A DNA stretch of 57,682 nt. Origin: an uncultured Blastococcus sp. Its GTDB lineage: Bacteria > Actinomycetota > Actinomycetes > Mycobacteriales > Geodermatophilaceae. The translations under genes were made by a program, and so were the position numbers. Location of the stretch: contig CADCTN010000146.1 in NCBI GenBank assembly GCA_902805535.1, positions 1 through 57,682 of the forward strand, read 5' to 3'. Shown here piece after piece: positions 1-57,682 of this stretch. Below the pieces are notes generated by a model. That model was not told the origin of the DNA. It ran no database searches and saw only the letters and a list, made by a program, of their open reading frames with translations. How positions within the stretch are numbered: position 1 is the stretch's first letter; every line of letters starts with the position of its first letter.

Positions 1-476
1 CCCTGGTGACCCAGGTCGAGGCGCTGCGGGGCGAGGTGGAGGCGGGTTTTGGCCGGCACCCGGACGCTGAGATCTACCTGAGCCAGCCCGGGCTCGGGCC
101 GATCCTGGGCGCCCGGGTGCTCGCCGAGTTCGGAGACGACCCGCACCGCTACGCCGACGCCAAAGGCCGCAAGAACTACTCCGGCATGGCCCCGATCACC
201 CGCGCCTCCGGGCTCCGGCGGGTGGTGCTCGCCCGCCCCGCCCGCAACCGCCGTCTGGCCGACGCCCTCTACTGGCAGGCCTTCGCCGCGCTCAGCACCT
301 CGCCGGGAGCGCGGGCCTACTACGACAGCCACCGCGCCCGCGGCGCCACCCACCACCAGGCCCTGCGCTCGCTGGCAAATCGACTCGTCGGCATTCTGCA
401 CGGCTGCCTGCGCCACCACACCCGCTACGACGAAGCCACCGCCTGGCACACCAAACTCGATCAAGCTGCCGCTTGA
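1..476 (+). CDS. IS110-family transposase, C-terminal part (5' end outside window)
   Basis: PGLGPILGARVLAEFGD...YSGMAPITRASG (Transposase_20 catalytic-Ser region), AFAAL...ARAYYD, ALRSLANRLVGILH. Confidence 0.93.
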   Translation, partial: LVTQVEALRGEVEAGFGRHPDAEIYLSQPGLGPILGARVLAEFGDDPHRYADAKGRKNYSGMAPITRASGLRRVVLARPARNRRLADALYWQAFAALSTSPGARAYYDSHRARGATHHQALRSLANRLVGILHGCLRHHTRYDEATAWHTKLDQAAA

Positions 477-499
477 CGGCTTAGAACCGTGGGATGTCT
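1..499 (+). mobile_element. Right end of an IS110-family insertion sequence
   Basis: Transposase stop (474-476) is followed by a short end TTGAC..CCGTGGGATGTCT, resembling actinobacterial IS110 right ends. It finishes in a CT core and has no terminal inverted repeat. Confidence 0.7.
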
Positions 500-597
500 G
501 AAGCCGCCTTCAGGGACTCGACAGGACTCTCGCAGAAGCCGAGCCCTCCGGCGCTACTGGTGATCGGCTGCCGGGGAGCCGGCTCGCCATCGCGCAC
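481..597 (-). pseudogene. 5' stub of a gene probably interrupted by the IS110 insertion
   Basis: AGGAGG RBS (605-610), 7-nt spacer, GTG at 597; the frame enters the IS end after about 33 codons and stops at 481. Confidence 0.4.
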
Positions 598-671
598 ACC
601 CGGGCCTCCTACTTGTCTCGGGCGTGAGACGTAGCGTGCACGGACACCGCTCGACGCCTCGGAGGACATCG

Positions 672-1037
672 ATGACCGCAGCAGCCGCCCCCTCCCGCCA
701 GGTCCTCACCCGGCTGATGGCCGCTGCGGGTGCCGCGACCGGCGTCGTCCTGCTGACGCGGCCGCTCCAGGTCGTCGACACGATCGCCCCCGCGTTCCCC
801 ATCGACAAGCTGTGGCTGGTGCGCGCACTCGGCGCGCGTCTCGTCGCTCAGCACGGCGCGGTGCTCGTGTCGGCGAGCCCGCGACTGGTCAGGCTCGGCT
901 CGGCCGTGGACCTGATCCACGCCGCCACCATGGTGCCGTTCCTCGCCTCGCCGCGGTACGGCCCCGCAGCGCGGATCAGCGGCGGCCTCGCGGCGGCGTA
1001 CGCGGCGGTGGCGCTGGTGGTCGCACCGCGGGACTGA
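672..1037 (+). CDS. Small membrane protein, hypothetical
   Basis: GGAGGA RBS before ATG 672; hydrophobic segments; LVRALGAR...VDLIHAATM. Confidence 0.75.
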   Translation: MTAAAAPSRQVLTRLMAAAGAATGVVLLTRPLQVVDTIAPAFPIDKLWLVRALGARLVAQHGAVLVSASPRLVRLGSAVDLIHAATMVPFLASPRYGPAARISGGLAAAYAAVALVVAPRD

Positions 1038-1111
1038 GGGTCCTCCGGCGGCCGGAGCTGCGGGACCGTACGAGTCCGATTTCGTCGTACCGCTGCGTCA
1101 AGGTGTCGGGC

Positions 1112-1669
1112 ATGGATGCTCCCTTCACCGGTCACGTCTTCCTCGGCATGAGCGTCGACGGGTTCATCGCCCGGCTCGACGGCGACCTCTCCTGGCTGAC
1201 CGGCGGAGACGACGCCGGCGGTGCCCCCGACGACGGCGAGGGCGGCGACTTCGGCTTCGGCGAGTTCCTCAGCAGCATCGACGCGCTGGTCATGGGCCGC
1301 AGCACCTACGACTTCATCGCCCCGATGGGCGACTGGCCCTACCAGGGCAAGCCGGTGCACGTGCTCAGCACAAGGCTCGATCCCGGTGCCGACCGACGCA
1401 TCACCGTGCACCGGTCGCTGGACGAGGCGGTGGAGGCGCTGACGGCGGCCGGCTACCGGCGGCTGTACGTCGACGGCGGCCGGACGGTGCACGCGTTCCT
1501 GCGCGCCGGGCTGATCGCCGACCTGACCCTCTCGCGCGTGCCGGTGCTCATCGGGACGGGGCACACGCCGTTCGGGGAGCTGGATGCCGACGTGGCGCTC
1601 GAGCACGTGCGTACCCAGAGCTACCGGGGCGGGATGGTGCAGACCACGTACCGGGTGCGGCGGGAGTGA
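1112..1669 (+). CDS. Dihydrofolate reductase-like (RibD_C) family protein
   Basis: MSVDGFIA, LVMGRSTYD, YVDGGRTV, PVLIGTG motifs. Confidence 0.9.
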   Translation: MDAPFTGHVFLGMSVDGFIARLDGDLSWLTGGDDAGGAPDDGEGGDFGFGEFLSSIDALVMGRSTYDFIAPMGDWPYQGKPVHVLSTRLDPGADRRITVHRSLDEAVEALTAAGYRRLYVDGGRTVHAFLRAGLIADLTLSRVPVLIGTGHTPFGELDADVALEHVRTQSYRGGMVQTTYRVRRE

Positions 1670-1670
1670 G

Positions 1671-2303
1671 TCAGTCAGCGAGCGGGACGTCGACCGGGAT
1701 CTCCGGCCCCAGCCGGGCGCCCTGGAGCAGCTCGAGGTCGTCACCGGACCAGAAGCTGCCCGGGTCGTACGCGTTGAGCGGCCGGTCGCCCGGGAGCAGC
1801 TCCATCGCGGTGTAGGTGGCGGCCACGAGCTCGGCGCAGAAGACGGTCTCGGCAGACGTGCTGCGCCGCAGGCGGCCGTTGACCCAGCCGCGTGCGAGCC
1901 CGCGGGTGGTCGGGAACGGTCGGCCGTCGAGGCGAGCGATGGTACGCAGGACGGCGTCCTCCATCTCCTGGGTCACCCCGCCGTCCTCCGCCGGGCCGAC
2001 GAGCTGCCGCAGCCAGGCTCGCTGGCCGTAGCGGCGGCGCCAGGTCGTGACGGCGTCGTCCAGGTCGTGCAACTGGACGCCGCGCTGATGGGTGCCGGTC
2101 CAGGCGTCGGGCAGCGAACGACCGAGCTCGGCGTGCCAGAGCAGCGGTGGCATGTCCTCCAGGACGACGGCCATGCCCACGTGGTTGACCGGCGCGTTGG
2201 TCAGCGCGCGGATCGTCCGGTCGGCGATCGAGGCGCCGCGGAAGACCCACACGTCGCCGGTGCGGGTGAGGTCCACGGCCTTGTCCAGTGCCAGCTCTGC
2301 CAC
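1671..2303 (-). CDS. Permuted papain-like (YiiX/NlpC-P60-type) cysteine hydrolase
   Basis: GDVWVFRG, NHVGM (His) preceding FCAELVA (Cys), i.e. permuted order; GTG at 2303 with a TAACCT -10 element. Confidence 0.7.
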   Translation of the reverse strand: MAELALDKAVDLTRTGDVWVFRGASIADRTIRALTNAPVNHVGMAVVLEDMPPLLWHAELGRSLPDAWTGTHQRGVQLHDLDDAVTTWRRRYGQRAWLRQLVGPAEDGGVTQEMEDAVLRTIARLDGRPFPTTRGLARGWVNGRLRRSTSAETVFCAELVAATYTAMELLPGDRPLNAYDPGSFWSGDDLELLQGARLGPEIPVDVPLAD

Positions 2304-2322
2304 GGGCGCTAGGTTACGGAGC
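2304..2322. promoter_or_regulatory. Overlapping divergent leaderless -10 elements
   Basis: TAGGTT (+, 2310-2315) and TAACCT (-, 2316-2311), each exactly 7 nt from a GTG. Confidence 0.65.
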
Positions 2323-2550
2323 GTGCGCCTCTGGAAACTGCTCGGACTGGCCGGCCTCGCCGGTGTCGCCGCCGGTGGCGCGGTGCTGGCCCGCAACGAG
2401 CGCCAGCGCCGGGCCTACACGCCGGACGACGTGCGCAGCCGGCTGCACGAGCGCCACGCCGCGCTGACCGATCCCCCCGAGCCGCCCTCGCCTGCCGAAC
2501 TGACGGTCGGCCGCACCCACCGGCTCGCCCGCCTGCTCCGCCGCGGCTGA
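2323..2550 (+). CDS. Small membrane-anchored hypothetical protein
   Basis: MRLWKLLGLAGLAGVAAGGAVLAR..RQRRAYTPDDVRSRLHER; leaderless GTG. Confidence 0.75.
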   Translation: MRLWKLLGLAGLAGVAAGGAVLARNERQRRAYTPDDVRSRLHERHAALTDPPEPPSPAELTVGRTHRLARLLRRG

Positions 2551-2559
2551 CCGAGCGCG

Positions 2560-3054
2560 TCAGCCGGCGGCAGGGGCCTGCGGCAGCACGAGGACGCCGT
2601 CGCTGTCGGCGCACAGCCACTCCCCCTCGCGGAACGTGACGCCGGCGAAGACGACCGTGCGCCCGACCTGACCGGAGTGCAGCCCCCGCTCGCTCTTGCG
2701 CGGGAAGGCGGCCAGCGCCCGGACGCCGATCGGCTGCTCGGCCAGCTCGTCGGCGTCCCGGATGCAGCCGTAGACGACGAGACCGGCCCAGCCGTTCGTG
2801 GCTGCGGACGCCGCCAGGTTGCCGCCGACCAGTCCGCAGCGCAGCGAGCCACCGCCGTCGACGACCAGCACGCGGCCCTCCCCCGGCCCCTCGACCGCCT
2901 GCTTGATCAGCGTGTTGTCCTCGAAGACCTTCACCGTGGTGAGGGGCCCGCTGAAGGACGTCCGGCCGCCGAAGGCCTGGAAGACCGGATCGCAGACCTG
3001 CGCGTCCGGGTTCTGGTCGCTCAGGTCGGTGGTGGCGAAGGTCGGCATGGTCAC
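2560..3054 (-). CDS. rraA: RraA family protein (RNase E regulator / HMG-aldolase-like)
   Basis: TTDLSD, FGGRTSFSG, VKVFEDN, VLVVDGGGS, GCIRD, DSDGV; GAGGAG RBS. Confidence 0.9.
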   Translation of the reverse strand: MTMPTFATTDLSDQNPDAQVCDPVFQAFGGRTSFSGPLTTVKVFEDNTLIKQAVEGPGEGRVLVVDGGGSLRCGLVGGNLAASAATNGWAGLVVYGCIRDADELAEQPIGVRALAAFPRKSERGLHSGQVGRTVVFAGVTFREGEWLCADSDGVLVLPQAPAAG

Positions 3055-3076
3055 TCGTTCTCCTCGTTGGCGTGAG

Positions 3077-3091
3077 GTTATAATTTATAAC
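3077..3091. promoter_or_regulatory. AT-rich palindromic operator overlapping TATAAT
   Basis: GTTATAA-T-TTATAAC, a perfect 7-bp inverted repeat between divergent rraA and gntR. Confidence 0.7.
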
Positions 3092-3110
3092 GAGTCCCGT
3101 GAGGAGGCGC

Positions 3111-3791
3111 ATGTCCGAGTTCCCCGCCGGCTTCTCGACCAAGAGCGACCTGGCCTACGACCGCGTACGGCACCTCATCGTGTCCGGCGAGCTGGCGCCC
3201 GGCTCCGTCCTCGCGCAGGCCTCGCTGGCGCGGACCATCGGCATCAGCACCACTCCCCTGCGCGAGGCCCTCCGCCGGCTCAAGCAGGAGGGCCTGGTCG
3301 AGCTGGACGCGCACCGCGACGCGCGGGTTCGCCCCCTCGACGCGACCGAGGCCCGCGACCTGCTGGAGCTGCGCCGCAGCCTCGACCCGCTGGCCGCGTC
3401 GCTGGCCGCCCAGCGGCGCACGGAGTCCGACCTCGCCGACGTCCGAGCCGCCCTCGACGGCCTCGAGGCCCTGAGCAGCAGTCCGTCAGCCACCCAGCTG
3501 GCAAGCCACCACCGGTTCCACTCCGCCATCCATCGCGCGTCGCACAACGCCCTCCTGGTGCAGACCCTCGACGGGCTGTGGGTGAAGTCCGACCGCTACC
3601 GCCGGCACGGCCTGGAGACCGGCCGGAGCGACGAGGAGCGCGACGCCCGCGCCACGGAGCACCGGCGGCTGTTCGAGGCGGTCCGCGACGGCGATGCGGG
3701 AACCGCCGCCGAGCTGATGCGCCGGCACGTCGAGACCAGCCTCGGGGCCCGGTCCCTGGACCGCCTGGCCCGGACGGACGCCCCGGCGTGA
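3111..3791 (+). CDS. GntR (FCD) family transcriptional regulator
   Basis: GELAPG, GISTTPLREALRRLKQEGLV HTH; HRFHSAIHRASHN; GAGGAGG RBS. Confidence 0.93.
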   Translation: MSEFPAGFSTKSDLAYDRVRHLIVSGELAPGSVLAQASLARTIGISTTPLREALRRLKQEGLVELDAHRDARVRPLDATEARDLLELRRSLDPLAASLAAQRRTESDLADVRAALDGLEALSSSPSATQLASHHRFHSAIHRASHNALLVQTLDGLWVKSDRYRRHGLETGRSDEERDARATEHRRLFEAVRDGDAGTAAELMRRHVETSLGARSLDRLARTDAPA

Positions 3792-4963
3792 GCCGGCCGG
3801 GACGCACGCTGCTCGCCGTCCTGCTGCTGCACTCCACGCTGACGCAGATCGTCACCTTCGTCCTGCGTCCGACGTCTGCCTACCGGGCCCTCGAACTGGA
3901 CGTCCCCGTCGCCTGGCTGGGCGCGCTAACGGCCTCCTTCGCCATCGTGCCCCTGCTCCTCGCCGTGCCGTCGGGCCAGGCCACCGACCGGTTCGGTGAG
4001 CGCCGGGTGATGCTCGTCGGCGCCGTCCTCATGACCCTGTCCGGCGTCGTCTTCGCGACCGAGCGCGGCGGCGCGGCCGGCCTGGTCCTCGGCAGCGTCG
4101 TCCTGGGCACGGGCCACCTGCTGTCGGTGGTCGGTCAGCAGGCCGCCGTCGCGAACACCGCCGGCCCGGGACGGTTCGACACCGCCTTCGGCCACTACAC
4201 CTTCGCGGCGTCGCTGGGTCAGGCCGCCGGACCCGCGCTCATCACCCTGATCGGCGGGAAGGGATCCCTGCCCGACACCACGCCGATCTTCTGGACGGCC
4301 ACCGCGCTCGGCGTCGTCCTCCTGGTGTGCACGGCCTTCTTGCGGATGCCCGCCCGCGAGCAGGCGGGGAGCGTTCCGGAGACCGGCGGCATGGGGACGC
4401 TGCTGCGCCTGCCGGGGCTGCTGCGCGCCCTGCTGGTCAGCTGCGTCGTCCTCGCCGCCGTGGACATCACCCTCGTCTACCTGCCGGCCCTCGGCGCCGA
4501 CCGTGGTCTGGCCGCAGGCTTCGTCGGGCTGCTCCTGACCCTGCGCGCCGTCGCCTCCATGGCCTCGCGGCTCTTCCTCGGCCGACTGGTCCGCTGGGTC
4601 GGCCGGCGCCGGCTGATGATGGCGAGCGTGGCGCTGTCGGCCGTCTCGATGGGGGTCGTCGCGGCTCCCCTGCCGCCGGTCCTCGTGGCCGTGGTCGTCG
4701 TCCTCCTGGGCCTGGGACTGGGCGTCGGGCAGCCGCTGACCATGTCGTGGCTGGCCGAGGTCGCGCCGGCGGGCCTGCGGGGCCGGGCCATGTCGTTGCG
4801 GCTCACCGGCAACCGGCTCGGCCAGGTGCTGATCCCCAGCGCGGTGGGTCTCGTCGCGGCGGGAGTGGGTGCCGCGGGCGTGCTCGCCGCCACCGCCGGG
4901 GCCCTCGCCCTGGTCGGCGTGGCGGCCCGGCGGCTGGCCGTGGACGGCGGGCCGGCGACCTAG
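3788..4963 (+). CDS. MFS transporter
   Basis: About 12 hydrophobic segments; GQATDRFGERR motif A; GTGA overlap with gntR. Confidence 0.92.
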   Translation: MSRPGRTLLAVLLLHSTLTQIVTFVLRPTSAYRALELDVPVAWLGALTASFAIVPLLLAVPSGQATDRFGERRVMLVGAVLMTLSGVVFATERGGAAGLVLGSVVLGTGHLLSVVGQQAAVANTAGPGRFDTAFGHYTFAASLGQAAGPALITLIGGKGSLPDTTPIFWTATALGVVLLVCTAFLRMPAREQAGSVPETGGMGTLLRLPGLLRALLVSCVVLAAVDITLVYLPALGADRGLAAGFVGLLLTLRAVASMASRLFLGRLVRWVGRRRLMMASVALSAVSMGVVAAPLPPVLVAVVVVLLGLGLGVGQPLTMSWLAEVAPAGLRGRAMSLRLTGNRLGQVLIPSAVGLVAAGVGAAGVLAATAGALALVGVAARRLAVDGGPAT

Positions 4964-5160
4964 CGCTCGGCGAGGCGTCGCACGACCGCGTCGGTGAACT
5001 CGCCGGTCGACGCGGTCCCACCGAGGTCGCGGGTCGACACTCCCGCGCCGACGGCGGCCAACGCCGCGTCCACGACGCGCACGGAGACGGGCACGATCTC
5101 GGGGCCGATGCCGTCGCCCAGCAGCACGCCGAGGCGGTACGAGCGTCCCGCCGAGCTCAT
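4960..5160 (-). pseudogene. Internally deleted isocitrate/isopropylmalate/tartrate dehydrogenase family gene (66 aa)
   Basis: N-terminal LGDGIGPEIV is fused in frame to C-terminal TRDLGGTASTGEFTDAVV. Confidence 0.85.
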
Positions 5161-5588
5161 GGCGAGGCCGCTCCGCGGTCGCCCTGGGAGAGGTGCTCGA
5201 AGGTCTCACCGGTGGCGGTGACCGTGCGGGTGACGTCGCGTCCGCCGTAGACCCAGTAGATGGTCATCGACCCCTCGCCGCGGTTGCGGAAGCAGTGCGG
5301 AACGCCCGCCGGCACCCAGGTCGCCTGACCGGCCACCAGGTCGAACTCGTCGTCCCCGATGACCGCGGTGGCCTCGCCCTCGAAGACGAGGACCGACTCC
5401 TCGACGTTGTGCGAGTGCAGGGGGATCCCGGTGCCCGGCGAGAAGACCGTCATCCCGGTGGTGACCCGGTTGGTCGCGCAGTTCCACTTGCCGACGAACG
5501 GCAGTGTCACCACGCCGTTGCCGCGGTCGAAGCGCTCGATCTCGTCCGGGCGCAGGACCATCGACGGCGGGACCGGCCGGCTGCTCAC
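5157..5588 (-). CDS. Cupin domain protein
   Basis: PLHSHNVEESV...WVPAGVPHCFRN cupin motifs; GTGA overlap with the upstream gene. Confidence 0.9.
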   Translation of the reverse strand: MSSRPVPPSMVLRPDEIERFDRGNGVVTLPFVGKWNCATNRVTTGMTVFSPGTGIPLHSHNVEESVLVFEGEATAVIGDDEFDLVAGQATWVPAGVPHCFRNRGEGSMTIYWVYGGRDVTRTVTATGETFEHLSQGDRGAASP

Positions 5589-5896
5589 GCGGACTCCTCG
5601 GCGCTGTGGGTGACCAGCAGCCGGCCGGGCGTGTTCACCTGATCGGCCAGGACCCGGGTGGCGACGGCCCGCCACTCGGTGAAGTGCGGCGCGGCCTTGT
5701 GCGCGGCGAAGGCCGCCGCGTCGGCGTAGAGCTCGTAGAGCAGGAAACGGTTCTCGTCGGACTCCACCCCGCAGACGTCGAACCGCAGGCACCCCGGCTC
5801 GTCGCGCACGGAGGCCGCTGCGTTCACCGCGATGGCGGCCAGGAACTCGTCCCGGCGCCCGGGGCGCACCTGCATCTGGACCAGCAAGCTGAACAT
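5585..5896 (-). CDS. Putative quinol monooxygenase (ABM/LsrG-like)
   Basis: EPGCLRFDV, FLLYELY, AHKAAPHF. Confidence 0.88.
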   Translation of the reverse strand: MFSLLVQMQVRPGRRDEFLAAIAVNAAASVRDEPGCLRFDVCGVESDENRFLLYELYADAAAFAAHKAAPHFTEWRAVATRVLADQVNTPGRLLVTHSAEESA

Positions 5897-5918
5897 CCGC
5901 TGTCCTCACTCTCGTCGC

Positions 5919-5943
5919 TTGACGTATGCAAGACTGTATACAG
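5919..5943. promoter_or_regulatory. GntR-type operator palindrome with a -35-like TTGACG
   Basis: CTGTATACAG perfect palindrome (5934-5943), with related GTATGC and GTACAG sites, in a divergent intergenic gap. Confidence 0.65.
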
Positions 5944-5972
5944 CAACGCGTACAGCTAAGGACGAGGACGAC

Positions 5973-7031
5973 ATGGCGGCAGCACGGATCGCACCGGAAG
6001 CCCTCCGCGCGTTCGGGACGGACGTCCTGACGTCGCTGGGCGTGCCGGAGGAGGACGGCGCCCTCGTCGCCGACAGCCTCGTCCAGGCCGATCTCTGGGG
6101 TCACCAGTCGCACGGCCTCCTCCGGCTGCCCTGGTACGCGGCGCGCATCCGGAGCGGCGCGATGACCGCCCGGACCGAGCCGGCGGTGCTCGCCGACACC
6201 GGGCCGCTCGTGTCGCTCGACGGCCGGGACGGCATCGGTCAGGTCCTGACCGAGCGGGCCCGCCGGACGGCGGTCGACCGGGCGCGGGCCCACGGCGTGG
6301 GCGTCGTGGGCGTGCGCAACTCCAACCACTTCGGCGCGGCCATGTACTTCACCCGGCGGGCGGCCGAGGAGGGGTGCGTCGGGGTCCTCACGACGAACGC
6401 CAGCCCGGCCATGGCCCCCTGGGGTGGGCGGGAGAAGCGGCTGGGGACCAACCCGTGGTCCATCGCGGCACCCGCGCCCGGCGGTCGCGTCGTCGCCGTC
6501 GACATCGCGAACACCGCCGTGGCCCGCGGCAAGATCCACCTGGCGAAGAACCGTGGCGAGCGGATCCCGGAGACCTGGGCGCTCGGCGCGGACGGCGCCC
6601 CCACCACCGACCCGGCCGAAGGGTTGCTCGGAGTGGTCCTGCCGATGGCAGGCCACAAGGGCTACGCGATCACTTTCATGATGGACGTGCTGTCCGGTGC
6701 CCTGACCGGGAGCTCCGTGGGCACGGGCGTGCACGGCCCTTACGAGGCGGACGCGCGCAGCGGCTGCGGTCACCTCTTCCTGGCACTGGACCCCATCGCC
6801 TTCGGCGACCGCGACGCGTACGAGGTGCGGGTGGCGCAGCTCATCGGCGAGGTGAAGGAGGTCCCGCTGGCGCAGGGGTTCGACGAGGTCTTCTACCCCG
6901 GCGAGGTCGAGGACCGCGCGGCGGCGGGCAACCTGGCCGCCGGTGGCGTCGTCCTGGCGGAGCAGTCGCTGGCCGACCTCCGCGCGCTGGCCGGCGAGAC
7001 CGGTGTGCCCTTCCCGGAGGCGGCGGCATGA
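5973..7031 (+). CDS. Ldh_2 family (type 2 malate/L-lactate) oxidoreductase
   Basis: GHQSHGLLRL, NSNHFGAA, GTNPWS, GHKGY, YPGE. Confidence 0.92.
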   Translation: MAAARIAPEALRAFGTDVLTSLGVPEEDGALVADSLVQADLWGHQSHGLLRLPWYAARIRSGAMTARTEPAVLADTGPLVSLDGRDGIGQVLTERARRTAVDRARAHGVGVVGVRNSNHFGAAMYFTRRAAEEGCVGVLTTNASPAMAPWGGREKRLGTNPWSIAAPAPGGRVVAVDIANTAVARGKIHLAKNRGERIPETWALGADGAPTTDPAEGLLGVVLPMAGHKGYAITFMMDVLSGALTGSSVGTGVHGPYEADARSGCGHLFLALDPIAFGDRDAYEVRVAQLIGEVKEVPLAQGFDEVFYPGEVEDRAAAGNLAAGGVVLAEQSLADLRALAGETGVPFPEAAA

Positions 7032-7744
7032 CCGCGGAACCGGAGGTCCCCGGCTCCCCCGACGAGAGCAAGGCCGACCTCGTGCACCGGCGGCTGCGGG
7101 AGGAGATCGAACTGGGTGAGCTCGCGCCCGGCACCCCCCTGTCGGAGCTGTCCCTGGTCGAGCGCACGGGTGCCTCGCGGACGCCGGTCCGCGAGGCCCT
7201 CCGCCGGCTGGCGTCCGAGGGGCTGGTCGACCTGGTGCCGCGACAGGGCGCTCGCGTCTCCCGGGTGTCGCTGCAGAGCGTCCGCGACCTGTTCGACTTC
7301 CGCGGGCTGCTGGAGCCGGCCGCCGTCCGGCAGGCCACCGACGCCGCCGGCGGAGACCCCGCGCTCCGGCGGGACTTCACCGCCATGCGGAGCGAGTTCC
7401 TGCGCATCCAGCGCCGGGCACCGTCGCAGCCCCGGTCGCGGGCCTTCTACGCGCTCGCCGACCGGTTCGACTGGGCCATCATCGGAGCGACCCGCAACGA
7501 GCACCTGCGCCGGACCATCGCCGAGTTGCGGCCGCACACCGCGCGCCTGCGCAACCTGTCCCACGTCGACCCGCAGCGGGTCGAGGTGTCCGTGGTCGAG
7601 CACCTGCGCATGTGCGACGCGATCCTGTCCGGCGACGCCGACGAAGCGGCGTCCGCCGTCGCCGAGCACCTCGCGCAGAGCCTGCGGACCATCTTCGGCA
7701 ACCTCGCGTCCGGCCCCGGCGACGGCCTCGACCTCGATCTCTAG
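7028..7744 (+). CDS. GntR (FCD) family transcriptional regulator
   Basis: GELAPGTPLSE, SRTPVREALRRLASEGLV; ATGA overlap. Confidence 0.92.
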   Translation: MTAEPEVPGSPDESKADLVHRRLREEIELGELAPGTPLSELSLVERTGASRTPVREALRRLASEGLVDLVPRQGARVSRVSLQSVRDLFDFRGLLEPAAVRQATDAAGGDPALRRDFTAMRSEFLRIQRRAPSQPRSRAFYALADRFDWAIIGATRNEHLRRTIAELRPHTARLRNLSHVDPQRVEVSVVEHLRMCDAILSGDADEAASAVAEHLAQSLRTIFGNLASGPGDGLDLDL

Positions 7745-8136
7745 TAGGCGGCCTTCACCGCCAGCACCGGGCAGTTCGCGTCGAGCAGGACGCGCTGCGC
7801 CTGGCTGCCGGTGATCAGCTTGCCGGTGGGCGAGCGGCGGCGCAGGCCGATGACGATGAGGCTGGCCCGCACCCGGTCGGCGATGTCCACGAGCTCGTCG
7901 GACGCCTCGGACCTGCCGACGTGCTGGTCGATCTCGTGCGCCACGCCGGACTGCGCCAGGCGGGCGCGCACCCCCGCGAGCGCGTCCTCGGAGGCGAAGC
8001 GGCTGTCCACGAGAGACTCACCGCGCGAGGTGTTCACGACGTGCAACGGCTCCTCGCGCAGCCGCGCCTCGCTGATGCCGGCGGTCAGCGCCGCCTCGCC
8101 CTCGGGGGTGGGGACGTAGCCCACGACGATGGTCAT
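7741..8136 (-). CDS. Universal stress protein
   Basis: TIVVGY, IVIGLRRRSPTGKLITGS, CPVLAVK. Confidence 0.92.
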   Translation of the reverse strand: MTIVVGYVPTPEGEAALTAGISEARLREEPLHVVNTSRGESLVDSRFASEDALAGVRARLAQSGVAHEIDQHVGRSEASDELVDIADRVRASLIVIGLRRRSPTGKLITGSQAQRVLLDANCPVLAVKAAY

Positions 8137-8221
8137 GCCGGGAGCTTCGCCGGGCCGCTCGCCGACGTCAGCATTGCGTGCCTATCGGTTGTTTCGGTCC
8201 TTGCGTCCGCCGGGGCACGCC

Positions 8222-8914
8222 TCACCCCCGGGCCGACGCCCGGAGGGTGAACCGGCGCTCCGGGCGACCGGCGGTGCCGTACCGCTGACGCACGTCGGCC
8301 TGCTGCTGGGCGACCAGCTGCTCGAGGTACCGCCGCGCGCTCACCCGGGCCAGCCCGGTGCGCTCGCTGCACTCGGTCGCGGAGAGCCCCTCCCCGGCCG
8401 CGTCCGAGAGCGCGCTGCGCACCAGCTCCAGGGTCTCCGGCGCGATCCCCTTCGGGGTCACCACGGGGGCGGTCGCGCCCGCGCGGGTACCGCCGAACAC
8501 GCGGTCCACGTCGCCCTGCCCGGCGACGTCGAGCGCGGCGAGGTCCCCGCGCAGGGCCGCGTAGCTGCGCAGCCGCTCCTCGAAGGTGCGCCGGTCGAAC
8601 GGCTTCACCAGGTAGTGCAGGACGCCGCCGTGCAGCGCGCTGCGGATGCTGTCGACGTCCCGGGCCGCGCTGATGACGACGACGTCGACCGGGGACCCGG
8701 CCGAGCGCAGCCGCCGCAGCACCTCCAGCCCGGTCATGTCGGGCAGGTAGACGTCCAGCAGGACCAGGTCCGGGCGCAGCCGCTCGACCTCCTCGAGCGC
8801 CTGCGCCCCCGTCGCCGCCGTCCCGACCACGTCGAACCCGTCCAGGGCGGCGACGAAGGCCGAGTGCACCTTCGCCACCATGAAGTCGTCGTCCACGATC
8901 AGGACGCCGATCAC
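8222..8914 (-). CDS. CitB/DcuR-type response regulator
   Basis: VLIVDDD, DLVLLDVYLPD, YLVKPF, SARRYLE, YGTAGRP. Confidence 0.92.
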   Translation of the reverse strand: MIGVLIVDDDFMVAKVHSAFVAALDGFDVVGTAATGAQALEEVERLRPDLVLLDVYLPDMTGLEVLRRLRSAGSPVDVVVISAARDVDSIRSALHGGVLHYLVKPFDRRTFEERLRSYAALRGDLAALDVAGQGDVDRVFGGTRAGATAPVVTPKGIAPETLELVRSALSDAAGEGLSATECSERTGLARVSARRYLEQLVAQQQADVRQRYGTAGRPERRFTLRASARG

Positions 8915-10512
8915 GGCGCCACCAGCGCCGGATCGGCGGGCAGCCGCGCGGTGAAGGTCGACCCACCGGCGGAGGAGGCCGTCGCCTCGCCACCCCGCCG
9001 GGTGCACAGCAGGTGGACCAGCGAGAGACCGATGCCGCGCTCCGCCGACTCCTGCTCGCCCGTCGACGGATCCTTGGTCGACATCCCGCGGCGGAACACC
9101 TCGCGCTCCATGCCGGCGGGCACGCCGGGCCCGGAATCGCGCACGACCACCTCGACCTCGCCGTCCACCAGTCCCAGGGACACCTCGACCCACCGCTGTG
9201 CGGCCATCGAGGCCGCGTCCAGGGCGTTGTCCACGAGGTTGCCGACCACCGTGGCGACGTCGGTGCTGAGCTCGTCGGCCAGCACGGGCAGGGCGGAGTC
9301 CGGCGCCACCCGCAGGTCGACGCCGAGCTCGGCGGCCTGGCTGGCCTTGGCGATGAGCAGCGCGGCGATCGACGGGTCGCGCACCGCCGCGGTGACGTCC
9401 GCGCTGAGCTCGGAGCGGCTGGAGCTGACCCGGTGCACGAACCGCACGGCCTCCTCGGCCTCGCCCAGCTCGATGAGGCCCGCGATCGTGTGCAGCCGGT
9501 TGCTGAACTCGTGGGCCTGCGCCCGCAACGTGTCGGTCACGTGCCGGGTGAGGTCCAGCTCGCGGCGCAGCTCGAGCAGCTCGGTGCGGTCCCGCAGCGT
9601 CGTCACCGACCCGATGAGCCGGCCCTTGCTGGTGATCGGCAGCCGGTTGACGACGAGCACCCGGCCCGCGCTCGCCACCGCGCGGTCCCGCTCCACCTCC
9701 CCGGACAGGAACGCGTCGAGGATCTCCGTGCTCACGCCCAGCTCGACGAGGGTCCGGCCGAGCGCGTCCCCCGGGATGTGCAGCAGGCGGATCGCCTCGT
9801 CGTTGATCAGCGTCACGCGGCCGCGCAGGTCCAGGCCGACGACGCCCTCGCGGATGCCGTGCAGCATCGCGTCCCGGTGCTCGACCAGCCCGGTGATCTC
9901 GGCCGGCTCCAGGCCGAGGGTCTGCCGCTTCACCCGCCGGGCCACGAGCAGCGAGCCGACGATGCCGATGGCGCTGGCCAGGCCGAGGTAGGTGAGCAGG
10001 TTGGGCGCCGCCGCGGCCAGCCCGTCCAGCACCGACGGGTAGACCCGGGTGACGACGACGAACCCCGCGGCCTGCCGCCGCGGCCCGTTCAGCACCGGGA
10101 CCATCGCCACCGCGGCCGGGCTGCCGTCGAACTCGCGCTCCCCCTCCCAGGCCCGCCCCGCCAGGACCGTGCTGTCCCCCACGGGGATCCGGTCGCCCAG
10201 CTGACCGGGGTCCTCGCTGGCGATGACGGTGCGGTCGATCAGTGCCACCACGACCGACGCGGAGTCCGAGACGCTGCGGGTGCTCTCGGCGGCGACCCGC
10301 ACGTAGGCGACCCCGCCCTCGTCCACCGCCTCGCGGAAGATCCGCGCGTTGGCCAGCGTCTCGGCCACCGCCAGGGCCCGTCGTCCCTCGGTCGCCTGCG
10401 CCCCCTTCGTCGTCTGGGCCACCGTCACCGCCGCCACGCCCACCAGCACGACGCAGACGATGACCACCTGCAGGGCGAGCAGCTGGCCGGCGAGCGAGAG
10501 CCGGCGGGTCAC
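8911..10512 (-). CDS. CitA/DcuS-type sensor histidine kinase
   Basis: Two TM segments, sCache-like region, PAS, LRAQAHEFSNRLH H-box, GNLVDNA, DSGPG, RGIGL. Confidence 0.93.
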   Translation of the reverse strand: MTRRLSLAGQLLALQVVIVCVVLVGVAAVTVAQTTKGAQATEGRRALAVAETLANARIFREAVDEGGVAYVRVAAESTRSVSDSASVVVALIDRTVIASEDPGQLGDRIPVGDSTVLAGRAWEGEREFDGSPAAVAMVPVLNGPRRQAAGFVVVTRVYPSVLDGLAAAAPNLLTYLGLASAIGIVGSLLVARRVKRQTLGLEPAEITGLVEHRDAMLHGIREGVVGLDLRGRVTLINDEAIRLLHIPGDALGRTLVELGVSTEILDAFLSGEVERDRAVASAGRVLVVNRLPITSKGRLIGSVTTLRDRTELLELRRELDLTRHVTDTLRAQAHEFSNRLHTIAGLIELGEAEEAVRFVHRVSSSRSELSADVTAAVRDPSIAALLIAKASQAAELGVDLRVAPDSALPVLADELSTDVATVVGNLVDNALDAASMAAQRWVEVSLGLVDGEVEVVVRDSGPGVPAGMEREVFRRGMSTKDPSTGEQESAERGIGLSLVHLLCTRRGGEATASSAGGSTFTARLPADPALVAP

Positions 10513-10688
10513 GGGTCCTCCTGGCGACGGGGCGGGTACGGGAGCTGCAGCCGACCACCCGGCCGGCCGCTGGTGACCGTGGACACAAGGAACACAAAGC
10601 TCATTGCGCACGCAAGCGTGACACGGCCCACCCCGCTTGCCACCTTCCTGTGCATCGGTGGGAACCCGCCGGACACCCAGGAGGAATG

Positions 10689-11690
10689 ATGCGCACTGCT
10701 TCCCTGCGGAAGCTCACCGTCGGCGTCGTCGCCGGCGGCTTGCTGCTGACCGCGTGCGGCACGACCGCCGAGGGCGGGTCCGCCTCCGAAGGCGGCGACG
10801 GCCCGATCAGCGGCCTCCGCATGATGATTCCCAACTCCCCCGGCAGCGGCTACGACACCACCGGCCGCGAGGTCGCCGCGGTGCTCGAGGGCGAGGAGCT
10901 GGCCAGCAGCATCGAGGTGTTCAACCTCGAGGGCGCCGGCGGCACCGTGGGCCTCCAGCGGCTGGTGAACGAGGAGGGCAACGCCGAGCTGCTCATGCAG
11001 ATGGGCCTCGGCGTGGTCGGCGCGCAGTTCAGCAACCAGTCCGAGGCCACCCTCGACCAGACCACCCCGATCGCGAAGCTGATCGAGGAGGCCGAGGCGA
11101 TCGTCGTCCCGGGCGACTCCCCGTTCCAGTCCATCGACGACCTCGTCGAGGCGTGGAAGGCCGATCCGGCCAATCTCCCGGTCGGCGGCGCCTCCAACCC
11201 CGGTGGGCCCGACCACCTGACCCCGATGCTGCTGGCGCAGGAGGTCGGCGTCGACCCCGTCGCGGTCAACTACGTGCCCTACGACGGCGGCGGCGAGCTG
11301 CTGGCCGGCATCCTGGGCGGCGACGTGCAGTTCGCCGCGACCGGCGTCGGCGAGGTCACCGAGTCCGCCGCGGCGGGCGACGTGCGCATCCTGGCCGTCA
11401 CCAGCGAGGAGGCGGTCGAGGGCGTCGACGCGCCGACGCTGAGCGATGAGGGCATCGACCTCGTGTTCGCCAACTGGCGCGGGATCGTCGCGGCGCCGGG
11501 CATCTCCGAGGAGGAGACGCAGCGCTTCGTGGACGCCGTCACCGAGATGCACGACAGCGAGGCCTGGCAGCAGGTCCTCGAGGACCAGGGCTGGACCGAC
11601 TCCTTCGCGACCGGCGAGGACTTCACGTCCTTCCTCGGCGAGGAGAGCGGCCGGGTCGAGACCGTCATGAGCGAGCTGGGCCTGGCATGA
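10689..11690 (+). CDS. tctC: Tripartite tricarboxylate transporter substrate-binding lipoprotein
   Basis: Lipobox LLLTAC; PNSPGSGYDTTGR; GAGGTVG; YDGGGE; NWRG. Confidence 0.92.
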   Translation: MRTASLRKLTVGVVAGGLLLTACGTTAEGGSASEGGDGPISGLRMMIPNSPGSGYDTTGREVAAVLEGEELASSIEVFNLEGAGGTVGLQRLVNEEGNAELLMQMGLGVVGAQFSNQSEATLDQTTPIAKLIEEAEAIVVPGDSPFQSIDDLVEAWKADPANLPVGGASNPGGPDHLTPMLLAQEVGVDPVAVNYVPYDGGGELLAGILGGDVQFAATGVGEVTESAAAGDVRILAVTSEEAVEGVDAPTLSDEGIDLVFANWRGIVAAPGISEEETQRFVDAVTEMHDSEAWQQVLEDQGWTDSFATGEDFTSFLGEESGRVETVMSELGLA

Positions 11691-12199
11691 GTTCTGCCGC
11701 CCCCGGCGGCACCCAGGAGCAGGGCCGCTCCGAGCTCGGAGTGGCCCTGTTCCTCGGGGCTCTCGGGATCCTCGTCATCGTCCAGGCGCTCCTGCTCCCC
11801 GAGAGCCGGATCGCCCGCGGACCGGTCGGCCCCGGCGCCGTCCCGATCGCCGTCGGCTCGCTGCTCGTGGTCGTGGCCGGCTTCCTCGCCGTCGACGTGT
11901 GGCGCGGCGGGCGAGGTGAGCCGGAGGGCGGGGAGGACATCGAGCTCACCGGCCGCAGCGACTGGAAGACGGTCGCGATGCTCGCGGCGGCGTTCATCGC
12001 CAACGCGCTCCTGATCGAGCCGCTCGGCTGGCCGATCTCCGGCGCGATCCTGTTCTGGGGATCGGCCTATGCGCTCGGCAGCCGGCACTACGTCCGGGAC
12101 GCCGTCATCGCGCTCGTCCTGTCCGTCGGCAGCTGGTACCTGTTCGTCCTCGGTCTCGGCACCAGCCTGCCGGTCGGCATCCTGAAGGGCATCCTCTGA
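11687..12199 (+). CDS. tctB: Tripartite tricarboxylate transporter small membrane subunit
   Basis: GPGAVP, four TM segments, C-terminal LPVG; lies between tctC and tctA. Confidence 0.9.
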
Positions 12200-13842
12200 T
12201 GGACGCGTTGACCGAACTGATGGGCGGATTCGGCACGGCGCTGACGCCGACGAACCTGCTGTACGCGTTGCTCGGCGTGCTCCTCGGCACGGCGATCGGC
12301 GTCCTGCCGGGCATCGGCCCGGCCATGACGATCGCGCTGCTGCTCCCGCTGACCCGCGGCCTGGACGTCACCACCGCGATCATCATGTTCGCCGGCATCT
12401 ACTACGGCGGCATGTACGGCGGCTCCACCACCTCGATCCTGCTGAACACCCCCGGCGAGAGCGCGTCGGTGGTGACCGCCATCGAGGGCAACAAGATGGC
12501 CAAGAGCGGGCGGGCCGCCCAGGCCCTGGCCACCGCGGCGATCGGGTCGTTCGTCGCCGGCACGATCGCCACCCTGCTGCTCGCCCTGGTTGCCCCGCTG
12601 GTCGCCGACCTCGCCGTGGAGGTCTCCCCCGCCGACACCTTCGCGATCATGCTGCTCGCCTTCATCGCGGTGACGTCCGTGCTCGGCAGCTCGCGGGTCA
12701 GGGGCCTCGCCGCACTCGGCATCGGCCTGACCATCGGGCTGATCGGGATCGACTTCACCTCGGGGCAGCAGCGGCTCACCTTCGGCGTCCCCGAGCTCGC
12801 GGACGGCATCGACGTCATCGTGGTGGCGGTCGGGCTGTTCGCCGTCGGCGAGGCGCTCTGGACGGCGGCCCACCTGCGTCGCCGGCCCCTGGACATCACC
12901 CCGGTCGGCAACCCGCGGATGAGCCGGGCCGACTGGAGCCGGTCGTGGAAGCCGTGGCTGCGCGGCACCGCCATCGGCTTCCCGTTCGGCGCCGTGCCGG
13001 CCGGCGGCGCGGAGATCCCGACGTTCCTCTCCTACGTCACCGAGAAGCGGCTGTCCAAGCACCCGGAGGAGTTCGGGAAGGGCGCCATCGAGGGTGTCGC
13101 CGGCCCGGAGGCGACCAACAACGCCTCGGCGGCCGGTGGCCTGGTGCCGCTGCTGACCCTCGGCATCCCCACCACGGCCACCGCGGCGGTCATGCTGGCC
13201 GCGATCACCAGCTACGGCATCGAGCCCGGCCCCCGGCTCTTCGAGACCGAGCCCGTCCTGGTGTGGGGGCTGATCGCCAGCCTCTTCATCGGCAACACGG
13301 CGCTGCTGGTGCTCAACCTGCCGTTGGCTCCGCTGTGGGCCCGGCTGCTCCGCATCCCTCGCACGTACCTGTACGCGGGCATCCTGTTCTTCTCCTGCCT
13401 CGGCGCCTACGCCGCCGACGCCTCGTCGTTCGACCTGTTCCTGCTGCTGGCGATCGGTGCGCTCGGCTTCATGATGCGGCGGTTCGGTCTGCCGATCCTG
13501 CCGGCGATCATCGGGGTGATCCTCGGGCCGTTCGCCGAGGAGGAGCTGCGGCAGGCGCTGCAGATCAGCAACGGCGCCCTCAGCGGCCTCGTCGACCCGT
13601 TCGCGATCGTCGTCTACGTGATCGTCGCGCTGATCCTGCTGTGGCCGGTCGTCCGGCGGTTCCTGCCGCGCAGGTCGATCGTCCCGGTCCTCACCGAGGC
13701 CGCGCACGAGATCGAGGAGTCCCACTCCCACCACGGGCTCACCCACGCGGTGTCGGTCGAGCGGCACGTGGGCGACCACCGCGGCGACCGGGCGGGCGAC
13801 TCGGCGGGCGGGAGTCGGGGCCCGGGAGAACCGAGCGGCTGA
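12199..13842 (+). CDS. tctA: Tripartite tricarboxylate transporter permease
   Basis: [37 protein letters not shown]. Confidence 0.95.
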
Positions 13843-13866
13843 CGACGGGCGGGCACACTGACCCGC

Positions 13867-14568
13867 ATGCGGCCGCTGATCGGGATCACCACCTACCGCG
13901 AGCCGGCGCAGTGGGGCACGTGGCGCGTCCCCGCGGTCCTACTCCCGGCCTCGTACGCGGACGCCGTCGCGGGGGCCGGCGGCGAACCGGTGCTGCTGCC
14001 CACCGGGGCGATCAGCGCCGAGGTGGTGCACCGGCTCGACGGGCTGATCGTGGCCGGCGGCGCCGACGTCGATCCGGCGCGCTACGGCCAGACCGCCGGA
14101 CCGCACACCGCCGTCGTCCGGCCGGAACGGGACGAGTCCGAGCTCCTCGCCCTCCAGGCGGCGCTGGACCGCGACCTGCCGCTGCTCGCGATCTGCCGCG
14201 GCATGCAGCTGCTCAACGTGGCCCTGGGCGGTGACCTGGTGCAGCACCTCCCCGACGTCGAGGACACCGGGGTGCACGACCCCGGCCCGGGGACCTATCA
14301 CCGCCGGGAGGTGCACACCGAGCCCGGCACCGAGCTGCACCGGCTGCTGGGCCCGACAGCGCCGGTGGCCTGCCACCACCACCAGGCGGTGCACCGGATC
14401 GCGCCCGAGCTGACGCCGTCCGCGTGGGCCGAGGACGGCGTGGTGGAGGCGGTCGAGGCGGCCGGCCGGCGGTTCTGCCTGGGCGTGCAGTGGCACCCCG
14501 AGGAGGGCCATCCCGAGGGAGGCGTCGACTCCCGCCTGTTCGCCGCCCACGTGGCCGCCGCGGGCTGA
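13867..14568 (+). CDS. Gamma-glutamyl-gamma-aminobutyrate hydrolase-like (peptidase C26, PuuD-like)
   Basis: PLIGIT, AICRGMQLLNV, HHQAV, GVQWHPE. Confidence 0.92.
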   Translation: MRPLIGITTYREPAQWGTWRVPAVLLPASYADAVAGAGGEPVLLPTGAISAEVVHRLDGLIVAGGADVDPARYGQTAGPHTAVVRPERDESELLALQAALDRDLPLLAICRGMQLLNVALGGDLVQHLPDVEDTGVHDPGPGTYHRREVHTEPGTELHRLLGPTAPVACHHHQAVHRIAPELTPSAWAEDGVVEAVEAAGRRFCLGVQWHPEEGHPEGGVDSRLFAAHVAAAG

Positions 14569-14574
14569 CCGGCT

Positions 14575-16125
14575 TCAGCGGGTGCGCGACCGCGCCTCCG
14601 GGTCGATGTCATTGACGTCGATGTTCTCGACGTCGACCGCGCCGTAGCCCTCGGCCTGCGGGTCGCCGTGCAACCCGCCGGTCATCGCGTACTCCTCCTC
14701 CGGCGACAGCACCAGCCGGTGCCGGCCGAACGCGGCGAAGACGGCGAGCGCGACGACGTAGATGATCGCGATGGCGATGATCGCCTGCCGGTAGTCCTCG
14801 TTGAGCATCACGCCCACGAAGACCAGCGCCGCGACGGCGCCGGCGAACACCGCACCCGGCACCCCGAACGGGCTGCGGTAGGGCCGAGCGGCAGTCGGGA
14901 ACTTCCGGCGCAGCAGCACGAAGGCCACCATCTGCAGCAGGTAGGCCAGCACCGCTCCCCACACCGCGATGTTGAGGACGATGGCCCCGGCCGTCTCCCC
15001 GCCGGTGTCGACCAGGACCAACGCGACGATGCCGATGACCGCACCGACGACCAGCGCGATCCACGGCGTCTTGCGCGAGCCGGTCAGCGACAGGACCTTC
15101 GGGTAGTAGCCGGCCCGCGAGAGCGAGTAGATGTTGCGCCCGTAGGCGTACATGATCCCCTGCAGCGAGGCGAACAGGCCGATCAGCGCGAACAGCGACA
15201 GGACCGCGGCCAGGTCGCTGTTGGGCAGGATCGCCCGGAAGCCGTCGAGCAGCGGCTCGCCGGACTCCCCGATCGCCGAGGCGCCCACGACCGCCGGGTT
15301 CAGCACCAGGACGAGTCCCCCGCTGATGATCAGCGTGCCCAGGCCCCACATGCCCGCCCGGGGGATGTCGCGGGCCGGCATGTGCGACTCCTCGGCGGCC
15401 AGCGGCAGTTCCTCGATGCCCAGGTAGAGCCACATCGCGAAGGGCATCGCGAGGACCACCTGCCACCAGCCGAACGGCACGAAGGTGCTGTTGCCGCCCT
15501 CGGGCTCGATGTCGAGGAGCTTGCCGAAGTCCAGCGCCCCGGAGAACAGCGCCATGACGGCGAAGAGCGCGATGACCGCCAGCGACAGCACGGCGACGAC
15601 GACGGCGAAGCGGAACGACACCTCGGCGCCGGCGATGTTGAGCAGCAGGAAGAGCCCGTAGAGGATCAGCCACCACACCCAGCCCGGCATCGACAGCCCG
15701 AACAGCTCGTCGGTGATGCTGTCGGCGTAGGACGCGGAGAAGTAGACGATCACCGCCGTCGTCGCGACGTACTCGATCGTCTCGGCGAGCCCGGTCACGA
15801 ACCCGCCCCAGGGGCCCATCGCCGACCGCGCGAACGAGTACGCGCCGCCGGTGTGCGGCATCGCCGACGCCATCTCGCCGATGCTGCCGATCATGGTGAC
15901 GTACATCAGCGTGACGATCACCGTGGCGATGAGGAAGCCGCCCCACCCGGCGCCGCTGATGCCGAAGTTCCACCCGGAGAAGTCGCCGGAGACGACGGCC
16001 GCCACCCCGAGCCCCCAGAGGCCCCAGAACCCGGCGGTACGGGTCAGCCCGCGCTTGTCGAAGTAGCCATCGGCGGCATGGGTGTAGGTGACGCCCGAGG
16101 CGCCGCGGGGCTGGGGTGCGGACAT
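14575..16125 (-). CDS. APC amino-acid/ethanolamine permease
   Basis: VVSGDFSGWNFG, PHTGGAYSFAR, YLGIEELPLAAEE; CAGGAG RBS. Confidence 0.9.
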   Translation of the reverse strand: MSAPQPRGASGVTYTHAADGYFDKRGLTRTAGFWGLWGLGVAAVVSGDFSGWNFGISGAGWGGFLIATVIVTLMYVTMIGSIGEMASAMPHTGGAYSFARSAMGPWGGFVTGLAETIEYVATTAVIVYFSASYADSITDELFGLSMPGWVWWLILYGLFLLLNIAGAEVSFRFAVVVAVLSLAVIALFAVMALFSGALDFGKLLDIEPEGGNSTFVPFGWWQVVLAMPFAMWLYLGIEELPLAAEESHMPARDIPRAGMWGLGTLIISGGLVLVLNPAVVGASAIGESGEPLLDGFRAILPNSDLAAVLSLFALIGLFASLQGIMYAYGRNIYSLSRAGYYPKVLSLTGSRKTPWIALVVGAVIGIVALVLVDTGGETAGAIVLNIAVWGAVLAYLLQMVAFVLLRRKFPTAARPYRSPFGVPGAVFAGAVAALVFVGVMLNEDYRQAIIAIAIIYVVALAVFAAFGRHRLVLSPEEEYAMTGGLHGDPQAEGYGAVDVENIDVNDIDPEARSRTR

Positions 16126-16278
16126 GGGCGTCTCCTGGTGGGAGCGAACTCGGTGGCCGGTCAGGGTGGGCGCTGATCCACCGCAGGTCAATGGGGAAGC
16201 GCGCGTGCGCCGGGTCCGATCCGGTGACGGCGGCGGCAGCGCTTGTGGGGCGCGACGCGGGACACCTAGGGTCCGGCC

Positions 16279-17643
16279 GTGACCGAGCGCAGGCAGGGCC
16301 TCCTCAACGTCGAGGACCTGCGTCACCTGGTCGACCACGGCGAGGTCGACACCGTGCTCGTCGCGTTCACCGACATGCAGGGCCGCCTGCAGGGCAAACG
16401 GCTGCACGCCCGGTACTTCCTGGACGTCGTCCTGGAGCACGCCACCGAGGGGTGCAACTACCTGCTCGCCGTCGACGTCGACATGAACACCGTCGAGGGC
16501 TACGCGATGTCGTCGTGGTCCACCGGCTACGGCGACTTCGTGATGCAGCCCGACCTCGCCACGCTGCGCCGCGTGCCGTGGAACCCCGGCACGGCGATGG
16601 TCCTGGCCGACCTGCGGTGGGAGGACGGCAGCCCGGTGCTCGCCTCGCCGCGCCAGGTGCTGGCCCGGCAGACCGAACGCCTGGCCGAGGCCGGGATGAC
16701 CGCCTACGTCGGCACCGAGCTCGAGTTCCTCGTCTTCCGCAACACCTACGAGCAGGCCTGGGACACCGGCTACCGCGAGCTCACCCCCGCCAACCAGTAC
16801 AACGTGGACTACTCCGTCCTGGGCACCGCGCGGATCGAGCCGCTGCTGCGGCGCATCCGCAACGACATGACCGGCGCGGGGCTCGTCGTCGAGTCGGCGA
16901 AGGGCGAGTGCAACCTGGGCCAGCACGAGATCGCCTTCCGCTACGACGAGGCGCCCCGCACCTGTGACGGCCACGTGATCTACAAGAACGGGGCCAAGGA
17001 GATCGCGGCGCTGGAGGGCATGGCGCTGACCTTCATGGCGAAGTTCGACGCCCGCGAGGGCAACTCGTGCCACGTCCACTGCAGCTTCCGGGGCACCGAC
17101 GGCGCGCTGGTGCTGGCCGACGGGCACGGCCTGTCCGACGTCGGCCGGTCCTTCGTCGCCGGGCAGCTGCGCTACGCCCGCGAGCTCACCCTGCTGCTCG
17201 CGCCGAACATCAACTCCTACAAGCGGTTCGTCCCGGGCTCCTTCGCCCCGACGGCGCTGCGCTGGGGCCGGGACAACCGCACCTGCGCGTTCCGGCTGGT
17301 CGGGCACGGCGCCTCGCTGCGGCTGGAGAACCGGATCCCGGGCGGGGACGTGAACCCCTACCTGGCGACGGCGGCGGTCGTGGCCGCGGGCCTCGCCGGC
17401 ATCGAGGAGGAGCTCGAACTGGAGCCGGTTTTCGAGGGCAACGCCTACGACGACCCGGACGCCGAGCACGTGCCGACGACACTGGCCGAGGCACGCGACC
17501 TCTGGCGCGGGAGCGCCTTCGCCCGCCGTACCTTCGGCGACGACGTGGTGGACCACTACGCCAACATGGCCGCGGTCGAGCTGGCCGCCTTCGGCCGGGC
17601 GGTCACCGACTGGGAGCGCTTCCGGGGGTTCGAGCGGCTGTGA
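16279..17643 (+). CDS. glnA4: Glutamine synthetase-like gamma-glutamylating enzyme (GlnA4-like)
   Basis: DMQGRLQGKR, GTELEF, KGECNLGQHE, GNSCHVH, DNRTCAFR, ENRIPGGD; leaderless TAGGGT -10. Confidence 0.88.
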   Translation: MTERRQGLLNVEDLRHLVDHGEVDTVLVAFTDMQGRLQGKRLHARYFLDVVLEHATEGCNYLLAVDVDMNTVEGYAMSSWSTGYGDFVMQPDLATLRRVPWNPGTAMVLADLRWEDGSPVLASPRQVLARQTERLAEAGMTAYVGTELEFLVFRNTYEQAWDTGYRELTPANQYNVDYSVLGTARIEPLLRRIRNDMTGAGLVVESAKGECNLGQHEIAFRYDEAPRTCDGHVIYKNGAKEIAALEGMALTFMAKFDAREGNSCHVHCSFRGTDGALVLADGHGLSDVGRSFVAGQLRYARELTLLLAPNINSYKRFVPGSFAPTALRWGRDNRTCAFRLVGHGASLRLENRIPGGDVNPYLATAAVVAAGLAGIEEELELEPVFEGNAYDDPDAEHVPTTLAEARDLWRGSAFARRTFGDDVVDHYANMAAVELAAFGRAVTDWERFRGFERL

Positions 17644-19010
17644 ACATTACGTCCTACGACGTCGTGAACCCGGCCACCGAGGAGATCGTCGACACCGTCG
17701 CGCTGGCCGACGTCGCCGACACCGACGCCGCCGTGGCCCGCGCCCGCCGGGCGTTCCAGTCCTGGCGGAAGGTGGCACCGGCCGACCGCGGCCGCCTCCT
17801 GCGCCGGTTCGCGGAGGTCGTCGACGCGCACGTGGAGGAGCTCGCCCGGCTCGAGGTGCGCAACGCCGGGCACACCATCGGCAACGCCCGCTGGGAGGCC
17901 GGCAACGTCCGCGACGTCCTCACCTACTACAGCGCCGCGCCCGAGCGGCTCTTCGGCCGGCAGATCCCGGTGGCCGGGGGCGTGGACCTCACCTTCCACG
18001 AGCCGCTCGGCGTCGTCGGCGTCATCGTGCCCTGGAACTTCCCCATGCCGATCGCCGGCTGGGCGTTCGCCCCGGCGCTCGCCGCCGGCAACACCGTCGT
18101 GCTCAAGCCGGCCGAGCTGACCCCGCTGACCGCGATGCGGCTGGCGCAGCTGGCGCTGGAGGCCGGGCTGCCCGAGGACGTGTTCACCGTGCTGCCGGGC
18201 AAGGGCTCGGTCGTCGGCCAGCGGCTCGTCGAGCACCCGGACGTCCGGAAGATCGTCTTCACCGGCTCCACCCAGGTCGGCAAGGGCGTGATGGCCGGCT
18301 GCGCCGACCGGGTCAAGCGGGTGACCCTCGAGCTCGGTGGCAAGAGCGCGAACGTGGTCTTCGCCGACGCCGACCTCGAGAAGGCCGCGGCGAGCGCTCC
18401 CTCCGCCGTCTTCGACAACGCCGGCCAGGACTGCTGCGCCCGGTCCCGGATCCTGGTGCAGCGGTCGGTCTACGACCGCTTCCTGGAGCTCCTGGAGCCG
18501 GCGGTCACGGGCTTCCGGGTCGAGGACCCCTCGCTGGACACGGCGCAGATGGGCCCGCTGATCAGCCGCGGCCAGTGGGACCGCGTCCGTGCCTACGTGC
18601 CCGACGACGCCCCCGTGGCGTTCCGCGGCTCGGCCCCCGACGGTCCGGGGTTCTGGTTCCCGCCGACGGTTCTGGCGCCGGTCGACCCGAAGGCGCCCGC
18701 CGTGACGGAGGAGATCTTCGGCCCGGTCGTCGCCGTGGTCCCGTTCGCCGACGAGGACGACGCCGTCCGGATGGCCAACGAGGGCGAGTACGGGCTGTCC
18801 GGCTCCATCTGGACCCGCGACCTCGGTCGGGCGCTGCGCGTCTCCCGCGGGATCGAGGCCGGGAACCTGTCGGTCAACAGCAACTCGTCGGTGCGCTACT
18901 CCACGCCGTTCGGCGGCTTCAAGCAGTCCGGCCTCGGCCGCGAGCTCGGGCCGGACGCGCTGCACTCGTTCACCGACGAGAAGAACGTCTTCATCGCGAC
19001 GGAGGAGTAG
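17640..19010 (+). CDS. Aldehyde dehydrogenase
   Basis: PWNFP, FTGST, LELGGKS, GQDCCA, EEIFGPV, PFGGFKQSG. Confidence 0.95.
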   Translation: MNITSYDVVNPATEEIVDTVALADVADTDAAVARARRAFQSWRKVAPADRGRLLRRFAEVVDAHVEELARLEVRNAGHTIGNARWEAGNVRDVLTYYSAAPERLFGRQIPVAGGVDLTFHEPLGVVGVIVPWNFPMPIAGWAFAPALAAGNTVVLKPAELTPLTAMRLAQLALEAGLPEDVFTVLPGKGSVVGQRLVEHPDVRKIVFTGSTQVGKGVMAGCADRVKRVTLELGGKSANVVFADADLEKAAASAPSAVFDNAGQDCCARSRILVQRSVYDRFLELLEPAVTGFRVEDPSLDTAQMGPLISRGQWDRVRAYVPDDAPVAFRGSAPDGPGFWFPPTVLAPVDPKAPAVTEEIFGPVVAVVPFADEDDAVRMANEGEYGLSGSIWTRDLGRALRVSRGIEAGNLSVNSNSSVRYSTPFGGFKQSGLGRELGPDALHSFTDEKNVFIATEE

Positions 19011-19012
19011 GC

Positions 19013-19831
19013 GTGAGCGCAGCGGGCCGCGGGAGCGAACTGACGACGTCAGTGGCTGGATCGACGGTGCGGCGGCTGGTCGACCGGGTCGCTGTGGTGA
19101 CCGGCGGGGCGAGCGGCATCGGGCTGGCGACGGCCCGCCGGTTCGCGTCGGAGGGTGCCCGCGTGGTCGTCGGCGACGTCGACCCGGAGAGCGGCAAGGC
19201 CGCGGCGGAGGAGGTCGGCGGGCTGTTCGTGCAGGTCGACGTCACCTCCCCCGAGCAGGTCGACGCGCTCTTCGCCGCCGCGGTCGACACCTACGGCGGG
19301 CTGGACATCGCCTTCAACAACGCCGGCATCTCCCCTCCGGACGACGACTCCATCCTGGTCACCGGGCTCGATGCCTGGCGTCGCGTGCAGGAGGTGAACC
19401 TGACCTCGGTCTACCTCTGCTGCAAGGCGGCGATCCCCCACATGCAGGCCCGCGGCCGCGGTTCGATCATCAACACCGCGTCGTTCGTGGCCCGGATGGG
19501 GGCGGCGACGTCGCAGATCTCCTACACGGCGTCCAAGGGCGGCGTGCTGGCGATGTCCCGGGAGCTGGGGGTGCAGTTCGCGCGCGAGGGCATCCGGGTC
19601 AACGCGCTGTCGCCGGGGCCGGTCAACACCCCCCTGCTGCAGGAGCTCTTCGCCAAGGACCCCGAACGGGCCGCGCGGCGCCTGGTGCACATCCCGGTCG
19701 GCCGGTTCGCCGAGCCGCAGGAGATCGCCGCCGCCGTCGCCTTCCTGGCGTCGGACGACTCCTCGTTCATCACGGCGTCGGAGTTCCTGGTCGACGGCGG
19801 GATCAGCGGCGCCTACGTGACGCCGCTCTGA
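19013..19831 (+). CDS. Short-chain dehydrogenase/reductase
   Basis: TGGASGIG, NNAG, YTASKGG; start could be a few codons further downstream. Confidence 0.92.
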   Translation: MSAAGRGSELTTSVAGSTVRRLVDRVAVVTGGASGIGLATARRFASEGARVVVGDVDPESGKAAAEEVGGLFVQVDVTSPEQVDALFAAAVDTYGGLDIAFNNAGISPPDDDSILVTGLDAWRRVQEVNLTSVYLCCKAAIPHMQARGRGSIINTASFVARMGAATSQISYTASKGGVLAMSRELGVQFAREGIRVNALSPGPVNTPLLQELFAKDPERAARRLVHIPVGRFAEPQEIAAAVAFLASDDSSFITASEFLVDGGISGAYVTPL

Positions 19832-19887
19832 CACCCTGCCTCTGACACCGGGCCTCGGACACCGGGCCTCTGACGCCGGGCCTCAGA
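19826..19887. repeat. 14-bp tandem repeat, about 4.4 copies
   Basis: Consensus CTCTGACACCGGGC at 19826, 19840, 19854 and 19868, plus a partial copy. Confidence 0.9.
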
Positions 19888-20791
19888 TGCTGCGCCAGCG
19901 GCCTTCGGTGGCGTTGCCCGCCGGGCGGGACTCGAAGACGTTGCCCTCGGTCGGCGGCACGTCGTCGTTCGCCACCGCCATGAGGGTCAGGAGCGGCCCG
20001 ACCAGGAGGTCGTAGACGCCCGGCACCAGGCGGAAGCCGGCGGTGATCAGCGGGTTGAACAGCCCGGCCTGCACCACGCGCCGCGGCCGGTCCACGGTGG
20101 ACAGCACCGCGCGCGCCACCCGCTGCGGGGAGTACACCGGCGGCGGTGGCCGGCCGGTGCTGCCCATCGACGTCGCGGCCTGGAAGTAGATGGGCGTGTC
20201 GACGCCGCCCGGCTGGACGAGCGAGATCGAGATGCCCGGCTCGTCGCGGACCTCCTGCTGCAGGGTGCGCACCAGCCCGAGCTGCCCCCACTTCGCCGCG
20301 ACGTAGCTGCCCATCAGCGGCGCCGCGACGTTGCCGAGCAGCGAATTCACCACCACCAGGTGCCCGGCCCGCTGCTCCCGGAAGACCGGCAGCACGACGC
20401 GGGCCAGATTGGCGGTGCCGTGCAGCGAGGTGTCGACGACCCGCTGGAAGGTCTCCCGCGGAACGTCCTCGATCCGTCCGTACGCCATGACCGCGGCGGA
20501 GTGGACGACCAGGTCGAGCCGGCCGAAGCGTTCCACCGCCGTGCCCACCGCGCCGCGGAGCCCGGCCTCGTCGAGCACGTCCGCCGGGCAGACCAGCGCC
20601 TCGGCGGCGCCGGCCGCGCGCACCTCGCGGGCGGCCTCCTCGAGCGCCTGACGGCCACGCGCCACGAGGAGCACTCGCGCACCTCGCTCCCCCAGCGCCA
20701 GTGCGCTCGCGCGACCGATGCCGCTGGAGGCGCCGGTGATCAGGGCGGTCGGCGGTCCGGGCTGGTCGGGCGGTACGGGCACTGGTTGCAC
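19883..20791 (-). CDS. Short-chain dehydrogenase/reductase
   Basis: TGASSGIG, YVAAKWG, PGGVDTP. Confidence 0.92.
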   Translation of the reverse strand: MQPVPVPPDQPGPPTALITGASSGIGRASALALGERGARVLLVARGRQALEEAAREVRAAGAAEALVCPADVLDEAGLRGAVGTAVERFGRLDLVVHSAAVMAYGRIEDVPRETFQRVVDTSLHGTANLARVVLPVFREQRAGHLVVVNSLLGNVAAPLMGSYVAAKWGQLGLVRTLQQEVRDEPGISISLVQPGGVDTPIYFQAATSMGSTGRPPPPVYSPQRVARAVLSTVDRPRRVVQAGLFNPLITAGFRLVPGVYDLLVGPLLTLMAVANDDVPPTEGNVFESRPAGNATEGRWRSI

Positions 20792-20866
20792 TCCTGGGGC
20801 GCGCGGACGGGCCGTCGACCCGATCGACTTCGGCGACCACCTCGCGCTACCCGGCCGCCGGAGCAG

Positions 20867-21280
20867 TCATGCAGGTGGTGCACAACCGATCCCGTCGAGG
20901 GAGCGGAGCAGCCAGCCGGGCCCGGCCACCGGGGTGCCGGTCGGCAACCGGGCGCGCAGGCCACGGTCGGCCGTGACGACGAGCAACGGCGTGCCCGCCG
21001 CCACCAGCCCGGCGGCGCGGGCCGCGAGCGCGTCGTCCCCGCTGCCCGACGAGCGCTCGACCTCGACGCCCTCGGGTGCCCGTACGTCACGCGCCTGCCC
21101 CTCGACGACGGCGACCACGCGGTCGCACCGCAGGCTGCTCCCGTCCGGGGCGGTCAGCGTGCGACCGGGCAGCGTGCCCAGCCGGGCCAGCAATCGACCG
21201 GTGGCGCCGGCACGGTCCCGCCACCAGCCGTCCGGGCGGGAGCCGACGACATTGGCCGCATCGACCAGCAGGAGCGTCAT
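20867..21280 (-). CDS. PIN/NYN-like domain protein
   Basis: LLVDAANVVGSRPDGWWRD, GSGDD, VVTADRGL. Confidence 0.75.
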   Translation of the reverse strand: MTLLLVDAANVVGSRPDGWWRDRAGATGRLLARLGTLPGRTLTAPDGSSLRCDRVVAVVEGQARDVRAPEGVEVERSSGSGDDALAARAAGLVAAGTPLLVVTADRGLRARLPTGTPVAGPGWLLRSLDGIGCAPPA

Positions 21281-21416
21281 GGTCCCCCGTCCGGGTGGTT
21301 GTCGTCATCCGGACCGGTGAGCGTCCGTGCCGGCCGGTTTGCCGCTGTGCACCACGGACACCACGGCCCGGATCCCAGGCGGATCGCTTGACCCACCGGC
21401 ACCCAGGAGACCACGC

Positions 21417-22112
21417 ATGGCCGACACCGAGCACACCCGGCACGACGGTTCCCAGCAGACGGCCCGCGAGGCTGCGCCGGCTGAGCGCACCGCCCCGCTC
21501 CGCACCGACGGCGCCACCGCCACGCCCACCACCGCGTCGCCTGCCACCGCCTCGGTCGCCGATGCCCGCGCCGCAGTGGCCGCGCAGCGGGCCGTGTTCG
21601 GTGGGGTGAAGGGAGGCGCGGCGTTCTTCGGCTGGCTGTCGGCGAACGGGCTGGCCGTCCTGCTGACCGCGCTGCTGTCGGCGGCCGGGGTGGCCCTGGG
21701 CCTCGCGCAGGGCATCGACAGCTCCGACGAGGCCGTCGAGCAGGCGGAGACGCTGGGCCTCGGTGGCGGGATCGCCGTCCTCGTCGTCCTCTTCCTCGCC
21801 TACCTCGCCGGCGGCTACGTCGCCGGGCGGATGGCCCGCTTCGACGGCGCCCGGCAGGGCATCGCGGTCTGGCTGATCGGCCTCGCCGTGGTCCTCGTCC
21901 TCGCGGGTCTCGGCGCCATCCTCGGCGCCCAGTACAACGTGCTGCAGGACCTCAACCTGCCGCGCATCCCGATCGACGAGGGCACGGCCACCACCGCCGG
22001 GATCGTCACGCTGGTGGCCCTCCTGGTGGTCACGCTGCTGGGCGCGCTGATCGGCGGGAAGCTCGGCGAGCGCTATCACCGCAAGGTCGACCGCGCCGGC
22101 TTCGCCGCCTGA
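21417..22112 (+). CDS. Integral membrane protein, hypothetical
   Basis: AGGAG RBS; four TM segments; GGYVAGRMARFDG. Confidence 0.8.
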   Translation: MADTEHTRHDGSQQTAREAAPAERTAPLRTDGATATPTTASPATASVADARAAVAAQRAVFGGVKGGAAFFGWLSANGLAVLLTALLSAAGVALGLAQGIDSSDEAVEQAETLGLGGGIAVLVVLFLAYLAGGYVAGRMARFDGARQGIAVWLIGLAVVLVLAGLGAILGAQYNVLQDLNLPRIPIDEGTATTAGIVTLVALLVVTLLGALIGGKLGERYHRKVDRAGFAA

Positions 22113-22142
22113 GCACGGGGTCCTTTATCTACGCTGCGGAGC

Positions 22143-22412
22143 ATGTGCCGGAACATCCGCCCACTGTCCAACTTCGAGCCGCCGGCGACCGACGACGAGG
22201 TCCAGGCCGCGGCCCTGCAGTACGTGCGCAAGATCAGCGGGGCCACGAAGCCGTCCCGGGCCAACGCGGAGGCGTTCGAGCGCGCCGTGGCGGAGGTCGC
22301 CGCGGCCTCCGCGCGGCTGCTGGACTCCCTGGTCACCACCGCGCCACCCAAGGACCGGGAGATCGAGGCCGCGAAGGCGCGCGAGCGGGCGGCGTTGCGC
22401 TACGGCACGTGA
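22143..22412 (+). CDS. DUF2277 family protein
   Basis: MCRNIRPLSNFEPPAT..AAALQYVRKISG; leaderless TACGCT -10. Confidence 0.9.
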   Translation: MCRNIRPLSNFEPPATDDEVQAAALQYVRKISGATKPSRANAEAFERAVAEVAAASARLLDSLVTTAPPKDREIEAAKARERAALRYGT

Positions 22413-22500
22413 GCCCGGCGGTCGATTGCGCACAACGGGCATGGCTCCGCGGGCTGGAGGGTAGGGGCGACGGACCCCACACCGACCGAGGAGTTCCGTC

Positions 22501-23061
22501 ATGGCCCGCAACACCCTGTCCCGTTCCCTGCACGACCTGGGCCTGTCCGCCTGGTTCGGCGGCACGCTCGCCAACGCCGTCGCCCTGAACGCCGCCGCCG
22601 GTGAGGCGGGCAGCGACGCGGCCACCGGCCGGGTCGCCAACGCCGGCTGGGACCGCTGGACCCCGGTGAACGCGGCCGCCATCGGCGCCCACCTGATCGG
22701 CAGCGTCGGTCAGCTGCGGGCCAACAAGCAGCGGGTCGCCGCCCAGCAGGGCGTCGCCGGGATGTCGACGCTCAAGACGCTGCTCACCGCCGCCGCGCTC
22801 GGCGCCACCGCCTACAGCCGGGTGCTCGGGCAGAAGATCTCCTCCGCCGAGAACCCGCCGTCGAAGCGGGGCACCAAGCCCAGCCGGCGCACCAAGGCGC
22901 TGGCTCCCGACGTGGCCGCCGCCCAGCAGCAGCTGGACACCCTGCAGTGGGTCATCCCCGCCCTGACCGGCGCCATCGTGGCCATCAGCTCCTACGCGGG
23001 CGAGCAGCAGCGCCCGAGCGAGGTCGCGCAGGGCATCTCAGCCTCGACCCCGACCGCCTGA
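22501..23061 (+). CDS. Conserved actinobacterial hypothetical membrane-associated protein
   Basis: GAGGAG RBS; RSLHDLGLSAWFGG, GEQQRP; GCAT-N16-GGGTA upstream. Confidence 0.8.
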   Translation: MARNTLSRSLHDLGLSAWFGGTLANAVALNAAAGEAGSDAATGRVANAGWDRWTPVNAAAIGAHLIGSVGQLRANKQRVAAQQGVAGMSTLKTLLTAAALGATAYSRVLGQKISSAENPPSKRGTKPSRRTKALAPDVAAAQQQLDTLQWVIPALTGAIVAISSYAGEQQRPSEVAQGISASTPTA

Positions 23062-23090
23062 GCCCCCGTAAACCCGAGGACGGAGGTCCC

Positions 23091-23549
23091 GTGACCCGGA
23101 CAACCAGCCACCCGCGCTCGGAGGCGGCCGGTGCCACCCGGTGCCCCGACTGCGCCGACGGGTTGGGCAAGCCCCGACCGGTGAAGCCGGGCTCGTTCCG
23201 CGAGCGCATGCACAGCAGTCCCAGCCTGCTGCTGCCGTGGCGGATCGGGGTGTTCGTCGTCGGCCTGCTGTTCGTGCTGCTCGGCATCGCGCTGACCGCC
23301 CTGCCGGGCCCGCTCACCATCCCGCCGGTGCTGATCGGTCTGTGGATCTGGTCGAGCGAGTTCCTCTGGGCGGCGCGGTTCTTCGCCATCTTCAAGCGCA
23401 AGGCGCAGGACGCCTGGAAGCACGCCAAGCAGCACCCGGTCTCCTCGGCGGCGGTGACCATCGGCGGCCTGGCGGCCGCCGGCGTCGCTTTCTGGGCGGT
23501 CGGGCACTACCAGCTGGTGGACCAGGCCAAGGCGGCCCTCGGGATCTGA
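23091..23549 (+). CDS. PGPGW-like membrane protein
   Basis: GGAGG RBS; LPGPLT..LWIWSSEFLWA. Confidence 0.75.
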   Translation: MTRTTSHPRSEAAGATRCPDCADGLGKPRPVKPGSFRERMHSSPSLLLPWRIGVFVVGLLFVLLGIALTALPGPLTIPPVLIGLWIWSSEFLWAARFFAIFKRKAQDAWKHAKQHPVSSAAVTIGGLAAAGVAFWAVGHYQLVDQAKAALGI

Positions 23550-23627
23550 CGGCGTCGACATGTCACCGGATCGACCGGTCGACACGTCGCTGACGGGCCG
23601 AGGGACCACGTCGGCTAGAACTGCTGC

Positions 23628-24083
23628 ATGAGTGCCAGCACCACCGACCCGTTCGTCCTCCGCCGGGCGCCGTTCGCCGAGCTGACCCCGTTCGAGGTGT
23701 ACGCCCTGTGCCGGCTCCGGGTGGACGTCTTCGTCGTAGAGCAGGAGTGCCCGTACCCCGAGCTCGACGGCCGCGACGTCGAGCCCAGCACGGTGCACCT
23801 CTGGCTGGAGTCCGACGGCGAGGTGGCCGCCACGATCCGCGTGCTCGACGACGGCGCGACGAGGGCGATCGGGCGGGTGGCGACGGCAGCGCAGTTCCGC
23901 GGCCGGGGGCTCGCCGCCCGCCTGATGCACGAGGGCATCGCGCTGTGCGCGGGGTTCCCCGTCACGCTGGGCGCGCAGGCCCACCTGCAGGGCTGGTACG
24001 AGGGGTTCGGCTTCCGGCTCAGCGGTCCCGGTTACGTGGAGGACGGCATCCCGCACGTGCCCATGCGGCGGGAACCGGCCTGA
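23628..24083 (+). CDS. GNAT acetyltransferase, ElaA-like
   Basis: LRVDVFVVEQECPYPELDGRD, IGRV, AQAHL, EDGIPH. Confidence 0.92.
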   Translation: MSASTTDPFVLRRAPFAELTPFEVYALCRLRVDVFVVEQECPYPELDGRDVEPSTVHLWLESDGEVAATIRVLDDGATRAIGRVATAAQFRGRGLAARLMHEGIALCAGFPVTLGAQAHLQGWYEGFGFRLSGPGYVEDGIPHVPMRREPA

Positions 24084-24090
24084 CCCGTCA

Positions 24091-24978
24091 CTACCGTTCG
24101 GCTGCCGGTCGCGCCACGCCTCGCAGCCCGGGCAGCACGCCGTCGCTCTTGTGCACGTGACTGGACCACACCGGCTCCGGATGGGTGTCCCGGCCGGCCG
24201 CCACGTCCTCGGCGGTGCGCAGCTTCGCCACCTTGTGCACCAGGACGCCGAACCCCACCTTGGCCACGACGTCGGCCGCGGAGTACGCCACCTGCATCGC
24301 CGTGAACCAGGCCGGGGTGACGTCGGCGAACACCGGCACCGCGTACACCAGCGGGTAGACGCCGAAGCTGGCCAGCAGGACGGTGGTCGCGTTGCGCAGG
24401 CTGGCCGCTGCCTCCGCCCCCATCGAGGGGAGCGACCGCCGGACGGCGCCGATGAGGGCGACGTAGAGGTAGACGAAGAAGACCGTGCTGACGAGCCCCC
24501 AGACCACCAGCGCCGTCCGGTCCCGACCCTCGGCCAGGACCTGCGACCCGAGGTAGCCGGTCACGACCATGAGGAACGCCGCGGCCATCGTCCGGAACCG
24601 CAGCGCACGGGCCGCGGCCCCGGCCACCGAGCAGACGGCCAGCAGCTCCACGGTGAGCAGCGGCACCGTGACCGACCAGTCGATGTAGCGGGTCGCCTCC
24701 GAGGTGCGGGCCTCCTCGTTCGGCACGTACACCTCGCCCTGGAGGGAGAAACCGCTGTCCCAGTCCAGGTACAGGATCAGGTAGGCCACCGCCGCGACGC
24801 CCGCGAGGCACAACCCGGCCAGCGCCGAGGGCCGGTACCGGACCGATACCTCGTCCTTGCTGTTCCACGCATAGAGGACGTACGCGAGCAGGGCGAAGCC
24901 GGCGCCGAGCAGCGCGAACTGGACGACGTCGTAGAGGCCCAGCGACATGGTCTGCAGCTCGGGCGTCGGCGAGTCCAT
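24091..24978 (-). CDS. Microbial rhodopsin, xanthorhodopsin/actinorhodopsin-like, DTE motif
   Basis: Seven TM segments; RYIDWSVTVPLLTVE (D100/T104/E111); DVVAKVGFG (D236, Schiff-base K240). Confidence 0.95.
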   Translation of the reverse strand: MDSPTPELQTMSLGLYDVVQFALLGAGFALLAYVLYAWNSKDEVSVRYRPSALAGLCLAGVAAVAYLILYLDWDSGFSLQGEVYVPNEEARTSEATRYIDWSVTVPLLTVELLAVCSVAGAAARALRFRTMAAAFLMVVTGYLGSQVLAEGRDRTALVVWGLVSTVFFVYLYVALIGAVRRSLPSMGAEAAASLRNATTVLLASFGVYPLVYAVPVFADVTPAWFTAMQVAYSAADVVAKVGFGVLVHKVAKLRTAEDVAAGRDTHPEPVWSSHVHKSDGVLPGLRGVARPAAER

Positions 24979-24988
24979 GCCCGCGCCC

Positions 24989-25012
24989 TACCCGTGCTGC
25001 TTGGGCACAACC
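24989..25012 (-). promoter_or_regulatory. SigB/SigF-type promoter of the rhodopsin gene
   Basis: GGTT-N15-GGGTA on the minus strand, 10 nt before the ATG. Confidence 0.6.
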
Positions 25013-25146
25013 GATGCGGCTCGCGGCCCCTTGCCACGCCTCCCGAGATCGTGACGCACCCCGCGCGGCCGTCCGTCGTGCCAGCCGCGGGCTGGTGCGG
25101 ACGACGCCCTCGTCTGAGCCGGGACCGACGATGAGACGGCTAACGG

Positions 25147-25161
25147 TTAGATCTCTAAACT
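25147..25161 (+). promoter_or_regulatory. MarR operator overlapping a leaderless -10
   Basis: TTAGA-TC-TCTAA inverted repeat; TAAACT 6 nt before ATG 25168. Confidence 0.65.
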
Positions 25162-25167
25162 GCGGCC

Positions 25168-25596
25168 ATGACCCCCACGGACGAGCCGGTCAACATGCTC
25201 GTGGGCCGGGTCGCCAAGCAGCTGAGCCGGTCGTTCGACGACATCCTCGTCGCTGCCGGCGGCTCCACTCCGGTCTGGCAGGTGCTCCGCGCCCTGACGT
25301 CCGGTGACCACCGCACGCAGGCCGACCTGGCCGGCGCGATCGGCGTCCGGCAACCGACCCTCACCCACCACCTCGACGGGATGGAGCGGGCCGGTCTCGT
25401 CCACCGCGAGCGGGCGGACACCAACCGCCGAGCGCAACACGTCACCGTGACGGAATCGGGAAGGCAGCTGTTCCTCCGGCTGCGTCGTGCCGCTGCCTCC
25501 TTCGACGGCCGGCTGCGCGCCGGGCTGGCGGACGCGGACGTCGCCGAGCTGCGCCGCCTGCTCGACCAGCTGGCGGAGAACGCCCTGCCGGATTGA
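25168..25596 (+). CDS. MarR family transcriptional regulator
   Basis: TQADLA..PTLTHHLDGMERAGLV..NRR..VTESG. Confidence 0.92.
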   Translation: MTPTDEPVNMLVGRVAKQLSRSFDDILVAAGGSTPVWQVLRALTSGDHRTQADLAGAIGVRQPTLTHHLDGMERAGLVHRERADTNRRAQHVTVTESGRQLFLRLRRAAASFDGRLRAGLADADVAELRRLLDQLAENALPD

Positions 25597-25601
25597 CGCG
25601 A

Positions 25602-26897
25602 TCATGCGTCCAGCCGGGGACCGCAGGCGGCGGCACGGTCGCGCAGCAGCGCCCGCTCCCGCTCGTTGCGGGTGAGGGCCGCGGCGCGCTCGAACTCCTC
25701 CCGCGCCTCGTCCCGTCGTCCCAACTGCTCGAGCAGGTCGCCCCGGACCGTGGGCAGCAGGTGGTAGCCCTGCAGCGCCGGCTCGCCGGCCAGCGCGTCG
25801 ACGAGCTCCAGGCCGGCGCCCGCCCCGTAGGCGCGGGACACCGCCACCGCACGGTTGAGCTCCACGACCGGCGAGCGGGTGAGCTCCGCGAGCGCCTCGT
25901 AGAGTGCCGCGATGCGCGCCCAGTCGGTCTCCTCGACGCTGACCGCACGCGCGTGGCAGGCGGCGATCGCCGCCTGCAGCCCGTACGGGCCGAGCGCGGC
26001 GCCCGAGTCCTCGGCGCGCCGAAGGGCGGCGAGACCGCGGCCGATGAGGACGCGGTCCCAGGCCGTGCGGTCCTGGTCGGCGAGGGTGACCGCCTGGCCG
26101 TCGGCGCCGATGCGCGCGGCCAGCCGGGAGGCCTGGATCTCCATCAGCGCCACCAGCCCGTGCACCTCCGCCTCCTCCGGCACCAGGCCGGCGAGGATCC
26201 GCCCCAGCCGCGTCGCCTCCTGGCAGAGCGCCGGCCGGACGAGGTCCTCCCCCGCCGTCGCCGAGTAGCCCTCGTTGAAGATCAGGTAGAGCACCTCGAG
26301 GACGGAGGCGATCCGGGCGGTGAACTCCGGACCCGACGGTGTCTCGAACGGCACGCGCGCGGCGGTGAGGGTGCGTTTGGCCCGGACGATCCGCTGAGCC
26401 AGCGTCTTCTCGGGCACGAGGAACGCCCGGGCGATCTCCTCGGTGGTCAGACCGCCCACCAGCCGCAGTGTCAGGGCCACCCGCGCCTCGCGGGAGAGCA
26501 CCGGGTGGCAGGAGATGAACACCAGCCGCAGGACGTCGTCCTCGACGACCTCGTCCAGCGCCGCGGCCCAGTCCTCCTCGACGGCCTCCCGGGTCACCAG
26601 GTCCCGGCCGAGCTCCTCGGTCTTCCGGACCAGGTTCTGCGACCTGCGGAAGGAGTCGATCGCCCGGTGCTTGGCGATCGCCATGAGCCACGCACCGGGC
26701 TTCGCCGGGACCCCCGTCCCGGGCCACTGCTCGAGCGCGGCGACGAGGGCGTCCTGGGCGAGCTCCTCGGCCAGGCCGACGTCGCCGGTGACGCGGGTCA
26801 GCGCACCCACGATGCGGGCGGACTCCATGCGCCAGACGGCGTCGACGACGCGGTGCAGGTCTGCCGTCGACGCCGTCCGGGCCGGAGGGGTGGTCAC
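25602..26897 (-). CDS. ECF sigma factor with C-terminal TPR-like extension (ECF42-like)
   Basis: AEELAQDA, DDVLRLVFISCHP, AQRIVRAK, YLIFNEGY, QAAIAACH; downstream of a DGPF gene. Confidence 0.9.
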   Translation of the reverse strand: MTTPPARTASTADLHRVVDAVWRMESARIVGALTRVTGDVGLAEELAQDALVAALEQWPGTGVPAKPGAWLMAIAKHRAIDSFRRSQNLVRKTEELGRDLVTREAVEEDWAAALDEVVEDDVLRLVFISCHPVLSREARVALTLRLVGGLTTEEIARAFLVPEKTLAQRIVRAKRTLTAARVPFETPSGPEFTARIASVLEVLYLIFNEGYSATAGEDLVRPALCQEATRLGRILAGLVPEEAEVHGLVALMEIQASRLAARIGADGQAVTLADQDRTAWDRVLIGRGLAALRRAEDSGAALGPYGLQAAIAACHARAVSVEETDWARIAALYEALAELTRSPVVELNRAVAVSRAYGAGAGLELVDALAGEPALQGYHLLPTVRGDLLEQLGRRDEAREEFERAAALTRNERERALLRDRAAACGPRLDA

Positions 26898-27319
26898 GCC
26901 CCGCGGTTCTCGGCGAGCGTGCCGCGCAGCTGGTTCTCCTGCTCCTGCAGGTCGGGCGTGAAAGCCTCGCCGAAGTCCTCGGCGGTGGAGAAGGGGCGGA
27001 TCTCCAGCTCACCGCCGCGGAACGGCGCCTTCTTCGCCCACTCGATGGCCTCCTCGCGGGAGGACACCTCGAACACCCAGTAGCCGGAGACCAGCTCCTT
27101 GGTCTCGGCGAACGGGCCGTCGATGACGCTGGCGTTGCCGTCCTGGTCGAACCGCACGCGGGCGCCGTGGGAGCTGGGGCGCAGGCCGTCGCCGTCGAGC
27201 AGGATGCCGGCCTTCACCAGCTCCTCGTTGTAGGCGCCCATCGCCTCGAGCATGTCGCGGGACGGCAGCGCGCCCTGCTCGCTCTCCTCGGTCGCCTTGA
27301 CGATCACCATGAAACGCAT
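26894..27319 (-). CDS. YciI/DGPF family protein
   Basis: DGPFAETKEL signature; AAGGAG RBS. Confidence 0.93.
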   Translation of the reverse strand: MRFMVIVKATEESEQGALPSRDMLEAMGAYNEELVKAGILLDGDGLRPSSHGARVRFDQDGNASVIDGPFAETKELVSGYWVFEVSSREEAIEWAKKAPFRGGELEIRPFSTAEDFGEAFTPDLQEQENQLRGTLAENRGA

Positions 27320-27399
27320 CGCTAGCTCTCCTTCGTCGAGTCCATCGGGTGAGTGGAGGCCGGTCGTCGTGTCCGGCGTGGACCCCGCTCTACTGACAC

Positions 27400-27426
27400 G
27401 TCGAACGGCCATCGCGGGAATCGACA
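27400..27426 (-). promoter_or_regulatory. ECF42-type promoter
   Basis: TGTCGA-N17-CGAC upstream of the DGPF gene. Confidence 0.7.
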
Positions 27427-27488
27427 CGTCGGCCGAGAATTTTTCCAGAAGCGTGGTGCCGGGGCCTCCGGTGCCGGACCCGGACGCA

Positions 27489-27523
27489 CGAGTGCCCCGC
27501 CGGCGGGACCGGCGGGGCACTCG
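27489..27523. terminator. Stem-loop, probable terminator
   Basis: CGAGTGCCCCGCCGG / CCGGCGGGGCACTCG 15-bp stem just after the stop at 27540. Confidence 0.7.
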
Positions 27524-27539
27524 ACGGGCGGGTGCGGGA

Positions 27540-27983
27540 TCAGACGGGCTCGCTGCAGTAGACGGTGCCCGGCTCGGTCTCCAGCTCACCGATCCAGAGC
27601 GCGACCTCCCACGTGGCGAACTTCTGGCAGACCTCGTCGACCGACGCGGCCTCCTCGAAGTCCGGCCACGTCAGCTCCTCGCCATGGATGCCCACGACCT
27701 TGTACTCGGCCTCCTCGGCCCCGCAGTCGACGGCCTCGAAGCTCGTCTCGCCCTGCATCTGGACGCAGTCGCCGACCTCGGGCTCGCCGGCGCCGAACCA
27801 GCCGGTCAGCGAACCGAGACCGACGACGCCGGCCGCGAGCACCGCGCCGCCGATGGGCAGCCACTTCTTGGCGCCACTCTGCTGCGGCGCAGCGCCGGGC
27901 GCCCCACCCTGCGGCGGCGCCCAGGCGCCGTCGGGGGTACCCGGCTGGGCGGCCGGCGCGTCGGGGTCGGAGGGGTGGGTCAT
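27540..27983 (-). CDS. Membrane-anchored Cys-containing protein (LppU-like)
   Basis: Pro/Gln-rich N-terminus, TM segment, VGDCV..VDC..AEYKVVG..C..VYC; AGGAG RBS. Confidence 0.75.
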   Translation of the reverse strand: MTHPSDPDAPAAQPGTPDGAWAPPQGGAPGAAPQQSGAKKWLPIGGAVLAAGVVGLGSLTGWFGAGEPEVGDCVQMQGETSFEAVDCGAEEAEYKVVGIHGEELTWPDFEEAASVDEVCQKFATWEVALWIGELETEPGTVYCSEPV

Positions 27984-28165
27984 GAGAACTCCTGTGCGTG
28001 TTCCGGAAGTGGTGCGATCGACGCAGATCATCACCGACCGAGGCGCCGACCAGGGCAGACGCGACCGGGGCGGGACGACGGAGCGGTCACGATGCGTTCC
28101 GCGGGACCCGGACGCCCCACCGACCCCTCCCGCGTGGCCGGCGGCGCCGCGGGTAGGAGGCGCGC

Positions 28166-28546
28166 ATGACTGACGACGGTGCGGTGGGCGGGTTCGCGGA
28201 ACGACTCGGTGCGCGGGCGGAGGTCGCCGACGACGGCTCGGCCCGGCTCTCCTTCACCGCGCGGGAGGAGCACCTCAACCAGGCAGGCACCCTGCACGGC
28301 GGGGTCCTGGCCACCCTGGTGGACACCGCGATGGGCGCGGCGGTCCGGTCCACCACCGACGACGACGTGCCCGCGACCAGTCAGCTCACCGTCACCTACC
28401 TCCGTCCGGGAACGCCCGGCGACCTCGCCGTCACCGCCCGCGTGCGGACCCGCGGAGAGCACCTGACCGTCTGCGAGGCCGACGTGGAGCAGGAGGGAAA
28501 GAGCCTCGTGCACGCCGTCGCCACCTTCGCCCTCCTGCACTCCTGA
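28166..28546 (+). CDS. PaaI family thioesterase
   Basis: NQAGTLHGGVLATLVDTAMG, YLRP. Confidence 0.92.
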   Translation: MTDDGAVGGFAERLGARAEVADDGSARLSFTAREEHLNQAGTLHGGVLATLVDTAMGAAVRSTTDDDVPATSQLTVTYLRPGTPGDLAVTARVRTRGEHLTVCEADVEQEGKSLVHAVATFALLHS

Positions 28547-28682
28547 GAGTCCCCGGGCGAGACATCGCCCCGTCCCCTGGGTGCATGCGCGGGGACATGG
28601 ACCCGTGCGGGGGACGCGGGGGCTGGCGCGCCTGAGTAACGTCAGGGACACCACCACATCTCTGCCCTCTGGGAGGCACCCC

Positions 28683-28919
28683 GTCGCTACGTGGCCAGGA
28701 CGCTGCGCCGAAGCTCCGCTGGGCTGCCCCTGTCGGGGCGACCAGACCATCCACGAGGAACGGTCCAAGGAGATCAGCGAGGCGCACGCCGCGGCGCAGC
28801 AGTTCGTGGAGTGCCCCGAGTGCGGGGCGGCCACCAGCCCGCTGAGCATCGTCAGCTGGGGTCACTGCCGCGCGTGCCGGACGGCCCAGTCGCGGGAGAT
28901 GTACCCCCTGCGCTGGTGA
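28683..28919 (+). CDS. Small Cys-rich zinc-ribbon protein (start uncertain)
   Basis: CPECG..HCRAC; GGGAGG RBS followed by an in-frame GTC rather than a canonical start. Confidence 0.55.
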   Translation, partial: VATWPGRCAEAPLGCPCRGDQTIHEERSKEISEAHAAAQQFVECPECGAATSPLSIVSWGHCRACRTAQSREMYPLRW

Positions 28920-28953
28920 GCCGCCCGTTTGCGCGAAGGGGCATGATCACAGC

Positions 28954-29235
28954 ATGACCACAGCAACCTGGAACGGAACCGTCATCGCGGAGTCCGACGA
29001 CATCGTGACCGTCGAGGGCAACGCCTACTTCCCCCGGAACGCGGTGCGCGAGGACGTGCTGCGTCCCTCGGAGACCAACAGCGTCTGCCCCTGGAAGGGC
29101 ACGGCTTCCTACTTCGACCTCGAGGTCGACGGACAGCTGAACAAGGACGCCGCCTGGTATTACCCGACCCCGAAGGACGCGGCCCAGGAGATCACCGGCC
29201 GCGTGGCGTTCTGGAAGGGCGTCGAGGTCCGCTAG
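28954..29235 (+). CDS. DUF427 family protein
   Basis: VIAESD, EGNAYFP, CPWKGTASY, AAWYYP. Confidence 0.93.
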   Translation: MTTATWNGTVIAESDDIVTVEGNAYFPRNAVREDVLRPSETNSVCPWKGTASYFDLEVDGQLNKDAAWYYPTPKDAAQEITGRVAFWKGVEVR

Positions 29236-29642
29236 CGAGCGGGACGGGCGCCGGCCAGCTCGCGGGCGGCCGCGGCTGCGTCGTCGTCCAGCTGACGGGT
29301 GATCGCCTCCTGGAAGGCGTCGTAGACCTCGTCGGGCGACATGCCCAGTGCAGCGCCGATCTGATTCCAGTCGGCGCCCCCACGGAGGGCGGCGCGGATG
29401 CCGATGACCTGGCTGTCGTGCGCCTTGCGGGAGACCACCTCGCCCAGGGCGAGGAGCTCAAGCGCCTCGTAGGTGTCCAGCGACGTGTCGATGGTCCTGA
29501 GCGAGCTCCAGTCGTCCTCGCCCGCCTCGTGCACGGTGTTGAGCGTGGTGTCGCCGTTGTCGCGGCGGCTGAGGAAGTCCAAGCGGGTCGCGGCCGTGGG
29601 GAGCGAGAACTCCGCTTCGAGGGTCTCGGGGGTGATGCTCAT
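29232..29642 (-). CDS. Hypothetical protein with C-terminal HTH-like motif
   Basis: ALRGGADWNQIGAALGMS; GTTT-N17-GGGGAA promoter 10 nt upstream. Confidence 0.75.
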   Translation of the reverse strand: MSITPETLEAEFSLPTAATRLDFLSRRDNGDTTLNTVHEAGEDDWSSLRTIDTSLDTYEALELLALGEVVSRKAHDSQVIGIRAALRGGADWNQIGAALGMSPDEVYDAFQEAITRQLDDDAAAAARELAGARPAR

Positions 29643-29751
29643 GCCTGAAGACTTCCCCGTCCGCCTCGGCGCGCCAAACTCCCACCCCACGTGACCCCAG
29701 ATACCCCGCGGTATCCCAGCGGGGCGCTACGGAGCGGACCCGGGCGCACAC

Positions 29752-29793
29752 GCGGAAGGGTCCGCACCTCAGACGAGGTGCAGACCCTTCCGT
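29752..29793. terminator. Stem-loop terminator of the ferritin-like gene
   Basis: GCGGAAGGGTCCGCACCTC / GAGGTGCAGACCCTTCCGT. Confidence 0.7.
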
Positions 29794-29823
29794 GCTGCTG
29801 TCGACCCCGGCCCGGGGCCGCTG

Positions 29824-30798
29824 TCAGCTGGTGACGCCCACGGCCTCCTTCGCCAGCGCGGCCAGCTGGGTCTGGGCGGCGCTGGCCACGTTCGCCCGGT
29901 TCTTGTGGGCCTCCTCGTAGGCGATGACCACGCGGATCTCGCGGGCCTCACGGAGGTCCTTGATCGCCTTCACGGCGTCGCCGGCCGAGAGGTTGTCGTA
30001 GTTCGCGATCGGCAACTCGGTGGCCGAGACGTCGCCGAGCTCCTCGCGGGCGGACCGGGCAGCCTTGGCGGCGTCCTTGTTGCCCTCGCGATCGGCGACC
30101 TGCTCGGCGCGGCGCAGCGTGGCGCTGCGGCCGGCGACCAGGGTCTCGCGGACGGCGCCGGTCAGCGCCGCGGCGCGGTCGGTGACGGCGGAGAACCGGT
30201 CGGAGGTCTCCTCACCGGCGTGCCGGACCGTGTCGACGGCGTTGTTGACCGTGTTGGCCCAGAAGCGGACGGGGGCGTTGACCGCGCGGGCCACACCGCC
30301 GGCGACCTTCTGCACCGGGGTGGGCACGAGCGCGACGGGGCCGCCCATGGCCTCCTCGGCGAGGACGACGGTCAGCCACTCGACGGTCGCCTTGTGCGCC
30401 TCGATCAGCTTCTCGGCGAGCTGGCGGACCTTGGTCTGGCCGGCCTGGTCGGCGAGGACCTTCACGTAGGTGGCGCGGTCGAGCAGCTGGTGCTCGAGCG
30501 CGAGGTCGGTGAGCAGGGCCTCCTCGAAGGGAGCGGCCTGCTCGAACGTGGCCTTGAGCGTGGCCGACAGCCGACCGAGCGCAGGGGTGACGACGTCCGG
30601 GACACCGCCGACGGCGCGCAGCTGCTCGGTGATCTCGAACGAGCGGGCGGCGGCGTTGTCGGCGTTCTGGGTCAGCTCCCGGCGGACGGCGTCGGTGCGG
30701 GCCTGGGAGATGCGGGTGCGTGCGACCTGCTCCTCGGTCTGCGTGAGCAGGACGAGGGCGCGCAGCTGGTTGATGAGCTTGCTGTTGTTGTCGGTCAT
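29824..30798 (-). CDS. Ferritin-like domain protein
   Basis: LTQTEEQVA, DLALEHQLLDRA, EAHKATVEWL; C-terminal LPIANYD..YEEAHKNR. Confidence 0.8.
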   Translation of the reverse strand: MTDNNSKLINQLRALVLLTQTEEQVARTRISQARTDAVRRELTQNADNAAARSFEITEQLRAVGGVPDVVTPALGRLSATLKATFEQAAPFEEALLTDLALEHQLLDRATYVKVLADQAGQTKVRQLAEKLIEAHKATVEWLTVVLAEEAMGGPVALVPTPVQKVAGGVARAVNAPVRFWANTVNNAVDTVRHAGEETSDRFSAVTDRAAALTGAVRETLVAGRSATLRRAEQVADREGNKDAAKAARSAREELGDVSATELPIANYDNLSAGDAVKAIKDLREAREIRVVIAYEEAHKNRANVASAAQTQLAALAKEAVGVTS

Positions 30799-30932
30799 GA
30801 CGAAGGAACAACTCCAAGGAATCGGGGATGACCTGACGGTCTTGTCCATGCCCCGCAGATCCGGAGTGCTAACTCCTGCAAGCGTATTGCTAGCAGTGAG
30901 CCCCGTCACGGCCCGTCCCGGGCCCGGCGGGG

Positions 30933-31688
30933 TCAGGTCGCGGGGGGTCGGTACTCCCCTGCCACGTCGAGGACGACGCCGAGCGCGCGCAGCTCCGCCT
31001 CGAACATCGGCTCGGCGTCGTCCAGGGCGAACCGCAGGTGCCCGAAGACCTCCATGCAGACCATTCCGTACAGCCGGATCCAGCAGGAGAGGAACACCGA
31101 CATGACGCCGAGCGGGAGGGCCACCGGGAGCTTGGCGCACCACGCCTGCAACTGATCCCGGAGGGCCGGGTCGAGGTCGTCCTCGTCGGGAACGGGGAAG
31201 CCCTGCTCGAGGTAGATCCGCCCGACCAGCTCGGCGAAGACCCCGCCGAAGCGCCGCCCGGCCACCTGCGGGGGCCGCTCACCGTCTCCGTGCAGCTTTC
31301 CCGGCTCGATCACGCGCTCGGCCGCGCTGCCGAAGAGGAGGCCGAACTCGGCGTGGTGGGTCGTCGCCCACCGACGGAACGCGCGGGCGACCAGGAGCAG
31401 CTGGTACCCCGGCGAGGGCGGGTCGGCCGCGTCCCGGACCGCCTCCAGGACGTCGGTGAGCTCGTCGTAGAGGTCGGCGACGACGTGCTCGACGAGGTCC
31501 TCGCGGCTGTCGAAGTAGCGGTAGAGCGCCGGCGCCGTCATGCCCATCTGGCGCGCGACCGCGCGCAGGGCCAGGCCGTCGACCCCCTGCTCGACGAGCA
31601 CCGTGCGGGCCGTCTCCTTGATCTCGCGCACCGTGTCGGCGCGCTGGCGATCGCGGCGGCTCAGCGGTTCCGCCGGCAGTTCGTTCAT
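30933..31688 (-). CDS. TetR family regulator (WHG-like C-terminal domain)
   Basis: LRAVARQMGMTAPALYRYF; W..LYGMV. Confidence 0.92.
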   Translation of the reverse strand: MNELPAEPLSRRDRQRADTVREIKETARTVLVEQGVDGLALRAVARQMGMTAPALYRYFDSREDLVEHVVADLYDELTDVLEAVRDAADPPSPGYQLLLVARAFRRWATTHHAEFGLLFGSAAERVIEPGKLHGDGERPPQVAGRRFGGVFAELVGRIYLEQGFPVPDEDDLDPALRDQLQAWCAKLPVALPLGVMSVFLSCWIRLYGMVCMEVFGHLRFALDDAEPMFEAELRALGVVLDVAGEYRPPAT

Positions 31689-31706
31689 CGTTCCTCGGCA
31701 ATCCTC

Positions 31707-31761
31707 TTGACATGCGTGAACACCGTTAGCACAGTGAGCACCGTTCGCTAACACCGTTCAC
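31707..31761. promoter_or_regulatory. Triple TetR operator plus TTGACA
   Basis: GTGAACACCGTTAGC, GTGAGCACCGTTCGC and GCTAACACCGTTCAC between divergent tetR and mmpL. Confidence 0.75.
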
Positions 31762-31791
31762 TGCTGACCCGACGCTAGCACTGGAGACGCC

Positions 31792-34017
31792 ATGTTCGAG
31801 GCCCTCGGCCGGGTGATGTACCGCCGTCGTCGCTGGGTGGTCGCCCTCGCCCTCGCGTTCGTCGCCTTCGCCGGGGTGTGGGGCACCGGCGTCTTCGGGG
31901 CGATGACCGGCGGCGGGTTCGAGGACCCCGGCAGCGAGAGCTCGCTGGCCGGCGAGCTCGCCGAGCGCGAGCTCGGCCGCGGCGGCGGCGACGTCGTGGT
32001 CCTGTACTCCAGCGACCGGCTCACCGTCGACGACCCGGCCTACGCCCAGGCGGTCGAGGCGAGCCTGGCCGGGCTGCCGCGCGACGTGGTCGAGGAGGCG
32101 GTCACGTTCTTCGGCACCGGCTCCCCGCAGCTGGTCAGCGAGGACCGCACCGCCACCTACGCGCTGCTCACCCTCGCCGGCGACGAGGACCAGCGCACGG
32201 CGGGCCTGGAGGCGATCGAGGACGACCTGACCGCGCCGGGCCTGGAGACGCAGCTCGGCGGCGGGACGACGATCAACCGCGACATCAACGAGCGGGTGAG
32301 CGCCGACATCGCGCGCGCCGAGACCATCTCGCTGCCGATCCTCGCGGTCCTGCTCGTGGTCATCTTCGGCAGCCTCGCGGCGGCCGGGCTGCCGCTGGCC
32401 ATCGGGGTGGTGGCGATCCTGGGCTCGTTCGCCGCGCTGCGCGGGTTCTCGATGGTCACCGACGTCTCGATCTTCGCGGTCAACGTCGTCACGATCACCG
32501 GCCTGGGTCTGGCGATCGACTACGGCCTGTTCATGGTCAGCCGGTTCCGCGAGGAGATCGGGCGCCAGCCGGACACCGAGACCGCGCTGGCCCGCACGAT
32601 GGCCACCGCGGGCCGCACGGTCGCCGTCTCCGGGGTCACGGTCGCCATCTCGTTGGCCGGGCTGCTGATCTTCCCGCAGGTCTTCCTGCGCTCGATGGGC
32701 TTCGGCGGCATGAGCGCGGTCCTGATCGCGATGCTCGCGGCCCTCACCCTGCTGCCGGCGCTCCTGGCGATGCTCTGGCCGAAGGTCGACGCGCTGTCGG
32801 TGCGGCCGTGGCTGCGCCGGGTGTTCCGCCGCCGCGAACGGGTGGTCGACCACCGGGACGGTACGGAGCACGGTGCCTGGGCGCGGATCGCCCGCAGCGT
32901 GATGCGCCGCCCGGTCATGTACACCGTCGTCGTCACCGTCGTCCTCGTGACGCTGGCGCTGCCGTTCCTGCGGGTGCAGTTCGGCGGCATCGACGAGCGG
33001 GCGCTGCCCGAAGGCACCGAGAGCCGGGTGGTGTCGGAGCGGCTGGACGAGGAGTTCCCGGCGAGCGAGCGCGGCCCGATCGACGCGGTCGTCACGCTCC
33101 CCGACGCCGTCGACTCCCCGGCCGGCGCCGCCGCGCTGCAGGCCTACGTCGACGAGGTGGCGGCGATCCCGGGAGTGGCGGGCGCGGCCGTCTCCGACGC
33201 GGCCGGGAGCACCGCGCGGGTGGACGTCGCCTACGCCGGCGACCCGCTGTCCACCGACGCCCGCGACCTGGTCGACGAGATCCGTGCCGTCCCCGTGCCC
33301 GAGGGCGGCGCGGCGCTGGTCGGCGGACAGACGGCGATCCTGGTGGACCTGCTGGACAGCCTCGCGTCGCTGCTGCCGTGGATGGCGCTGTTCGTGGTGG
33401 CGACGACGTTCGTGCTGCTGTTCCTGGCCTTCGGCTCGCTCGTGCTGCCGGTCAAGGCGGTGGTGATGAACGTGCTGTCGCTGGGCGCCTCGTTCGGCGC
33501 GCTGGTCTGGATCTTCCAGGACGGCAACCTGTCCGGGTTCCTCGACTTCACCCCCACGGGATTCGTGGAGGCGACCCAGCCGATCCTCGTGCTGGCCATC
33601 GTCTTCGGGCTCTCGATGGACTACGAGGTGTTCCTGATGTCGCGGATCCGGGAGGAGTACGACCGGACCGGCGACAACACGACGGCGGTGGCGACGGGCC
33701 TGCAGCGGACCGGCGGGATCATCACCAGCGCCGCGCTGCTGCTGCTCGTGGTGATCGGTGCGTTCTCGCTGTCGGGGATCACCTTCATCAAGATGATCGG
33801 GGTCGCGATGCTGATCGCGATCGTGATCGACGCGACCGTCGTCCGGATCCTGCTCGTGCCGGCGACGATGCGGCTGCTCGGCCGCGCCAACTGGTGGGCG
33901 CCGGGACCGCTGGGCCGGCTCTACCGGCGCTACGGCATCCGCGAGAGCGACGGCATCGGCGCGAGCGGCGGCGACCCGGCGGCCGAGCGCAGGCCGGAGC
34001 TCGCCGGCACCCGCTGA
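31792..34017 (+). CDS. MmpL/RND family transporter
   Basis: GLAIDYGLFMVSRFREE, GLSMDYEVFL, DATVVR, NWWAP. Confidence 0.95.
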   Translation: MFEALGRVMYRRRRWVVALALAFVAFAGVWGTGVFGAMTGGGFEDPGSESSLAGELAERELGRGGGDVVVLYSSDRLTVDDPAYAQAVEASLAGLPRDVVEEAVTFFGTGSPQLVSEDRTATYALLTLAGDEDQRTAGLEAIEDDLTAPGLETQLGGGTTINRDINERVSADIARAETISLPILAVLLVVIFGSLAAAGLPLAIGVVAILGSFAALRGFSMVTDVSIFAVNVVTITGLGLAIDYGLFMVSRFREEIGRQPDTETALARTMATAGRTVAVSGVTVAISLAGLLIFPQVFLRSMGFGGMSAVLIAMLAALTLLPALLAMLWPKVDALSVRPWLRRVFRRRERVVDHRDGTEHGAWARIARSVMRRPVMYTVVVTVVLVTLALPFLRVQFGGIDERALPEGTESRVVSERLDEEFPASERGPIDAVVTLPDAVDSPAGAAALQAYVDEVAAIPGVAGAAVSDAAGSTARVDVAYAGDPLSTDARDLVDEIRAVPVPEGGAALVGGQTAILVDLLDSLASLLPWMALFVVATTFVLLFLAFGSLVLPVKAVVMNVLSLGASFGALVWIFQDGNLSGFLDFTPTGFVEATQPILVLAIVFGLSMDYEVFLMSRIREEYDRTGDNTTAVATGLQRTGGIITSAALLLLVVIGAFSLSGITFIKMIGVAMLIAIVIDATVVRILLVPATMRLLGRANWWAPGPLGRLYRRYGIRESDGIGASGGDPAAERRPELAGTR

Positions 34018-34021
34018 GCGG

Positions 34022-34052
34022 GCCGGGGACCCCCTGGACGGGGGTCCCCGGC
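34022..34052. terminator. Stem-loop between convergent genes
   Basis: GCCGGGGACCCCC / GGGGGTCCCCGGC 13-bp stem. Confidence 0.7.
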
Positions 34053-34060
34053 AGGCACGG

Positions 34061-34264
34061 TCAGACCACGGCCGCCGTCTCGTCCTCGACGGGGAGCCGG
34101 GGGTGCACCCGGAACCGGAGGACCGGCTGGGTGTCGTCGTCGGAGAGGTGGCGGGGCGCCAGCCTGACCCGGCGGGCCGGGAGCGGGGACGGCGGCAGCA
34201 GCTTCCCGCAGCCGACGCAGTACCGGCCGCGCTGCTCGACGGCGCTGCAGTGCGTGCACGTCAT
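34061..34264 (-). CDS. Small zinc-ribbon protein (67 aa)
   Basis: CTHC..YCVGCG; GAGGAGG RBS. Confidence 0.7.
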   Translation of the reverse strand: MTCTHCSAVEQRGRYCVGCGKLLPPSPLPARRVRLAPRHLSDDDTQPVLRFRVHPRLPVEDETAAVV

Positions 34265-34446
34265 GGTGCCTCCTCGAACTCCGACGTCCCCCGCGGGGTC
34301 GAACCGCTGCGACCATCGCAGGTGAGGACGACGGATCTGGACGGCTCCCGCCCCGTGGGACGACCTGTAATCCGACCGTCACCTATCCGCTCGGCCGGCG
34401 TCGGCGATCATCGCCCTCGGGCGATGGTGTGCGAACCTGGGCCGTC

Positions 34447-35343
34447 ATGGCGGAGCTGCTGAGCGACGGACGCGCACCGAGGGCCCGCCTGCGGGAGCTG
34501 ATGAGCGGTCCGGCACCCCTCGTCGCGCCCGGCGCCTACGACGCCCTGAGCGCCCGGCTGATCGAGCAGGCCGGCTTCGACGCCGTCTACATGACCGGCT
34601 TCGGAACGACGGCGTCACTGATCGGCCGGCCCGACGTCGGGCTGCTCAGCGGAGCCGAGATGGTCGACAACGCCCGCCGGATCGTCTCCGCCGTCGACGT
34701 GCCGGTCATCGCCGACGCGGACACCGGCTACGGCAACGCGATCAACGTCGTCCGCACGGTGCAGCTCTACGAGCAGGCCGGCGTCGCCGGGATCCAGCTC
34801 GAGGACCAGGTGATGCCCAAGAAGTGCGGGCACATGAGCGGCAAGCTGCTGATCGAGACCGACGAGATGGTCGGCAAGGTCCGGGCCGCCGTCCAGGCGC
34901 GGCGCGACCCCGACCTGCTGATCATCGCCCGCACCGACGCGGTCGCCGTCACGGGGACCGACGACGCCATCGCCCGCGCGCGGGCCTTCGCCGACGCGGG
35001 TGCCGACGTCCTGTTCGTCGAGGCCCCCACCTCCGAGGCCGACGTCGAGCACGTGGCCACCGAGCTGCGCGGCGTGGCCCCGCTGGTCTTCAACTGGGCC
35101 GAGGGTGGGAAGACGCCGGCGCTGTCGCTGGAGCGGATCGCCGAGCTGGGGTTCTCCCTGGTGATCTACCCGATCGGCACGCTGCTGGCCGCGACCGCGG
35201 GGATCCGATCGCTGCTGGCCGCGCTGAGGAGCGACGGTGTGCCGACGGCGGCCCTCGGCGCCCTGCCGACCTTCGACCAGTTCACCGACCTCGTCGGCCT
35301 GCCGGAGGTGCAGCGGCTCGAGCGACGGTTCTCCGGTTCCTGA
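34447..35343 (+). CDS. Isocitrate lyase/PEP mutase family enzyme (PrpB/oxaloacetate hydrolase-like)
   Basis: PGAYDALSA, DADTGYG, EDQVMPKKCGH, IARTDA. Confidence 0.9.
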   Translation: MAELLSDGRAPRARLRELMSGPAPLVAPGAYDALSARLIEQAGFDAVYMTGFGTTASLIGRPDVGLLSGAEMVDNARRIVSAVDVPVIADADTGYGNAINVVRTVQLYEQAGVAGIQLEDQVMPKKCGHMSGKLLIETDEMVGKVRAAVQARRDPDLLIIARTDAVAVTGTDDAIARARAFADAGADVLFVEAPTSEADVEHVATELRGVAPLVFNWAEGGKTPALSLERIAELGFSLVIYPIGTLLAATAGIRSLLAALRSDGVPTAALGALPTFDQFTDLVGLPEVQRLERRFSGS

Positions 35344-35346
35344 TCC

Positions 35347-35886
35347 TCAGACGAGGGTCGTCCGCGTCTGCCCCACGCTCCGCCAATGCGCATTGAGCGC
35401 GTTGTTGGTCTGGACGAACCAGATGAACGGGCCCACGAGGACGAGCATCCCGGGGAAGAACCAGAGCGCGGTGAGCGCGGTGACCGGCTTCTCCCGGCCG
35501 CGCCGCTCGTGGAGCAGGCCCACCTCGTGGCTGAGCAGGAACGGGCTGACGATGCCGAAGACGATCGCGATGACCAGCGCCAGCACGCCACCCAGGCCCT
35601 CCCCGGTGTGCCGCCGCATCTCCTCGTGGGTCTGGAAGTAGTAGACGAAGCCCCAGATCCCCAGCGTGACGAGGAACAGCACGATGATCATCCCGGTCGG
35701 GCGGAGCTGCCCGATCGGCCCCTGTGGCCGGCCGTACCCGGCGTAGCCGGGAACCGGCGGCATCGGCCGGTCGTCCTGCCCGTGCCTCGGCCGCGGGAAG
35801 CCCGGCGGAGGAGCGGGGTAGCCGTACGGCGCGCCCCCGGCCGGCTGCCCGGCGTCCGGGGGTGGCGGCTCCTGCGGTGTGATCAT
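35347..35886 (-). CDS. DUF4234 membrane protein
   Basis: VTLGIWGFVYYFQTHEEM; Pro-rich N-terminus; GGAGG RBS. Confidence 0.8.
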   Translation of the reverse strand: MITPQEPPPPDAGQPAGGAPYGYPAPPPGFPRPRHGQDDRPMPPVPGYAGYGRPQGPIGQLRPTGMIIVLFLVTLGIWGFVYYFQTHEEMRRHTGEGLGGVLALVIAIVFGIVSPFLLSHEVGLLHERRGREKPVTALTALWFFPGMLVLVGPFIWFVQTNNALNAHWRSVGQTRTTLV

Positions 35887-35983
35887 CGGCTGTCCTCCCG
35901 GCCTTCTCGTGGCAGGAGCCATGCTCCCCCGCCGACGCCCGCCCAGGAGCCCCTTCCGGCGCGGGGAGTGCTACACCTCAGGG

Positions 35984-37249
35984 ATGACTCGGTGGCGTCG
36001 TGCGGCTGCCGTGCTGGCTGCGGCGGGCCTCGTCCTCGCCCTCAGCGGCTGCCCGGTCGGCCAGGAGGACCGAGCACCCGAGCCGACACCGACGGCGGCA
36101 GACCCCGGACCGGTCCGCCCGACCGACCCGTCGACGGACCTGCCGGGCTATCCCGGGCCCCCGACCGGCGGACCTCCGAGCGCGGGCCCGGCGACGCAGG
36201 TGCGGGCGGCGATCGACCTGACGGCGGCGACCCCGGGCACCTTCGCCCGCGTGGTCTCGGCCGTCGCCGTGCCCGACGGCGGTGCCTACGCCCTGCTCGC
36301 GCCCGCGGACCGGGCTCTGCCCCAGTCCCTGGTGACGCTGCGGGGTGACGCCATCGCGGGGACCGTCACCCTGCCGCGGGTGGCGGACGTGTGGGACATG
36401 CACGTGGCCGAGGACGGCTCGGTGCTCGTCGTCGGCGACCTCGGGGCCGAGGGGCTCGGGCTGCGGGCCGTCGACCCGGCCACGGGCGCTGTCCGGACGG
36501 CGGTGCTGCTCGCCGCGAGCGACGACGTCCGATCCTCGACCGGACGGTCGGCGCTGGACGCGGGGTCGGGACGGCTGCACCTGGTGCTGAGCACGGTGAC
36601 CGACGCCGGCGTCCGCGAGGCGCTGCTGGCGGTGGACGTCGCGACCGGACGGGTCGTCGGCGAGCGCGACCTGGCCGACGACGTCGCGGCGAGCTCCGCC
36701 TACCCGATGGGCGACCAGCTCGCCGGTCTCCTCCCCCGGCCGGCCGGTGGCGTGACCCTGGTGTTCGACGCCTCCCCCACGGAGGTGCCCCAGAACCGGA
36801 TCCCGACGCTGCTCCGGTACGACGCCGACCTCCAGCCGGCCGGCGGCGCGGCGCGGGTGACCGGGTTGTCGGAGGGGGCGGAGACCCAGTCGGTCACCGG
36901 AGCCGCCGACGGCACCGTGTTCCTGCTCGTCACGGTGGAGGCCGGCTCGTGGCTGCTCGCGGTGCCCGACGGCGGCGGGGCCGGCCCGCTGCTGGCGGAG
37001 CTGGCCGACCGCGTCTACGGCTACGCGCTCGTGGTGGACCCGGCTCAGGTCTGGGCGGTGCTGCCCGCGCCGATCGGCGTGCGCGCGGTCGACCTCACGA
37101 CGGGCGAGGCGCTCCTGCCGGAGGGGCTGGGGTGCTACCACCGGCTCGACGTCCGGGCCCTGCTCCCCGCGCCGACCGGGGCACTGGCCATCGGGGAGTG
37201 CGACTCCCCGCGCGAGGACACCCAGTTCCTGTGGTTCCTCACGCCCTGA
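35984..37249 (+). CDS. Lipoprotein, probable beta-propeller
   Basis: Lipobox LALSGC; repeated AVD.ATG / DG.V blade-like motifs. Confidence 0.75.
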   Translation: MTRWRRAAAVLAAAGLVLALSGCPVGQEDRAPEPTPTAADPGPVRPTDPSTDLPGYPGPPTGGPPSAGPATQVRAAIDLTAATPGTFARVVSAVAVPDGGAYALLAPADRALPQSLVTLRGDAIAGTVTLPRVADVWDMHVAEDGSVLVVGDLGAEGLGLRAVDPATGAVRTAVLLAASDDVRSSTGRSALDAGSGRLHLVLSTVTDAGVREALLAVDVATGRVVGERDLADDVAASSAYPMGDQLAGLLPRPAGGVTLVFDASPTEVPQNRIPTLLRYDADLQPAGGAARVTGLSEGAETQSVTGAADGTVFLLVTVEAGSWLLAVPDGGGAGPLLAELADRVYGYALVVDPAQVWAVLPAPIGVRAVDLTTGEALLPEGLGCYHRLDVRALLPAPTGALAIGECDSPREDTQFLWFLTP

Positions 37250-37279
37250 CGGGGGTGAGGCCTTCCCGGACGGCGCTCG

Positions 37280-37903
37280 TCAGCGGGCGCCGACGCTCCG
37301 CCAGTAGCCGCTGAGCGCCCGGTTGGTCAGCACGAACCAGACGACCGGGCCGATCAGGATCAGGATGCCGGGGAAGAACCACAGCCCGGTGAGGGCGCTG
37401 ACCGGCCTGCGCTGACCGCGACGCTCGTAGAGGCGGCCCACCTCGTGGCTGAGCAGGAACGGGGAGGCCATCCAGAAGACGACGGCCAGCACCAGCGCCA
37501 GGACACCGCCGATCCCCTCGCCGGTGTGCCGCTTCATCTCGTCGTGGGTCTGGAAGAAGTAGACGTAGCCCCAGATGCCGACGGTGACGGTGAACAGCAG
37601 CAGCTGCAGCCCGGTGCCGCGCACCTGGCCGACCGCGCCCCGGTTCCAGACCGGCGCCGGCAGCCAGGACACCGGGCGCTGCACGGGCGGCGCGTACTGC
37701 GGTGGCGGGGCGACGGGCCGCGGTCCGGGCAGATCGGTGAACAGCTGGTCGAGGTCGGCGTACGTCACCGCGGCGAATGCCTGCTCGAGGCGCCGGTCGT
37801 ACTCCGCGTCGTCCAGCCGTCCCTCGGCCCACGCGGCGCCGATCCGCGCCGCGGCGTCCTGCCGCTCGGCGTCGGAGACCCGGAGGTGGCGTGCCGTGGT
37901 CAT
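37280..37903 (-). CDS. DUF1707 + DUF4234 membrane protein
   Basis: RVSDAER..EGRLD..E..RL..A...LFTDLP; YFFQTHDEMKRHTGEG. Confidence 0.85.
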   Translation of the reverse strand: MTTARHLRVSDAERQDAAARIGAAWAEGRLDDAEYDRRLEQAFAAVTYADLDQLFTDLPGPRPVAPPPQYAPPVQRPVSWLPAPVWNRGAVGQVRGTGLQLLLFTVTVGIWGYVYFFQTHDEMKRHTGEGIGGVLALVLAVVFWMASPFLLSHEVGRLYERRGQRRPVSALTGLWFFPGILILIGPVVWFVLTNRALSGYWRSVGAR

Positions 37904-37954
37904 GCCCGATGGTCGCACGGCTGCGGCCGTTGTGGAACGGCTCCGGACGGAGCC

Positions 37955-39175
37955 TCAGCGCAGCCGCGCCGCCATGACGTCCTGCGGCGAGGTCGGGCGC
38001 AGCTCGTCGAAGAAGTCGGGCAGGCCGAGGCCGCTCGCGGCCGTCTTCAGCTGCCGCAGCTCCGCGGTGGTGAGGATGGCGTTCTCCAGCGCGCCGGCCC
38101 GCAGGTGGCCGAGCACCCGGCCGTGCAGGGCGACCACCTGGTCGCCGCTGATGCCGGCAGAGGCCGCCAGGCGCGCCAGCAGCTGCCCCTCCCCGCCCAG
38201 GATCCGGCCGTCGGCCAGGGCGGCGGCGAGGGCGTCGACGTAGCGCTGGGAGTCGGCGTTCGGGGCGTCCACGACCGCCCGCGGCAGCCGGGCGGTCATC
38301 GACGGGAGCCAGCCTCCGGTGGCGCGGCGTGGCTCCCCGGGGCGGGTCCGTGGCCCGGCCGCCGTGTGCAGCTGCGGCATCGGCCGGGTCCCGGTCAGGT
38401 AGCGCGGGGGCTCACCGTGCAGCGCGAGCATCCGCGGCAGCAGCACCGCTCCGGTGCGGGCGTCGGCGAGCGCGGAGTGCACGCCGGCGACCGGCAGGCC
38501 CAGGACGCGGGCCAGCGTGTCCAGTCGCTGGTCCGGGGCCCGCAGGGTGGTCCGGGCGAGCCAGCGCGAGCACAGCGCCGGGTTCAGCGGCAGCGTCACG
38601 CCGATCCGCGCGAGCTCGGCGGCGAGGAACCGCTCGACGAACGCCGCGTTGTGCGCGACGACGACGGCGCCGTCGAGCCGGGCCAGCACGTCGCCGGCGA
38701 CGTCGGCGAACGTGGGGGCGCCCAGCACCTCGCTGGTGGAGATCCCGTGCACGAACGCCGGTCCGACGTCGCGACCCGGGTCGAGCAGGGTGTCGTACTC
38801 GTCCAGGACGCGGCCCGAGGCGTCCACGCGGACCACCGCGATCTCGACGATGCGGTCACCCGCGGCGGGCGAGAGGCCGGTCGTCTCGATGGCGACGACG
38901 GCGAACGGCGCGTCGACCGGGAAGCCGGGGCCGTCCCCGCCGTACTGGAACAGGCGCCCGCGCACGCCCGGCCCGGCGAAGGGGACCGGGCCCTCGGGCT
39001 CGACCTCGTCGGCCGGCCGGCGGGGACCGGGGACGGCGCGAGCGGGGGTCGCGGCCTGCCGTCGCCGGCTCGCCCGGCGGCTGGAGGCCCGCTCGACCAG
39101 GAACAGCGCGACCAGCAGCGCCGACCCGCCGACCACCGACGCACCGACCAGCACCTCGATCGGGACCCCGAACAT
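37955..39175 (-). CDS. Membrane-anchored DEDDh 3'-5' exonuclease-like protein with TerB-like C-terminus; active site degenerate
   Basis: N-terminal TM; VVAIETTG, HNAAFVE, HSALADA; GGGAGG RBS. Confidence 0.8.
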   Translation of the reverse strand: MFGVPIEVLVGASVVGGSALLVALFLVERASSRRASRRRQAATPARAVPGPRRPADEVEPEGPVPFAGPGVRGRLFQYGGDGPGFPVDAPFAVVAIETTGLSPAAGDRIVEIAVVRVDASGRVLDEYDTLLDPGRDVGPAFVHGISTSEVLGAPTFADVAGDVLARLDGAVVVAHNAAFVERFLAAELARIGVTLPLNPALCSRWLARTTLRAPDQRLDTLARVLGLPVAGVHSALADARTGAVLLPRMLALHGEPPRYLTGTRPMPQLHTAAGPRTRPGEPRRATGGWLPSMTARLPRAVVDAPNADSQRYVDALAAALADGRILGGEGQLLARLAASAGISGDQVVALHGRVLGHLRAGALENAILTTAELRQLKTAASGLGLPDFFDELRPTSPQDVMAARLR

Positions 39176-39272
39176 GCACCCTCCCGTCGTCGCGGCTCGC
39201 GGAGAGCCGGCGACAGCATCGGGCCTGGTCGGCACGCACAGGTGTCAGGAAGGCGCGGACGCGCCGCAGGAG

Positions 39273-40016
39273 TCACAGCCGTCGCGGGCGTCCCGGGACG
39301 AGGTCGCGCAGCCGGCCCAACGCGCCCCGCACGGGTGCGTCCGGTGCGTCCGGGCCAGGTTCCTCCCACGCGCCGGGCAGCGGGAGCTCGAGGGCGGCGC
39401 CACGGCGGGCCAGCGGCCGGCGCAGCGGCTGGGCGAAGTCGACGCCGCCGTGCACCTCGACCGTGACGCCGTCCAGGCGCACCCGCTCGGCCAGCTGCGC
39501 GACGACCCACTCCCCCCAGGCGGTCCGGTAACCGGCGGACCGGTCGCCGATCTGCGCGGCCACGGGGCTGACGACGTCGCCCGCGTCGAGCAGCCCGTGC
39601 ACAGTGCTGAGCACGAACCACGGCAGCCGGGCGCGGACGGCGGCGTCGCGGGCGCGGGCGAAGCCGGGGCTGAGGAACAAGTCGGCGGCCGGCGCCGGTT
39701 CGGTCGCCGTCGCGCCCGAGGAACCGATCAGGACCAGCCGGCTCCCGAGCTCGGCCGGGGTCTCCTCCGCGTGCGCCCCGCGGTGGCGGACGTAGCGGCC
39801 CCGCTCGACCCGGTGCAGCAGCGGAGGGCGGTCCGTGGGCGGATGCCCGGCGTTGTCGGTCACCAGCTGGATCTGGGCGGCGATCGAGGAGACGCCGACG
39901 TCGGGGCGGCGTGCGCTGACCCAGTTGAGCAGCGCGGCGCGGCTGAACGGCTCGGGCAGCATGGCCGCCCCGTCGGCGATCAGCTCCCCGATCGTGGGCA
40001 GCCTTCCGGTGCTCAT
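39273..40016 (-). CDS. DUF6884-like protein with N-terminal winged-helix-like domain
   Basis: PAADLFLSPGF..WFVLSTVHGLL; leaderless TAGCGT -10. Confidence 0.7.
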   Translation of the reverse strand: MSTGRLPTIGELIADGAAMLPEPFSRAALLNWVSARRPDVGVSSIAAQIQLVTDNAGHPPTDRPPLLHRVERGRYVRHRGAHAEETPAELGSRLVLIGSSGATATEPAPAADLFLSPGFARARDAAVRARLPWFVLSTVHGLLDAGDVVSPVAAQIGDRSAGYRTAWGEWVVAQLAERVRLDGVTVEVHGGVDFAQPLRRPLARRGAALELPLPGAWEEPGPDAPDAPVRGALGRLRDLVPGRPRRL

Positions 40017-40200
40017 CGACGGACGCTAACGCCGTCCCGGGATCGCGGAACCGGATCGGACCGAAGACCGCCCCATCAGTGGACACCCCCGGTGGGCGCC
40101 GGCTGTGATCCGGGGCAACGAACCGACCCACCCGTCACACCAGCCCCGTCCGTCGGGGAGCATGGCGTGACCGATCGGTCCGCTCCGGTAGACAGGTGAC

Positions 40201-43200
40201 ATGGAGAGCACTGCCGACATCCAGGTGGGCGACGTCCTCGCCCCGCGGGCGGCGGTCTCCATCGAGATCACGTCCACCCCCGTCCTCAGCTACGCCCTGG
40301 CCCACAACCGGATCCCGGTCGTGTCGCGGCTCGCCCTGACCAACGACGGCGGCCCGGTCCGGGCGGCCGTCGTCCGGCTGGGCATCCGCGACGCCGAGGG
40401 TCCGATCGCCCAGACCGTCGAGCTGCTGGCCGACCTCGACGAGGGCCGGACGACGGTCCTCACCGATCTCGGCCTGGTCATGGACGCCGCCGCGATGCTG
40501 CACGTCGAGGAGCAGCGGCCCGGCGTCATCGAGGTCGAGGTGCTCACCGACGGTCCGGACGGCGAGCGGCAGGTGCTCGGGGAGAGCAGCCGCGTCGTCC
40601 AGGTGCTCGCCGCCCAGCAGTGGCTGGCCACTCCCCTGCCGCTGGCGCTGGAGATGCTCGCCGCCCACGTGCTGCCCAACCACCCGGCGATCACCGCGGT
40701 GGTCGGCGAGGCGGCCGGGGTCCTGGAGGAGCGGACCGGCCGCGGCTCGATCCAGGCGTACGCCGACGGGCCGGAGCGGGTCGACGAGATCGTGTCCGCC
40801 GTCGCCGCGGTGCTGCAGCGCCGCGGGATCCGCTACAGCGAGCCGCCGACCAGCTGGGCCGACCTCGGCCAGCAGGTGCGCTCGCCGGGCGACGTCCTGA
40901 CCTGGCGCGTGGGCACGCCGCTGGACACCGCCGTCGTCATGGCGGCCGCGCTGGAGCAGGCCGGCATCCGGCCGCTGCTGTGGCTCGCCGACGGGTCGGC
41001 GGCGACCGGCGGGCGGGCCGGGGGCAGCGGGGCCTTCCTCGGCTACTGGCGCGAGGAGCGCAGCGCGGAGAGCGCCGCCACCACCGACGCCGCTCCGCTG
41101 GTCAACCTGGTCGACCTCGGCCTGATCGGCCTGGTGGACACCACCCTGCTGACCAGCATGGGCGAGCCCGGTGCCGACCTGCACACCCCGGCCTACACCG
41201 GCTGGCTGACCGGTGAGCTCGACCGGATCCTCGGCGTCACCGACGTGCACCGGGCGCGCAAGGACGGCATCTTCCCGCTGCCCGCCCGGGCCCGCGACGA
41301 GGACGGCGTCCTGCAGGTCGTGGAGTACCGGCCGGCGCTGCACAGCGCGCCGGCGAAGCCCGTGCCGCCGGTCCCGGCGCCGTCGTCCCGCCCGGAGGCG
41401 CCGCCGCGGGTGCAGCAGTGGAAGAACGCGCTGCTCGACCTCAGCCTGCGCAACCGGCTGATCAACTACACCGAGCGCTCCGGGCTGGCGCTGACGATCC
41501 CGCCCACGTCGCTGGGCGCGCTGGAGAACTTCGTCCACGACGGGACGCCGATCACCCTGCTGCCGGGCGACCAGCTGGCCGCCGTGCAGGCCGAGCGCGG
41601 GATCACCTCGGCGAGGGACCTGCCCCCCGAGCAGCTCACCGCGCTGCTGGTGGAGCGGCGCGAGGTGCACGCCGACGTCACGAGCGGCAACTACCTGCCC
41701 AAGCTGCGCAACGTCGCCTACAAGGCGAAGACGGTGCTCGAGGAGACCGGCGCCAACAACCTCTACCTGGCGCTCGGCAGCCTGGTCTGGGAGCTCGACG
41801 GCCGGCCGCTGCGCAGCCCGCTCGTCCTCATCCCCGTCGTCCTGGCGCCGCTGGGCGCCACCGGCTCCTACCGGCTGTCGCTCGACGACTCCGGCTCCAG
41901 CACGCCCAACTACTGCCTGCTGGAGAAGCTCCGCCAGCTGCACGGCCTGACCGTCCCGACGCTCACCGAGGCCGTCGACGGCACCCTCGACCTCGACGCC
42001 GCGTTCGAGGCGATGCGCTCGGCGCTGGTCGGGCACGGGCTGCCCTACCGGGTGGAGTCGACGGCGGACCTGGCGATCCTGCAGTTCGCGAAGTTCCGGT
42101 TGTGGAAGGACCTCGACGAGCACTGGTCGGACTTCGCGGACAACCCGCTGGTCTCCCACCTGGTGCACGAGCCGACCGAGGCATTCCAGGACGCGGCCCG
42201 CGACACCGCCCCCTACGTCGACCTCGACGAGCTGGCCGCCGAGCTGCCCGCGCCCGCCGACGCCTCGCAGCTGCGGGCCATCGCCGAGGCCACCGCCGGC
42301 CGGACGTTCGTCCTCGAGGGCCCACCCGGGACCGGCAAGTCCCAGACCATCACCAACCTGCTCACCCGCGCGGTCGCCGAGGGCAAGCGGGTGCTGTTCG
42401 TCGCCGAGAAGCGGGCCGCGCTGGACGTCGTCGCGCGGCGGCTGGACTCGGTCGGCATGGGCATGTTCGCCCTCGACCTGCACGACAAGGGCTCGCGCGC
42501 CTCGATGGTGCGGGCGCAGATCCGGCTGGCGCTGGAGCACGCGGTCTCCGTCGACGAGCAGGGCCTGGCCGCCGACGGCGAGTCGCTGCGCTCGGCCCGC
42601 CGGATGCTGGCGCGCTACGCCGACCGGCTGCACGCCGAGAACGCCGTCGGGTTGTCGCTGTACTCGGCGCGGACGTCGCAGCTGGCGTCGGGCACCGAGG
42701 TGGACCCGCTCCCGGTGCCCATGCCGTTCGTGGCCAACGCCCCGGCCGACGTGCTGCGCTCGGTGCGCGTGGAGCTGGCGCTGCTCCCCGACATCGCCGA
42801 CCTGACCCGGCCCTCGCCTCGCCACCCGTGGGCCTTCGTCGACTCCCCCGACATCGACCTCCCCGCCACCCGGGCCGCCGCGGCCGAGGTCGACGAGGCC
42901 GTGCGGGAGGCGCAGGCGGTCCCCGAGCTGGCCGGCGTGCTGCGTCGGGCGCGGACCGCCGGTGACCTCGACGCCCTCGCGCACGTGCTGAGCGGCCCGC
43001 AGATCGGTCTGGACGTCATCGACGAGACCTTCGGTGCCTTCTGGACGGCGGCCACCTCGGCGGTCCTCGGCGAGCTGGCGGCCTTCACCGCCTTCCGCCA
43101 CCCGGGCCTGGACGTCTGCGCCCCCGAGGTGCTCGCGCTGCCGCTGGCCGAGATCTACGTGGCCGCGCAGACCGCGGCGGCGTCGTCCTGGTGGGGCCGC

Positions 43201-46131
43201 CGGCGGCGGCTGATCGCCGTCCGCGACCACCTCGAGCCCTACCTGCGCCCCGAGGCGACGGTGCGGCCCAAGGACGTCCCGGCCGTCGTGGAGAACCTCT
43301 GGCGGGTGCAGACAGCGGTGCAGGCGATCGCCAGCCGGGCCGGCTCCATCTCCGGCCTCGCGGTGCCCGAGGGCTGGAACCCCTTCCTCGACGGCGAGCT
43401 GCTCGCCCGCCAGGTGCAGTGGCTGCGGCAGGCCGGCGCGGCCGTCGACGGTTCCACGACCTTCCACGTCCAGCTCCGCAAGCTCATCGTCGCCGGGCTC
43501 CCGTCCGGTCCGGCCGCGGCCGCGGCGGTGACCCGCCTGCGCGACGCCGTCACCCAGCTGATCGCGGCGGGCCGGACCAGCTCCGACCAGCTCGCCGCGT
43601 GGGCCGGTGACGACGGCATCGTCTTCCGGTGGTCGATGACCCGGCCCGAGCGCGGGGTGGACAGCCTGATGTCGCTGCGCCGCTGGGTCACCTTCCTGGA
43701 CACCCTGGAGCCCCTCCGTTTCGCCGGGCTCTTCGACGCCCGCGCCCTGCTGCTGACCGGTGCGATCAAGGCCGACGACGCCGTGCGCGCCCTCGACCAC
43801 GGCCTGGCGACGGCCTCGGTCACCGAGCGGCTGGACGCCGCCGGGCTGGACATGTTCGACGCCGGGGCGCACGAGAAGGCGATCCGCCGGTTCACCCGCG
43901 CCTCCCGGTCGGTGCGCGAGCACCTGACGACGGCGCTGCCCGCGAAGGTCCTGTCCACCCGGCCCTTCGACGCGGCCTCGGGCTCCGGCCAGGTCGGCGC
44001 CCTGCAGCGGGAGCTGGCCAAGCAGCGCCGCGGGCTGGGCGTGCGGCAGCTGCTGGCGCAGTACGGCGAGCTGATCACCCAGGTCATGCCGTGCGTGCTG
44101 GTGTCGCCGGACTCGGTGGCCCGGTTCTTCCCCGCCGTCTCCGGCCTGTTCGACCTCGTGGTGTTCGACGAGGCCTCGCAGATCCGCGTGGCCGACGCCG
44201 TCGGTGCGCTGGGCCGTGCCCGCGCGGCGGTCGTGGTCGGTGACTCCAAGCAGATGCCGCCGACGTCGTTCGCCGAGCCGTCGTCGGTGTCCGACGACGC
44301 CGCGGACCTCGCCGAGACCGCCGTGGAGGACGAGGAGTCGATCCTCTCCGAGTGCGTGCAGGCCCGGGTGCCCCGGCAGTGGCTGTCGTGGCACTACCGC
44401 AGCCAGGACGAGTCGCTGATCGCGTTCTCCAACGCCCAGTACTACGGCAACCGGCTGTCCTCGTTCCCGGCGCCCACGCACGGGCGGCCCTCGTCGGAGC
44501 CCGACGGCCGCGGGGTCTCGCTGGTCCGGGTGCCCGGGACGTTCCACCGATCGGGCGCCGGGCGGCTGCTGCGCACCAACCCGATCGAGGCCAAGGCGAT
44601 CGTCGCGGAGATCCGCCGGCGCTTCGACGCGGTGCCCAAGTGGGACGGCATCGACGCGGTCCCCTCGATCGGCGTGGTCACCTTCAACGCCCAGCAGCGC
44701 GCCTACATCGAGGCGCTGCTGCGCGACGCCGACGACGAGCGGCTGGCCCAGGCGCTGGACCGCGCCGACGGCGAGGGCCTGTTCGTGAAGAACCTGGAGA
44801 ACGTCCAGGGCGACGAGCGCGACGTCGTCTTCTTCTCCACCGGCTTCTCCCCCAACGCCGCCGGCGACCTGCCGCTGAACTTCGGGCCGCTCAACCGGGT
44901 GGGCGGCGAGCGGCGGCTCAACGTCGCGGTGACCCGGGCCCGGCGCCAGGTGGTCGTGTTCTCCTCGTTCGACCCGGAGCAGCTGCGGGCCGAGGAGACG
45001 TCGTCGGTCGGCATCAAGCACCTGCGGGCCTACCTCGACATGGCCGCCCAGGGCACCGACGTGCTGCCCCGCGACGCCCGCGCGGCGACCGTGGTGGACC
45101 GGCACCGCGAGCAGATCGCGGCCGCCCTGCGCGACCGCGGGCTGGTGGTGCGGACCGACGTCGGCCTCTCGGAGTTCAAGGTCGACCTCGCCGTCGCCCG
45201 CGCCGACGACCCGGAGACGCCGCTCATGGCGGTGCTCCTCGACGGCCCCGCGTGGGCCCGCCGCGGCACCGTGGGCGACCGCGACGGCCTGCCGGTCGAC
45301 GTGCTGGGCGACATGCTGCGCTGGCCGATCGTGGAGCGGGTGTGGCTGCCCTCGTGGCTGGCCGCGCCCGGCGCCGTCGTGGACCGGCTCGTGGAGGCGG
45401 TCGAGGCGATGCCGTCGACCCCCGTCGCCCCGGTCATCCAGCTGCCGACCGCGGCGCAGGAGTCGTTCAAGGGCGTCGCCGCCCTGCGGTCCTCGGTGAC
45501 GGCGTCGGTCGCCGTTCCCGCCGCGCCTGCGCGGCCGGCCCCCGAGGCAGCGCCCGCGCGGAAGCCGTCGGGCCCGGCGGCGATGGACGGCGAGACGCCG
45601 TTCGTGCCGTGGCTGCCCAAGCCGGCCGGTGAGAAGTCGCTGCTCGACGAGCTGCCCGCGTCGAAGGCGGCCCGGCCGGTGCGGCGGGTGCTGGCGGCCG
45701 GCATCAAGGCCGAGGGCCCGATCCACGTCGACCGGCTGGCCAAGCTGACCGTGAACGCGTTCGGGCTGAACCGGGCCTCGGAGGGCCGCAAGAACACCCT
45801 GCTGTCGCTGCTGCCGCCGTCCGCGGTCGTCGGTGACCACCTGTGGCCCGAGGGCGTCTCCCCGGACACCTACACCGGCTTCCGGCGGCAGACCGCGAGC
45901 ACCGACCGCCCGATCGACCACGTCGCGCCGGAGGAGATCGGCAACGCGATGGCGGCACTGTGCCGGGCGAGCGCCGGGATGATGGCCGAGGAGCTGCTCA
46001 CCCAGACGGCGGCGATCTTCGGCTACAAGCGCCGCACCCCGGCCATCACGCCCCCGCTCGAGGCGGCGCTGAAGCTGGCCCTCCAGCGCGGCCGCCTGGT
46101 CGAGCAGCCCAACGGCCTGCTGACCGTCTGA
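40201..46131 (+). CDS. DUF4011 / SF1 (Upf1-like) helicase / Vsr-like REase / DUF3320-type multidomain protein, 1976 aa
   Basis: WKNALLDLSLRNRLIN, GPPGTGKSQT, FDEASQ, GDSKQMPP, WHYRS, ENVQGDERD, RRLNVAVTRAR, KVDLAV..LDG. Confidence 0.92.
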   Translation: MESTADIQVGDVLAPRAAVSIEITSTPVLSYALAHNRIPVVSRLALTNDGGPVRAAVVRLGIRDAEGPIAQTVELLADLDEGRTTVLTDLGLVMDAAAMLHVEEQRPGVIEVEVLTDGPDGERQVLGESSRVVQVLAAQQWLATPLPLALEMLAAHVLPNHPAITAVVGEAAGVLEERTGRGSIQAYADGPERVDEIVSAVAAVLQRRGIRYSEPPTSWADLGQQVRSPGDVLTWRVGTPLDTAVVMAAALEQAGIRPLLWLADGSAATGGRAGGSGAFLGYWREERSAESAATTDAAPLVNLVDLGLIGLVDTTLLTSMGEPGADLHTPAYTGWLTGELDRILGVTDVHRARKDGIFPLPARARDEDGVLQVVEYRPALHSAPAKPVPPVPAPSSRPEAPPRVQQWKNALLDLSLRNRLINYTERSGLALTIPPTSLGALENFVHDGTPITLLPGDQLAAVQAERGITSARDLPPEQLTALLVERREVHADVTSGNYLPKLRNVAYKAKTVLEETGANNLYLALGSLVWELDGRPLRSPLVLIPVVLAPLGATGSYRLSLDDSGSSTPNYCLLEKLRQLHGLTVPTLTEAVDGTLDLDAAFEAMRSALVGHGLPYRVESTADLAILQFAKFRLWKDLDEHWSDFADNPLVSHLVHEPTEAFQDAARDTAPYVDLDELAAELPAPADASQLRAIAEATAGRTFVLEGPPGTGKSQTITNLLTRAVAEGKRVLFVAEKRAALDVVARRLDSVGMGMFALDLHDKGSRASMVRAQIRLALEHAVSVDEQGLAADGESLRSARRMLARYADRLHAENAVGLSLYSARTSQLASGTEVDPLPVPMPFVANAPADVLRSVRVELALLPDIADLTRPSPRHPWAFVDSPDIDLPATRAAAAEVDEAVREAQAVPELAGVLRRARTAGDLDALAHVLSGPQIGLDVIDETFGAFWTAATSAVLGELAAFTAFRHPGLDVCAPEVLALPLAEIYVAAQTAAASSWWGRRRRLIAVRDHLEPYLRPEATVRPKDVPAVVENLWRVQTAVQAIASRAGSISGLAVPEGWNPFLDGELLARQVQWLRQAGAAVDGSTTFHVQLRKLIVAGLPSGPAAAAAVTRLRDAVTQLIAAGRTSSDQLAAWAGDDGIVFRWSMTRPERGVDSLMSLRRWVTFLDTLEPLRFAGLFDARALLLTGAIKADDAVRALDHGLATASVTERLDAAGLDMFDAGAHEKAIRRFTRASRSVREHLTTALPAKVLSTRPFDAASGSGQVGALQRELAKQRRGLGVRQLLAQYGELITQVMPCVLVSPDSVARFFPAVSGLFDLVVFDEASQIRVADAVGALGRARAAVVVGDSKQMPPTSFAEPSSVSDDAADLAETAVEDEESILSECVQARVPRQWLSWHYRSQDESLIAFSNAQYYGNRLSSFPAPTHGRPSSEPDGRGVSLVRVPGTFHRSGAGRLLRTNPIEAKAIVAEIRRRFDAVPKWDGIDAVPSIGVVTFNAQQRAYIEALLRDADDERLAQALDRADGEGLFVKNLENVQGDERDVVFFSTGFSPNAAGDLPLNFGPLNRVGGERRLNVAVTRARRQVVVFSSFDPEQLRAEETSSVGIKHLRAYLDMAAQGTDVLPRDARAATVVDRHREQIAAALRDRGLVVRTDVGLSEFKVDLAVARADDPETPLMAVLLDGPAWARRGTVGDRDGLPVDVLGDMLRWPIVERVWLPSWLAAPGAVVDRLVEAVEAMPSTPVAPVIQLPTAAQESFKGVAALRSSVTASVAVPAAPARPAPEAAPARKPSGPAAMDGETPFVPWLPKPAGEKSLLDELPASKAARPVRRVLAAGIKAEGPIHVDRLAKLTVNAFGLNRASEGRKNTLLSLLPPSAVVGDHLWPEGVSPDTYTGFRRQTASTDRPIDHVAPEEIGNAMAALCRASAGMMAEELLTQTAAIFGYKRRTPAITPPLEAALKLALQRGRLVEQPNGLLTV

Positions 46132-46174
46132 TCCGGCTTCGTCGTCCGATCCGCCCGCCCGCGGACGCGACTGC

Positions 46175-46228
46175 GCAGTTGTGGTCGCCGTCCCCGGCGT
46201 GTCCGCGCGTGTCGGCGACCACAACTGC
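46175..46228. repeat. 16-bp inverted repeat (REP-like or terminator)
   Basis: GCAGTTGTGGTCGCCG ... CGGCGACCACAACTGC. Confidence 0.75.
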
Positions 46229-46334
46229 TCACTCGGCCCCGGCCGGGTAAAGGAGCTGCGCGGTTCCGGTGGTCCCTGTTGACTGCACCGGCTGCGCAGC
46301 ACCCCTGACCACCTCGGAGCGAATCGAAAGGACG

Positions 46335-47498
46335 ATGGAGAAGATCAACGGACGCCTGCTGAGCTGGGCGTCGATCCTGGAGGACACCACCCGCGAGCAG
46401 GCCGAGCGCACCGCCGCGATGCCGTTCATCCACCCGCACCTGGCCCTGATGCCCGACGCCCACCTCGGGATGGGTGCGACCGTCGGCTCGGTCATCCCGA
46501 CCGACGGCGCGATCATCCCGGCCGCAGTCGGCGTCGACATCGGCTGCGGGATGATCGCCGTCCGCACCCAGTTCACCGCCGAGGACGTCGCCGGGCGCGA
46601 CCTGGCCGTGCTGCACGGGCAGATCTCGCGGTCCATCCCGCTGTCGGCCGGTGGCCGGAACCAGAAGATCCGGGCGAGCGCGGAGCCGCGGATCGCCGAG
46701 CTGCGCGAGCTGCCCGGCGCGTCGCAGGCCGACGCCGCGGTGGCGCACTGGCCGCAGCAGCTGGGCTCGCTGGGCTCGGGCAACCACTTCATCGAGCTCT
46801 CGCTCGACGAGGAGGACCGGGTGTGGCTGTTCCTGCACTCCGGCTCGCGCGGTGTCGGCAACAAGCTCGCGCAGAAGCACATCCGGATCGCGCAGGAGCA
46901 GTGCCGTCGGCGGCACATCCAGCTGCCCGACCGCGACCTCGCCTACCTGGTGGAGGGGGAGCCTGAGTTCGACGCGTACATCGAGGCGCTGCGGTGGGCG
47001 CAGCGGTTCGCCTACCTCAACCGCGAGGAGATGATGGACCGCTGCGTCGACCAGCTGGGCCGTTTCTCGGGCACCGAAGTCGAGCGGGCCGAGACGGTGA
47101 ACTGCCACCACAACTACACCGAGCGGGAGCGGCACTTCGGCCGCGAGGTGTGGCTGTCGCGGAAGGGTGCGATCTCGGCGCGGGAGGGCGAACCGGGCCT
47201 CATCCCCGGGTCGATGGGGACGGCGTCCTACGTCGTCGTCGGCAAGGGGAACGTGCCGTCGCTGATGTCGTCGCCGCACGGCGCGGGCCGGAACTTCTCG
47301 CGCTCGGCTGCCCGTAAGCGGTTCACGCGTACGGACCTGGACGCGCGGATGACCGGCATCGCGTGGGGGCACTCGGACGCTTTCCTGGACGAGCACCCCG
47401 ACGCGTACAAGCCGATCGACCAGGTCATGGCCGACGCCGCCGACCTGGTCGAGGTGCGGCACACGCTGCGCCAGATCGTCAACGTCAAGGGCGACTGA
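46335..47498 (+). CDS. rtcB: RtcB RNA ligase
   Basis: MPDAH, VGVDIGCG, GSGNHF, HSGSRG, HHNY, PGSMG, HGAGR, YK; AAAGGA RBS. Confidence 0.95.
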   Translation: MEKINGRLLSWASILEDTTREQAERTAAMPFIHPHLALMPDAHLGMGATVGSVIPTDGAIIPAAVGVDIGCGMIAVRTQFTAEDVAGRDLAVLHGQISRSIPLSAGGRNQKIRASAEPRIAELRELPGASQADAAVAHWPQQLGSLGSGNHFIELSLDEEDRVWLFLHSGSRGVGNKLAQKHIRIAQEQCRRRHIQLPDRDLAYLVEGEPEFDAYIEALRWAQRFAYLNREEMMDRCVDQLGRFSGTEVERAETVNCHHNYTERERHFGREVWLSRKGAISAREGEPGLIPGSMGTASYVVVGKGNVPSLMSSPHGAGRNFSRSAARKRFTRTDLDARMTGIAWGHSDAFLDEHPDAYKPIDQVMADAADLVEVRHTLRQIVNVKGD

Positions 47499-47539
47499 TC
47501 ACCGGTCCGGCGTTCCCCAGCGGAACGCCGGACCGGTGA
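47499..47539. terminator. 18-bp stem-loop after rtcB
   Basis: TCACCGGTCCGGCGTTCC / GGAACGCCGGACCGGTGA. Confidence 0.75.
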
Positions 47540-47601
47540 CCGGCTCCTGTCCCACCTGCTCCGTACCGTCCCCACCCACGCACCGAGTCCTGAGGAGAAC
47601 C

Positions 47602-48699
47602 GTGTCCACCGCCGACCCGCCGTCCGATCGCGGCGTGCGGCCCGTCGTCCACCTGCACCAGGCGGACGACCTCGCCACCGCGCTGCTGGTGCGCGCCCAG
47701 TGGGACGACGGGATGCCCTACCTCCGGACGGCGGAGGTACCGGGGACGATCGACGACCCGCAGCAGTTGCTGCCCGACGGCGTGGTCGTCCGGCTGGACC
47801 AGCAGAGCGACCGCGGCGAGCGGACGCTCGTCGCCGGCTCGCCCGACCGGCTCATCAGCCTCGCCGTGGCCGACGGGGTGACGCGGGTGTCGGTCGTCGG
47901 CACGGACCTGGCGTCCGTCGAGGCGCTCCTGACGCGGATCTCGGCAGCGGCGAGCGAGCGCGTCGTGGAGGTGGAGGGCTCGCTGCGCATGGGGTTCTGG
48001 TCCTACGGCGACGGGTTCGGCCAGATGTCGACGCGGCGGGTGTCCGCTCCGACGTGGTCGGAGGCGTCCGGCAACTACGCGCGACGCACCGCCGACGGGC
48101 TGGCGGCGCTGATGCCGCTGACCGGGGTCGACAGCCGGGCCGGGCGCCTGGTCCTGTGGCACGGGGAGCCGGGAACGGGAAAGACCACTGCCGTGCGGGC
48201 GCTGAGCCGGGAGTGGGCGGGCTGGTGCCGGCCGCACTACGTCATGGACCCGGAGAAGCTGTTCGCCGAGCCGAACTACCTGCTGGAGGTGGCCGGCGCG
48301 CACGGCGACGACGACGAGCGCGACGACGGTCGCTGGCGCCTCGTGGTGGCCGAGGACTGCGACGAGTACCTGCGTACCGACGCCAAGCTCCGCTCGGGCG
48401 CCTCGCTGGGCCGGCTGCTCAACCTGTGCGACGGGATCCTGGGGCACGGTCTGAAGGTGCTCGTCCTGCTCACCACGAACGAGGAGGTCGGCCGGCTGCA
48501 CCCGGCGATCACCCGCCCCGGGCGATGCCTGAGCCAGGTGGAGTTCGAGCCGTTGTCCCCCGCCGAGGCCCGCACCTGGCTCGGCGGTGCGGCGGCCGCC
48601 CCGGAGGGGCCGGTCACGCTCGCCTCGCTCTTCGCGCAGCGCGAGCAGCGCGTGGACGTCGGCGACCGTCGGACGCCGGACCTGGGCGGCTACCTCTAG
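47602..48699 (+). CDS. AAA ATPase (DUF5925-like)
   Basis: GEPGTGKT, VVAEDCD, LLNLCDG, RPGRC; GAGGAG RBS. Confidence 0.85.
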   Translation: MSTADPPSDRGVRPVVHLHQADDLATALLVRAQWDDGMPYLRTAEVPGTIDDPQQLLPDGVVVRLDQQSDRGERTLVAGSPDRLISLAVADGVTRVSVVGTDLASVEALLTRISAAASERVVEVEGSLRMGFWSYGDGFGQMSTRRVSAPTWSEASGNYARRTADGLAALMPLTGVDSRAGRLVLWHGEPGTGKTTAVRALSREWAGWCRPHYVMDPEKLFAEPNYLLEVAGAHGDDDERDDGRWRLVVAEDCDEYLRTDAKLRSGASLGRLLNLCDGILGHGLKVLVLLTTNEEVGRLHPAITRPGRCLSQVEFEPLSPAEARTWLGGAAAAPEGPVTLASLFAQREQRVDVGDRRTPDLGGYL

Positions 48700-48703
48700 C
48701 CGC

Positions 48704-50917
48704 TCAGGACCGGGCGATGCCCACCAAGGTGACGTCGTCGATGTCGGGCGGGTCGATGGCGGTGAGGACGGCGTCGAGCAGCGCCTGCGGCTCGGCCGGC
48801 GCGAGGCGGACGACCTCCCGCAGCGCCTCGAGCCCCGCGGCCAGGCCGTTGCGGCCCCGCTCGACCAGGCCGTCGCTGTAGAGCAGCAGCCGGTCCGCAC
48901 CGGCCAGCCGCACGCGGGTCTCCCGGTACCCGGCGGCGTCCAGCAGCCCGAGCGCCGGCCCCCGCCCCTCGGCCAGCAGGTGCGTACCCGTCGACGTCAC
49001 GTGCAGTACCGGCAGGTGACCGGCGTTGGCGACGACGACCTCGCCGGTCGCCGGGTCGAGCTCGACGACGACGGCCGTGGCCATCTCGCCGGGCAGCAGC
49101 GCGGCGATGACCTCGTTCAGCCCGTCCAGCGCGACGCCCGGCCCGGACGCGCGCAGCAGGTGGGCCCGCAGCGCGTGGCGCAGCTGCGCGGTGATCGAGG
49201 CGGCCGCGAGGCCGTGGCCGGCGACGTCGCCGAGGACGATCGACACCCGGCCACCGGGCAACGGCACCAGGTCGTACCAGTCGCCGCCGACGACGTCCTC
49301 GGCGCTGGCCAGGTAGCGGGCGGCGAGGGCGAAACCGGGGACCGTGGGCAGCTCCTCCAGCAACAGCGTGCGCTGCAGGGCCGTGGCCAGGCGGTTGTCC
49401 TCCGCTGCCCAGCTCAGCGCCGCGTCGGTGAGGGCGGCCGCGAGCGTGCGGGCGGCGGCCACCTCGTGCTCCCGCCACGGCTGCGCGGTCTCGCGGACGG
49501 TCTCGCTCCACGCGTCGAAGGAGCGGCGGGGGCTCAGCCGCGGGCCGTCGTCGGTCTGCGTCGTCTTGGACAGGTGCGGGTTGCCCGCCCAGGCGACCTC
49601 GCGCACGGTCTCGGGCCGGAACCAGGCCAGGAAGTCGTCTCCGCCGACGGGCACGACGAGCGCTCCGCTGGCGGTGCCGGCCAGGTCCGCGGCGGAGGGG
49701 ACGGCGCGGCTGACGGCGTCGGTGACCGGGGCGCCGGCCGCGAGCAGCGCGCTCACCAGCGGACCGACCCGCTCGGCCGGCGGTGTCCGGCCGAGCAGCC
49801 GCAGCTGCCGGTTGATCCGCACGGCGACGCCCCCCGCGGGGATCAGGTCCAGCGCGGTCACCGGGCCGTCGGTGAGCACCGCGGCCAGCTCCCGCGGGGT
49901 GCGGCCGACGACGGCCGCCAGCTGCGCCTGCCGCTGCGCCACCTCCACCACGCCGCTCTGCTCGCCGGCCGCCACCTTGGTGTGCAGCAGCAGCGACGCC
50001 GTCCGGCCGAGGAACTCCGCCGCGGTGCGGTCGGCGTAGGCGGGCCGGTGGGCCCCGGCGTAGTGGTGGCAGGCGATGAGCCCCCACAGCCGGCCACGGT
50101 CGATCAGCGAGATCGACATGGAGGCGCGGACGCCCATGTTGGCCAGGTACTCCAGGTGCACCGGCGAGACGCTGCGCAGCATCGCGCCGGAGAGGTCGAG
50201 CGGGCGACCGGTCAGCGGGTGGGCGGCCGGCTCGAGCGGGACCCGCCGGTAGGCGGCGTCGGGGATCAGCCGCATCCAGTTCGTGGCGTACAGGGCGCGC
50301 GCCTGGGCGGGGATGTCGCTGGCCGGGTAGTGCAGGCCGAAGAACGGCTCGAGGTCCGCGCGGCGGTCCTCGGCGACCACCTCGCCGTTCCACTCGGCGT
50401 CGAAGCGGTAGACCATCACGCGGTCGAAGCCGGTGAGGGCACGGACGTCGCGGGCCAGCACCTCGGTGAGGTCGTCGAGGGTCGCGGCCGCCGAGAGCCG
50501 CTGGAGCACCGTCGGCAGCCGGCGGTGCCAGGCGGCGCCCGCCTGCTCGGCGCCCGGAACCGGCTCCCACTCGGTGAGCAGCAGCCCGTCGGCGCGGTGC
50601 ACGACCAGGTCGACCGGCTCTCCGGCGACCTGCACGCGGATCGGGTCGACCTCCGTCAGGCCTTCGGCGAGGCCGTCGGTCAGCCGGGCCAGGTCGGCGT
50701 CGCCGAGCACCTGGTCGAGGGCGTCGACCGGGCGGCCGAAGAACCCGGTCGCGTTGGCCGACGCCATGACGACGGCCAGGTCGGGCTCGGTGACGGCGAG
50801 CAGCACCCCGTGCGGCTGGACCGCACCCGGGATCGCGATCGGCTCGTCGGCGCAGCGCAGCAGCGCTTCCTCGGGGACGGTGCGGAGGGCGGCGTCGGGC
50901 GGGCTGCGGTCGCTCAC
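48704..50917 (-). CDS. Bacteriophytochrome (PAS-GAF-PHY) fused to SpoIIE/PP2C phosphatase
   Basis: C22 in CADEPIAIPGAVQPHG, DRVMVYRF, PASDIP, SPVHLEYL, PRRSF; GGDWYD, GDVAGHG, NAGH, SDGLVE, DDVT. Confidence 0.95.
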   Translation of the reverse strand: MSDRSPPDAALRTVPEEALLRCADEPIAIPGAVQPHGVLLAVTEPDLAVVMASANATGFFGRPVDALDQVLGDADLARLTDGLAEGLTEVDPIRVQVAGEPVDLVVHRADGLLLTEWEPVPGAEQAGAAWHRRLPTVLQRLSAAATLDDLTEVLARDVRALTGFDRVMVYRFDAEWNGEVVAEDRRADLEPFFGLHYPASDIPAQARALYATNWMRLIPDAAYRRVPLEPAAHPLTGRPLDLSGAMLRSVSPVHLEYLANMGVRASMSISLIDRGRLWGLIACHHYAGAHRPAYADRTAAEFLGRTASLLLHTKVAAGEQSGVVEVAQRQAQLAAVVGRTPRELAAVLTDGPVTALDLIPAGGVAVRINRQLRLLGRTPPAERVGPLVSALLAAGAPVTDAVSRAVPSAADLAGTASGALVVPVGGDDFLAWFRPETVREVAWAGNPHLSKTTQTDDGPRLSPRRSFDAWSETVRETAQPWREHEVAAARTLAAALTDAALSWAAEDNRLATALQRTLLLEELPTVPGFALAARYLASAEDVVGGDWYDLVPLPGGRVSIVLGDVAGHGLAAASITAQLRHALRAHLLRASGPGVALDGLNEVIAALLPGEMATAVVVELDPATGEVVVANAGHLPVLHVTSTGTHLLAEGRGPALGLLDAAGYRETRVRLAGADRLLLYSDGLVERGRNGLAAGLEALREVVRLAPAEPQALLDAVLTAIDPPDIDDVTLVGIARS

Positions 50918-50927
50918 CGCGGGGAGG

Positions 50928-51293
50928 TCACGGGCGGGCTTCCCGCTCCGCCGAGGCGGCGGGGATCTCGGCGGCCGACGCCACGATCGGCACCACGGCG
51001 CCCAGCTCGAGGAGATCGATCGTGAGCCGCACGGCGCTGTTCTCGTGCGGCGCCACCACGTGCAGGGCGACGCCCGCGGCGGCGGCCTTCCGCGCGACGC
51101 GCACGAGCTCGCGGGCCCCGGAGGAGTCCATGAAGGCCGTGGGCGTCAGGTCGAGCACCAGTGATCGTGGCGGCGGGCTCAACTCGCCGTCGACGGCCTG
51201 CGCGAGTACCGGAGCGGTCGCCAGGTCCAGCTCACCCCGTACGGTGAGAGCCGGTCGCCCCGCGACCGACCCCCGTTCCATGGCGAACAGCAA
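50928..51293 (-). CDS. STAS anti-anti-sigma factor (RsbV-like)
   Basis: GELDLATAP, LDL..FMDSSG phospho-Ser motif; GGGAG RBS before TTG. Confidence 0.9.
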   Translation of the reverse strand: MLFAMERGSVAGRPALTVRGELDLATAPVLAQAVDGELSPPPRSLVLDLTPTAFMDSSGARELVRVARKAAAAGVALHVVAPHENSAVRLTIDLLELGAVVPIVASAAEIPAASAEREARP

Positions 51294-51367
51294 CGAATCG
51301 GCTCCCTCGCAGGCTGCGGCAACTCAGCGCAGCCTAACGGCACCGGTTCCGAGAGGAGGAAGCTGCC

Positions 51368-51796
51368 ATGAAGGTCGACTTCACCGTCCGGCTACCGGTC
51401 GACGCGCAGAGCCTCCCCCTGATCCGCGGGCTGGTCCGCCAGACGCTGCAGCACCTCGGTGTCGTCGCCGGTGGCATCGACGAGATCCTGCTGGCGCTGA
51501 GCGAGGCGTGCGCGAACGTCGTCCAGCACGCCGGTGAGCACGACGAGTACCAGGTCGACGTCTCGATCGACGACTACGTGTGCCGGGTCAGCGTGCTCGA
51601 CGACGGCGGCGGCTTCGACGTCGCCGCCGTGAGCGCCGAGCGGCCGCGCTCGCCGCTGGACGGCGGCCGGGGGCTGCTGCTCATGCAGGCACTGGTCGAC
51701 CGGCTGGCGTTCGTGCAGGACGAGGACGGCCGGCACCGGGTGTTCCTGGAGAAGCGGCTGGTCACCTCCCCGAAGCTCCGGCTGCTGCCGACCTGA
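51368..51796 (+). CDS. RsbW-like anti-sigma Ser kinase (HATPase_c_2)
   Basis: SEACANVVQH, DDGGGF, GGRGLLLM..LVD; GAGGAGG RBS. Confidence 0.9.
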   Translation: MKVDFTVRLPVDAQSLPLIRGLVRQTLQHLGVVAGGIDEILLALSEACANVVQHAGEHDEYQVDVSIDDYVCRVSVLDDGGGFDVAAVSAERPRSPLDGGRGLLLMQALVDRLAFVQDEDGRHRVFLEKRLVTSPKLRLLPT

Positions 51797-51840
51797 CCCG
51801 ACCTCCGGTGCTCCCTGCGGGTGTCGGCGAGGATGTCCCC

Positions 51841-53100
51841 GTGACGACCGACGCCGCCGCGTTCCGCACCGAGGTCCAGGAGGCCGGTCGCCGGCTGGCC
51901 GGGATCGCCGAGCGGACGCCGCTGCAGCGCAACGCCCGGCTCTCGGCCCTGACCGGTGCCGACGTCTGGCTCAAGCGGGAGGACCTGCAGGTCGGCCGCT
52001 CCTACAAGATCCGCGGCGCCTACAACACGATCAGCCGGCTCTCCCCCGATGCCCGCGCCGCCGGCGTCGTCTGCGCGAGCGCCGGGAACCACGGGCAGGG
52101 CGTGGCGTACGCGTGCCGGGCGCTGCAGGTGCGCGGGCGCGTCTTCGTGCCCGGGACGACGCCGCGGCAGAAGCGCGAGCGGATCGCCTCGCTCGGCGGC
52201 GACATGGTGGAGCTGGTGGTGGTCGGCGACTCCTACGACGAGGCGGCCGCCGCCGCGCTGGCCCACGCGCTCGGGTCCGGCGCCACGCTGGTGCCGGCGT
52301 TCGACGCGCTGCCCACGGTGACGGGTCAGGCGACGGTCGCGGTCGAGATCCTCGAGCAGCTCGGGTCGGCTCCGGACGTCGTCGTCCTGCCGGTCGGCGG
52401 TGGCGGGCTGCTCGCCGGCTGCGGGACCTGGCTGCGCACCGCCGCCCCCGGCACCCGGCTGGTGGGCGTGGAGCCCGCGGGTGCGGCGAACATGGCCGCC
52501 GCCCTGGCCGCCGGTGAGCCGGTCGAGCTGCCGGAGATGGACACGTTCGTCGACGGCGCCGCCGTCCGCCTGGCCGGGGCGCTCACCTATCCCCTGATCC
52601 GCGACTCCGGTGCCGAGCTGCTCGCCGTCCCCGAGGGGCAGATCTGCACCGAGATGCTGGAGCTGTACCAGACCGACGGCATCATCGCCGAGCCTGCCGG
52701 GGCGCTGTCACCGGCGGCGGTCAGCGGCGGGCTGGTCACCGTCGAGCCCGGCCAGACCGTCGTCTGCCTGCTCTCCGGCGGCAACAACGACGTGAGCCGG
52801 TACGCCGAGGTGGTGGAGCGGTCGCTGGTGCACCGGGGGCTGAAGCACTACTTCCTGGTCGAGTTCCCGCAGGAGCCCGGTGCCCTGCGCCGGTTCCTCG
52901 ACGAGGTGCTCGGGCCCGACGACGACATCGTGCTGTTCGAGTACATGAAGCGGGACAACCGGGAGACCGGTGCCGCGCTCACCGGCATCGAGTTGGGTAC
53001 CGCGGCCGGCCTCCCCGGGCTGCTGGAGCGGATCGAGGCCAGCCCGCTGCGGATCCAGCACGTCACGCCGGGGACGACGGCCTACCGGTTCCTGGTGTAG
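51841..53100 (+). CDS. ilvA: Threonine ammonia-lyase (short form)
   Basis: KREDLQ..SYKIRGA, SAGNH, PVGGGGL, SGGNND, FPQEPGAL. Confidence 0.95.
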   Translation: MTTDAAAFRTEVQEAGRRLAGIAERTPLQRNARLSALTGADVWLKREDLQVGRSYKIRGAYNTISRLSPDARAAGVVCASAGNHGQGVAYACRALQVRGRVFVPGTTPRQKRERIASLGGDMVELVVVGDSYDEAAAAALAHALGSGATLVPAFDALPTVTGQATVAVEILEQLGSAPDVVVLPVGGGGLLAGCGTWLRTAAPGTRLVGVEPAGAANMAAALAAGEPVELPEMDTFVDGAAVRLAGALTYPLIRDSGAELLAVPEGQICTEMLELYQTDGIIAEPAGALSPAAVSGGLVTVEPGQTVVCLLSGGNNDVSRYAEVVERSLVHRGLKHYFLVEFPQEPGALRRFLDEVLGPDDDIVLFEYMKRDNRETGAALTGIELGTAAGLPGLLERIEASPLRIQHVTPGTTAYRFLV

Positions 53101-53111
53101 CCGGGCCTCGT

Positions 53112-53570
53112 TCAGTCCTCGATGACGTCGCGGCTCTGCGCACGCAGCTCCGCCAGGGAATCGAGCATCCCCTGCAGGACCTCCGGGCTGTGCCCCCGCC
53201 AGTCGTCGACCTCGCCGACCACCCGCAGCGGGCGGCGGGACCGGTAGGACTGCGTGGGGTTTCCCGGGAACCGCTTGTCGGTCACGTTCGGGTCGTCCTC
53301 GAAGGGCCCCAGGGGCTCGACGACGTACACCCGCCCGCGCTCGCCGTTCCCGGCCAGCGCCGTCGCCAGCTCCGCTCCCCAGACGGCCGTCTCCAGGACC
53401 GCGGTGAAGTAGACGTTGTTCGACACCCGGCCCGCCTGGAAGTTGGAGCCGCGGCCGGCGACCAGCTCGTCGCCGGGCTCCAGCGCGGACGCCGTCCCGT
53501 GGAAGAAGGGTCCCTCGACGTGCGCGCAGTGCTCGTAGGTCACGGGCACGCGCGCCCCGTCGTCGTCCAT
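53112..53570 (-). CDS. arr: Rifampin ADP-ribosyltransferase
   Basis: PFFHGT, VYFT, WGAELA, FEDDPNVTDKRFPGNPTQSYRS. Confidence 0.93.
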   Translation of the reverse strand: MDDDGARVPVTYEHCAHVEGPFFHGTASALEPGDELVAGRGSNFQAGRVSNNVYFTAVLETAVWGAELATALAGNGERGRVYVVEPLGPFEDDPNVTDKRFPGNPTQSYRSRRPLRVVGEVDDWRGHSPEVLQGMLDSLAELRAQSRDVIED

Positions 53571-53579
53571 GTCCGTCGG

Positions 53580-54263
53580 CTACAGCCAGGCGGGCGGCGG
53601 AGGGACGTCACCCTGCAGCCCGGCGGCGTCGGACCGGGTCAGCCAGGCGGCGATCGCGCTCACCGGGCCCTCGACCCGCGTGCCGCCGGAGCCCCAGGTC
53701 CGGTCCACGTCGGTCGCGACGACGGTGACGTCGAGGACCTGGTCGCGGGAGGCGAACAGCCCGAGGACGTCGTCGACGAGCGCGGAGGCGAAGTCGGCGG
53801 GCAGGTCGGCGAACGACAGCCCGGCCCGCAGGTCGGTGCCGTGCGCCCAGACCTCCTTGGCCCGCATGAACGGCACGACCGACGCCTGGACCGGCACCCC
53901 CTGGCCGTTGCGGACCTGCGCCGACCACGCCTCGTCGGGCAGCTCCGCGATCGCCCGCGCCAGGCGCTCGCGGGCGGCGGCGTGGTCGGCCCGGATCTCC
54001 GCCGGCGGCCGCGCGGCGGTGGCGTCGATGTCGGCGTCGCGGACCGCCCGCGAGGGGTACATCGGCGTCTCCACGCCGGTGCGCGCCCAGGTGAGCAGGT
54101 TGACCAGCGCGTCGGCGTTGCGGGACAGGTGCGCGACGACGTGCGCCCGCGACCAGCCCGGCGGCGCGGCGGCGGCGGCGAGTTCCTCGTCGGTCAGCGC
54201 CTGGACGGCGCGGCCGACCACCTCTTCGCCGTCGGTCCACCACTGCCGCTGCTGGTCGGTCAC
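53580..54263 (-). CDS. Mycothiol-dependent maleylpyruvate isomerase family (DinB-like) protein
   Basis: PGWSRAHVVAHLSRNADAL, RAKEVWAHGTDL; leaderless TAGGTT -10. Confidence 0.88.
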   Translation of the reverse strand: MTDQQRQWWTDGEEVVGRAVQALTDEELAAAAAPPGWSRAHVVAHLSRNADALVNLLTWARTGVETPMYPSRAVRDADIDATAARPPAEIRADHAAARERLARAIAELPDEAWSAQVRNGQGVPVQASVVPFMRAKEVWAHGTDLRAGLSFADLPADFASALVDDVLGLFASRDQVLDVTVVATDVDRTWGSGGTRVEGPVSAIAAWLTRSDAAGLQGDVPPPPAWL

Positions 54264-54616
54264 GACGTCGAACCTAGGCGGTCGCGCAGCGTCGGGACGC
54301 CCTCCCCGCCCAGGTCGGCGAGGGCGGCCCTGCGGCCGGTGACCGCCAGCAGGAGCGCCTCGGCGCTCCCCCGCACGACCGGACCTCTCCCCTGGGACCA
54401 GTCGATGTCGTCCGCCTCGAAGCTCCCGCGCGACGCGAGCATCGCCAGGAGGAACCCCGGGATGCCGACCTCCAGGGGCACGACCAGGTGCCCGACCACC
54501 TCGTGCACGGTCCACTCGCCGCACAGGCTCTGCGTCGCCAGCTGCTCGGGCGTCAGGCCCGACACCAGGTCGGCCAGCTCCCGGCGCTCGTCGGCGATCT
54601 CCGCGAACGTGTCCAC
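54260..54616 (-). pseudogene. Internally deleted MDMPI/TIGR03083-type gene (118 aa)
   Basis: N-terminal SLCGEWTVHEVVGHL is joined to C-terminal DWSQGRGPVVRGSAEALLL..GR; the central HxxD region is absent. Confidence 0.7.
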
Positions 54617-54638
54617 GCGGTCATCGTGGCAGCTGGCA

Positions 54639-55391
54639 TCAGGACGCGCGGCTGCTCAGCAGGGCCAGGACGTCGTCGTAGCGGCCCTCGACCTCGGCGA
54701 AGCGCAGGAACCGCACCCGGTCGACGAGGACCTCCTCGACGTCAGGACGCGCCCGAAGGATCTCGAACGTCTCGTTCAGGTACTCCTCCAGCGGCATGGC
54801 GCTCTCGTCGTCCCGGTGGCCGGGCATGAGGTCGGTCCGCACCGCCGGCGGCACCAGCTCGACGACCTGCACCGAGCTGCCGGCCAGCTGCACCCGCAGG
54901 CTCTCGGTCCACGAGTGGATGGCCGCCTTCGTGGCGTTGTAGGTGGGCGTGGCCGGCAGCGGCACGAACGCCAGCCCGGACGAGACGTTGACGACCGTGG
55001 CGTCGTCCTGGCGCAGGAGCAGCGGCAGGAACGCGTTGAGCACCCGGATGGGGCCGAGCAGGTTGGTGGTCACCGTGGCCTCGGCGACGGCGAGGTGGCC
55101 GGGATCGCGCAGGTCCTCCGGCAGCATGATCCCGGCCATGTTGACCAGGACGTCGAGCTCCGGGTGGCTGCGGCTGACCGCCTCGTAGGCCGCGGCGATC
55201 GAGGCCGGGTCGGCCACGTCGAGCTCGACGGCGCTGATGCCGGGGTGCTCGGCAACGATCGCGTCCAGCAGCTGCTTGCGTCGTCCGGCCACGACGACCG
55301 TGTTGCCGGCCGCCGCGAACCGCAGCGCCAGACCCAGGCCGATGCCGGAGGTGCCGCCGGTGAAAAGCATGGTGTTGCCCGTCGTCTTCAT
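54639..55391 (-). CDS. Short-chain oxidoreductase (DltE-like)
   Basis: TGGTSGIG, NVSSGLAFVP, YNATKAAIHS. Confidence 0.92.
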   Translation of the reverse strand: MKTTGNTMLFTGGTSGIGLGLALRFAAAGNTVVVAGRRKQLLDAIVAEHPGISAVELDVADPASIAAAYEAVSRSHPELDVLVNMAGIMLPEDLRDPGHLAVAEATVTTNLLGPIRVLNAFLPLLLRQDDATVVNVSSGLAFVPLPATPTYNATKAAIHSWTESLRVQLAGSSVQVVELVPPAVRTDLMPGHRDDESAMPLEEYLNETFEILRARPDVEEVLVDRVRFLRFAEVEGRYDDVLALLSSRAS

Positions 55392-55492
55392 GGCTCCACC
55401 GTGCGGCTCCTCGTCGCCGGGCGGGAGAGGAGCGGTTGTCCAGGGATCGGCGGTCCCTGGATCCGCGCCGCGCCGGCGCGCAGGATGGCCGG

Positions 55493-56332
55493 GTGGACCG
55501 CGCCCAGCTCGCCGACTTCCTGCGCCGCCGCCGGGAGGCGCTGCGGCCCGGTGACGTCGGCCTGCCCTCCGGGCCGCGGCGGCGGGCGACCGGCCTGCGC
55601 CGGGAGGAGGTCGCCGCGCTGACCGGCATGTCGACGGACTACTACGCCCGGCTGGAGCAGCAGCGCGGCCCGCAGCCGTCGGAGCAGATGGTGTCGGCGC
55701 TCGCCCGCGGGCTGCGGCTCACCCTCGACGAGCGCGACCACCTGTTCCGGCTGACCGGGCACCACGCGCCGGTCCGCGTACGGCGGTCCGAGCACGTCAG
55801 CCCGGCGCTGCTGCGGGTGTTCGACCGGCTGACGGACACGCCGGCGCTGGTCCTGTCCGACCTCGCGGACACCCTCGTGCAGAACCGCATGGCACGGGCC
55901 CTGCTGGGCGACGAGACCGGGCACACCGGCCTGGCGCGCAGCGCGTTCTACCGCTGGTTCACCGACCCGGGGGCGCGCAGTCGCTACCCCGAGCGCGACC
56001 ACGCGCACCAGAGCCGGCTGCAGGCGGCCGGCCTGCGGGCGGCGGTGACGGCGGGTGGCTCCGACGCGCGGGCGACCGAGATCGTGCGCCGTCTGCTGCA
56101 TGTCAGCCCCGAGTTCGCCGAGGTGTGGGAGCAGCACGAGGTGTCGCGCCGGTTCGACGACCACAAGACGCTCGTCCACCCCGAGCTGGGCGAGATCGAG
56201 GTCGACTGCCAGGCGCTGTTCACCGAGAACCAGGCGCAGACCCTGCTCGTGCTGACGGCCGCGCCGGGCACCGCGGACGCCGAGAAGCTGCAGCTGCTGT
56301 CGGTGATCGGCGAGCAGCAGTTCACCTCGTGA
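55493..56332 (+). CDS. XRE-HTH / MmyB-like transcriptional regulator
   Basis: LADFLRRRRE, GLRREEVA, YYARLEQ, HPELG. Confidence 0.92.
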   Translation: MDRAQLADFLRRRREALRPGDVGLPSGPRRRATGLRREEVAALTGMSTDYYARLEQQRGPQPSEQMVSALARGLRLTLDERDHLFRLTGHHAPVRVRRSEHVSPALLRVFDRLTDTPALVLSDLADTLVQNRMARALLGDETGHTGLARSAFYRWFTDPGARSRYPERDHAHQSRLQAAGLRAAVTAGGSDARATEIVRRLLHVSPEFAEVWEQHEVSRRFDDHKTLVHPELGEIEVDCQALFTENQAQTLLVLTAAPGTADAEKLQLLSVIGEQQFTS

Positions 56333-56339
56333 GGCGGGC

Positions 56340-57449
56340 TCAGCCGCCCAGCGCCGTCACCATGCTCATGACGGTGCGCATCTGCGGGCCGGCCTTGGTG
56401 GCGTAGTCGACGTCCTGCGGGCCGAGGTAGCCCCACCAGTCCCAGCACCCCTTGGGGTTGTAGATGACCGGGCCGCCGTCCGGGCGGGCCTGCGGGTAGA
56501 GGACGACCAACCGGTTGGTGTCGGCGTAGGCGTTGAGGCCGGAGTTGCGCGCGAAGGTGTCGCCGATCTGCTCCGCCGTCTGCTGGCAGCCGTGCAGCGC
56601 GAGGACGACGGCGCACTCCGCGCCCTTGGCGCAGGCCTCGGGCGTGTAGACGTAGCCGGTGCTGCCCATGCCGATCGCCGGCCCGCCGGATCGGCTGACG
56701 TCGCCGTTGCCCGGCTCGGGGGCGACGGCGTACCTGTTCTGGTCGAAGGCGCGCAGCGTGCCGCGCGGCTTCCCGGTGTTGGGCGCGTTCACCGAACCGA
56801 GCAGGGTGCGCAGCGAGTCGGCCTGGGCGTCGTAGGGCGAGCAGTTGTTGAGGTACGGCGGGGCCGTCTGCGCGCAGGGCACCGGGCCGAGGGGGCTGAT
56901 CCAGCCGTGGCCGGCCGCGAGCTCGTTGCGGTAGGTCAGCGGGACGCCGTAGTGGCGGTAGAAGTCGGCCAGGTTGTCCGCGACCGGGCGGACGACGGTC
57001 GGGTCCAGCGTGCCGTGGAAGAAGTACGTGGGGCTGTGGGCCAGGTTCGACAACGGGTCGATCCTGCCCTCCTCCTCGTACCGCTCGGTCGTCTCGTAGA
57101 TCACCGGCATGGGCGTCGGGACGGTGTAGGCGGTGCAGGACTGCAGCGCGACGGCGACGCTGTTCATGGCGCACCAGTAGGGGCCGGCGCTGAAGATCGC
57201 GGCGCCCGCGATGCGGCTGGAGTGGGCGACCTGCAGCTGCGTCGCCATGTACCCGCCGGAGGAGATGCCGGCGACGTAGGTGTCGCCGATGTTGAGCCGC
57301 GGCAGACCGCCGTCGCCCGGCGCCTGCTTCGGCGCCGCGCCGGCGGGTGTGGTCAGCGCGGCGAGCGCGAGCGCGACAGCGGTGGCGAGGACGGCGAACC
57401 GGCGTCCTGCTCGGGACGGACGGGTGCGGGTGCGGGTGCGGGTGACCAT
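56340..57449 (-). CDS. Secreted PHB-depolymerase-like esterase
   Basis: Signal peptide; GISSGG lipase box; HGTLD; GHG; LHGC; NPKGCWDWWGY. Confidence 0.87.
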   Translation of the reverse strand: MVTRTRTRTRPSRAGRRFAVLATAVALALAALTTPAGAAPKQAPGDGGLPRLNIGDTYVAGISSGGYMATQLQVAHSSRIAGAAIFSAGPYWCAMNSVAVALQSCTAYTVPTPMPVIYETTERYEEEGRIDPLSNLAHSPTYFFHGTLDPTVVRPVADNLADFYRHYGVPLTYRNELAAGHGWISPLGPVPCAQTAPPYLNNCSPYDAQADSLRTLLGSVNAPNTGKPRGTLRAFDQNRYAVAPEPGNGDVSRSGGPAIGMGSTGYVYTPEACAKGAECAVVLALHGCQQTAEQIGDTFARNSGLNAYADTNRLVVLYPQARPDGGPVIYNPKGCWDWWGYLGPQDVDYATKAGPQMRTVMSMVTALGG

Positions 57450-57610
57450 CGGTTCTCCCGTGGGCGACATCGAGCACAGGGTGCGACCCGGGTGGGCCGC
57501 CGTGGAGAACGAGCCCTACCCGCCGAGGTCACGCCCCAGTCAGCCCTGCGGGCCGGTGGCGTCCGGGGTGCCCGGCGCCCTGCCTTCCGTGCCGCCGTCG
57601 CCGTCGCCGT

Positions 57611-57682
57611 TCACGCGAGAAGAGCCCGTACCGGCTCCCCGGCCAGGAAGGCGGCCACGTCCTCGACCGCGTCCCGGTAGAA
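57611..57682 (-). CDS. C-terminus of a probable D-2-hydroxyacid dehydrogenase (partial)
   Basis: FYRDAVEDVAAFLAGEPVRALLA* at the window edge. Confidence 0.6.
   Translation of the reverse strand, partial: FYRDAVEDVAAFLAGEPVRALLA

What the first reader, a model, noticed from the sequence alone, without database searches (positions are those of the whole stretch)
48704..51796. Red/far-red light input to a partner-switching cascade: phytochrome-PP2C + STAS + RsbW
Seen: a complete photosensory core (N-terminal Cys22, DIP motif, SPVH His, PRxSF tongue) is fused to an intact PP2C domain instead of the usual histidine kinase. It lies 10 nt downstream of a STAS gene (FMDSSG), and that pair is divergent from an RsbW-like kinase. 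Known: RsbU/RsbV/RsbW modules control SigB/SigF-family sigma factors, and an N-terminal Cys marks biliverdin-binding bacteriophytochromes. Inferred: this is a self-contained light-controlled switch in which the phosphatase dephosphorylates STAS, STAS sequesters RsbW, and a stress sigma factor is released. No heme oxygenase or sigma gene is in the window, so both must be supplied in trans.
Basis: partly seen in the sequence, partly recalled or inferred. Interest (0 to 1): 0.88.

Follow-up and report, generated by a model that had tools for sequence, protein, structure and literature searches.

The report
Red-light phosphatase with its phospho-switch partners
This soil actinobacterium carries a gene that fuses a red/far-red light sensor (phytochrome) to a protein phosphatase, kept beside a small switch protein and a kinase in most relatives that have the gene; together they likely let light turn a phosphorylation switch that would feed the stress sigma factor SigF encoded elsewhere in the genome, a wiring I found in no paper and have not tested.

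Summary
Observation confirmed. 48704-50917 encodes PAS-GAF-PHY-SpoIIE(PPM). All bilin-pocket residues and phosphatase aspartates checked are invariant in 76 of 76 homologues, and the PHY-to-PPM linker has the same length in 75 of 76. Among 122 genomes of the family, the STAS gene occurs in exactly the 71 that carry this phytochrome type, always directly upstream. The divergent kinase is adjacent in 62 of 71 and not found in the other 51 genomes. The triplet recurs in Nocardioides and Egibacteraceae. A Pfam-weak haem oxygenase lies elsewhere in this genome, and one is present in all 111 phytochrome-bearing genomes. The unit is not self-contained: the single SigF has its own UsfX-like anti-sigma factor that lacks kinase motifs. 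So the neighbour is more likely a dedicated kinase, as RsbW2 is in Mycobacterium smegmatis. Best reading (0.45): light, phosphatase, STAS, UsfX, SigF. The output step is inferred by analogy only. The fusion is already listed in one paper (M. gordonae). I found no paper on its activity or partners. The scan noted a blue-light analogue before, not this system.

The parts
48704..50917 (-). Bacteriophytochrome-PPM phosphatase (PAS2-GAF-PHY-SpoIIE), 737 aa; Cys22, D201, H254, Y257, PRRSF 463-467; PPM Asp 546/549/564/682/727/728; predicted single helix 483-518 from PHY to PPM
50928..51293 (-). Single-domain STAS protein (anti-anti-sigma type), 121 aa from TTG, phospho-acceptor-position Ser57 in FMDSSG
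   Evidence: (D56-S57 in 48 of 48 orthologues)
51331..51336 (-). Conserved TAnnCT hexamer (TAGGCT here), likely housekeeping -10 element for the STAS-phytochrome transcript
   Evidence: (41 of 42 intergenic regions)
51368..51796 (+). RsbW/SpoIIAB-like GHKL serine kinase, 142 aa, with intact N box (E46, N50, H54), G1 (D78-x-G-x-G) and G2 (G100-x-G102)
   Evidence: these residues invariant in 19 of 19 aligned

Best explanation
The locus encodes a phytochrome-phosphatase fusion, a STAS protein and an RsbW-like protein with intact kinase motifs, which likely form a light-set phosphorylation switch whose dephosphorylated STAS would bind the UsfX-like anti-sigma factor encoded elsewhere and so release SigF. 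Steps: (1) The haem oxygenase at G000:C78 likely makes biliverdin, which is predicted to attach to Cys22. The genes and residues are shown; binding is inferred, about 0.93. (2) Pr/Pfr conversion likely changes phosphatase activity through the fixed-length helix 483-518 in a dimer; inferred, about 0.8. (3) The neighbouring kinase likely phosphorylates STAS Ser57 and the phosphatase removes the phosphate; inferred from strict co-inheritance, about 0.85. (4) The neighbour is likely a kinase only, like M. smegmatis RsbW2, and unphosphorylated STAS would capture the UsfX-like protein of the usfX-sigF operon (G000:C53); inferred by analogy, the weakest step. My guess at the sign is red light on, SigF on (about 0.6, not counted in the confidence).
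For: Chromophore and metal-site residues invariant in 76 of 76 homologues; PHY-Trp481 to PPM-Gln515 distance 34 aa in 75 of 76; one predicted helix 483-518, mean pLDDT 87.7. Coiled-coil linkers activate PPM dimers in RsbU (PMC12143880, passages). STAS orthologue in 71 of 71 type-A genomes and 0 of 51 others; kinase orthologue in 67 of 71 (68 with the diverged adjacent copy in G107) and 0 of 51. Same divergent triplet in L157, L158 (Nocardioides) and L172 (Egibacteraceae), and a co-oriented order in L154-L156. A haem oxygenase is present in 111 of 111 phytochrome genomes against 1 of 11 without by the bphO query, and is kept in 16 of 16 genomes whose only phytochrome is this type. Exactly one SigB/F/G match in 118 of 122 genomes. 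The protein encoded upstream of sigF best matches mycobacterial anti-sigma-F RsbW (8IH8) and lacks the N-box Asn and DxGxG in 17 of 17. M. smegmatis uses this division of labour: RsbW2 kinase, RsfB, RsfR phosphatase, RsbW1, SigF (PMC7693655 abstract and Discussion; PMC10950880 abstract).
Against: No sigB/F/G gene was seen beside the triplet in the 20 wider (8-15 kb) type-A loci searched, and SigF is found whether or not the triplet is there, so co-occurrence says nothing on the output. The sigF region already has its own RsfB-like STAS (FLGSAG) and a SpoIIE-kinase-STAS fusion. The genome holds 11 SpoIIE and 7 STAS matches. The neighbouring kinase keeps Arg20, which aligns with the RsbW arginine I recall as needed for sigma binding (alignment; role recalled). 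Three type-A genomes lack the kinase (G024, G033, G109). Outside the family, 17 of 27 named fusion loci have no STAS within 4 kb. Related genomes are not independent observations.
Confidence: 0.45

Rival explanations
1. Same light-set STAS switch, but the output is not a sigma factor: STAS or the freed kinase acts on another protein, such as a diguanylate cyclase or another enzyme.
For: No sigB/F/G gene near the triplet. In L102 the triplet lies next to a PAS-GGDEF gene. Published partner switches with enzyme outputs exist (search listings only: PMC13555669 glycosyltransferase, PMC5085249 HsbD). The kinase carries a conserved C-terminal P-x-LRLL/V tail of unknown use.
Against: No conserved fourth gene was identified, though flanks of type-A loci were searched only for STAS, kinase, haem oxygenase, SigF and UsfX. 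A complete UsfX-SigF module that lacks its own kinase activity is present in 39 of 41 genomes sampled.
Confidence: 0.2
2. One reading: the neighbouring RsbW-like protein is both kinase and anti-sigma factor and holds SigF itself until dephosphorylated STAS captures it.
For: Its only solved relative is B. subtilis RsbW (6M36, E 5.9e-8), and its best NCBIfam hit is RsbW, though far under the cut-off (45.9 of 145 bits). Arg20 is invariant.
Against: SigF already has an adjacent UsfX-like anti-sigma. The neighbour is not found in 51 family genomes, 50 of which have a SigF match. In M. smegmatis the kinase-motif-bearing, non-sigF-linked homologue does not bind SigF (PMC7693655 Discussion).
Confidence: 0.15
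3. The phytochrome binds bilin but light barely changes the phosphatase (haem/oxygen status or apo/holo state is the real input), or the real substrate is another STAS protein of the genome.
For: No activity data exist. There are 7 STAS matches in the genome. The paralogous type-B fusion and many outside homologues have no adjacent STAS.
Against: The tongue motifs (WxG, PRxSF, WxE) and linker length are conserved. STAS is gained and lost with this phytochrome type in 122 of 122 genomes.
Confidence: 0.15

Closest known systems
Mycobacterium smegmatis SigF partner-switching system (RsfR phosphatase, RsfB, RsbW2 kinase, RsbW1/UsfX, SigF; PMC7693655, PMC10950880)
   Same: Sensor PPM phosphatase, STAS and kinase clustered away from a usfX-sigF operon whose anti-sigma lacks kinase motifs.
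   Different: The input there is a receiver domain set by a histidine kinase reading respiration; here it is a phytochrome core fused directly to the phosphatase. The STAS here has the FMDSSG motif, not the RsfB-type FLGS motif, and an RsfB-like gene exists separately.
PAS-GAF-PHY-SpoIIE bacteriophytochrome of Mycobacterium gordonae (KQH76073), listed in PMC9587094 Fig. 2 and Supp. Table 5
   Same: Same domain architecture.
   Different: In the passages I saw it is only a tree leaf, with no activity, partners or gene context.
Bacillus subtilis RsbU/RsbP-RsbV-RsbW-SigB
   Same: PPM with an N-terminal sensor and helical linker, STAS with the conserved Ser, GHKL kinase.
   Different: No linked sigma gene here; kinase and anti-sigma roles are probably split. 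Light input in Bacillus and Listeria runs through the LOV-STAS stressosome protein (recalled; listing PMC3019169), not a phytochrome.
Biliverdin bacteriophytochromes (SaBphP1/2, DrBphP, Agp1) and phytochrome-activated diguanylate cyclases
   Same: Photosensory core 35-41% identical, N-terminal Cys, fixed-length output helix, haem oxygenase co-occurrence.
   Different: The output is a Ser/Thr PPM phosphatase instead of a histidine kinase or GGDEF domain.

Membership tests
Biliverdin-binding bacteriophytochrome | PAS-GAF-PHY core | tested here: met
   fold matches with TM by target up to 0.90
Biliverdin-binding bacteriophytochrome | N-terminal Cys, DIP Asp, pocket His/Tyr, PRxSF tongue | tested here: met
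   C22, D201, H254, Y257, H284, PRxSF in 76 of 76; aligned to SaBphP1 6BAP
Biliverdin-binding bacteriophytochrome | Haem oxygenase available in the genome | tested here: met
   G000:C78:20709-21299; HemO 1J77 hit E 2e-6 with proximal His and EGSxLG aligned; Atlas 0.96 to biliverdin-producing haem oxygenase; Pfam score 20.5, under the cut-off of 23
Biliverdin-binding bacteriophytochrome | Covalent bilin binding and Pr/Pfr photoconversion; resting state | not testable with these tools
   needs spectroscopy
PPM/SpoIIE phosphatase | Metal-site aspartate motifs | tested here: met
   D546, D549, D564, D682, D727, D728 invariant in 76 of 76; Pfam SpoIIE 139.6 bits
PPM/SpoIIE phosphatase | Dephosphorylates a STAS phosphoserine | not testable with these tools
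   only genomic linkage
Partner-switching module | PPM + STAS with conserved Ser + GHKL kinase with N/G1/G2 boxes, inherited together | tested here: met
Bacillus-type RsbV-RsbW-SigB operon | Kinase/anti-sigma encoded with its sigma factor | tested here: not met
   sigF lies on another contig behind a different anti-sigma; no sigF match in the 20 wider type-A loci
Mycobacterium-type SigF partner switch | usfX-sigF gene pair with an anti-sigma lacking kinase motifs and an upstream SigF-type promoter | tested here: met
   GTTT-N-GGGTA motif upstream in 24 of 25 loci
Mycobacterium-type SigF partner switch | This STAS binds the UsfX-like protein and the kinase does not bind SigF | not testable with these tools
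   needs binding assays

The most novel reading that the evidence does not exclude
A dedicated red/far-red switch, widespread in Geodermatophilaceae and scattered across Actinomycetota, in which a phytochrome directly gates a Ser/Thr phosphatase that sets the general-stress sigma factor SigF. It would be a natural red-light-controlled PPM phosphatase and a direct phytochrome input to a partner-switching cascade, neither of which my searches found described.
Probability: 0.45. Interest if true: 0.78.

Novelty: new variant of a known kind. Interest (0 to 1): 0.6.

Why it matters
Most characterised bacteriophytochromes signal through histidine kinases or c-di-GMP enzymes (own knowledge). Here the sensor, substrate, opposing kinase, chromophore supply and candidate sigma target can all be named in a family with cultured members, so 'does red light set the actinobacterial general stress response?' becomes a five-protein in vitro experiment. 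It also offers a direct test of the proposal that helical linkers from exchangeable sensors control PPM phosphatases (PMC12143880), and a candidate red-light-switchable phosphatase for optogenetics.

Tried and rejected
Complex prediction of the STAS with the UsfX-like protein: score 0.00, verdict 'no answer', counted neither for nor against. Pfam PF01126 found no haem oxygenase in the own genome and only 51 of 122 in the family; this was a sensitivity miss, corrected with a protein query. SigF control of the locus itself: the intergenic TACCCT reads GGGTA on the other strand in 22 of 42 loci, but the variants keep TAnnCT and break GGGTA, so it was rejected as a SigF promoter. A shared special promoter for the STAS operon and bphO: both have C-TAnnCT-CG, but 22 of 186 gene-proximal TAnnCT sites in the genome do too, many before housekeeping genes; rejected. 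A carotenoid output: crtI (C1:25259) has a SigF-like motif nearby but on the opposite strand; no support. The genome-wide SigF motif count was 18 against about 10 expected, too weak to define a regulon. The careful PPM tree timed out; a FastTree was used instead. Bathy versus canonical state was not resolved; the top solved relatives are mostly Pr-state structures, a weak hint only. Sequencing-run tools were not used.

Full report
Observation. The 737-aa ORF at 48704-50917 (-) has PAS_2, GAF, PHY and SpoIIE domains over their Pfam cut-offs. The STAS ORF (50928-51293, -) ends 10 nt before it and the HATPase_c_2 ORF (51368-51796, +) starts 74 nt away on the other strand. The best named homologues are from Blastococcus and Geodermatophilus (88% to B. 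haudaquaticus, top 120 of 4604 hits listed). The genome is 84.9% complete in 242 contigs.

Are the parts intact? I aligned 76 full-length fusions: 48 of this type (A), 10 of a paralogue (B) and 18 from other families. Duplicates, one frameshifted locus and the unpublished G152 were left out. Cys22, D201, Y170, R248, H254, Y257, H284, W443, PRxSF and W470 are invariant, as are PPM D546, D549, D564, D682, D727 and D728. The distance from the last PHY Trp to the PPM 'LQR' Gln is 34 residues in 75 of 76 and 49 in one. AlphaFold2 on a 61-row alignment gives one helix over 483-518 (monomer, pLDDT 87.7, pTM 0.65). STAS D56-S57 is kept in 48 of 48 orthologues, and the Ser is also invariant across 11 aligned STAS proteins of 21-35% identity. 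The kinase keeps E46/N50/H54, D78-x-G-x-G and G100-x-G102 in 19 of 19.

Do they belong together? Of 122 family genomes, 111 have a phytochrome-PPM fusion (21 and 18 match rows not listed). From those tables I counted 71 genomes with type A (64-100% identity; split or truncated in G014, G036, G050). The STAS orthologue is in the same 71 and in none of the other 51, directly upstream in all 71 by coordinates. The kinase orthologue is in 67 of the 71 and none of the 51, plus a diverged adjacent copy in G107. It is adjacent and divergent in 62, displaced 3-8 kb in five and on another contig in one, and not found in G024, G033 and G109. These genomes are kin, so this is not 71 independent events. 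Better evidence comes from distant taxa. Among 79 named loci, 27 are actinobacterial matches that reach into the PPM domain; the rest were sensor-only or partial matches and were dropped. Ten of the 27 have an adjacent STAS, six also a kinase, five an upstream haem oxygenase, and 17 have no STAS within 4 kb. Pfam confirmed the 7 STAS and 4 kinases submitted; of the 2 oxygenases one passed the cut-off and one scored just under. The same divergent layout occurs in Nocardioides aquiterrae (L157), a Nocardioides MAG (L158) and an Egibacteraceae MAG (L172), and a co-oriented phytochrome-STAS-kinase order in L154-L156. In a class-wide sample, 31 of 401 genomes matched at E<=1e-70, not all over the full length (the count includes unpublished G152, whose locus I do not otherwise rely on).

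Chromophore supply. Pfam missed the haem oxygenase in this genome. A protein query found it at C78:20709-21299, 78-80% identical to the G030 copy, with HemO as solved relative and an Atlas score of 0.96. In most relatives this gene lies directly upstream of the type-B phytochrome (10 of 12 loci fetched). In this genome, G030 and G024 the type-B gene is missing from that spot but the oxygenase stays. It is present in 16 of 16 genomes whose only PHY match is type A. Of 111 phytochrome genomes, 105 have it and the other 6 have a canonical haem oxygenase. Only 1 of 11 phytochrome-less genomes has it; most of those 11 are fragmented and one, G074, is unpublished. This is good indirect evidence that type A uses biliverdin.

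Output. The genome has one SigB/F/G over cut-off (C53:5152-5823), and 118 of 122 family genomes have exactly one match. Directly upstream is an RsbW-fold gene whose best solved relatives are mycobacterial anti-sigma-F proteins (8IH8, 8JZT). It lacks the N-box Asn and DxGxG in 17 of 17 orthologues, is found in 39 of 41 genomes sampled, and has a GTTT-N-GGGTA motif upstream in 24 of 25 loci. In M. smegmatis, RsbW1 is the anti-SigF, RsbW2 is a kinase that does not bind SigF, RsfB is the STAS, and RsfR is the sensor-controlled PP2C (PMC7693655: abstract and Discussion read; PMC10950880: abstract). The triplet here maps onto RsfR-RsfB-RsbW2 with a phytochrome as the sensor. This is analogy. No sigF match lies near the triplet in 20 wider loci. 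The sigF region has its own RsfB-like STAS and a SpoIIE-kinase-STAS fusion, and the genome has 11 SpoIIE and 7 STAS matches. PPM enzymes are reported to be highly substrate-specific (PMC11418112, abstract), which fits a private STAS but does not name its target.

Mechanism and odds. Biliverdin binding 0.93; light control of the phosphatase through the linker helix 0.8 (precedent for linker control in PMC12143880, passages, where 'phytochrome' does not occur); kinase and phosphatase acting on STAS Ser57 0.85; output through UsfX to SigF 0.45 overall; non-sigma output 0.2; neighbour as direct anti-sigma 0.15; light or this STAS not the true input or substrate 0.15.

What is known. The architecture is in print: PMC9587094 draws PAS-GAF-PHY-SpoIIE in Fig. 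2 (passages) and lists one example, M. gordonae KQH76073 (supplement search). Searches for phytochrome+SpoIIE (6 papers), bacteriophytochrome+phosphatase+PP2C (5), phytochrome+phosphatase+PPM+biliverdin+coiled-coil (1), phytochrome+Blastococcus (0) and three broader sets (20 of 39, 30 of 314 and 40 of 103 listed) showed no paper on the activity, partners or distribution of this fusion; I saw those only as listings. The library lacks most subscription journals, where phytochrome domain surveys may list the fusion, and bioRxiv supplements were closed. No phytochrome-PPM structure appeared among the 60 of 107 PDB sequence hits shown or the fold hits shown. ESM Atlas holds three clusters of 51-83 members with this architecture, automatically named.

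Verdict. Real, intact, conserved and apparently unstudied. It works like a partner switch of the mycobacterial SigF kind with a new sensor; it is not a Bacillus-type rsbVW-sigB operon. All parts are known kinds and the fusion has been listed once, so this is a new variant, interest 0.6.

Noticed in passing
L045-L047, L049-L055 (e.g. G063:C51:26767-29028): A second family-wide phytochrome-PPM paralogue (type B, 40-46% identical) sits behind the haem oxygenase without STAS or kinase. Its sensor groups with outside homologues, but its PPM domain (GDVVGHD) nests among non-phytochrome PPM paralogues, suggesting an output-domain swap (quick trees).
   Followed up: partly
G000:C78:20709-21299 (L056): BphO/HemO-like haem oxygenase that scores under the Pfam cut-off; a family scan undercounts it (51 against 106 of 122 genomes).
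   Followed up: yes
L057:6758-8692 (G000:C53): SpoIIE-HATPase_c_2-STAS fusion divergent from usfX-sigF, with an RsfB-like STAS gene at about 9870-10225.
   Followed up: partly
window 51770-51793: The kinase ends in a conserved P-x-LRLL/LRLV tail (18 of 19 aligned); a docking or degradation signal is a guess.
   Followed up: no
G000:C103-class note: family genus g10 (G091, G096, G103-G106): Six genomes with a phytochrome lack the bphO-type gene and have a canonical haem oxygenase instead.
   Followed up: partly
L102:3278-7981; L091:482-5879: Outside the family, one triplet lies next to a PAS-GGDEF gene, and one fusion lies between a sigma-70 r2/r4 gene and a GGDEF-EAL gene.
   Followed up: no
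G014:C5:29149-31318; L104: Phytochrome-PPM genes split in two frames (frameshift or assembly error).
   Followed up: no
window 40201-46131 (+): 1976-aa ORF with a P-loop (GPPGTGKS) and DEASQ motif, looks like a large SF1 helicase; not scanned.
   Followed up: no
window 46269-47498, 47536-48699, 51580-53100, 53112-53570: Neighbours: RtcB ligase, DUF5925-AAA ATPase (convergent with the phytochrome), threonine dehydratase, and a rifampin ADP-ribosyltransferase family gene. No link to the switch was tested.
   Followed up: no
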